Assembly (NCBI GenBank): GCA_009839405.1
Contig: VXPR01000550.1
Location: forward strand, 1 to 34,785
DNA length: 34,785 bases
DNA from: Gammaproteobacteria bacterium
Lineage (GTDB): Bacteria > Pseudomonadota > Gammaproteobacteria > Pseudomonadales > Azotimanducaceae
Direction: 5' to 3'
Shown here: in pieces, positions 1 to 34,785 of the stretch
How the letters are laid out: each line of letters starts with the position of its first letter
How positions within the stretch are numbered: the stretch's first letter is position 1
Translations under genes and position numbers: made by a program
The notes under the pieces: model-generated
Databases searched by the model: none
Seen by the model: the letters and a program-made list of their open reading frames with translations, nothing else
What the model was told of the DNA's origin: nothing

Positions 1-59
1 CGCAGGGGTAGCCCGCGTCGTTGACTCACAGGGTGGGCCCGGGTCAGGGGACGACGGGC

Positions 60-341
60 CTAGGGCAACACCTCCACGCCATGCCAAAACGCGACCCGGT
101 CTAGAATCTCGGCGGCGGCGTCCTTCGGCGCGGGGTAGTACCAGGCCGCATCGGCGTTGGTCTCGCCGTCCACGACCACGTTGTAGTAGCTCGCGGTGCC
201 CTTCCACGGGCAGAACGTCTCGGTGTCGCTCGTCGTCAGGAACTCGTCGGCCACCGATGAACGCGGGAAGTAGTGATTGCCCTCCACCACCACCGTGTCG
301 TCGCTCTCGGCGATGGTCGTGCCGTTCCAAGTTGCCTTCAT
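60..341 (-). CDS. DUF427 domain-containing protein
   Basis: 93-aa ORF. The pattern WNG..IAESDD..VVEGNHYFP ... CPWKGTASYY ... AAWYYP ... VAFW matches my memory of the DUF427 family. It is the last gene of a minus-strand gene string. Confidence 0.8.
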   Translation of the reverse strand: MKATWNGTTIAESDDTVVVEGNHYFPRSSVADEFLTTSDTETFCPWKGTASYYNVVVDGETNADAAWYYPAPKDAAAEILDRVAFWHGVEVLP

Positions 342-372
342 GCTCTCGCTCCTTGCCTGGGGACTCGTGTGT

Positions 373-1011
373 TCAAAGATGCGCGGTCAAACCGCCATCG
401 GCCGTGAATATCTGCCCGGTCACGAAGCCGGCGCCGCTGCCGGACAGCCAGACGGCCAGCGGGCCGATCTCGGCGGCAGCCCCGGCGCGCTTGAGGATGG
501 TGAAGCGCACTGCGCGAGCGGCTTCCGGATCGGTCGGATCGATGCGGTCGTCCATCCAGTCCATCCAGCCAAGGGCGATGCCGTTGACCGAGATGCCCGC
601 CGGTGCGAACTCCTGCGCAGCGGCACGGATGAAGTTATGCACCGCGCCTTGTGCTGCGGCATAGGCGGTGCAGTTGGCGAGACCCCGTTCGCCAAGGACG
701 CTGGTGACGATGACGATGCGCCCCGGATTGCGGATGACGCCCCGGGCCGCGCGAACAGCGGCAAACACCTCGCCGAAGTTGGTCGCCATCACCTTGCCGA
801 GTGCCTGATCGTCCACATCCGCAATGGGCTGCGCCTCGAACGCATCCCGAGCGATGGCGAGCACGTCGAAGGGCTCAGCCGCCGGATCGATGCGATCGAC
901 CTCGACCACCTCTGCACCCGCTTCCCGATAGGCATCGGCAATGGCACCGCCGGCGGGCGACCCGGCACCGAGCAACAGTGCCCGGCAACCATCGAGCTCG
1001 AAGTGGTCCAT
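373..1011 (-). CDS. Atypical short-chain dehydrogenase/reductase-like protein (degenerate cofactor and catalytic motifs)
   Basis: I chose the start at MDHFELDG (ATG at 1011-1009), which forms an ATGA overlap with the stop of the upstream SDR. The fold is SDR-like (TSVLGERG...YAAAQGAV...NGIALGWMD). The glycine motif is LLGAGSPAGGA rather than TGxxxGIG, and the usual YxxxK is YAAAQ (Lys replaced by Gln). Confidence 0.7.
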   Translation of the reverse strand: MDHFELDGCRALLLGAGSPAGGAIADAYREAGAEVVEVDRIDPAAEPFDVLAIARDAFEAQPIADVDDQALGKVMATNFGEVFAAVRAARGVIRNPGRIVIVTSVLGERGLANCTAYAAAQGAVHNFIRAAAQEFAPAGISVNGIALGWMDWMDDRIDPTDPEAARAVRFTILKRAGAAAEIGPLAVWLSGSGAGFVTGQIFTADGGLTAHL

Positions 1012-1835
1012 CAGCCCGCCCCCTCCGCCTCGCCAGCGTGCTCCGGCACAAACCCGGTGGGGCCGATGCCGCCGGCAAGGCCGCCACCGTCGATGATGAA
1101 CATCTGCCCAGTGACGTAGCGCGATGCATCGGAGGCGAGATACACGGCCAGCGGGCCCAGTTCCCACCACTCGCCGATGCGCCGCACCGGAATCCGCGCC
1201 CCACGCTGCTTTCGCGTCGCGGCTTCGCGCTCATCTCTGGCCGGCTGCTGGGCGACGAAGCCCGGCACGATGACGTTCACGCGGATGCCTTCGGGACCGA
1301 GCATCGTCGCCATGCTCTTGGTGAGGCTGATCTGGCCGCCCTTGGCGGTGGGGTAGGCAAACGAGCGATTGCCCCGGAGAGCCGTGCCGGAGGACGTGTT
1401 GATGATGACCCCGCCCTCGCCCCGCTCCACCATGTAGCGTGCCGCCGCGCGACCGCAGTAGAAGTTGCTCTTGAGATTGGTTGCGAGCACCGTCTCGAAG
1501 GCGTCGTCCGGATACTCCCAGAACGGCCAGTCGCCCTGTACGCCGCCACCGCCGGCGTTGGCAACCATGATGTCGATGGCACCGAACTCGCGCACGCAGG
1601 CCGCGACCATGGCGTCCACTTGGGCAGAACTCGTCACATCCGCTGTATGCGCCAGCGCATTGCCGCCTTCGCGGCGGATCTCGGCAACCGCTTCGTCCAC
1701 CTGTGCCTGCGTCCGTGCTGCGACAAGGACGTTGGCGCCGGCCTTGGCGAGCGCCTTCGCCATCGCCCGGCCGAGCCCGCGCCCGCCGCCGGTGACGACG
1801 GCAGAACGGCCATCGAGCCTTAGGTCTTCAAGCAT
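1011..1835 (-). CDS. SDR family oxidoreductase
   Basis: Start at MLEDLRLDGRSAVVTGGGRGLG (ATG 1835-1833). Classical TGGGRGLG Rossmann motif, NAGG, and catalytic S...YPTAK. The longer ORF start at 1874 only adds an Arg-rich leader. Confidence 0.85.
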   Translation of the reverse strand: MLEDLRLDGRSAVVTGGGRGLGRAMAKALAKAGANVLVAARTQAQVDEAVAEIRREGGNALAHTADVTSSAQVDAMVAACVREFGAIDIMVANAGGGGVQGDWPFWEYPDDAFETVLATNLKSNFYCGRAAARYMVERGEGGVIINTSSGTALRGNRSFAYPTAKGGQISLTKSMATMLGPEGIRVNVIVPGFVAQQPARDEREAATRKQRGARIPVRRIGEWWELGPLAVYLASDASRYVTGQMFIIDGGGLAGGIGPTGFVPEHAGEAEGAG

Positions 1836-1907
1836 GCACTTTCCCCTCGCCCCGGTCCGTACTCGCGCCCGCAAGCCTACCCCAAGGCTCTTTCGAGCAG
1901 CCGCCCG

Positions 1908-2678
1908 TCAGTCCGTCAGGTCCGCGAACACCGGCGCGTGGTCCGAGGCGATGTGGCCGTCTTTCTTCTTGCGATACTCGCGGTCGATCTCGACGTGGGT
2001 TACGCGGCCGGCGACGTTCGCACCGCCGAGAAGCATGTCGATGCGCAGCCCCATGCCGCGATGGAATGCACCACCGCGGTAGTCCCACCACGAGAATGCC
2101 TGGGTGTCCGGGTGAAGCTGGCGATAGAGGTCGGTGAAGCCAAGCTCCAGAAGCGCCCCATAGCGCGACCGTTCTTCCTCCGTGCAGAAGATGGTGCCGT
2201 CGGCGGCCTCGCCGCGCCAGCAGTCGGCGGGTTCGGGCACGATGTTGAAATCGCCACAGAGCACGGAATCCGCACCTACACCGCCGTCCAGGAACTCGCC
2301 GAGGCTGCCGAACCAATCGAGCTTCATGGGGAAGTCGGCGTGCTCCAGAGTCTTGCCGTTGGGACAATAGACTGTAGTGAAGTCGATGCCGCCCACCCGC
2401 GCCCGCAGCAAACGGGCGCCATCGTCGTCGCGCCCCGGCAAGCCGGCGGTCGTCAAGTCGGCGTCCTCGCGACTGACGATGGCGACGCCGTTCCAGCCTT
2501 TCTGGCCGTGGTTCAGCACCTTGTAGCCGAGTTCTGCCAGCTCTTCGTGGGGAAAGTCGTCGTCGGACGCCTTGGTCTCCTGCATTCCTACGACATCCGG
2601 CTGGCGAGCCCTCAGCCAGTGCAGCACGAACTCGAGCCGTGCGCGCAAACCGTTCACGTTCCAGGTGGCGATGCGCAT
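1908..2678 (-). CDS. xthA: Exodeoxyribonuclease III
   Basis: 256 aa. MRIATWNVNGLRARL...QETK...WDYR...GLRID...SDHAPV are the hallmark Exo III / AP endonuclease (EEP fold) motifs. Confidence 0.9.
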   Translation of the reverse strand: MRIATWNVNGLRARLEFVLHWLRARQPDVVGMQETKASDDDFPHEELAELGYKVLNHGQKGWNGVAIVSREDADLTTAGLPGRDDDGARLLRARVGGIDFTTVYCPNGKTLEHADFPMKLDWFGSLGEFLDGGVGADSVLCGDFNIVPEPADCWRGEAADGTIFCTEEERSRYGALLELGFTDLYRQLHPDTQAFSWWDYRGGAFHRGMGLRIDMLLGGANVAGRVTHVEIDREYRKKKDGHIASDHAPVFADLTD

Positions 2679-2682
2679 GGCG

Positions 2683-3780
2683 TCAGTCCGACTCCGGCGT
2701 GAGGTCGGGATTCAGTTCCAGACCAAGTCCGGGACGATCGGGCAGGCGGATGATGCCGCCGTCCGGAATGATGGGCTCGGCGAAGAGATCAGCCACGGCC
2801 TCCGCTGGCCCCGTGAATTCCTCGGAAAACTCGTGCGGCCGCACGGCGTTGCGAACGGTCGCATAGGCATGAAGGCTCGCCACCAGATTCGCCCCCACGT
2901 TTGGGCTGTGCGGCATCACCACCTTGTTCGCGGCCACGCACATCTCATAGGTGCGCAGCATTTCCGAGATGCCGCCGACGTTGAGCACATCCGGCTGCAC
3001 GATGTCTGGATTGCCGAGCAGGATCATGTCGCGGATGCGCCAAGCGGAGGTCTCCTGTTCACCGGAAGAGACCGCGCAGTCGAGCGCATCCACCACTTGC
3101 TTCAGCCCCGCAAGGTCGTATTGCGGCAGCGGCTCCTCGAAGTGGGCAATGCCAATTTGCTCGAAGCGCCGCCCCTGCTCGATGGCGGTGGGAACGGAAT
3201 AGCCGTTGTTGGCGTCGAAGGAGAGCGGCACCTCGTCAGGCAGCCACTCCCGGCACGCCTCGAAGAGGGCAAAGTCCTTGCGCGGGTCGGAGTCCTGCCG
3301 GTAGTCGCGCCAGTCCATGCGAATCTTGAACGCCCGGAAGCCGCGCTCGTAGCCCTCCTGCACTTCCGCGAGCATTTCCTGCGGCGACTTGTGCCAGCCG
3401 TTGCCGCGACTCCAGTAAAGCGGAATCTCGGTGCGGAACGCGCCGCCGAGCACCGCATACAGCGGCAGCCCCGCGGCCTTGCCGGTGATGTCCCACAGCG
3501 CCACGTCCACGGCCCCCACCACTTGCGACGGCAACCGCGTCGCCCGCTGACCATCGCCGAGCGCGAGGATTTCGCGGATCACCCGAGGCTGGCACGGATC
3601 CATCCCGACGATGAGCGGCTTCACCACCTCGTCGAGGAACACCTGCATGAGCCGCTGGCTCCGGCCTGCCTCAGAGATGCCGGAAACCCCTTCATCGGTA
3701 TCCACGCGCAGAAACAGCCGGCTCCGGCCCGGATCCTTCGGCAGCCTGAGCCGCACCAGCACCACATCCGTGATCTTCAT
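2683..3780 (-). CDS. Mandelate racemase/muconate lactonizing enzyme family protein (enolase superfamily)
   Basis: Start at MKITDV (ATG 3780-3778). It has an N-terminal capping domain, then barrel motifs FKIRMDW, FDANNGY, FEEP, SGEQE and MPHS. The substrate cannot be assigned from sequence. Confidence 0.85.
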   Translation of the reverse strand: MKITDVVLVRLRLPKDPGRSRLFLRVDTDEGVSGISEAGRSQRLMQVFLDEVVKPLIVGMDPCQPRVIREILALGDGQRATRLPSQVVGAVDVALWDITGKAAGLPLYAVLGGAFRTEIPLYWSRGNGWHKSPQEMLAEVQEGYERGFRAFKIRMDWRDYRQDSDPRKDFALFEACREWLPDEVPLSFDANNGYSVPTAIEQGRRFEQIGIAHFEEPLPQYDLAGLKQVVDALDCAVSSGEQETSAWRIRDMILLGNPDIVQPDVLNVGGISEMLRTYEMCVAANKVVMPHSPNVGANLVASLHAYATVRNAVRPHEFSEEFTGPAEAVADLFAEPIIPDGGIIRLPDRPGLGLELNPDLTPESD

Positions 3781-3870
3781 CGAACCCCTCACTCTCGGAT
3801 CGCATCAGCGTAGCACCGACGGCCCCAAAGCGGGGATCGAACAAGCCAAGCCGGATGGCTCTTTGTGAAG

Positions 3871-4036
3871 TACGAGCATCGCGATACCCAAAAGAGACGG
3901 CTGTGCCTATTTAAAGTCTATTCCACGACACGAAATCATGCTTTTAGGGTAAAAAGACGACTAAACGCCTATTGCATGAAATACATTGCGTCGTGACGAT
4001 GATCGACGTATCCAATCTCGCCGACAGGAGAAGCCA
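3871..4036 (+). promoter_or_regulatory. AT-rich intergenic leader / probable promoter region of the XRE cassette
   Basis: A hand count over 3871-3990 gives about 43% G+C, against about 63% in the neighbouring genic sequence. It contains two GCCTATT direct repeats about 62 nt apart and an AGGAG RBS at 4026-4030, 6 nt before the ATG at 4037. No promoter hexamers could be assigned with confidence. Confidence 0.4.
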
Positions 4037-4990
4037 ATGACCGACCAGAGCACGGATTTGGATCCCCAAGCCCTCAAAGCGGCACGACAACGTCGAGGAA
4101 TGACTCAGGAGCAGCTAGCCCAAAGGATCGAATGCACCAAGGACACGGTCAGCCGGTGGGAGCGCGGGGTCGCAAAGGTACGTCCGCGGTTCCGTAACCG
4201 CCTGTGCGATGCCCTTTCCGTTGCGTGGAGCAAGCTCTCGAAGGCACCAGCAGAGAGCGATGAAGCCAGGGACAGGCTGTTCGGGCGGGTCCCGATCCGC
4301 GCGAGTATCCGGACACACGGGCGCACTGCGCTCAAGCTCGTGGCTCTCCGCTACGGAATCCCGGAACACCAGGTCCTTGAACTCGCGCCGCTGCTCTTTT
4401 TCGTGCTAGCCGAGCGCAGCCTGATGGCGCGGTCGCAGCGACTGAGCGAAATCGAATCTGCCTTCGAAGAGCTCGACGCCAACGTGTCGAAGAGTCTCGC
4501 CCACCTTGGACCCGTGGTTATGGCTCGAAGCATCTCGGCAGACGACGCCCTCACGAACGAGGAAAAGTCTGTCAGCCAACGGGACGTCTTCGGCCACTTG
4601 ATCGATTGGACCGCCCAAGATGAAGGGCCCTTCGTCTATTTCATCCGAGAGCTGACGGAAGACCTGCCCGACGGCTTGGAAAAGCTGGAATCGTACGACG
4701 GCACGACCGTCGACGATTACCGGTTTGCTGGCGAAAACCTCCGGCAACTCGTTGGAGAAGGCACAAATGCAACTCCAGATGAGTTGGTCGAGCAAATCTG
4801 GCGCGGTGACCTCGACCTTGGGGAGTGCATCGGCAAGAAGGCCCGCCTAAGCGAAGAGGACTACCACCACTGGCTGGATGGTGCCAGCAACGAAGCCGCC
4901 GCCGAGAGTCGGCGTCGGTGGCAAGAGCACCTCGACCTGTTTATCGATTCAGCCTCTAGCGGCGAGGACCAAAACGAGGGGCAGTCGTGA
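4037..4990 (+). CDS. XRE-family helix-turn-helix protein with a ~250-aa uncharacterised acidic C-terminal region
   Basis: The start at MTDQSTD is preceded by AGGAG. The N-terminal LKAARQRRGMTQEQLAQRIECTKDTVSRWERG is a typical HTH_3/XRE motif. I do not recognise the rest (317 aa total). No HExxH peptidase motif was seen. Confidence 0.75.
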   Translation: MTDQSTDLDPQALKAARQRRGMTQEQLAQRIECTKDTVSRWERGVAKVRPRFRNRLCDALSVAWSKLSKAPAESDEARDRLFGRVPIRASIRTHGRTALKLVALRYGIPEHQVLELAPLLFFVLAERSLMARSQRLSEIESAFEELDANVSKSLAHLGPVVMARSISADDALTNEEKSVSQRDVFGHLIDWTAQDEGPFVYFIRELTEDLPDGLEKLESYDGTTVDDYRFAGENLRQLVGEGTNATPDELVEQIWRGDLDLGECIGKKARLSEEDYHHWLDGASNEAAAESRRRWQEHLDLFIDSASSGEDQNEGQS

Positions 4991-5361
4991 GTGGCTTGGC
5001 GATCACGCGGCACGGCGCGGCTCGCATGGCACAGCGCGGAGTTCGAAAGCGCGACTTGGACTTGCTCTTGGCCTATGGCACGGACATCGGTTCTGACCGG
5101 ATCATGCTCAGGCGTCGGGAGGCGGCAAGGGCCATACGGGAACTAAAGGGCAGAGGTAGCAACGGCCATACAGAACCAGCGGTGTGGAAGTTGGTCGCTG
5201 CGGTCGAGCGGCTGGTTGGTAAGGTGATCGTCGTCGCGGACGGAGCTCTCATCACGACCTACCACCAGACGGTTCGATTCCACTCACGCCGGAGGCGGAC
5301 GAGCCAACCTATCAGTCGAAAGTTGGGCGATGCCCCAAAAGGACCTCCATTCTCCAAATGA
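4987..5361 (+). CDS. DUF4258-like protein (putative RelE/colicin-fold toxin)
   Basis: GTG start in a GTGA overlap with the upstream stop. A GAGGGG RBS lies 5 nt upstream. ITRHGAARMAQRGV near the N-terminus and ...VIVVADGALITTYH resemble the DUF4258 signature as I remember it (H..RM..RgI ... viTvy). Confidence 0.6.
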   Translation: MSGLAITRHGAARMAQRGVRKRDLDLLLAYGTDIGSDRIMLRRREAARAIRELKGRGSNGHTEPAVWKLVAAVERLVGKVIVVADGALITTYHQTVRFHSRRRRTSQPISRKLGDAPKGPPFSK

Positions 5362-5912
5362 ACGACGACAAAATCAGACCATCACAGTCCGAAAGGGACA
5401 TGGCGAGGGGCGCGCAACTGGTGGCCACTGGAATTGCAAGAGCCATGCGTGGGACACGTCCCGTAGCGAAGTCGAAAATGCGGAAAACCGGTGAGCCGCC
5501 ACCGAAATCAAGGCTCGACAGGTTCATCGGTCGGTGGCTTTGTCGGGTGTCCCTTGGTGCCCTAGCTTGGGCCGTATGGGATGTCTATGGCGGTGGAGCG
5601 TTCACCCTCTGCGTCGCCGTTTACTCAGCCTTCGAGTTCTTGCTCTGGAGGGGCCGTCGCGTGAGAGTGAAAGTGCAACGCGCCGGCGCGGCGCATATTC
5701 TCTCGCAGGGCAAATGCCCGTCCTGCGGAGTTGCACGCTCAGGACTGCCGAAAGGCCAGTTCGACGCGTGCGGCAACTGCGGAACATTCCTCGAAGGTAC
5801 CGGGTTGGGCTTGCGCCTTATGTCGGTTGAAACATGGCGGGACCTGCCGTTCGGACGGCAAGCGAAGCTATTGAAGAGGGCCGACGCTGCTACAAATGCC
5901 GTGCGACGTTAA
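5358..5912 (+). CDS. Membrane protein with two predicted TM helices and a C-terminal Cys4 zinc-ribbon
   Basis: ATGA overlap with the upstream stop. It has a basic N-terminus, then a hydrophobic stretch (LGALAWAVWDVYGGGAFTLCVAVYSAFEFLLW), then CPSCG-x13-CGNCG. Codon usage is atypical for the window (AGA, AGG, AAA, GAA and other A/T-ending codons). Confidence 0.55.
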   Translation: MNDDKIRPSQSERDMARGAQLVATGIARAMRGTRPVAKSKMRKTGEPPPKSRLDRFIGRWLCRVSLGALAWAVWDVYGGGAFTLCVAVYSAFEFLLWRGRRVRVKVQRAGAAHILSQGKCPSCGVARSGLPKGQFDACGNCGTFLEGTGLGLRLMSVETWRDLPFGRQAKLLKRADAATNAVRR

Positions 5913-6128
5913 CGCGCGCCGCGCAAATCCAAGGGTGAAACCATCTCGTTCCCTTATCGTCCACAGGTCGGGGCAGCGTCCGATCCGCTTTCGTTCTGGG
6001 CGGTCGCCTGCCGGCAGGCCACGCCCCGACTAACCATTTGGAGAATGCCGTGGTCGTTGCTGGGCGAAATGAACTTTGGAATGCTGCTTCGTCCAAGGTG
6101 CGTCCTTGCACCACGGTCGCCCGTCCGC

Positions 6129-7364
6129 CTAACGGGGAACCGCTTGCGGATCGTCCCGAAGCCGCACCGTAAGGCGATGTTCCTCCGCCATAAACTCAGG
6201 CTCCGTGCCGTTATGGGCAAGCATGCCTGGGACCACTTTGTTGCGGATGCCCATGCCTCGTGCATCCACGTAGCCGTAGTCGCGCATCACGTTCATGAGG
6301 GTTTGGTTGCGGGCATAGCGGACTCCTGCTCGCATTCGTTCGACCGTGATCGTGTTGGGTAGGCTGCCAGGACTTTCGATTTCCAGGCGGTCGGGGAACG
6401 CGTTCAGGGTGATATCGGTGCCGCGGATGCTGTAGTCCCGATGCGCAAGTGCATTGGCGATGCACTCGCGCACCACCGCCTCCGGGAACGGCCAGCGATC
6501 GACGCGGCGCATGCCGTCAAGGCGGGCCGTCGGCGTGGTGTTCAGGCGCACGAAATCCCAGGCCTTGTCCACCAGTGACGGATCGAGGAGGTAGCCGTCG
6601 ATGCCGACCAAGGGGACGATCGGGCCATGCAGGTCCTGGTCGGCGCGGGTGGCGTAGTCCGGCGCAAGCGATGGATAGCAGATCGCTCGAATCCCGGACT
6701 GCGGCAGAAACCGCCTTGGACGGGTGCCGAACAGCAACATCCCATCCACGGTGGCAACCAGTCCCTCTGGCGTTTGTGTAACGAACTCCAAATTGTGGAG
6801 CAAAGTTCCCCACTCGTTCGTATCGTCGTCATCCGGCGCACTGCCGCCAAGTACGCGGGTGAGATAGTCGCGTAGCCGGCGCAAGTCCAGTTCCTCGACG
6901 CCGGCACCGGGAACGGGCTTTACGCCGTAGTTCAGCCGACCCGCGCTTTGGTACATCCGTTCGAGCTCTTCGCTGCTCGCCTCCCGAGAGGTGCTGCCGA
7001 CGCGTACGTAGTACGTCCTGCGCTTGTTGTGAACGCGGGCATAGGGCTTGTCCGGCCCCACGCTGACCCGCACCGCCAGCACATCGCTCCCCGGCTCCGC
7101 ATTCCGCACCCAGTGCAGCGACGGGATCACCGGCGGGTCGATCTTGGCGCGGCAAAGCTCTACCACCCACTCTTCCAGGCGCGGCCGTTGTGCGCCGACG
7201 ATTCGGCCGCCGTCGTCCACGCCCAGCAACACCGTGCCGCCCATGTGGTTCAGAAACGCCGTGACTTCCCGCGCGAGATCAAAGTTCGTCACCTCATCGC
7301 GCTTGAATTCGAGACCGGAGTCCTCCCCGTCTCGGATCAGTTGCTGGAGCTCGTATGGCGTCAT
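6129..7364 (-). CDS. AlbA_2 (Schlafen-like divergent AAA) + HATPase_c_4 (RecG-C-terminal-like) domain protein
   Basis: Start at MTPYELQQL (ATG 7364-7362), with an AAGAGGA RBS 5 nt upstream. EDSGLEFKRD...AFLNHMGGTVLLGVDDGGRIVG is the AlbA_2 signature. ALAHRDYS...IESPGSLPN...RNQTLMNVMRDYGYVDARGMGI is the HATPase_c_4 region. Confidence 0.8.
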   Translation of the reverse strand: MTPYELQQLIRDGEDSGLEFKRDEVTNFDLAREVTAFLNHMGGTVLLGVDDGGRIVGAQRPRLEEWVVELCRAKIDPPVIPSLHWVRNAEPGSDVLAVRVSVGPDKPYARVHNKRRTYYVRVGSTSREASSEELERMYQSAGRLNYGVKPVPGAGVEELDLRRLRDYLTRVLGGSAPDDDDTNEWGTLLHNLEFVTQTPEGLVATVDGMLLFGTRPRRFLPQSGIRAICYPSLAPDYATRADQDLHGPIVPLVGIDGYLLDPSLVDKAWDFVRLNTTPTARLDGMRRVDRWPFPEAVVRECIANALAHRDYSIRGTDITLNAFPDRLEIESPGSLPNTITVERMRAGVRYARNQTLMNVMRDYGYVDARGMGIRNKVVPGMLAHNGTEPEFMAEEHRLTVRLRDDPQAVPR

Positions 7365-7471
7365 CTGCGTCCTCTTACGTCGCCGCGAATTATGCGACAG
7401 GCCACCCATCCAGTGGACGGCACACCGTGTACGCTGCATGATCGGGCGTTCGCCAACACGGAACAGCACCC

Positions 7472-8356
7472 ATGGGTCTTGCCTCCTACAACGCCTATCC
7501 CGATGTCGACAACCTCATGGCCGAGATCGACAAGTACGACCTCCACCAGCACATCGTGGAGCTTGAAGCCTATGGCATGACGGTGGTGCCGCCGGAGACG
7601 ATGCGGATTGCCGACGACTTCGTGGAGCGGCTCAGAGACGCCATCATCCGCACTTGCGAGAAGCGCAACGGGATAGAGATCGGCGACTACCGCACAGCGA
7701 ACGTGAAGCGGGAGCAGACGAGCAAGGGCTGGCACCTGTTGGAGGAGGACGAGGTGTTCGTCGAGGCGGCCATCAACCCGGTTAACCTCGCGCTGGTTCG
7801 GTGGCTGCTCGGGCAAAGCGCGGTCTTCTCCGGGCAGACCTGGATCATCAAGGGCCAGGGCTCGCCGGGCTTGGGGCTCCACAGCGACTCCCACGGCATC
7901 CCGCCGGGGGCCGGGCAGGTCGCGCACATGTGTAACGCCTCCTGGGTCTGCACGGACTATGCGGGGCAGGAAGACGGCCCGACGCTGTTCGTGCCGGGCA
8001 GCCATCACTACGGCCGGGCGACGCTGCCCCACGAGTCGGACCTCACCGACACGCCCTACAAGTTCGTGCCGCTCATCGCCAAGGCCGGCTCCCTCGCCAT
8101 CTGGAACGGCGCAACGTGGCACGCTTCCGCCGGCCGGACGAATCCGGGCCTCAGGGTGACGCTGGTGCAGAACTACATGCGCAGCTACATGCGCGTGCAG
8201 CACAACTACGAAGACACCTCGCCCCAACTCCTTGCCAAGTACCCGGAACTCGAACGCGTCATCGGCAAGGCGCTCTACCCCTACGAAGACCCGCAGGCAC
8301 CGGATTACACCCGCGTTGCGGGAATGATGCGCACGGGGACGGATCCGTTCGCGTAA
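7472..8356 (+). CDS. Phytanoyl-CoA dioxygenase (PhyH) family Fe(II)/2-oxoglutarate oxygenase
   Basis: 294 aa. LHSDSH (HxD), then WNGATWHAS (distal His) and a downstream R, fit the PhyH-type facial triad. An alternative internal start (MAEIDKY at 7517) is possible. Confidence 0.75.
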   Translation: MGLASYNAYPDVDNLMAEIDKYDLHQHIVELEAYGMTVVPPETMRIADDFVERLRDAIIRTCEKRNGIEIGDYRTANVKREQTSKGWHLLEEDEVFVEAAINPVNLALVRWLLGQSAVFSGQTWIIKGQGSPGLGLHSDSHGIPPGAGQVAHMCNASWVCTDYAGQEDGPTLFVPGSHHYGRATLPHESDLTDTPYKFVPLIAKAGSLAIWNGATWHASAGRTNPGLRVTLVQNYMRSYMRVQHNYEDTSPQLLAKYPELERVIGKALYPYEDPQAPDYTRVAGMMRTGTDPFA

Positions 8357-8387
8357 CCCAACGAGAACGCGCCGAGGCCGACTTCGG

Positions 8388-9842
8388 TCAAAGGCCCCTT
8401 GCCGGGGCCGGCGCCGCTGGCGCCATATGCTCGTCCCGCAATGCCTCCACGACGCGGAAGCGCACGTCGGACCAGTCGGCGAGTGTGCGGACAAAGTGCT
8501 CATCGGGAATGGGCAGATGGGTGGCATCGGCGCGTGTTTGCCCCCAGGTCGGGTCGAAGGCGTGCCAATGGCCGTCCACGGCGATTTCGTTCCAGGCGTG
8601 CGGCGCGAAGCCCTGTTGCTCAACGCTGTAGGCGATGCCGACGACTGTGCGCGCTGGCAGGCCGGCCGCGCGGGCCAGGGACGTGAGCACATCGGCGAAT
8701 TCGGAGCAGTCGCCAACGCGGTCTCGCAACGTGTCGTGAACGGTGCGCAAGGACACCTGCTCGCGATAGGAAAGGTGGCTGTGAACGAACAGCGTGAGGG
8801 CATTGGCGCGTTGCCGGGCATCGTCGAGTCCGGCGATTGCGCGCAGGGCAACCGCATGCACTTCGGCGGCATCGGCGGGATAGGTCAATGTTGCCTCGGT
8901 TCCGGCTTCGAGCTCGCGCTCCGTGGCGGGCCGAGTCCGTAGCGAGTCGCCGATCAGCCGCCTCTCTCCCCCGACCATTTCGGATTCGCCCGGCCAAGGC
9001 AACGCCTCGCTCGCGGCCAGCACGAGGCGCGTCAACTCGTCCGGGCGATCGATGCCCGGTGTTGCCGGCGCGAGCCACCACCCGGCGGCAAACGGCGAGG
9101 CGCCCACGCCTTCCGCATCGCGCCACGCGAGCGCCATGTCGGCACTGGCCACGCGATCAATGGTGAAGAGCGGCGGCAAGGCTAGTCCCTCGGGCACCAG
9201 ATCTGCATCCAGGCGGATGCGGGTCTCGTCCAGCCGACCGTCTCGGCCGACAACGACACTGCCGCCGGAGGCAGCGCCGGGTTCATGTACACGCCAGACC
9301 GTGCGCCGCAGCGCCAGCCGGTCGAAATCCACCGACTGCACCGCGTGCGTTTGCCCAGGCCGCCTAGGGGCTGCCTGCAGCCAGCGTTCGAGCGCGAGAT
9401 AGCCCGCAAGATCGAAGTCGAAGTCGGCCACGGTTTCCCGCACCGCGCCGTCCTCTTCGATCCTTGCAACGCCATCCGCCAAGTACACCGTCGCCTTCGC
9501 CGTGCCGCCCGCGAACCTCGCGTGTCTGGCAAGCACAAGCCGGTGTGGAGGCGCGGCGCCGAAAACCAGTTCGTCCTCCATGCGCGTCGCTGGCGCGGCA
9601 GCCAGCGCAAACTCCAACTCGCTGTAGAAGCGAAAGCCCTCCCGCGTGTGCTCGGCAACGGTGCGGTAGTGCCCCACTGGGCGATGCCGCAATTGCACCG
9701 CATACCATCGTTCGCCAGCCATGCGGACCGCGAGGAGGCCCTCGGGCGTCGTCGGCAACGCCGCCGAAGGCAAGAGCCACCACGCTCCCCCCGTCACGCC
9801 GACAAGCAAGAGCGCGACGCCGACGCCGATTCGTACCCTCAT
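8388..9842 (-). CDS. Transglutaminase-like domain protein (putative secreted cysteine protease/transglutaminase)
   Basis: N-terminal signal-like MRVRIGVGVALLLVGVTGG. The C-terminal core is GDCSEFADVLTSLARAAGLPAR ... HAWNEIAVDGHWHAFDPT (Cys-His-Asp transglutaminase core). Confidence 0.8.
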   Translation of the reverse strand: MRVRIGVGVALLLVGVTGGAWWLLPSAALPTTPEGLLAVRMAGERWYAVQLRHRPVGHYRTVAEHTREGFRFYSELEFALAAAPATRMEDELVFGAAPPHRLVLARHARFAGGTAKATVYLADGVARIEEDGAVRETVADFDFDLAGYLALERWLQAAPRRPGQTHAVQSVDFDRLALRRTVWRVHEPGAASGGSVVVGRDGRLDETRIRLDADLVPEGLALPPLFTIDRVASADMALAWRDAEGVGASPFAAGWWLAPATPGIDRPDELTRLVLAASEALPWPGESEMVGGERRLIGDSLRTRPATERELEAGTEATLTYPADAAEVHAVALRAIAGLDDARQRANALTLFVHSHLSYREQVSLRTVHDTLRDRVGDCSEFADVLTSLARAAGLPARTVVGIAYSVEQQGFAPHAWNEIAVDGHWHAFDPTWGQTRADATHLPIPDEHFVRTLADWSDVRFRVVEALRDEHMAPAAPAPARGL

Positions 9843-9961
9843 AGGGCCATGTTAGTCGCTGTGGCAGTCCTTCCGCCTTAGGTCCTGGTTCCGCCAAGCG
9901 GAGTCCAAGCCGCCCCACCACGCCGGCTACAATGCCGCCTTTTGCCCCCTGCCAGCTTGCC

Positions 9962-11623
9962 ATGTCGGACGATCTTCGCGACTTCATCCGCAACCGGATA
10001 CGCGCCGATGTGGCCGCGGGGCGGTTGCCGCATGGCGTTGTGACGCGGTTTCCGCCGGAGCCGAACGGCTATCTGCACATCGGTCATGCCAAGTCGATAT
10101 GCCTCAACTTTGGTGTGGCGGAAGAGTTCGACGGGCGTACTTTCCTTCGTTTCGATGACACCAACCCGTTGAGGGAAGGCGAGGAGTTCGTCGAGGCGAT
10201 CCGGCGGGACGTGGAGTGGCTCGGCTTTCATTGGACGGGCGAACCGACCTTTGCCTCCGACTACTTCCCCCAGCTCTACCACTTTGCCGAGCAGTTGATC
10301 GAGCGCGGAAAGGCGTACGTCTGCAGCCTTACTGCGGAGGAGATACGCGCGAGCCGCGGCACGCTCACCGAACCCGGCACGCCAAGCCCCTACCGCGACC
10401 GCCCGGCCGACGAGAGCCTGGACCTGTTCCGGCGCATGAAAGCTGGCGAGTTCCAGGGCGGCGCCCACGTGCTCCGCGCCCGCATCGACCCGGCCTCGCC
10501 GAACGTCAACATGCGCGATCCAGTCCTCTATCGCATCCGCCATGCCACCCATCACCGCACCGGCGATGACTGGTGCATCTATCCGATGTATGACTTCACC
10601 CACTGCATCTGCGACGCCCTCGAGGGCATCTCCCACTCCCTTTGCACGCTGGAGTTCGAGGATCACCGACCGCTCTACGACTGGGTGCTCGACAACATCG
10701 ACATGAACTACCACCCGCCGCAAATCGAGTTCTCGCGCCTGGGGCTGCCCTTTACCGTGATGTCCAAGCGGCAGTTGACGACGCTCGTCGCCAACGGCCA
10801 CGTCTCGGGTTGGGACGATCCCCGCATGCCCACCTTGGCGGGCCTGCGCCGCCGCGGCTATCGACCGGAGGCCATCCGCGAGTTCTGCCGCCGCATTGGC
10901 GTCAGCAAGGCCGACAACCTGGTGGAGGTGGAGTTTCTCGAGTTCTGCGTCCGCAACGATCTCGAAAGCACGGCCCCACGGGCAATGGCTGTGCTGAATC
11001 CGCTCCCGGTCACACTCACCAACTACGACGGTGAAGGCGAGACACTCACCGGCCCGTGGCACCCGCAGCAGGCCGCCATGGGGCAACGTGACATGACCTT
11101 CTCGCGCGACCTTTACATCGAACGAGAGGATTTCAGCGACAACCCGCCGCGCAAGTATCGGCGCCTGGTGCCCGGCGGCATGGTGCGCTTGCGCTACGGC
11201 TACATCATCGAGTGTGAAGAGGTCGTGCGCGACTCCGCCGGGGAGGTATCGGAGCTACGCTGCCGCTACGTGCCCGAATCCAAGAGCGGCAGCGACACCA
11301 GCGGGCTGAAGCCCAAGGGCGTGATCCATTGGGTGGATGCCAACGCCGCGATCGCCGCCGAGGTGCGCAACTTCGACCGTCTGTTCCGCGTCCCGGCCCC
11401 TGCCGGTGACAATCTCGCGGGCGACCTGAACCCAAACTCGCTGCACACCGACCACGGCTTCATCGAACCTGCCATCGCCGCCTCCCCCGAAACCCGCTTC
11501 CAGTTCGAGCGCACCGGCTATTTCGTCAAGGACAGCGAGCTGCACCACCCCGAACGCCCGGTCTTCAACCGCATCGTCTCCCTGCGCGACAGCTGGAAGC
11601 CCAAGGCACAAGGGCAGGACTAA
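9962..11623 (+). CDS. glnS: Glutamine--tRNA ligase
   Basis: Start at MSDDLRDFIR. TRFPPEPNGYLHIGHAKS (HIGH) and VMSKRQL (KMSKS), with full-length class I GlnRS-like sequence (553 aa). Confidence 0.95.
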   Translation: MSDDLRDFIRNRIRADVAAGRLPHGVVTRFPPEPNGYLHIGHAKSICLNFGVAEEFDGRTFLRFDDTNPLREGEEFVEAIRRDVEWLGFHWTGEPTFASDYFPQLYHFAEQLIERGKAYVCSLTAEEIRASRGTLTEPGTPSPYRDRPADESLDLFRRMKAGEFQGGAHVLRARIDPASPNVNMRDPVLYRIRHATHHRTGDDWCIYPMYDFTHCICDALEGISHSLCTLEFEDHRPLYDWVLDNIDMNYHPPQIEFSRLGLPFTVMSKRQLTTLVANGHVSGWDDPRMPTLAGLRRRGYRPEAIREFCRRIGVSKADNLVEVEFLEFCVRNDLESTAPRAMAVLNPLPVTLTNYDGEGETLTGPWHPQQAAMGQRDMTFSRDLYIEREDFSDNPPRKYRRLVPGGMVRLRYGYIIECEEVVRDSAGEVSELRCRYVPESKSGSDTSGLKPKGVIHWVDANAAIAAEVRNFDRLFRVPAPAGDNLAGDLNPNSLHTDHGFIEPAIAASPETRFQFERTGYFVKDSELHHPERPVFNRIVSLRDSWKPKAQGQD

Positions 11624-11626
11624 GCG

Positions 11627-12823
11627 ATGGCCAAGTCCGATAGCAAGGGCCCGCTTGCAGACCTGCGCGTCATCGAACTCGGCACCCTCATCGCCGGCCC
11701 GTTCTGCGGCCAGCTCCTCGGAGACATGGGTGCCGAGGTCATCAAGGTCGAAGCCCCAGGCGTCGGCGACCCGATGCGGTCTTGGGGCCGTGGACTGCCG
11801 GTCTGGTGGCCGGTGATCGGGCGCAACAAGAAATCCGTGACGCTGAACCTGCGCGACGAACGCGGCCAGGACATCCTCCGGGAGTTGGTGCAACGCGCCG
11901 ACGTGGTGGTGGAGAACTTCCGCCCCGGCACATTGGAGAAATGGGGGCTCGGTTACGACCAACTCGCTGCCGTGAATCCGCGCCTGGTCATGGCGCGGGT
12001 TTCCGGCTTCGGTCAGAGCGGCCCCTATTCACGTCGCGCCGGCTACGGTTCCATCGGCGAGGCCATGGGCGGCATCCGCTACCTCGCCGGCGACCCGGAC
12101 CGGCCACCGAGCCGCGTGGGTCTTTCCATCGGCGACTCCCTCGCGGCCACCTTCGCCTGTGTCGGTACCCTGGCGGCGCTGCACGAGCTGGAACGCAGCG
12201 GTCGTGGCCAGATGGTGGACTCCGCCATCTACGAGGCGGTGCTGGCGGTGATGGAATCCACCATTCCGGAATACACCGAAGGCGGGCTCATCCGCGAACG
12301 CAGCGGCGCCATCCTGCCCAAGACGGCGCCCTCCAACGTTTATCCGAGCGCCGACGGCGAGGACATCGTCATGGGCGCAAACCAAGACTCGGTGTTCGCC
12401 CGCCTTGCCGAGGCGATGGGCGAGCCAGAGCTGGCAAAGGACGCACGCTACGCCGATCACGTCGCCCGTGGCGAACATCAAGCGGAGCTCGACGAGCGCA
12501 TCGCCGCCTGGACCTGCACCCTCCCCGCCGACGAACTGTTGGCGACGCTTGAAGCCAAGGGCGTTCCCGCGGGCCGCATCTACCGGGCCCCGGAAATGCT
12601 GGCCGATCCACACATCCGCGCCCGCGAGGCAATCGTCGAAGTGGGGCACCGGCTGTTCCCGGGACTCAAGATGCAGAACGTCTTTCCCAAGCTTTCGCGC
12701 ACCCAGGGGACGGTGCGCTGGCCCGGGCCAGAACTCGGCGAGCACAATGCCGAGGTGTACGTTGGGCTGCTGGGCCTCGGCGAAGGCGAGTTGGCAACGC
12801 TGGCCGATGCCGGCGTCGTCTGA
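11627..12823 (+). CDS. CaiB/BaiF family III CoA-transferase
   Basis: LADLRVIELGTLIAGPFCGQLLGDMGAEVIKVE...RNKKS...ENFRPG is the typical family III CoA-transferase N-terminus. It starts 3 nt after the glnS stop. Confidence 0.9.
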   Translation: MAKSDSKGPLADLRVIELGTLIAGPFCGQLLGDMGAEVIKVEAPGVGDPMRSWGRGLPVWWPVIGRNKKSVTLNLRDERGQDILRELVQRADVVVENFRPGTLEKWGLGYDQLAAVNPRLVMARVSGFGQSGPYSRRAGYGSIGEAMGGIRYLAGDPDRPPSRVGLSIGDSLAATFACVGTLAALHELERSGRGQMVDSAIYEAVLAVMESTIPEYTEGGLIRERSGAILPKTAPSNVYPSADGEDIVMGANQDSVFARLAEAMGEPELAKDARYADHVARGEHQAELDERIAAWTCTLPADELLATLEAKGVPAGRIYRAPEMLADPHIRAREAIVEVGHRLFPGLKMQNVFPKLSRTQGTVRWPGPELGEHNAEVYVGLLGLGEGELATLADAGVV

Positions 12824-12860
12824 TCGCGCTGCGTCTGCCTTCGGCGGAACGCACGAATCC

Positions 12861-13754
12861 GTGAATCGGGACGACGTCCTGGCTGCGGCGCGGCGAATCG
12901 CAGGGCGGGTGCATCGCACGCCGGTTCTCACGAGCCGCACCCTCGACGCAGAACTCGGCGCCAAGCTCTTCTTCAAGTGCGAGAACCTGCAACGGACGGG
13001 CGCCTTCAAGATTCGCGGCGCCACGAACGCGGTGCGCCAATTGCCACGCCACGTGCAGGCCGTGGCCACGCATTCCTCCGGTAATCACGGCGCAGCTCTT
13101 GCCCTTGCCGCCCGGGAGGCTGGCCTCCAAGCGTTCATCGTCGTGCCAAGTGACGCCCGCACGTCCAAGCGCGCCTCCATCGCACGCTACGGCGCCACCG
13201 TGGTGGAGTGCGAACCCACGCTCGCGGCCCGCGCCGCCACGCTTGAACAGGTGGTGCAGGACACCGGCGCGACTTTCGTGCCACCGTACGACCACCCCCA
13301 CATCATCGCCGGCGCCGGCACCGCAGCGCTCGAACTGCTTGCGGATTGCGGACCACTAGATCAGATTTGGGCACCGGTAGGCGGTGGCGGTCTTGCCGCC
13401 GGCACGGCACTCGCTGCGGACGCCAGCGAAGTGATCCTTGCCGAACCGGAACTCGCCCGCGACGCCAAGGACTCGCTGGAAGCCGGAGAACTCCGACCCG
13501 CCCTGCCTCCACGAACCATAGCCGATGGCCTGCGCACGGGCCTAGGCACCCTCAACTTCGACATCCTGCAACGTAATGGCTGCCGCGCCCTGCTCGCATC
13601 CGAGTCCTCCATCGAGCACTGGACGGAGCGCATCGCACAGATCATGAAGCTCGTCGTCGAGCCCTCCGCCGCCACGACTCTGGCCAGCATGGCCGACAAC
13701 CCCGGCGTAGTGTCGGGCCGGGTGGGGATGCTCCTCAGCGGCGGCAACCTCTGA
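12861..13754 (+). CDS. PLP-dependent threonine/serine dehydratase (serine racemase-like) family enzyme
   Basis: HRTPVLTSRTLD...FFKCENLQRTGAFKIRGA (PLP lysine) ...HSSGNHG...GGGGL. There is no in-frame ATG downstream of the CoA-transferase stop, so I chose the GTG at 12861. The 449-aa track ORF overlaps the previous gene and is Arg/Pro-rich there. Confidence 0.8.
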   Translation: MNRDDVLAAARRIAGRVHRTPVLTSRTLDAELGAKLFFKCENLQRTGAFKIRGATNAVRQLPRHVQAVATHSSGNHGAALALAAREAGLQAFIVVPSDARTSKRASIARYGATVVECEPTLAARAATLEQVVQDTGATFVPPYDHPHIIAGAGTAALELLADCGPLDQIWAPVGGGGLAAGTALAADASEVILAEPELARDAKDSLEAGELRPALPPRTIADGLRTGLGTLNFDILQRNGCRALLASESSIEHWTERIAQIMKLVVEPSAATTLASMADNPGVVSGRVGMLLSGGNL

Positions 13755-13887
13755 CTGAGCCGTTCCGTCTCTGGTGGCCGCGATCCATGTCGCCGAGCAT
13801 GGAACGCGACTTGCGGCGCTTCCTGAAGGCGCACGGGCGGGTAAATCGGGGTATGGTTTGTGCCTTTCGTGCCGACGGGGCGAGGAC

Positions 13888-14820
13888 ATGACCGCGACAA
13901 TGGTGGAGGGCCTGGTGCAGCCGCCCTGCGACACTTCCATGTTGGGAGTGGTGAAGGGCGCGATGGATCACTTGGGCGTCGAAAGCAGCTTGGCCGAGAC
14001 GTTCTTCCTCTCGGGCCATGCTTTCCTCATCAACATCCACGATGAGATCTGCCCGAGCGGACCGTATGTGTGGAACTGGGATGAGTTCTTCCGCCTGCTG
14101 CCCAACGTCGGCATCCGCATGACCGAGCTGGCGATGCTCATGCCCGCAGCCAGCGCTCCGGAGCGTTCCGAGGTGGAGGCGCAGGTGCGCGCGGCGATGG
14201 CCGAGGGAGCCGTCTGCTCGCTGGTGCACCTCGATCACCAGTTGGTTCTTGGCCACGACGACGAAGGATTCGTGCTGGCGCAGCCCTGGCCGGGAATGGA
14301 AAGCACCCCGGCACGGCTCACCTACGGCACGTGGGCAGAGTGTCAGAACGGCCCACCCGTCGGGTTCTTCCGGCTCGATGCGTGCGAGCCGCCGTCGGCA
14401 CAGCCCGCCCTGGATGCGCTCGCCTACGCCGTCGATCTCTGGGAACACCCGGAACGACACACACACGCGCCCTACGCGGTGGGCGACGGCGCCTATGCCA
14501 AGTGGCTGGCCGCCATCGACCAAGGCCCCAAGGACGCGCATGGGAACTGGTGGAACGCCTCGGTCTGGGCCGAATGCCGGCAACACGCCGCCGGCCACTT
14601 CGCCTCTCTCGCCAGTGCGGCCAATGGCGAAAGCCCTATCTCGCCCGAAGATGCCCGTTGGTTGGCAGACCGGTATCAGAAGCTCACGCACCTCTTCCGG
14701 CTGGCGTCGGATCGAGAGTCGTCAGCCGCCGAAAAACGCGCTCACATTGCCGAAGCACGGGAGTTGGATCGCGCCTGCATGCAGCGCATTGCCGCACAAA
14801 TCGAGGACGCGGTGGCGTGA
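13888..14820 (+). CDS. Hypothetical protein (possible BtrH-N / papain-like acyltransferase fold, weak)
   Basis: 310 aa from the ATG at 13888 (alternative ATG at 13900). GC-rich third positions support coding. The N-terminal PPCDTSMLGVVKGAMDHLG...FFLSGHAF loosely resembles the Cys-containing N-terminus of BtrH-like proteins. No confident family call. Confidence 0.55.
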   Translation: MTATMVEGLVQPPCDTSMLGVVKGAMDHLGVESSLAETFFLSGHAFLINIHDEICPSGPYVWNWDEFFRLLPNVGIRMTELAMLMPAASAPERSEVEAQVRAAMAEGAVCSLVHLDHQLVLGHDDEGFVLAQPWPGMESTPARLTYGTWAECQNGPPVGFFRLDACEPPSAQPALDALAYAVDLWEHPERHTHAPYAVGDGAYAKWLAAIDQGPKDAHGNWWNASVWAECRQHAAGHFASLASAANGESPISPEDARWLADRYQKLTHLFRLASDRESSAAEKRAHIAEARELDRACMQRIAAQIEDAVA

Positions 14821-15884
14821 GCGGCACGCACAGCTTCGATCCCGACTTCCGCATCGACTGGTATCGCAGCCCCATCGACCGGGAAGTCCTGACGGAACTC
14901 ATGCAGCGCAACGACCTGCGCGGTTGGCTGCAGACCATCTGCCACTTGGGGCTTTTCTTCGTCACCGCCGCCCTGGCAACCCTCGCCTATCTCAACATCG
15001 ATGCCTCGAACTGGCCTTGGGCCCTTCCGCTTCTGATCGTCGCCCTCTTCGCCCACGGCACCATCGGCCCCTTCATGGGGTTGATTGCCGTCCACGAGTT
15101 GCAGCACCGCACCGTGTTCCGCTCGCGACGCCTCAACGCCTTATTCGAGAAGGTGTACGCCTTCATTAGCTGGTCGGACTACATCTGGTATCAGGAAAGC
15201 CATGCAATCCACCATCAAGCCACCTGCCATGCGGCGCACGATGGCGAAGTGCTCCTGCCGGTGCGCTTCAGCCTGCGCCGCTGGCGGGTGTGGCTGGGGC
15301 TCTTGGCCTGGAATCCACGCGCCACCTGGCAGCGGCTGAAGCTCGTCTGGCGCCATGCGCGCGGCGAGGTGCGTGGCGACTGGTATGGCCACGTGTTGCC
15401 GGAGTCGGACCAGGCACTTCGCCGCCGCCACCGCAACTGGGCCCGAACGCTGCTCATAGGCCACGGCGTTCTGGCGCTGGCGTTCATCCTCACCGGCAAC
15501 TGGTTCCTGATCGTGGTGTTCACCATCGGCACCCAATACTGCGGCTGGCTCGGATTCCTCTGCGGCGTGCCGCAGCACTATGGACTCAATTCCGACATCC
15601 CCGACTTCCGCATGAACACCCGCACCTTCACCTGCTCCTGGCTGCCGGCGTTCTACTACTGGAACATGCAATATCACCTGGAACACCACATGTATCCCGC
15701 AGTGCCCTTCTACAACCTGCCGAAGCTGCGCAAGGCGATCGAACAGGACCTGCCGCCGGCAACCCACGGCCTGCTCGCCACCTGGCGCGAGATGCTCGCG
15801 CTGCGCAGGAACTTCCTTGCCGATCCGAGCTACCGCTACGCGCCGGCCATACCGAGGCCCAGCGCCTCGATGAACCCCGCCTGA
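14817..15884 (+). CDS. Fatty acid desaturase family protein (membrane di-iron enzyme)
   Basis: GTG start in a GTGA overlap with the previous stop. Histidine boxes HELQH, HAIHH and HLEHH, with TM segments between them. The 517-aa track ORF start lies inside the previous gene. Confidence 0.8.
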   Translation: MSGTHSFDPDFRIDWYRSPIDREVLTELMQRNDLRGWLQTICHLGLFFVTAALATLAYLNIDASNWPWALPLLIVALFAHGTIGPFMGLIAVHELQHRTVFRSRRLNALFEKVYAFISWSDYIWYQESHAIHHQATCHAAHDGEVLLPVRFSLRRWRVWLGLLAWNPRATWQRLKLVWRHARGEVRGDWYGHVLPESDQALRRRHRNWARTLLIGHGVLALAFILTGNWFLIVVFTIGTQYCGWLGFLCGVPQHYGLNSDIPDFRMNTRTFTCSWLPAFYYWNMQYHLEHHMYPAVPFYNLPKLRKAIEQDLPPATHGLLATWREMLALRRNFLADPSYRYAPAIPRPSASMNPA

Positions 15885-15908
15885 GCGATCACCAGCAAGG
15901 AGTCAGCC

Positions 15909-17117
15909 ATGAACGCACCCGCCACGTCGCTCGCGGACCTCGATCCATCCGACCCCACGCTGCAGGCGGAGGACACCTGGCGTCCGGTATTCAAGCGCCT
16001 GCGCGCTGAAGCGCCCCTTCAGTACACCGCGGACACGGAGCTGTTTGGTTCCTTCTGGTCCGTGACGCGCTATCAGGACATCCGCTACGTCGACACCCAC
16101 CACGATCTGTTCTCGTCGGAAACCGGCATCGTGATTGGAGATCAGGCCGAGGACTTCGAACTGCCGATGTTCATCGCCATGGATCCGCCCAAGCACGACG
16201 AGCAGCGCAAGGTCGTGAGTCCGGTGGTCGCGCCGATGAACCTGAAGGTGCTGGAAAGCACCATCCGCAGCCGGGCTTGCGCGATTCTCGACGACTTGCC
16301 ACGGGGCGAGACGTTCAATTGGGTAGAGCGCGTTTCCATTGAGCTGACGACGCAGATGCTCGCCACGCTATTCGATTTCCCATTCGAGGACCGCAGACGC
16401 CTGACGCGATGGTCCGACGTTGCCACCGCACGCCCCGGCATGGGCATTGTTGAAACGGAGGAGCAGCGCCGAGAGGAACTCTACGAGTGTCTTGCCTGCT
16501 TCACGGACCTGTGGAACCAGCGCGTGAATGCCCCGCCCGGCAACGACCTCATCTCCATGCTGGCGCACGGCGAGGCGACCCAGAACATGTCGCCGCAGGA
16601 ATACCTCGGCAACCTGCTGCTGCTGATCGTCGGCGGCAATGACACGACGCGCAACTCCATCTCCGGCGGCGTGCTGGCGTTCAACCGATTCCCGGACGAG
16701 CTCGCGAAGCTGCGCGGAAACCCCAAGCTGCTTCCGAATGCGGTGTCGGAGATCATCCGCTGGCAGACGCCTCTCGCGCACATGCGACGCCGGGCAACCC
16801 AGGACATCGAGATGCACGGCCAAACCATCCGCAAGGGCGACAAGGTGGTGATGTGGTACATCTCCGGCAACCGCGACGAGGATGTCTGGGAGCGCCCCGA
16901 CGACCTCATGATCGAGCGCTCCAACGCCCGCGCCCACCTCGCCTTCGGCTTCGGCATCCACCGCTGCATGGGCAACCGCCTCGCGGAGATGCAGCTTCGA
17001 ATTGTCTGGGAAGAGATCCTGCGCCGGTTCGAGACGATCGAGGTCGTTGGCGAGCCGGTGCGCGTGCGCTCGAACTTCGTGCGGGGCTACTCGGAACTGC
17101 CCGTGCGCGTGACGTAA
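15909..17117 (+). CDS. Cytochrome P450, CYP153-like (terminal alkane/fatty-acyl hydroxylase type)
   Basis: MFIAMDPPKHDEQR, LLLIVGGNDTTRNS and the heme loop FGFGIHRCMGNRLAE are the blocks I associate with the CYP153 family. These are the regions targeted by CYP153 degenerate primers. Confidence 0.85.
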   Translation: MNAPATSLADLDPSDPTLQAEDTWRPVFKRLRAEAPLQYTADTELFGSFWSVTRYQDIRYVDTHHDLFSSETGIVIGDQAEDFELPMFIAMDPPKHDEQRKVVSPVVAPMNLKVLESTIRSRACAILDDLPRGETFNWVERVSIELTTQMLATLFDFPFEDRRRLTRWSDVATARPGMGIVETEEQRREELYECLACFTDLWNQRVNAPPGNDLISMLAHGEATQNMSPQEYLGNLLLLIVGGNDTTRNSISGGVLAFNRFPDELAKLRGNPKLLPNAVSEIIRWQTPLAHMRRRATQDIEMHGQTIRKGDKVVMWYISGNRDEDVWERPDDLMIERSNARAHLAFGFGIHRCMGNRLAEMQLRIVWEEILRRFETIEVVGEPVRVRSNFVRGYSELPVRVT

Positions 17118-17749
17118 TGGCACAGCAAACCAGCGATTCGGAGCGGCCCGCGAGAGTTCCGCACCGCTTCCACAGCATGGAATACGTTGCCAAGTGGGCA
17201 CGGGACGTCGGCAATCCCGTGCGCGAGAGCGTCTTCCACCACATCCTCGCCCAGCTCGTGCTGCAGGGCGATGAATCGCCCCACATCGTCGAATTGGCAG
17301 CGGGCCCAGGCATCTTGGCCGAGTTCCTGCTCGAACGCCTGCCCAACGCCACCTACGAAGGCATGGACTATTCCGAGCCGATGCTGACGTTGGCGCGGGA
17401 ACGCAGCGAACGCTTCGGCGAGCGCGTGCATCTGCATCAGGTGGACTTGCGCGACGACGAATGGCCGAGAGCCGCTCGGCGGCGTCCGCAAGCAGTGATC
17501 TCGATGCAAGCCCTGCACGACGTCGGCGACGAGCCGGAACACGAGGCCATCTATGCGGCCGCCCGGCAACTCCTCCGCTCGCCAGGGCTGTTCCTCAACG
17601 CCGACCTCGTGCGCCAATCCGGCAAAGGCCCCACCCGCATTCCCCTGCACCGCCACCTGGCGATGCTGTCAGCGGCGGGATTCGACGACGTGGAATCTTC
17701 CCTGACGATTGGCGCCTACGCCTGCATCAGGGGCGTCACCGCCGCATAG
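17117..17749 (+). CDS. Class I SAM-dependent methyltransferase
   Basis: The ATG overlaps the P450 TAA by 1 nt (TAATG). VELAAGPGILAEFLL (motif I, E/DxGxGxG-like) ... GMDYSEPML ... ISMQALHD. 210 aa. Confidence 0.75.
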   Translation: MAQQTSDSERPARVPHRFHSMEYVAKWARDVGNPVRESVFHHILAQLVLQGDESPHIVELAAGPGILAEFLLERLPNATYEGMDYSEPMLTLARERSERFGERVHLHQVDLRDDEWPRAARRRPQAVISMQALHDVGDEPEHEAIYAAARQLLRSPGLFLNADLVRQSGKGPTRIPLHRHLAMLSAAGFDDVESSLTIGAYACIRGVTAA

Positions 17750-17771
17750 TGCGCCATCCGAAGTCCGACTC

Positions 17772-17849
17772 GTAGGGACCGGCTTGTCCGGTCCCGTTTT
17801 GGACGCTTGCGACGGACTCGGTACGGGACGGGACAAGCCCGTCCCCTAC
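17772..17849. repeat. Inverted pair of REP-like palindromic elements with GTAG heads (REPIN-like doublet)
   Basis: Copy 1 (+) is GTAGGGACCGGCTTGTCCGGTCCCG (17772-17796). Copy 2 read on the minus strand is GTAGGGGACGGGCTTGTCCCGTCCCGTAC (17849-17821). Each folds into an 8-bp stem. The differences between copies are compensatory in the stem. They are separated by 24 nt in a convergent intergenic region. Confidence 0.55.
17775..17800 (+). terminator. Hairpin plus GTTTT; candidate intrinsic terminator of the P450 operon (also REP copy 1)
   Basis: GGGACCGG-CTTGT-CCGGTCCC forms a perfect 8-bp stem with a 5-nt loop (17775-17795), followed by GTTTT. It lies 26 nt downstream of the methyltransferase stop. 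Confidence 0.45.
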
Positions 17850-17957
17850 GGCCCATCCATGTTCCTTCCGCGTCGACGCCCCGGCGTCCTCGGCAGGTGA
17901 ACTCGGTTGACTCGAGGGGACCGAGAATCCGCTCCAATCGGAAGGACCCCAAACCTC

Positions 17958-19127
17958 CTAAAGCCGCTCAGACCTTCCGAGCACGCTGATGGCGTGCTTG
18001 AGGTGGAGGGCCAGCTCAAGGTCGTCAACGGCCACGGCTTCGGCCTTGCGGGTCTCGAGGTCCGCAAGCTTCGCGGCGAAGGCTGCATCGTCTCTCGGCG
18101 CAAAGGTTGGGCCGTCCGTGGCGGCGTCCATGTCATGGCCGTGGGCGCCCGGGACGAGGACGTCGAAGTCCTGCTTGAGCACCGAGTCGGCTGGGGCCTG
18201 GCATTCGGCCACGTAGTTGAGGGCACCTGCCGGCTGGCGGTAGCCGATCAGGCGTTGCAGCGATTCCGGCAGTCGGCGAGCCAAGTGTGGTGGGCAGGCG
18301 AGGAGTTGGTTCTCTTCTTGGGCGAGGAAGGCGAGGGCGTAGTTGATGTTCATGCCGATGCGGCGCTCGTTCGATGTGTTGGTGCCGGCGCCGTGTACGG
18401 ACCATCCGGTCCAGATCAGCACGCTGCCTTGCTGCATCTCGGCCTGGATGGTCGGTTCACGGTGTGCCTTGGGGCCGCCCCGGGGCTGGTCCCTGTGGCT
18501 GCCGAGGACAACGTGGGTGGCGCCGTTCTCCCTGGTGAAGGGGGACAGCGCCCACATCACCTCCATCTGTGGATCGAGGCCTGCCTCCTCGAAGTTGTAG
18601 ACCCACATGCCGTTGGCGCGGTGCATCTTCAGGTGGTGGGGCATGGCGTCGGTGCCGCCGCCGGGGCCCACGTCGATGATCTGGGTGAGATGGAGCTGCC
18701 AGGGGTAGCGGAAACCCGTTTCGCCCTTGCCCGTGCGGTCGCCGATGCGCACCGCATCGCCGGAGAGACGCTGCTCGCCGAGCACAGACTGCGCCAGCCG
18801 GAGAATCGCGGGGTGGGCGACGAAGCGGTGACTGGCAGCGGAACGCGCCACCAGCGCGCCAACCCGGCGCGTACCGCCGAGCCCGTGCAGGCCGTGGGGC
18901 GTGGCGTCGATGAAGGGGCGCATCTCGGCCACGAGCTGCTCGCAGTCGGCTGCCGGCACGGCGTTCTCTATGACCACGAACCCATGCCGGTCGAGCGCTT
19001 CGAGAACGTCTGCGTCGAAGGCGGTTTCGTTGCCGGCCTTGGCGGCGGCGGCATAGTCGAAGCGCTCGAGCGCGTGCTTGCCGAAGGCGTTGTGAACGAC
19101 AGCGTCCGTCGCGTGCTCCATTGTCAT
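17958..19127 (-). CDS. Phytanoyl-CoA dioxygenase (PhyH) family oxygenase with C-terminal extension
   Basis: I chose the start at MTMEHATD (ATG 19127-19125), in an ATGA overlap with the acylase stop. FVVIENAV..., an HxD-like region and VLGSHR ... WTGWSVHGAG fit the PhyH family. About 70 extra C-terminal residues. The 507-aa track ORF N-terminus is Arg/Pro-rich and overlaps the upstream gene. Confidence 0.75.
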   Translation of the reverse strand: MTMEHATDAVVHNAFGKHALERFDYAAAAKAGNETAFDADVLEALDRHGFVVIENAVPAADCEQLVAEMRPFIDATPHGLHGLGGTRRVGALVARSAASHRFVAHPAILRLAQSVLGEQRLSGDAVRIGDRTGKGETGFRYPWQLHLTQIIDVGPGGGTDAMPHHLKMHRANGMWVYNFEEAGLDPQMEVMWALSPFTRENGATHVVLGSHRDQPRGGPKAHREPTIQAEMQQGSVLIWTGWSVHGAGTNTSNERRIGMNINYALAFLAQEENQLLACPPHLARRLPESLQRLIGYRQPAGALNYVAECQAPADSVLKQDFDVLVPGAHGHDMDAATDGPTFAPRDDAAFAAKLADLETRKAEAVAVDDLELALHLKHAISVLGRSERL

Positions 19128-21439
19128 TCGACCCGCCATGTTTCCTCGATGCGAAGCTCGTCGCGGAGGAGGCTGACGGTGTGGTGTTCGCCTTTGAGCC
19201 ACGTGGGGAAGTGATCCGTGACGTGAGTGCTCCCCGGTCGGCCGCTGTTGCCGGAAGCGATGACGAAGCGGCAGTGGTCGGGGTCTGCGAGGTCCACCAC
19301 GAGCCGGAACGCGGGGCCGTGGAAGACCCGTTGCGGCACTCGATCCGCGCCGGACTCTCGACCCGGCCCCTTCCCCATGTGAACCGCCATCGCCAATGTT
19401 GTCGGGCTGCCGCCCAAGGGTTCGGGCCCCACCTGCATCGCCTGCCACCGTTCGCGCTTGCTCAGCGTGTGCCAGAAGCAAATCTGGTGCATGTCGCCAA
19501 AACGCCAGCGCGACGGATCGCCGAACTGCTTCTCTAGCGCCTCATGGACTTGCAGGAACGTGAGCCGGATCGCGCGCCCTACCTCGTCAACATCCCATAG
19601 CGGCGCGGGGTATCGACTCGGTTCCACCTTGTTGAGGTTCGGCGCCGCGAGAGGCTGGGCGACGAAGTCCTCGCCAACGTTCTGGGCCAGGAATCGGCAA
19701 TGCCACATGCGGTCGAGGAAGGTGTAGTAGATTGTTGCGGCCTGGGACTCAGGAGCGGCGCGCAAGTCCCACGCGGCGAGCGAGGTGTGCAGGCGTTCCA
19801 GCCGAGCGTCGCCTGTGCCCGCGAGGAAGGGCAGGAGTTCCGGCACGAGGGCTTGGGCGCGCAGATCCTTGAGGTCCGCCTGCATGGCCTCGAAGTCGGC
19901 CATAGTGAGGCCGGTTCGATCACCCACCAGCTCCGTCACGCGATCTGCCCTTGCACTTGCCGCCGCAAAGGTATGCACCGGGAACGGAAAGCCCTCGCCG
20001 AGCGTGTCGTTGTTGGCGGTCACCGAAAACCCGCTCGGCGGGTCGACTTCCACCGTGAGTTCGGGGGCGGTGGTTTTCTCGAAGTCCCAGCGTGCATCCC
20101 AACCAGCCAGCGGGACGACGCCGGTCACGTCCCTGCGTTTGGGGAAAGTGGCGACGATGAAGCGCCGCAGCGAATCGTGGCGATCCACAGCGATTATGTT
20201 GTTCACGAGCGGCGAAACGTCGCCCTCGAACAGGGTCTCGCCGAACTCTTCGGTGTTGGTGGCGAGAGGAAGGCGGGCCAGCGTGCCAGCGGACGTGGCC
20301 TGGTGCCCCAAGGCCCAGCGCACCGATGTTCGATAGCGTCCTTCCGGCTCCTCGCGCATGCCGAGCTGGTGGGTGAGCGGCTCGAGCAACGGGCCGTGCG
20401 GCCCCCACGCCACCTCGAAATCGCGGTTTTGCCCTCCGCGCACGGCGATGGTCTCTCGTCGGGTCTGAATGGGCTGCCAGCCATTTGGCGTGCGGATGCG
20501 GTCGCCTTCCACCTCTTCGATATACACGTCGTAGTTGTCGATCATGCCGGTGGTGAGGCCCCAAGCGACGTCGCGGGTGTAGCCCATCATGAAGTACGGC
20601 ACGCCCGGAAAACTGGCTCCGAACACGTCCCATCCCGGCGCGTGCAAGTGGACGTAGAAGAAGGTGTTGGGGATGGAGTGGGGCTGGTGCGGGTCCGTCG
20701 CCAGCATGGCCTTGCCGGAGGCGGTTCGCGCGCCGGTAACGGCCCAGTTGTTGCTGCCGCTCGGCGCATTCGCTTGGGGTCCCACCTTGGCGCCGATGTT
20801 GACGAGGGCGATGGGGGTTAGGTCCAGTTCCCTGAGCTGCGGTTCAAGTCGCCGAACTTCCTCGGCGTCATGCTCGGAGAATCTCGGCGCGTGGCCACGA
20901 AAGCGCTCGATGCCGTGCCGCGCCATGATGCGCCCCAGGAACATCTTCTCCGGCCAGCTTCGCGCCTGGAACCAACTCGTGAAGCGATAGCGCGAGGCGA
21001 TGTCGGCGCGGGTAAAGGGACGCGGCTCGGCGTCGATGCCGGCGAATTCCGGTGGAACTTCGTCCAAGGCTGCGACGCAAGCGTTCAGACCATCAAGGTA
21101 GGCATCGACGATCGCGTCGCCGGCGCTGTCGGGGATGCCAAGTCGCTTCGCCGGAACGTCGAACGCCCTGTGCAGGAGGTCCTGCGGCACGAACCGCTCG
21201 CCCATCACCTCCGCCGCGTTGCCGTTGGCGTAGAGGCACGACAGGTGAATCTGCCAAAGCCGCTCGTGCCCCTCCACATAGCCCATGCCGCGAAACGCAT
21301 CGGCCACGGTGGACGCATAGACATGCGGAATTCCGAAATCGTCCCAGCAGATTTCGAACGTGCCGTCGCAGCCCGGAATGTTGAGTTGGCGGTTCATGTT
21401 TGGTTGGAAGCTCCGCAGTTGCCAAACGGCACGCGCCAC
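19124..21439 (-). CDS. Penicillin acylase family protein (peptidase S45, Ntn hydrolase)
   Basis: GIPHVYASTVADAFRGMGYVEGHERLWQ (alpha chain), then the processing site and nucleophile GSNNWAV, then LATDPH...PGVPYFMMGYTRDVAWGLTT. The start is uncertain: GTG at 21439 or ATG at 21397 (MNRQL). Neither start gives a recognisable signal peptide. Confidence 0.85.
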   Translation of the reverse strand: MARAVWQLRSFQPNMNRQLNIPGCDGTFEICWDDFGIPHVYASTVADAFRGMGYVEGHERLWQIHLSCLYANGNAAEVMGERFVPQDLLHRAFDVPAKRLGIPDSAGDAIVDAYLDGLNACVAALDEVPPEFAGIDAEPRPFTRADIASRYRFTSWFQARSWPEKMFLGRIMARHGIERFRGHAPRFSEHDAEEVRRLEPQLRELDLTPIALVNIGAKVGPQANAPSGSNNWAVTGARTASGKAMLATDPHQPHSIPNTFFYVHLHAPGWDVFGASFPGVPYFMMGYTRDVAWGLTTGMIDNYDVYIEEVEGDRIRTPNGWQPIQTRRETIAVRGGQNRDFEVAWGPHGPLLEPLTHQLGMREEPEGRYRTSVRWALGHQATSAGTLARLPLATNTEEFGETLFEGDVSPLVNNIIAVDRHDSLRRFIVATFPKRRDVTGVVPLAGWDARWDFEKTTAPELTVEVDPPSGFSVTANNDTLGEGFPFPVHTFAAASARADRVTELVGDRTGLTMADFEAMQADLKDLRAQALVPELLPFLAGTGDARLERLHTSLAAWDLRAAPESQAATIYYTFLDRMWHCRFLAQNVGEDFVAQPLAAPNLNKVEPSRYPAPLWDVDEVGRAIRLTFLQVHEALEKQFGDPSRWRFGDMHQICFWHTLSKRERWQAMQVGPEPLGGSPTTLAMAVHMGKGPGRESGADRVPQRVFHGPAFRLVVDLADPDHCRFVIASGNSGRPGSTHVTDHFPTWLKGEHHTVSLLRDELRIEETWRVE

Positions 21440-21618
21440 GTCAACGACGCGTTCGTGCCTCCCCTCACGGCCCGCATTCTATGCCGTGTCCCTGGAATGC
21501 CTTGCCCAGGTCGTTTCGCGTTTGCCCGAATGTTCGCTGCGGAAGGGCCGCCTGAACATGGAACATCCGGGTGCGGTCGCGTAGGCTCGTGGCGATTTGC
21601 TGCAGGGAGGCATGGCCA

Positions 21619-22557
21619 GTGCCGGACAACGACGACGACGCACGCCGCAACGCGCACCCGGATCTCGCTGCCCTCGCCGGCGGGGTCGCTGTCATCACCG
21701 GCGGCGCCTCCGGCATCGGCCTGGCGCTGGCGGAGCGGGCCATCGCTGGTGCCATGAACCCCGTGCTCGCGGACATCGAAGCTGGTGCAATCGCCGCTGC
21801 AGAGGCACAACTGGCGGGCGCAGCTTCCGCTGCCGGCGTCGAGGTGCTCGGCCACCGGGTCGATGTATCCGATGAGGCGGCGGTGTTCGGTCTTGCAGAT
21901 GCGGTGGGCAAGCGGTTTCCGAACAAACCCGTGTCCATGCTCTGCTGCAACGCCGGGGTGGGCGGCGGCGGTGCGATCCTGCGCGCCAGCGACATCGACT
22001 GGGATTTCGTGCTGGGCGTGAACGTCAAGGGCGTCGCCAACTGCGTCCGCGCCTTCGTGCCAAGAATGCTGGAAGAGGGTGCGCCCGGGGCCATCGTCGC
22101 CACATCGTCCCAGGACGGCCTGTGCGCGGCGCAAGGCGTGTACGGCGTCTCGAAGCACGCCTGCGTCGCACTTTGCGAGGCGCTGTACCAGGAACTTGGC
22201 GGGCGGCTATCGGTACACGTGCTTTGCCCCAACGTGGTGGCAACCAACATCGTCACTTCCGAACGCAACCGGCCCGAGCGATTCGGGGGCCCGCGCGTGA
22301 CTGAAGCCGCGAATCCCATCGCCGAAGGATTCAAGAAGTACGGCATGCCACCTTCACGATGCGCCGATTTCGTCTTCGGGGCGATTGAGAGTGGCACCTT
22401 CTACGTCATGGCCGAAGCCGAAGACGACCCTGGCCACATCTACCGCCAGGCCGAAACGCGGATGAAGGGGATTCTCGAAGACGGTCTTCCCTATCGGCCG
22501 GGGAGCCCGCTCATCGCCAAGGTGTACAACATGGCGAGGGCGAGGCGGTCCGAGTAG
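21619..22557 (+). CDS. SDR family oxidoreductase
   Basis: I chose the GTG at 21619, 8 nt after an AGGGAGG RBS. VAVITGGASGIGLA, NAGV, S...YGVSKHA. The track ORF starts at another GTG (21571). Confidence 0.8.
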   Translation: MPDNDDDARRNAHPDLAALAGGVAVITGGASGIGLALAERAIAGAMNPVLADIEAGAIAAAEAQLAGAASAAGVEVLGHRVDVSDEAAVFGLADAVGKRFPNKPVSMLCCNAGVGGGGAILRASDIDWDFVLGVNVKGVANCVRAFVPRMLEEGAPGAIVATSSQDGLCAAQGVYGVSKHACVALCEALYQELGGRLSVHVLCPNVVATNIVTSERNRPERFGGPRVTEAANPIAEGFKKYGMPPSRCADFVFGAIESGTFYVMAEAEDDPGHIYRQAETRMKGILEDGLPYRPGSPLIAKVYNMARARRSE

Positions 22558-22615
22558 CACGCGTTCGGGCCCCGATGGGGACGGCGCGTTACCATCGACC
22601 CACCACAGCAAGGCG

Positions 22616-23518
22616 ATGAGGCAGCCAATGGCCAATGCCCAGACCGGTCCAGGGGTCGTCGACACAAGCGACGTAGGCGTCCTTTCCATCGCCAAGACGA
22701 CGCTCATCGACACGCGCTTTGCCATGGCCTATGCCGCTGGCATCAATGACGCGAATCCAGCCTATTTCGACGACCTCGCCCCCGGCGGCGTCAAGGTGCA
22801 TCCGGGGATCGTGTTCTCGCTGCAATGGCCAAGCCGCTTTCGGCCCGACCAAACGCCGAATCTGCGTGCCGCGCCGTTCGGGGTGCACGCCTCGACAGAC
22901 CTCAGAATCCACCGGCCCTTCCGCACGGGCGAGGCCATCACCACCCAAGGCATGGTCATCGGCAAGCGGCAGATTGGGCCCGGCGTGTACACCCTGGACC
23001 GCTACCGCATGACGGCCAGCAATGGCGAGCTGGTCGCAGAGCTCTACTACAACGGCATCACGCGCGGCGCAACGCTCGATGGGCCGGATGCCATCATCGA
23101 CGACGAACCCGCTTGGCCGGCGCTGGCTTCCGCCGGAGACACCGTGCTGTGGCGCGAGGAACTGCCCATCACCCTGCACGCCGCACAGCAGTACACCGAG
23201 TGCGCGCGCATCTACAACCCGATCCACACCGAGCCCAGCGTCGCCAAGGCGGCGGGCCTGCCGGCCATCATCCTGCACGGCAGCGCCACCAAGGCCATCT
23301 CCCTCAGCGCCGTCATCAACCGCTGCTTCGACGGCGACCCAAGCCGCATCACCCGACTCTGTGGCCAACTGCGCGCCATGGTGCTGATGGACACCACCAT
23401 CGCCGTGGAGGCAATGGCGGAGGAGATCGCAGACGGCGAGAAACGCGTGCTGTTCCGCACCGTGACCGAGGATGGCGAGCGCGCCGTCAGCAACGGCATC
23501 GTCTGCGGCCACGCATAG
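22616..23518 (+). CDS. MaoC-like double hot-dog dehydratase/hydratase family protein
   Basis: Two hot-dog halves. The second half contains YTECARIYNPIHTEPSVAKAAGLPAIILHG, the MaoC dehydratase signature region. The start may instead be the ATG at 22628, which has a GAGG 6 nt upstream. Confidence 0.75.
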   Translation: MRQPMANAQTGPGVVDTSDVGVLSIAKTTLIDTRFAMAYAAGINDANPAYFDDLAPGGVKVHPGIVFSLQWPSRFRPDQTPNLRAAPFGVHASTDLRIHRPFRTGEAITTQGMVIGKRQIGPGVYTLDRYRMTASNGELVAELYYNGITRGATLDGPDAIIDDEPAWPALASAGDTVLWREELPITLHAAQQYTECARIYNPIHTEPSVAKAAGLPAIILHGSATKAISLSAVINRCFDGDPSRITRLCGQLRAMVLMDTTIAVEAMAEEIADGEKRVLFRTVTEDGERAVSNGIVCGHA

Positions 23519-23525
23519 GAACGCC

Positions 23526-24257
23526 CTATTCGGCGGCGTCGATCGCCTCGCAGAAGGCCTTATGTGCAGAGGACCGTAGGCCATCCTCCACGACGCCGAC
23601 GGCAGCGGAGAGATCGCCCGCTAGCAACGCTTGCGTCGCCAGGCGCAAGCCCGGAAAAACATGGCTTTCGATGACACCAGCCTCGTTGGCCGGGAGGGGA
23701 ACGTAGTCGCCGTCTACTAGCTCCCACCAATCGATCCGGGAGTCGATAGTTCGCCAGACGATGTATTCCTGCACACCGTTGCGACGGTAGGCGTTGCGCT
23801 TGGCGTGCAGGTCGATGGACGCGCTGCTTGCCGCCAACTCCGCAACGAGTTCCGGCGCGCCTTCCAGATAGTCGTCCTCGCTGATCGCGCTACTGCCGCC
23901 CGCCTCCTTGTCAATGCGCAGATGCGTGTCCGGCTGCGGCTCGTTGTCGAGGTCGAGGCGAACGGTGGCGTTGTCGCCAACTCGGACCCTTGGCGTTCGC
24001 GCTGCATACAGAAACAGCAATCCCTGAAGCGCCGCATGCGGATCGCCGTGGACGTTGGTACGGACCGGCAAAGACACGTACACGATTCCTTCGATGAGTT
24101 CCGCTTTCTTGATTTCCGGACACGCCGCATAGCGTCGTTCGAACTCGCACCGGGTCAGGCGGTCTCCGCTTTCAAGGATCGGAATACACGCATCCGTGCC
24201 CCGCTCGGACTGGCGTCCGAGCATCGGTTGCCTTGGCGCAAGCTCGAAGTCAGGCAC
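23526..24257 (-). CDS. Uma2 family (DUF820) putative restriction-endonuclease-like protein
   Basis: AELIEGIVYV...GDNATVRLD...PQPDTHL...APELVAELAASSASIDL..K...Y...GVQEYIVW follows the PD-(D/E)xK Uma2 pattern. The exact start is uncertain (24257, or MLGRQ 33 nt downstream). Confidence 0.75.
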   Translation of the reverse strand: MPDFELAPRQPMLGRQSERGTDACIPILESGDRLTRCEFERRYAACPEIKKAELIEGIVYVSLPVRTNVHGDPHAALQGLLFLYAARTPRVRVGDNATVRLDLDNEPQPDTHLRIDKEAGGSSAISEDDYLEGAPELVAELAASSASIDLHAKRNAYRRNGVQEYIVWRTIDSRIDWWELVDGDYVPLPANEAGVIESHVFPGLRLATQALLAGDLSAAVGVVEDGLRSSAHKAFCEAIDAAE

Positions 24258-24316
24258 GCGGTATAGACCTTTGCTGCCGCTTGGGTGGATTATGCCACCG
24301 ACGTTCCTGGAGGCTC

Positions 24317-25442
24317 ATGCAAATGCGACGTTCTGGGGTGCGGTTTCCACAGTTGGAACCCGATTTCCTGCGCGGAAGGCTGGCGCCGCCCGACGGGCCG
24401 GTGCGGGTGTTGATCGATACCGACGCGGCCAACGAAATCGACGATCAGTTTGCCCTTGCCTGGGCGCTGTTGTCGCGCGGTCGCTTGCGGATCGAGGCTG
24501 TCACTGCGGCGCCGTTTTCGTTCCAGCACCATCGGGCGGGGCTGCTGGCCGCCGAAGCCTGGCTAGATGGCGTCGCCGGCCAGCGCTCCGGCCGCTCGCA
24601 GAGAACCGCCCCGCCCGTCGACGAAAGCTACCTCGCGTGGGCAGCGCCTGCACGGCGAGGGCCGCCGTGCGTCGGAGGTGGAGTTCGTCAATCCCGCCGA
24701 AGGCATGGAGCGCAGCTATCAGGAGATTCTGCGGGTGTTCGACGCGCTGCGAATGGCGCGTGCGGGACGCATCGTGCGGGGTGCGACGGGCTATCTCACC
24801 TCGCTCGAGTCGCCGCCGACACCGCCAGCGGTGGAGGCAATCATTGATCTCGCCAAATCCGGCGATGCACGCACGCCCTTGTATGTCGTTGCCATCGGTT
24901 GCGTCACCAACGTCGCCGCGGCGCTGCTGCGGGCGCCGGAGATCGTGCGGGACGTTGTGCTCGTCTGGACATCTGCCTATCCCTCCTCCGCCCCGCACTG
25001 CAACCGCCCTTCCCTGAACCTGATGCAAGACCCGCTAGCCTCGAGGCTCTTGTTCGACTGCGGCGCGCCACTCCTCTATCTGCCCGGCTTTCACGTCGGC
25101 GCACAGCTCAGAATCTCGCGCCCGGAGATGGATGCGTTCGTGCAAGGCCGCAGTGCCATTGGCGACCTTCTGCATGACCTCTACACCGACAACCCGCTGC
25201 ACCGGATGTGGGCCTCGCAGCACGATGCGAAGCGCACTTGGATCATCTGGGACATCATCACCATCGCGTGGCTCTTGAATCCCGACTGGGTGCCAACCCA
25301 TCTGACCCGCGCGCCCATCCTGACGGAGGATCTGTTTTGGCGACACGAAGCGGGTCGCCACATGATGCGCGAGGGACACGACGTCAACCGGGACGAGATA
25401 TTCATGGACTTGTACGAAAAGGTGGCACAGGCGCAGGATTGA
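24317..25442 (+). pseudogene. Inosine-uridine-preferring nucleoside hydrolase-like gene, frameshifted
   Basis: The N-terminal VRVLIDTDAANEIDDQFALAWALL (DxDxxxDD calcium/ribose motif) lies in one frame (ORF 24233..24847). The rest of the domain (PLYVVAIGCVTNVAAALLRAPEI...VLVWTSAY...WDIITIAWLLNP) lies in another frame (ORF 24567..25442). The frame switch lies roughly between 24560 and 24660. Confidence 0.65.
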
Positions 25443-25479
25443 GTCGGGTGCCGTCACCCCACAGCGCCCTTCGGCCCCC

Positions 25480-26091
25480 TCAGCCCAACCTCGCTTCGAT
25501 TTCCGTGCCAAGAAACTCGGTGTCGAGGTAGCCCCCGGCCATCAGCGTCAGGTCATCTCCGCGCCCAAAGAGGAAGCTCGGCAGCGCTCCGGCGCCCTGG
25601 CGACGGCTGCGGGTGAAGCCCCATTGGGTGCGCGTGGCAACCTCCGACGAATCCAGCCGCTGCAGGAAATCGTCAACATCGATGCCGAACTCCACTGCCT
25701 CGCTCGCGAGCACGTCACGGTCGTTGATGTTGACAGCCTCAAGGAAGAAGCACTTCTGCAAGCGGTGCAGGTAGTGAAGCGGTGGTTCGCCCAAGAGGTC
25801 GCGGGCCGCTTCCACGGCGCGGCAGGGCAGCAGACTGTTGTAGATGCAGCCCTCGGGAAAAATGTGGCTGAATTCCTGCCCGGTCGTGGCGGTCACTTGG
25901 TGCCATAGGCCATCCAGGCGCTTCTGGCCGTAGTCGCCGATGGGTTGCGTGGCGTGGGTGTTGATGCCGCCCAGGATGAGGTCGAAGTCCACCCGGCCGG
26001 CAAACGCGGCCATGGCGTTCTCGACGTGGCGCGATGCGGCGAAGCACCAGGAGCACATCGGATCGGTCACCACCACCAGACGGGGGTTCAT
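25480..26091 (-). CDS. DsbA-like thioredoxin-fold protein (CSWC motif)
   Basis: MNPRLVVVTDPMCSWCFA carries an N-terminal CxxC in a DsbA/HCCA-isomerase-like context. No signal peptide. The ATG forms an ATGA overlap with the stop of the SelD fusion gene. Confidence 0.75.
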   Translation of the reverse strand: MNPRLVVVTDPMCSWCFAASRHVENAMAAFAGRVDFDLILGGINTHATQPIGDYGQKRLDGLWHQVTATTGQEFSHIFPEGCIYNSLLPCRAVEAARDLLGEPPLHYLHRLQKCFFLEAVNINDRDVLASEAVEFGIDVDDFLQRLDSSEVATRTQWGFTRSRRQGAGALPSFLFGRGDDLTLMAGGYLDTEFLGTEIEARLG

Positions 26092-28274
26092 GCTCGGATC
26101 TCCAGTTCGCCGCCCGTCACTTTGCCAACGGCGGAGGCATCCCCATAGCCGGCTTCGCAGAGCGCAGTCAAGCAGGCGGCGACCCGCTCGGCGGGCAGCG
26201 ATGCGAGCAATCCGCCGGCGGTCTGGGGGTCGGCAAGCAGCCGAACCGACGGGGCATTGGGAGCGCTGCCGTAGATGGCGAAGTCCGTGAGCGCGAGTTC
26301 GTTGCTCGGCTGCAGGGAGCTGGCGATGCCCGCTTCGAGCGAGTCGAGGGCGCCATCGAGCGCAGGCAGACTGGCGAGTTCAATGCACGCGCCGCTGGCG
26401 GACGCTCGCGTCATCTCCGTCAGGTGGCCAGCAAAGCCGAAGCCGGTGATGTCCGTGCAGGCAGTGGCGCCGTGGCGCAGCAGTATCTCGGCCGCCTGCG
26501 CATTGGACACATCCATCTGATCGACCGCCGCGAGCAAGTGCCGCGCCTTGGTCTTGCCGCGCATGGCACCCGCCAGGAGCGTTCCGGTGCCAAGCGGCTT
26601 GGTCAGCACCAATCGTTGGCCTGCCTCCAAGCCGCCCTTCTCCAGCGCCTGCCCACCCAAGTAGCCGTTCACGGCAAAGCCGAGGCCGAGCTCCGCACCC
26701 TCCGCCGAGTGCCCGCCGACGAGATCGACCCCGTGCTCGGTGAACACGGCCAACGCACCCGCCATAAGTTGGTAAAGGTCTTCCTCCATCATCGCATCGG
26801 CCATCACCGGCACCGTCACAAGCGCGAGGGCAAAGGCTGGCGTTGCCGCCATGGCGAACAGGTCATTCAAGGCGTGGTGGGCGCTGATGCGACCGAAGCG
26901 GTAGGGGTCGTCGATCATGGCGCGGAAGGCGTCGCAGCTAGCCGCCAGCCTTGGCGCGCCCCCGGCGGTAGCGCCCGGCAGACGGATGATCGCGGCATCG
27001 TCGCCGATCCCCCGTTCGGTGGCCGCGGACACTGGCACGGCCAGTCGCCGCTGCACGCGCTCCAGGATGTCGGCACCGAGCTTGGCACCGCAGCCACCGC
27101 AACGCATCTCGTCCGGCGCATCCGCCTGCAAGGCGACAGGAAGCGTCGGCAGATCGACGGCCATCTCGGGCAGGTCATCGAAGCGGTGCATGAAGCGGCG
27201 GTCGATCCACTGCTTGGCGCGCCACACCCCCGCGCCGCTGACGCTGCGCTTGCCTCGAACCGCCAACGCCCGGCCTCCCCCGAGCCCGACGATCGCCAGT
27301 GCATGGCGCTGGGCGCGATAGCGACGCAAACGCCGCCCGGTGGCCCGGCGGCGCAGGTTTTCCGCCAGCACCGGGCCTTCGCGCACCGCATACACCCCCG
27401 ATTTGGGCCGCGGTTGCCCGTCGAGACTGGCGACATCGCCAGCAGCGAACACATCCGGATGCGAGACCGATTGCAAATGCTGGTTGACCCGCACGAATCC
27501 CGACTCGTCGCAGGCAAGGCCCGCTACGGCCGGCCATGACGGCGCGTCCACCCCGGTCACCCACAGAACGTGATCGACGGCAAGCTCGCGACCGTCCTCG
27601 GCGCGCACGACTCCAGCGTCGGCTGCCACAGCGCGAAAGCCCACCTCGACCTCAGCCCCGGCTCTCGCCAAGCTCGCCGCCAACGTTCGACGTGCCCGGC
27701 GTGGGTGGTTCGGCAGCAAGTCCTGCTCGTCTGTGAGCAGCGCGAGCTCGATGGTTGGGTGTTGGCCGGCAATCGCCAGCGCAAGTTCCACGGCACCCGC
27801 TCCGCCGCCCACCAAGGCGATGCGCCCCGGCTCGGCGGCGAGCAATCTCCGCCAACGGGGCAGAAAAGAGCCGATGGGCTTCACGGGCGTGACGAACTCG
27901 GACGCTATGCCTTCCCCCGGCACGCCGCCTGTGTTCAGCGATGCCACGTCGTAGCGAATCGAGGGACGCCCCCGGAAGAGCAAGCGCTGCTCCTCGAGGT
28001 CAATGCCGGTCACCTCCGCAGCCACGAAACGAGCGCCGCCGAACGCCGACAGGCGTGCAAGGTCGATGTGGATGTCATCGAAGTCGTAGATGCCGGCAAC
28101 ATGGCCCGGCAGCATCCCCGAATAGGGCGTGTGCGGTTCACGGGCAACAATGGTCAGGCGCAACCCCGGCGGCGGTTTCATGCCGAACGACTTCACCACC
28201 TGCACGTGGGCATGACCGCCCCCGACCAGCACGATGTCGCGCAGCGGCGGGGCGAAGGCGGCAGCGCGACGCAC
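26088..28274 (-). CDS. selD: Bifunctional FAD-dependent pyridine nucleotide-disulfide oxidoreductase / selenide, water dikinase
   Basis: The N-terminal half has two Rossmann motifs (IVLVGGGHAH, IALVGGGAGAVELA) and ends in AAGDVAS. The C-terminal half aligns by eye with E. coli SelD: CGGCGAKLG (Cys and Lys of GCGCK conserved), GDDAAI, FGRISAHHALNDLFAMAA, GGHS, LTKPLGTG, TDITGFG, DPQTAGGLL. I chose the GTG at 28274. The ATG at 28490 would overlap the upstream gene by 165 nt and adds an Arg-rich leader. Confidence 0.85.
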   Translation of the reverse strand: MRRAAAFAPPLRDIVLVGGGHAHVQVVKSFGMKPPPGLRLTIVAREPHTPYSGMLPGHVAGIYDFDDIHIDLARLSAFGGARFVAAEVTGIDLEEQRLLFRGRPSIRYDVASLNTGGVPGEGIASEFVTPVKPIGSFLPRWRRLLAAEPGRIALVGGGAGAVELALAIAGQHPTIELALLTDEQDLLPNHPRRARRTLAASLARAGAEVEVGFRAVAADAGVVRAEDGRELAVDHVLWVTGVDAPSWPAVAGLACDESGFVRVNQHLQSVSHPDVFAAGDVASLDGQPRPKSGVYAVREGPVLAENLRRRATGRRLRRYRAQRHALAIVGLGGGRALAVRGKRSVSGAGVWRAKQWIDRRFMHRFDDLPEMAVDLPTLPVALQADAPDEMRCGGCGAKLGADILERVQRRLAVPVSAATERGIGDDAAIIRLPGATAGGAPRLAASCDAFRAMIDDPYRFGRISAHHALNDLFAMAATPAFALALVTVPVMADAMMEEDLYQLMAGALAVFTEHGVDLVGGHSAEGAELGLGFAVNGYLGGQALEKGGLEAGQRLVLTKPLGTGTLLAGAMRGKTKARHLLAAVDQMDVSNAQAAEILLRHGATACTDITGFGFAGHLTEMTRASASGACIELASLPALDGALDSLEAGIASSLQPSNELALTDFAIYGSAPNAPSVRLLADPQTAGGLLASLPAERVAACLTALCEAGYGDASAVGKVTGGELEIRA

Positions 28275-28324
28275 GGCTAAATGCCTACTTGCCGGCCGCG
28301 CGGTTGCCCCGACTGGACGCCGTC

Positions 28325-30286
28325 CTAGTCGCCGCCGACCGCAGCCACGTCGTTGCCGTCCGCAGCTTGCCTGCGAGCCTGTCGCGCGGCGTGCAGTTCC
28401 GGCGCCGTCAGGGCGCGGTCGCCATTGGCGTCGCCGTGCTCGAAGTCCTTCGCCATGCGCCGCTTCAAGGGCGCCGGCAGCTCGTCCCATTCGGCGCGGC
28501 CATCCATGTCTCGGTCCAGATAGCCGATGGTCTGGTAGGCGTCGATGAGGCGGCCGTCGTGGATGGGACGATCGGTGGTCTCACCCACCCACACGAACGA
28601 AAACGCGCCATAGAGCATCTCGTCCCAGGATTGCAGCCCCCAGCGCACCAGCTTCGACGGGTCCGGATTGCCGAGGTTCTGCGCCGAATTGTCATACACC
28701 GTCGTGTGCACCAGGCGCGAACCGGCGGGCACCGGTTTCGGCTCTACGAAGGCGTAGCCACGCTGCCAGTTGAAGTCGTAGCTCGGCACATTCAGCAGCA
28801 GTTCCTCGCGCCCGTCTGGGTAGACAAGGCTGAACGTCGAACTGTGGCCGCGATAGTGCGAGTGGGGCAGCACGTCGTAGAGCAGCGCATCGGCCGGAAA
28901 CTCCTGATAGGCATGCTGCTCGTGCCGCTTGGCGTTTGGCGGAATGGCGATGGTGGGATTCATCACCACGCCTTGGCGGAAGAAGGTGTCCGGCTGTTCG
29001 TCGTGCAGATAGAAGCCGATGCGAGTCACATCGGTCACCGCCTTGCCATACGGCGTGTAGTGCAACTGGGCAACGAAGCGGTCGTCCTTGGGCAGGAGCA
29101 TTCCCGTGCCTTCCGGCAATTCAACAGGACGAACGCCGGGTGCATAGCCCCCGAGGTAATCGTCAAACACATTGCGACTCCGGTCGGAGGCGCCGTCGAT
29201 CAGGCCCACCAGAACGTGGTGAACCACCTCTGTGCTGCCGGGTAGTACATCCATCGCCCGCACCCACACGTCATGGTCCAAGGGATTCGGCACCGTGGGG
29301 AACTGGTAGTCGACAACACCGCTGGCGGGGACCTCGTAGGGGGGCAGTTCGACCACGAGGTCAGGCTCGCCGAGCGGCCACTCCGAAGCCGGTGCAACGG
29401 CGATGCCGGGCAGCGGATCCTCGCCCTCGCCCCGAGGAGCACCGGCTTCGATCCAGTGCACCAGCGTGGTTCGCTCCTCGATCGAAATGCTGGCATCGTC
29501 CAGCCACTCGCCCACATGCGGGTCCGCGTGCCAAGGCGGCATCCTCTTCGTGCGCAGCACCTCCCGCATCATCGGCGCGAACCCTCGCACCATCTCGTAG
29601 CTGGTCATTGCCCACGGGCCGATGCCCTCTGGGCGATGGCAACCCACGCAGTTCTGCTCAAGGATGGGGACGATGGTGTCAACGTAGGAGATCTGTTCGT
29701 GCGCCGGATTGTCCCGTTCGGGGAAGTTGATGAGGCAGCCGACGGTGTCTTGCTGTGCCACTTGCGGCTGCGTACCGGCCAGCAACGCATCAATGGCATC
29801 CGCCAGATAGTGCTCCTTCGCTTCCGCAAGCTGGCGCTCGTAGCTGAGGCGGTCGCTGATCGGGCCGCGATAGGTGAGTTCCCAGCCATCTGGGTCGATC
29901 ACCAGCGCTTCAGCGGTGCGGGTGAGGCCCAAACCCTCCCCGACGAGCTGCGTTTCGTCGATGAGGATGGGCAGGTCGATGCCCCACTCCTCGGCTTCGG
30001 CGCGCACCGACTCGCGGGTGTCCTGCAGATTGGAGTTGACCATCAGGAACACGACGCCCTCGCCGGCATAGCGTTGGCGCACCTCCTTGAGGTCCGGCAA
30101 GGCGTTCCGCACCACCGGACAGCCGTTGCCCTGCACGACGAGAACCACCGCCGCTGCATCCGAGTGGTAATGCAACTCGTGCGCCTCGCCGTGGTGGTCG
30201 AGCAGCATGAAATTGTCCACGGAACCGCCCCAGGCGGAGCCGCTCAAAACGAGGACGAAGACGAACCCAAGACGACACGGGCGCAT
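28325..30286 (-). CDS. Secreted multidomain redox protein: redoxin-like / CxxCH heme-c motif / PHM-DBH-like copper monooxygenase fold / EF-hand pair
   Basis: Start at MRPCRLGFVFVLVLSGSAWG (signal peptide). The redoxin-like N-domain has a single Cys (GNGCPVV). CVGCH lies in ILEQNCVGCHRPEGIGPW...MPPW. Candidate copper ligands are spaced as in peptidylglycine monooxygenase: VVHHVLV, AQLHYTPYG, LPHSHYRGH, WDEMLYG. The C-terminus has DRDMDGRAEWDE and DANGDRALTAPE EF-hand loops. Confidence 0.7.
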   Translation of the reverse strand: MRPCRLGFVFVLVLSGSAWGGSVDNFMLLDHHGEAHELHYHSDAAAVVLVVQGNGCPVVRNALPDLKEVRQRYAGEGVVFLMVNSNLQDTRESVRAEAEEWGIDLPILIDETQLVGEGLGLTRTAEALVIDPDGWELTYRGPISDRLSYERQLAEAKEHYLADAIDALLAGTQPQVAQQDTVGCLINFPERDNPAHEQISYVDTIVPILEQNCVGCHRPEGIGPWAMTSYEMVRGFAPMMREVLRTKRMPPWHADPHVGEWLDDASISIEERTTLVHWIEAGAPRGEGEDPLPGIAVAPASEWPLGEPDLVVELPPYEVPASGVVDYQFPTVPNPLDHDVWVRAMDVLPGSTEVVHHVLVGLIDGASDRSRNVFDDYLGGYAPGVRPVELPEGTGMLLPKDDRFVAQLHYTPYGKAVTDVTRIGFYLHDEQPDTFFRQGVVMNPTIAIPPNAKRHEQHAYQEFPADALLYDVLPHSHYRGHSSTFSLVYPDGREELLLNVPSYDFNWQRGYAFVEPKPVPAGSRLVHTTVYDNSAQNLGNPDPSKLVRWGLQSWDEMLYGAFSFVWVGETTDRPIHDGRLIDAYQTIGYLDRDMDGRAEWDELPAPLKRRMAKDFEHGDANGDRALTAPELHAARQARRQAADGNDVAAVGGD

Positions 30287-30370
30287 GGCCGCGGCTCCAA
30301 GCTTGTATGGCGGCGAGTATAAGGCGACGGGCTTGTCGGGACCGCGAGGCCGAGACCTCACGAGGTAGTT

Positions 30371-31552
30371 TCAGGCGCTGGCCAGGCGTCGCCCTGGGCG
30401 CACGGCCGCGAGGGTTGCGAGGGCCACGGCGATCGGCAGGGCCGCGGCCAGCAGCACGCCGTTCCAGCCGGCAAAGTGCATCACCGCGCCGGCGCCCAAC
30501 GACCCGCAGGCGGAGACTCCGAACACGCTGAATTCATTTACTGCCTGGGTGCGGAAGCGTTCCGACGGGCGGTGCGAATGACCGAGCAGCGCCGTGCCTC
30601 CGATGTACAGGAAGTTCCAGCCGACGCCGAGGGCGATCATGGCCGCCCCGTAGTGCATGACCTCGCGGCCGAGGAACCCGGCGACCAACGTGAGCGCGAG
30701 CACCAAGGCGCCGATCGTCATGATGCGCCCTATGCCGAGCCGACCAATGAGGTAGCCAGTAACCAGCGAGGGCAGGTACATGGCCAGGACATGCGCCTGT
30801 ATCACCGCGGCCGTGGCAGTCATCGAGTGCCCGTCCACCACATGCATGCTGAGCGGGGCAGCGGTCATCACGAACGTCATCACGCCGAATCCGGCAACGC
30901 CGCCGAGCACGGCGACAAGAAACAGTGGCTGGCGCACCACCACCGCAAGTGGGCGCGGAGCCTGGGCCGCTGCGTCATCGGCCACGTCACGCGAGGAGAG
31001 GCGACGCAATACCCCAGCCACCACGACATAGCTCGCCGCGACCACAAGGAACGCGCCGCCGAAGGGAATGCCTTCAATCCAGTGTTCGCCCTGCGCCGCC
31101 AGTGCCGGCCCAACGATGGCGCCGCCGAGGGACCCCACCAACACCAAGGAAATGGCCTGACTCTCCCGCCCTTCCGGCGCGTTTTCCATCGCCGCGAAGC
31201 GATACTGCAGCGCAAACGCATTCGCCGCGCCCACGAGTGCCACCGCCACGCAGAACAGGCCAAAGCTCGCGAGTCCCGTCGCCGCCATCGCCAGCAGATA
31301 GCCAAGGCAACCGATCAGCGCACCCACCGCGAACCCCCGCGGTCGCCCAATGCGCGACATCAACCAGGCGGCGCCGACGGTGGTGGCCGCTGTGCCGACG
31401 ATGTGCACCGACAGCGGCAAGGTCGCCAGCGCCGGTGTCGGCGCGAGCCGCTGGCCGACGATCCCGCCCAGCGTCACCATCGCCACGGTGCCACTCACGC
31501 CGACAAGCTGGGCGCCCATGAGCATGGCGAGGTTGCGGTTGAGCAGGCTCAT
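30371..31552 (-). CDS. MFS transporter
   Basis: 393 aa, about 12 hydrophobic segments, with an MFS-type loop motif (MSRIGRPRG) between TM2 and TM3. Confidence 0.85.
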   Translation of the reverse strand: MSLLNRNLAMLMGAQLVGVSGTVAMVTLGGIVGQRLAPTPALATLPLSVHIVGTAATTVGAAWLMSRIGRPRGFAVGALIGCLGYLLAMAATGLASFGLFCVAVALVGAANAFALQYRFAAMENAPEGRESQAISLVLVGSLGGAIVGPALAAQGEHWIEGIPFGGAFLVVAASYVVVAGVLRRLSSRDVADDAAAQAPRPLAVVVRQPLFLVAVLGGVAGFGVMTFVMTAAPLSMHVVDGHSMTATAAVIQAHVLAMYLPSLVTGYLIGRLGIGRIMTIGALVLALTLVAGFLGREVMHYGAAMIALGVGWNFLYIGGTALLGHSHRPSERFRTQAVNEFSVFGVSACGSLGAGAVMHFAGWNGVLLAAALPIAVALATLAAVRPGRRLASA

Positions 31553-31622
31553 GGCGCGGGCCGTCCGCCAGAGGGCCGAGGCGCGGGTCGCGACGCAACC
31601 TTGCGGACGTTCACGGGCAAGC

Positions 31623-33064
31623 TCACGGTGCCGGCGCGACCTTCGGTCGCGTTGGAGTTTCGCTTACCGCGAAACTCCTGCGGCGCAAGCTCCTGTCGCG
31701 CTCTGCAAGTGCGTCGGCAGGCGAAGCAACCAATGGTTCCGCGCGCAGCCGGTCGAGGTTGACGCCGCCACTCGATACCTCGGCGGCTCTGCCCGGCGCA
31801 TCCCCAATATCGCAGGCGCGTTGCACGACGCCGGCGCCAAAGCGATCGATCAGCCCGTCGATAGTCGTCTCCAGCCGCCGCGCGGCACCGTCCTCGAAGA
31901 GGTCCAGTTGTCGAGGATAGCGCCTCCATTCGAGGTCATAGGCCGCAAGGCCCACCAGACGGAACGGCCCCGGGTGGTCGAACTCGTCGAGCAGGCCTCT
32001 CGCGGCAGCGAAATACTCCGCGGAGGTATCGCCCGGTCGGCGCAGGCGGCATTGTCGGGTAAGGAGTTCAAAGCGGTTGGTCTTCAGACGCACGCGAATC
32101 CCTCGCGAGACGTGGTTCTTCGCCCGAACTCGCCGTGCGACCCGGTCTGCAGCGCGACGCAGGTGCACCTCGATGTCGTGCCGCGCAGACACGTCATGGC
32201 TGAGAGTGCGGTCAGAACCGACGCTGGCGGCGCGGCGGCGGTGGTCGACTCGCCGAGGGTCGCGGGCATGTGCAAGTTCATGGAAATGCGCGCCAGCGGA
32301 GCCAAGCTGATGCACAAGCAATGCCGGATCAGCGCCGGCAATGTCGCCAATGGTGTGATAGCCCAAGGCCTCAAGCCGCGGCACGGTCTTGCGCCCCGCA
32401 CCCCACAGACGAGATACGGGCAGCGGCGCGAGCCAGCGCCGCGGCCCCCGGGGGGGCCCCCCCCACCCGCCCCCCCGCCCGCCGCCCGCCCCCGCCCCCC
32501 CCCCCACCCACCCCACCCGCCCCCGGCCGCGCCCCCGCGCCGCGCCGCCTGTGGCGGCACCACCAACAGGCCATCCGGCTTGCCGCAGGCGCTCGCAACC
32601 TTGGCGACGTATTTGGTCGCGGATACGCCCACCGACACGGCAAGGCCCGTTGCCTCGCGAACCGCTTCCTTGATGCGCCTCGCCATGGCCTGCGGGGGGC
32701 CAAACAACCGCTCGGCACCAGACATGTCGAGAAACGCCTCGTCAAGCGAAATCGGCTCCACCACGGGCGAGAAGTCGGCGAACACGTCCATGACCTGCCG
32801 GGAAATCTCCTCGTAGCGCTCGAACCGAGGCGCCACCATCACGGCGTGAGGGCAACGCCGCCGCGCAAGGGCCACCGGCATGGCGCTGCCCACTCCATAG
32901 GGCCGCGCCTCGTAACTCGCCGTGAGCACCACGCCCCGCCAACTCCGAGGCCCCACGAGCACCGGGCGCCCCCGCAAGGAAGGGTCGTCGAGCTGCTCCA
33001 CCGCGGCGTAGAACGCATCCATGTCGGCGTGCGCCACCACGCGCGGCCACGTCGGCGTCTTCAT
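31623..33064 (-). pseudogene. dinB: DNA polymerase IV, interrupted by a 101-nt low-complexity insertion (frame disrupted)
   Basis: The N-terminal part (33064 down to 32537) reads MKTPTWPRVVAHADMDAFYAAVEQ...SLDEAFLD...KPDGLLVVPPQAARR. The C-terminal part (32435 down to 31623, other frame) reads WLAPLPVSRLWGAGRKT...QLDLFED. Deleting 32436-32536 joins them in frame at the junction expected for Pol IV. Confidence 0.8.
32436..32544. repeat. C/G low-complexity tract flanked by 8-bp direct repeats GCGCCGCG
   Basis: Direct repeats sit at 32436-32443 and 32537-32544. The 93 nt between them contain no T and only 4 A. Homopolymer runs on the plus strand reach C11, with C8, C7 and G7 also present. On the minus strand (the dinB coding strand) the tract is G-rich with many G3+ runs. 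Confidence 0.9.
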
Positions 33065-33081
33065 GCTTGGAGCATACTCAA

Positions 33082-33101
33082 TACTGTGCAGAATTACACT
33101 A
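33082..33101 (-). promoter_or_regulatory. Candidate LexA (SOS) box upstream of dinB
   Basis: The minus strand reads TAGTGTAATTCTGCACAGTA, against the gammaproteobacterial consensus TACTGT-N8-ACAGTA. There is one mismatch in the left CTGT half-site. It lies 17 nt upstream of the dinB ATG. Confidence 0.5.
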
Positions 33102-33102
33102 T

Positions 33103-33729
33103 TTAGCGCACCCCACAGAGCGCAAGGAAGCGCTCCTTCTGCTCCGCCGTCATGGCCGAGAAGATCGGCACGCCAAGCTCCGTGGTGGGCAGGTCTCGGA
33201 ACTCCGGCGACGGTTTTTGCATCCGCGCCGCGATGTTGTGCAGTCCGCCTCCTTCCTCGGAACCGCGGCTCAAGGCCGCCGCAATCTCCGGCGGCCAAAC
33301 GCGTGGTGGGCCGCCGCCGAGGCCCAGGGGATTGGCTCGCCCGACATGCTCCTCCATCTCGCGGTACATGACCTGCTCCTCCGCCGAACGCTGGCGCTGC
33401 CCGACGCGGCCGTACTGCGAAGCCGACTGGTTGCAGATGGCCGCCCACGGCAGCCGCACATGAAAGCCCGGCAATGCGCGGCACGAGTCCGGAGCGCCGT
33501 CGCCGCCACGCACCTCGCCGTCCTTCACCATGAAGTGATACGCGGACAACTCGCGCCCCGCCGGCAACAGCCGCTCCGGCGGCGAGGTGTATATCTCGCT
33601 GAACCCCCACGCCATGTCCGCGGGCAGCTCCGCTTCGCGCAACATTCGCGCCCCGGCTTCCGCACACGCCATACACCACGCCAGCGACCCAAACTCGCCG
33701 ACCTGCTCGGATTTCGTCCCATCCACCAT
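33103..33729 (-). CDS. Hypothetical protein
   Basis: 208 aa from the ATG at 33729 (MVDGTKSEQ). Strong G/C third-position bias supports coding. No family recognised. The upstream part of the 294-aa track ORF overlaps the divergent thiolase-like gene. Confidence 0.55.
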   Translation of the reverse strand: MVDGTKSEQVGEFGSLAWCMACAEAGARMLREAELPADMAWGFSEIYTSPPERLLPAGRELSAYHFMVKDGEVRGGDGAPDSCRALPGFHVRLPWAAICNQSASQYGRVGQRQRSAEEQVMYREMEEHVGRANPLGLGGGPPRVWPPEIAAALSRGSEEGGGLHNIAARMQKPSPEFRDLPTTELGVPIFSAMTAEQKERFLALCGVR

Positions 33730-33811
33730 TCCCTGTTCCCCGTGCCTTGGTCGCACCACTGTAATCAAACCGCCGTGGTATGGTCGCCGCGTTTTTTGGG
33801 GAGGGCCGCAA

Positions 33812-34785
33812 TTGCGCGACATCGACGCCACCACCGACCGGAATCTGCGCGGCAAGTACGCCATCGTCGGCATCGGTGAGACGGAATACACCCGCGGCTC
33901 CGGCATGACCACCCGTGCCCTCGGCACCAGAGCCGTCCGCGCGGCGGTCGAAGATGCCGGGCTCACGTTCGACGATGTCGACGGCATGCTGTCCTACAGC
34001 GGCAACGACTCCATTCCCTCCACCGTCGTGGCCGGCGACCTCGGCATGAGGCTCAATTTCTACATGGACTGTCAGGGCGGCGGCTCCTCCACCGAAGCCT
34101 TGGTGGGCATCGCCATGGGCGTCATAGAGGCTGGGCTGTGCAACACCGTCGCCATCTTCCGCGCCATGAACGGTTATTCCGAGTTTCGCATCGGCGGCAC
34201 GGGACGTTCGAGCGGTCGGTCCGCGCTCTCCGGCGACGCCCTGTTCGGGCGCGTCTATGGCCAGGCCAGTGCCGGCCAGAACTTTGCCCACAGCTTCATG
34301 CGCCACATGTACGACTATGGCACCACCCCAGAGCAGGTGGCGCACGTGAAGGTGATCCACTCCGAACACGCCTCCAACAACCCCAAGGCGTACTACAAGA
34401 ACCGCGTCACCGTGGACGACGTGCTGTCGAGCCGCATGATCTGCAAGCCCTTGCATCTGCTCGACTGCTGCGTGGAGACAGACAACGCCAACTGCATCAT
34501 CGTCACGTCGATGGAGCGCGCCAAGGACCTGCGCCACACGCCAGCGAAAATCCTTGCCGTGGTGGGGCGCTGCTCGAAGCCGCGCATGGACAACCACTAC
34601 CAGCACGGCCCCATCTCCACCGTCGCCGGCCATTACGCCCGCAACATCCTGTGGAGCAACGCCGGCGTCGGCCCGGAGGACATTCAGGTAACCGGCTCCT
34701 ACGACGCCTTCACCTTCACCACCATGCTGCAACTCGAAGACTACGGCTTCTGCAAGAAGGGCGAGGGCGGCGACTACGTCAGCAG
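33812..34785 (+). CDS. Thiolase-like / SCP-x-type lipid-transfer (Ltp-like) protein, 3' end outside the window
   Basis: It is absent from the ORF track because it runs off the window end. My translation reads LRDIDATTDRNLRGKYAIVGIGETEYTRGSG...MDCQGGGSSTEALVGIAMGVIEAG...NNPKAYYKN...LHLLDCCVETDNANCIIV...TGSYDAFTFTTMLQLEDYGFCKKGEGG. I propose a TTG start at 33812, 6 nt after a GGGGAGGG RBS. The first in-frame ATG would remove the conserved N-terminus. Confidence 0.75.
   Translation, partial: MRDIDATTDRNLRGKYAIVGIGETEYTRGSGMTTRALGTRAVRAAVEDAGLTFDDVDGMLSYSGNDSIPSTVVAGDLGMRLNFYMDCQGGGSSTEALVGIAMGVIEAGLCNTVAIFRAMNGYSEFRIGGTGRSSGRSALSGDALFGRVYGQASAGQNFAHSFMRHMYDYGTTPEQVAHVKVIHSEHASNNPKAYYKNRVTVDDVLSSRMICKPLHLLDCCVETDNANCIIVTSMERAKDLRHTPAKILAVVGRCSKPRMDNHYQHGPISTVAGHYARNILWSNAGVGPEDIQVTGSYDAFTFTTMLQLEDYGFCKKGEGGDYVS

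Follow-up and report, generated by a model that had tools for sequence, protein, structure and literature searches.

Does a chain of three overlapping genes at positions 4037–5912 of the window (the whole 34,785-nt stretch of DNA analyzed) encode one conserved three-component system, or a smaller module with an added gene? The first-pass annotation favored a three-component toxin-antitoxin (TA) or abortive-infection-type system. A conserved three-part unit was not borne out: gene 3 has no homologs and is missing at all other loci, and, as judged by sequence comparison, the cassette consists of a conserved two-gene module to which an orphan gene is attached. What survives of the original proposal concerns genes 1 and 2, a widespread uncharacterized pair which resembles a TA module; their synteny, overlap, presence on plasmids, proximity to integrases and defense genes and patchy cross-phylum spread are all TA- or defense-island-like, whereas the third component falls away.

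Layout of the cassette and its flanks

Reading of the sequence confirms the three open frames and both 4-nt overlaps. Gene 1 (4037–4990, + strand) encodes a 317-aa XRE-family helix-turn-helix (HTH) protein and starts at an ATG preceded by the ribosome-binding site AGGAGA (4026–4031). Its stop overlaps the GTG start of gene 2 (4987–5361, + strand; 124 aa) in a GTGA at 4987–4990, with the ribosome-binding site GAGGGG at 4976–4981, and gene 2 in turn overlaps the ATG start of gene 3 (5358–5912, + strand; 184 aa) in an ATGA at 5358–5361. The starts of genes 1 and 2 are supported by homolog alignments, which open at identical residues. The intergenic region 5′ of gene 1 (3793–4036) presumably holds the promoter or operator; a promoter scan found no sigma-70 consensus promoter upstream and a repeat search no convincing operator palindrome. 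When this region is aligned with that of locus L003 little is conserved, only a short TTAA-GTCTA-like block being kept.

The cassette stands out in composition, with a GC content of ~0.60 vs 0.65–0.68 in the flanks and a GC3 of 0.64–0.71 vs 0.82–0.89 in the flanking housekeeping genes. A terminator-like stem-loop with a T-rich tail lies on the + strand at 5966–5995, 54 nt past the gene 3 stop, and is weak evidence for transcript ending because the three such sites found are not above controls (shuffled mean 2.0). No Rfam RNA family is present between 3500 and 7600. Long spurious open reading frames are numerous in the window. Convergent to the cassette is a gene with SLFN_AlbA_2 and HATPase_c_4 domains (6129–7469, – strand; Pfam). 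The AlbA_2/Schlafen-like neighbor recognized earlier is thus present, but it is not co-conserved with the cassette in other loci; it was rejected as a part of the system since it does not co-occur elsewhere and differs between strains much more than the cassette does.

A long XRE protein and its basic DUF4258/Ntox49-like partner

Gene 1 clears the Pfam gathering cut-off for XRE-family HTH domains at about aa 11–62 (nt 4067–4222), matching HTH_31 (PF13560; E 2e-12, 47.6 bits vs a cut-off of 27) and HTH_3 (PF01381; E 2e-10, 40.7 bits vs 23), both scored over aa 13–61. The closest structures to this domain in the PDB are restriction-modification (RM) controller proteins and CapH, with target-normalized Foldseek TM-scores of 0.65–0.87 vs C.BclI, CapH-N and SinR. 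Antitoxin-like profiles also match the HTH (PezA at 4e-5, HipB, and NCBIfam models). The MqsA-type antitoxin model (TIGR03830) reaches 27.5 bits vs a cut-off of 61.8 and covers the HTH only; similarly, the PADLOC RmrA models match aa 4–97, i.e., the HTH, and nothing beyond. Pfam identifies no peptidase family in gene 1 and inspection finds no HExxH motif.

The rest of the protein, ~250 aa, has no match among Pfam or NCBIfam families, PDB sequences or, by Foldseek, PDB folds, in agreement with the first-pass view that this region cannot be placed in a known family. It is nonetheless conserved. A search at E ≤ 1e-3 returned 64 homologs, 63 of them near full length, and the acidic, mostly helical C-terminal domain of ~230 aa (nt 4305–4987, from about aa 90) is kept in more than 60, with the invariant motifs APLLF..AE.SL, EGPF and C..Y..W. 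The AlphaFold2 (AF2) model, at pLDDT 83, shapes the domain as a long helical hairpin, a β-hairpin and a helical bundle. A match on a Carnobacterium plasmid (H8) proved a false lead: the protein looks like an RNPP/TPR-type HTH regulator and lacks the family motifs.

Gene 2 was initially described as DUF4258-like with a RelE/colicin-like fold. The homology to DUF4258/Ntox49 is supported; the RelE/colicin fold finds no support in Foldseek. The window protein alone scores 16.5 bits (E 0.01) against Pfam DUF4258 (PF14076), below the gathering cut-off of 25, and aligns to profile positions 1–27 of 71 only. The same model is matched, weakly, by 21 of 22 gene 2 homologs (best E 9e-6), a single one of which (L016, 26.3 bits) exceeds the gathering score. 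Compared by hhalign with one annotated DUF4258 protein, the gene 2 family profile gives 74% probability and E 2.8e-5 over 65 columns, on a single template: a PGAP-annotated protein that was the sole yield of a plasmid search with a made-up consensus seed. This alignment takes in the N-terminal helix as well as the C-terminal hairpin, looping out an insert between them.

Residue conservation points in the same direction. Among 50 sequences H9, R13, Q16 and R17 are invariant, and T90 and Y92 recur in 90% or more. The Ntox49 signature is given as ‘H, [KR]’ (PMC3482391), and the invariant His/Arg/Gln/Arg set agrees with it in placing a conserved His and a basic residue on the N-terminal helix. DUF4258 is listed among BECR toxins with the antitoxin gene preceding the toxin gene, and no DUF4258 toxin has been studied experimentally (PMC11980606).

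Gene 2 is strongly basic, with about 27 Arg/Lys vs 10 Asp/Glu by our own count. Its AF2 model (pLDDT 82) has the topology β-α-α-β-β-[α-α]-β-β, in which a family-specific helical insert of 25–45 aa separates strands 2 and 3; a basic, Arg-rich tail is disordered. Against the PDB, no Foldseek match was better than E 0.69 or above a TM-score of 0.26, and none was to RelE, colicin or CdiA-CT; against BFVD, the best match was marginal (E about 0.02; 0.023), to an unnamed 69-aa protein. In the model, the order α-α-β-β-(insert)-β-β is compatible with a BECR fold, and a fold search may fail because of the insert and tail. PADLOC (RmrT included), NCBIfam and PHROGs gave no match to gene 2. Judging from profile and residue conservation, gene 2 is a divergent DUF4258/Ntox49-like protein.

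A widespread pair with a variable third position

The gene 1/gene 2 pair was found at ~38 loci spanning four or more phyla; most copies have the 4-nt overlap. Its hosts are Alpha- and Gammaproteobacteria, Chloroflexi and Acidimicrobiia MAGs, several of which bear sponge-linked names; it also sits on plasmids of cultured Ensifer, Sphingopyxis, Blastomonas and Rhodovastum (among the cultured hosts, Ensifer adhaerens Casida A, Sphingopyxis macrogoltabida 203 and Rhodovastum atsumiense G2-11) and adjoins GTA-like genes on IMG/VR contigs. The Sphingopyxis macrogoltabida pair is WP_145923706/WP_054735666 and that of Rhodovastum atsumiense WP_150041021/WP_150041022, while the Ensifer adhaerens pair lies unannotated on pCasidaAB at about 10.8–12.0 kb. 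The pair is present in 24 of the 27 loci examined first. Across 24 genome loci, all 22 complete gene 1 copies have gene 2 directly downstream (loci listed for complete gene 1 plus gene 2: L004–L020, L021, L022, L023 and L025). The 4-nt overlap occurs in 16 of the 24 listed pairs, the window included, and in the further pairs at L044, L047, L051 and L054–L056; additional pairs lie at L028–L030 and L040 and on plasmids of the four cultured genera. As in type II TA modules, an adjacent, co-directional gene pair is thus conserved across unrelated genomes and mobile elements.

Genomic context suggests mobility and an association with defense. Integrases or recombinases lie near the pair at seven loci (L001, L005, L012, L022, L028, L033, L036), and neighboring defense genes encode DruA, HerA, RM proteins, an OLD-like ATPase and a NERD-UvrD helicase. 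In L003, the flanking enzyme is ~90% identical to its counterpart in the window, the pair only 55–60%. Degraded copies also occur: gene 2 is truncated beside a full gene 1 in L029, L024–L027 hold orphan gene 1 fragments, and in L022 an insertion sequence (IS) splits gene 1 next to an intact gene 2. Distant gene 2-like proteins lacking the long HTH partner are encoded directly upstream of N6-methyltransferase genes (L041, L046, L050) or alone (L042).

Gene 3 does not share this distribution. The motif claimed for it, CPSCG-x13-CGNCG, is there (C120-P-S-C123-G, 13 residues, C138-G-N-C141-G; nt 5715–5783), preceded by hydrophobic stretches identified by eye at ~aa 57–79 and 81–97 (nt 5526–5594 and 5598–5648). 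Yet an exhaustive phmmer search of 1.84 billion representative proteins recovered only gene 3 itself and one spurious match, P0142 (E 1.7e-14), which was dismissed: the score of this 6124-aa repeat protein is inflated by a 30-aa motif present 12 times, without any alignment of the Cys residues. Searches of PADLOC, NCBIfam and PHROGs gave no match, and tblastn detected nothing at E ≤ 1 in 27 loci, so that the proposed three-gene synteny is upheld for genes 1 and 2, which are conserved together, and fails for gene 3. The gene 2/gene 3 overlap is limited to one species, represented by the window and the strain-level contigs L037 and L038, across which gene 3 carries a single difference, synonymous in its frame. 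With no homolog among 1.84 billion representative proteins, gene 3 cannot be a conserved component; these searches make it a lineage-specific add-on outside the conserved module.

Is gene 3 a gene at all? The cassette would be bicistronic if this frame had arisen by chance in GC-rich sequence or were left over from an insertion that has since decayed, a reading that is somewhat unlikely. Apart from the missing homologs, it draws on the weakest codon-position signal among the three genes (GC3 0.64, GC2 0.56), on a Shine-Dalgarno-like AAGGA that lies far (~14 nt) from the ATG, on a window rich in spurious frames and on the near-identical contig L037, where NCBI annotated neither gene 2 nor gene 3. 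Conversely, chance would rarely keep 184 codons open at 60% GC (a rough estimate of 0.3% per frame), the GC3 of gene 3 exceeds that of the other two forward frames, it is predicted by the ENA gene caller, it overlaps gene 2 in an ATGA, and a clean CxxC-x13-CxxC follows two hydrophobic segments with positive-inside flanks. The one strain difference being synonymous also fits a coding frame, but with n = 1 a strain-level dN/dS has no statistical power. Gene 3 probably encodes a genuine small membrane protein with a zinc ribbon.

At other loci the third position is empty or occupied by SeqA_N/RAMA-like DNA binders, OLD-like ATPases or a NERD-UvrD helicase. No co-directional gene follows the pair at ~20 of ~38 loci, and about a quarter have a tightly coupled third gene (L002, L004, L007, L008, L013, L040, L044, L047, L051), none related to gene 3. 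Four of these are of a SeqA_N plus RAMA type (L004, L007, L008, L040) and four of a SeqA-like ‘GWW’ type (L013, L044, L047, L051), with 4-nt overlaps in L044, L047 and L051. An OLD/AriA/GajA-like ATPase gene lies 6 nt 3′ of gene 2 in L002, whose gene 2 is the closest homolog, and some 190 nt 3′ in L001; the NERD-UvrD defense candidate is in L036. In L040 a fusion protein combines a weak N-terminal DUF4258 match (E 0.019) with a weak RAMA match (E 0.005).

The third gene tightly coupled at about one locus in four suggests that the pair could serve a larger unit. As a conserved front end, the pair would combine a regulator or sensor with a small nuclease or adaptor and accept swappable third components, the zinc-ribbon protein being a working one here. 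The coupled, co-directional third genes of other lineages, the L040 fusion and the N6-methyltransferase genes directly following gene 2-like proteins are in line with this arrangement, as is the retention of the ATGA-coupled gene 3 in both strain-level contigs. It is nevertheless unlikely: roughly half of the loci have no co-directional third gene, the third genes that do occur belong to unrelated families and none is gene 3-like, gene 3 itself stands alone among the proteins searched, and PADLOC models match neither gene 2 nor gene 3. More speculative, and a long shot, is that the pair forms the core of an unrecognized modular defense or conflict system whose 3′ slot would take SeqA_N/RAMA-type DNA-modification readers, OLD-like ATPases, NERD-UvrD helicases or, here, a membrane zinc-ribbon protein. 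The ~230-aa domain of gene 1 would then be a sensor that releases the nuclease upon infection, and the system would spread horizontally among co-resident, possibly sponge, symbionts across phyla.

A toxin-antitoxin-like reading of the pair

The best explanation, with a probability of about 50%, is that genes 1 and 2 constitute an autonomous, horizontally mobile type II TA-like module in which gene 2 is the proposed toxin and gene 1 the antitoxin. The HTH, the charge complementarity of the two proteins, their gene order and overlap, the conservation of the pair and of key residues, the domain homology and the mobile and defense-island settings are observed; toxicity, RNase activity, neutralization by binding and autoregulation are inferred. 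Free gene 2 protein, a proposed BECR-type nuclease toxin, would cleave RNA or, less likely, DNA, with a putative active site on the first helix (His9, Arg13, Gln16 and Arg17); Thr90 and Tyr92 are on the last strand. Gene 1 would be translated just ahead of gene 2 from the same mRNA; its acidic, structured ~230-aa C-terminal domain would bind gene 2 directly and neutralize it, while its N-terminal XRE HTH would repress the operon. Gene 3 would have been captured at the module's variable 3′ end, leaving a core mechanism that would be independent of it.

Some features sit uneasily with a TA module. At 317 aa and with a large folded domain, gene 1 would be an unusual antitoxin, and an intact gene 2 beside an IS-split gene 1, or distant relatives without a long HTH, would be unexpected for a potent, partner-dependent toxin. 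The partial, sub-cut-off Pfam match of the window's gene 2 and the failure of Foldseek to find a PDB relative for its model also weigh against this reading. The pair could instead be purely regulatory, gene 1 being a transcription factor and gene 2 a non-toxic, basic nucleic-acid-binding co-regulator, e.g., an anti-repressor or a controller of mobile-element or RM genes. Persistence of gene 2 in L022 would then be readily accommodated, as would its basic character and Arg-rich disordered tail, the lack of a structural match to known RNase toxins, the gene 1 HTH structurally nearest to RM controller proteins and CapH, and the placement of gene 2-like proteins ahead of methyltransferase genes, which is reminiscent of controller proteins. 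This possibility is quite improbable: the invariant His/Arg/Gln/Arg set and the last-strand Thr-x-Tyr look catalytic rather than merely DNA-binding, the profile homology is to a toxin domain of polymorphic toxins, and near half of the loci there is nothing obvious to regulate.

The TA-like reading of the pair matters for several reasons. No member of DUF4258/Ntox49 has been studied experimentally in a TA context, according to the literature searched. The gene 2 subfamily is missed by Pfam, NCBIfam and PADLOC, and NCBI annotation overlooked gene 2 in a sister contig; its partner, gene 1, has a large conserved domain lacking known relatives. Because the pair occurs in cultured, tractable hosts, the toxin, antitoxin and defense hypotheses are directly testable. 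Its repeated linkage to RAMA/SeqA-like and other defense genes could illuminate gene flow and phage defense in sponge-linked communities.

Comparison with known systems

Gene 2 shares with DUF4258 (PF14076)/Ntox49 toxins, for which an RNase role is predicted (PMC3482391, PMC11980606), an N-terminal helix with H-x3-R-M-x2-R-G-I and a C-terminal ‘vVV-dG-liTaY’ hairpin, as aligned by hhalign at 74%; it differs in its sub-cut-off score (16.5 vs 25 bits), the helical insert and the basic disordered tail. DUF4258-DUF2283 pairs (WP_269473951/WP_161849055 of Athalassotoga pATS2) likewise place a small toxin candidate in an overlapping two-gene operon on mobile DNA. There the partner is a downstream DUF2283 protein, whereas in the window it is an upstream 317-aa XRE protein.

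Similarly to PezA, HipB, HigA and MqsA, gene 1 carries an XRE HTH, lies upstream of and overlaps a putative toxin gene, and is the acidic partner of a basic protein. By contrast, it is two to four times longer, and its ~230-aa folded C-terminal domain is unlike known antitoxin domains. MqsA combines an N-terminal CxxCG...CxxCG zinc ribbon with a C-terminal HTH; gene 1 has no ribbon, and the Cys4 motif of the window sits in gene 3.

RosmerTA (RmrA plus RmrT) offers a parallel in gene order, with a long HTH gene (about 370–400 aa) followed by a small effector, in defense islands. RmrA has a peptidase domain; the RmrA matches of gene 1 are confined to the HTH, with no HExxH, and gene 2 matches no RmrT model. 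Tripartite TA operons (PaaR2-PaaA2-ParE2, omega-epsilon-zeta, HigBA-chaperone TAC) resemble the cassette in having three small, co-directional, often overlapping genes that include a DNA-binding regulator and a toxin, BECR or otherwise. In those operons the three genes are conserved together, whereas the window has an orphan third gene and most loci have the two-gene core alone.

Finally, ToxM has toxin and TM segment in a fusion, while the TM/zinc-ribbon protein of the window is encoded by a separate, non-conserved gene; like the cassette, ToxM/ToxR modules (Gerdes 2025, PMC11980606) bring together in one operon a BECR-type toxin, an upstream HTH/RHH regulator and a membrane element.

Cassette layout and the two conserved proteins

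Three forward-strand ORFs are chained by stop/start overlaps, GTGA at 4987-4990 and ATGA at 5358-5361, and re-reading of the sequence bears out this part of the first-pass annotation. Gene 1 (4037-4990, +; ATG start, 317 aa; Shine-Dalgarno AGGAGA at 4026-4031) encodes a long XRE-HTH protein, gene 2 (4987-5361, +; GTG start, 124 aa; GAGGGG at 4976-4981) a small DUF4258-like protein, and gene 3 (5358-5912, +; ATG start, 184 aa) a putative membrane Cys4 zinc-ribbon protein. The start codons of genes 1 and 2 are supported by homolog alignments, which start at the same residues. The region has a lower GC content than its surroundings, with GC of ~0.60 vs 0.65-0.68 in the flanks and GC3 of 0.64-0.71 vs 0.82-0.89 in flanking housekeeping genes.

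The canonical XRE HTH (aa 11-62) is the sole part of gene 1 recognised by Pfam, NCBIfam, PADLOC and PHROGs; its acidic C-terminal domain (~230 aa), as first noted, matches no family in the searches run, and PDB sequence-profile search and Foldseek found no match beyond the HTH. Despite these HTH-only domain matches, gene 1 is, judged by its homologs, a member of a well-defined family: 63 of the 64 proteins returned by the search match across most of the length (306-379 aa, 37-59% identity, besides one 99%-identical strain copy), and motifs well away from the HTH are invariant among them (LAPLLF..AE.SL..R, RDVFG, EGPF, C...Y..W). An AlphaFold2 model made with the family alignment as input (pLDDT 83) places after the HTH a low-confidence linker (~aa 68-92). 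Helices 110-153 and 155-180 then pair antiparallel in a long hairpin, a beta-hairpin follows at 214-230, and a helical bundle closing with a long helix (273-307) completes the model.

The window's gene 2 matches DUF4258 weakly, at E 0.01 and 16.5 bits (cut-off 25) over profile positions 1-27 of 71, and a single-sequence k-mer search with it returned three proteins, its own among them. The family gathered via genes downstream of gene 1 homologs exceeds 75 proteins, with His9, Arg13, Gln16 and Arg17 invariant and Thr90 and Tyr92 nearly so; 21 of 22 members match DUF4258 (best E 9e-6), and 1 of 22 homologs passes its gathering score. Profile-profile comparison with a single template, a PGAP-annotated DUF4258 protein from Athalassotoga (74% probability, E 2.8e-5), pairs the N-terminal H..RM..R.I helix and the C-terminal 'vVVdG.liTaY' hairpin, the helical insert being looped out. 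The window's own gene 2 protein falls under the Pfam threshold, and the DUF4258 likeness proposed initially is supported at family-profile level only.

In the AlphaFold2 model of gene 2 (pLDDT 82), strands and helices run b-a-a-b-b-[a-a]-b-b, and the chain ends in a disordered, Arg-rich tail. [quoted passage not shown] PMC11980606 places DUF4258 with the BECR-fold toxin-antitoxin (TA) toxins, gives its gene order as antitoxin, then toxin, and calls it 'undescribed in the literature'; DUF4258 also overlaps Ntox49 and falls in the colicin-like branch (bioRxiv 10.64898/2026.08.28.747851), and the Ntox49 signature is 'H, [KR]' (PMC3482391). Public annotation of RefSeq plasmids (Ensifer pCasidaAB, a Blastomonas plasmid) labels gene 2 relatives 'hypothetical protein' or omits them.

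Distribution of the gene 1/gene 2 pair

With the gene 1 alignment as query, a scan of a single genome for each species yielded 24 loci; gene 1 is of readable length in 22, and a gene 2 homolog lies directly downstream in 22/22 (L004-L020, L022, L023, L021, L025). A 4-nt overlap joins the genes in 16 of 24 tabulated pairs, the window counted, and all-against-all ORF comparison of flanks shows genes 1 and 2 to be the only genes common to most loci. Further pairs occur on metagenome contigs (L001-L003, L028-L030, L040, L054-L056), on plasmids of cultured Ensifer adhaerens, Sphingopyxis macrogoltabida, Blastomonas fulva and Rhodovastum atsumiense, and on IMG/VR contigs L044, L047 and L051, where we take the genes beside the pair to be gene-transfer-agent-like. 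The host range takes in Alpha- and Gammaproteobacteria, Chloroflexi and Acidimicrobiia; the names of several hosts (Poriferihabitaceae and the SB06xx bins, presumably sponge MAGs) may point to sponge microbiomes. Frequent neighbours are integrases/recombinases, transposases, DruA, HerA and RM genes.

In metagenome contig L003 (1-3377), which is related to the window, the pair occupies the chromosomal site that it has in the window (2352-5150), flanked by a gene for an MR_MLE enolase-superfamily enzyme. That enzyme is ~90% identical in protein but the pair only 55-60%, so the pair has either evolved fast or been replaced at a hotspot; past gene 2 the sequences are unrelated. At L022 (3764-6929), a DDE transposase gene (4507-5817) is inserted within gene 1 and separates the HTH part, upstream of it, from a 232-aa ORF for the C-domain that has an ATG of its own. 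Gene 2, here a variant of 89 aa, is intact and overlaps this downstream ORF by 4 nt. Unbroken 305-aa + 89-aa pairs of this subfamily are found in L054-L056.

Gene 3, the third position and the neighbouring genes

Gene 3 has the CPSCG-x13-CGNCG motif described at the outset (C120-PSC-G, 13 residues, C138-GNC-G), preceded by two hydrophobic segments. Among the first 27 loci fetched, tblastn with a limit of E<=1 found no relative, and exhaustive phmmer against 1.84 billion representative proteins returned gene 3 itself and one spurious hit. The latter, a 6124-aa repeat protein, was rejected: its cysteines are unaligned and its score is inflated by 12 repeats. Two contigs, L037 and L038, both ~97.6% identical to the window over the region, carry gene 3, which is species-specific. 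Each shows one synonymous difference in its frame, too few for a selection test, and the codon signal is weak yet in the correct frame. Gene callers disagree: the ENA caller reports genes 2 and 3 in L038, and NCBI annotation calls neither in L037, where ~1.1 kb (5076-6213; GCA_009838905.1, VXQQ01000277.1) is gene-free exactly over both. Gene 3 is probably a real gene; that it is not coding, a question for gene 3 alone, we hold to be the less likely option.

At other loci, no co-directional gene follows gene 2 in ~20 and a tightly coupled one does in ~9-10. In L004, L007, L008 and L040 the third gene is of a SeqA_N-like plus RAMA type (sub-threshold Pfam matches; also matching PADLOC PDC-S14), RAMA being a domain linked to restriction and methylase genes; a related 'GWW' type stands in L013, L044, L047 and L051. 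An OLD/AriA/GajA-like ATPase gene lies 6 nt past gene 2 in L002 and ~190 nt past it in L001, and a NERD-UvrD defence candidate ~240 nt downstream in L036. L040 (2990-6025) runs long XRE, gene 2, SeqA_N+RAMA (204 aa), a 146-aa protein and a 122-aa DUF4258 paralog; the 146-aa protein matches DUF4258 weakly at its N-terminus and RAMA weakly at its C-terminus, and may represent a fusion that links RAMA to the DUF4258-like nuclease domain.

None of the third genes compared resembles gene 3. The synteny expected of a three-component system was thus borne out for genes 1 and 2 as neighbours and not for gene 3, absent from the first 27 fetched loci, and with different third genes elsewhere the proposal itself is not upheld. 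The coupled third genes would also suit a modular system, with exchangeable third components that the pair serves. This reading competes with that of a two-gene TA module; set beside the ~20 loci lacking a co-directional third gene, it is unlikely.

The IMG/VR loci L044 (2914-4809), L047 (2985-4800) and L051 (3004-4803) each chain a long XRE gene, a gene 2-like gene and a 172-aa SeqA-like 'GWW' gene by 4-nt overlaps, in the same place adjoining one conserved gene, which we take to be an RcGTA-type DUF2163-like tail gene; an NlpC/P60-like peptidase gene flanks the opposite side in L044 and L047. This module seems to have inserted repeatedly into the gene-transfer-agent-like clusters of Alphaproteobacteria. 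More distant gene 2-like proteins lacking the long HTH protein lie directly upstream of N6-methyltransferase genes: in L041 (4001-7932), L046 (4004-6239) and L050 (4001-6052) the ORF abuts or overlaps a large N6-adenine methyltransferase or type IIG-like gene, and in L050 it sits between this and an SNF2-type helicase gene.

The convergent neighbour (6129-7469, -) encodes the AlbA_2/Schlafen-like protein first suspected there (SLFN_AlbA_2 plus HATPase_c_4 in Pfam). Between the window and L037/L038, this gene (6129-7364, -) differs at 4.7% of sites (41 synonymous, 17 non-synonymous), whereas the cassette (4037-5912, +) differs by only 0.2-0.8%, pointing to different recent histories: either a cassette sweep or transfer, or diversification of the Schlafen-like gene. 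The listed GTG start (7469) is 2 nt from the divergent PhyH-like gene (7472); since the AlbA_2 domain starts at aa 49 and an ATG stands at codon 36, the true start is probably near 7364, which would leave a ~107-nt divergent promoter region (7365-7471). Synteny stops just past the PhyH-like gene (7472-8356), where L037 (8606-10075) and L038 (3885-5749) have a 75-83-aa ORF and a 1038-aa ResIII-type helicase gene and the window a 484-aa ORF (8388-9842, -); from ~8388 onward lies a second variable spot near the cassette.

A toxin-antitoxin reading and known systems

The best-supported reading of the pair, to which we give roughly even odds (about 0.5), is an autonomous type II TA-like module. Gene 2 would be a basic DUF4258/Ntox49-type nuclease kept in check by the acidic long XRE protein, which would also autoregulate the operon; mobile and defence islands would carry the pair, and gene 3 would have been added, in this lineage only, at the 3' end, which varies. 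The reading is weakened by the negative structure search for gene 2, by the unusually large, folded partner, by the intact gene 2 of L022 despite its IS-split gene 1, and by gene 2-like proteins lacking a long XRE partner; the literature searched, moreover, holds no experimentally tested DUF4258 toxin. A purely regulatory pair, which would leave the DUF4258 profile matches of gene 2 to be accounted for, is the least likely of the competing readings.

Among known systems, the TA-like module would be closest in working to XRE-antitoxin/BECR-toxin type II TA, and the cassette departs in a defining feature from each of RosmerTA, MqsA-type and tripartite TA systems. The new elements are a divergent and unannotated subfamily of DUF4258-like proteins and, linked to it, a novel domain on the antitoxin side.
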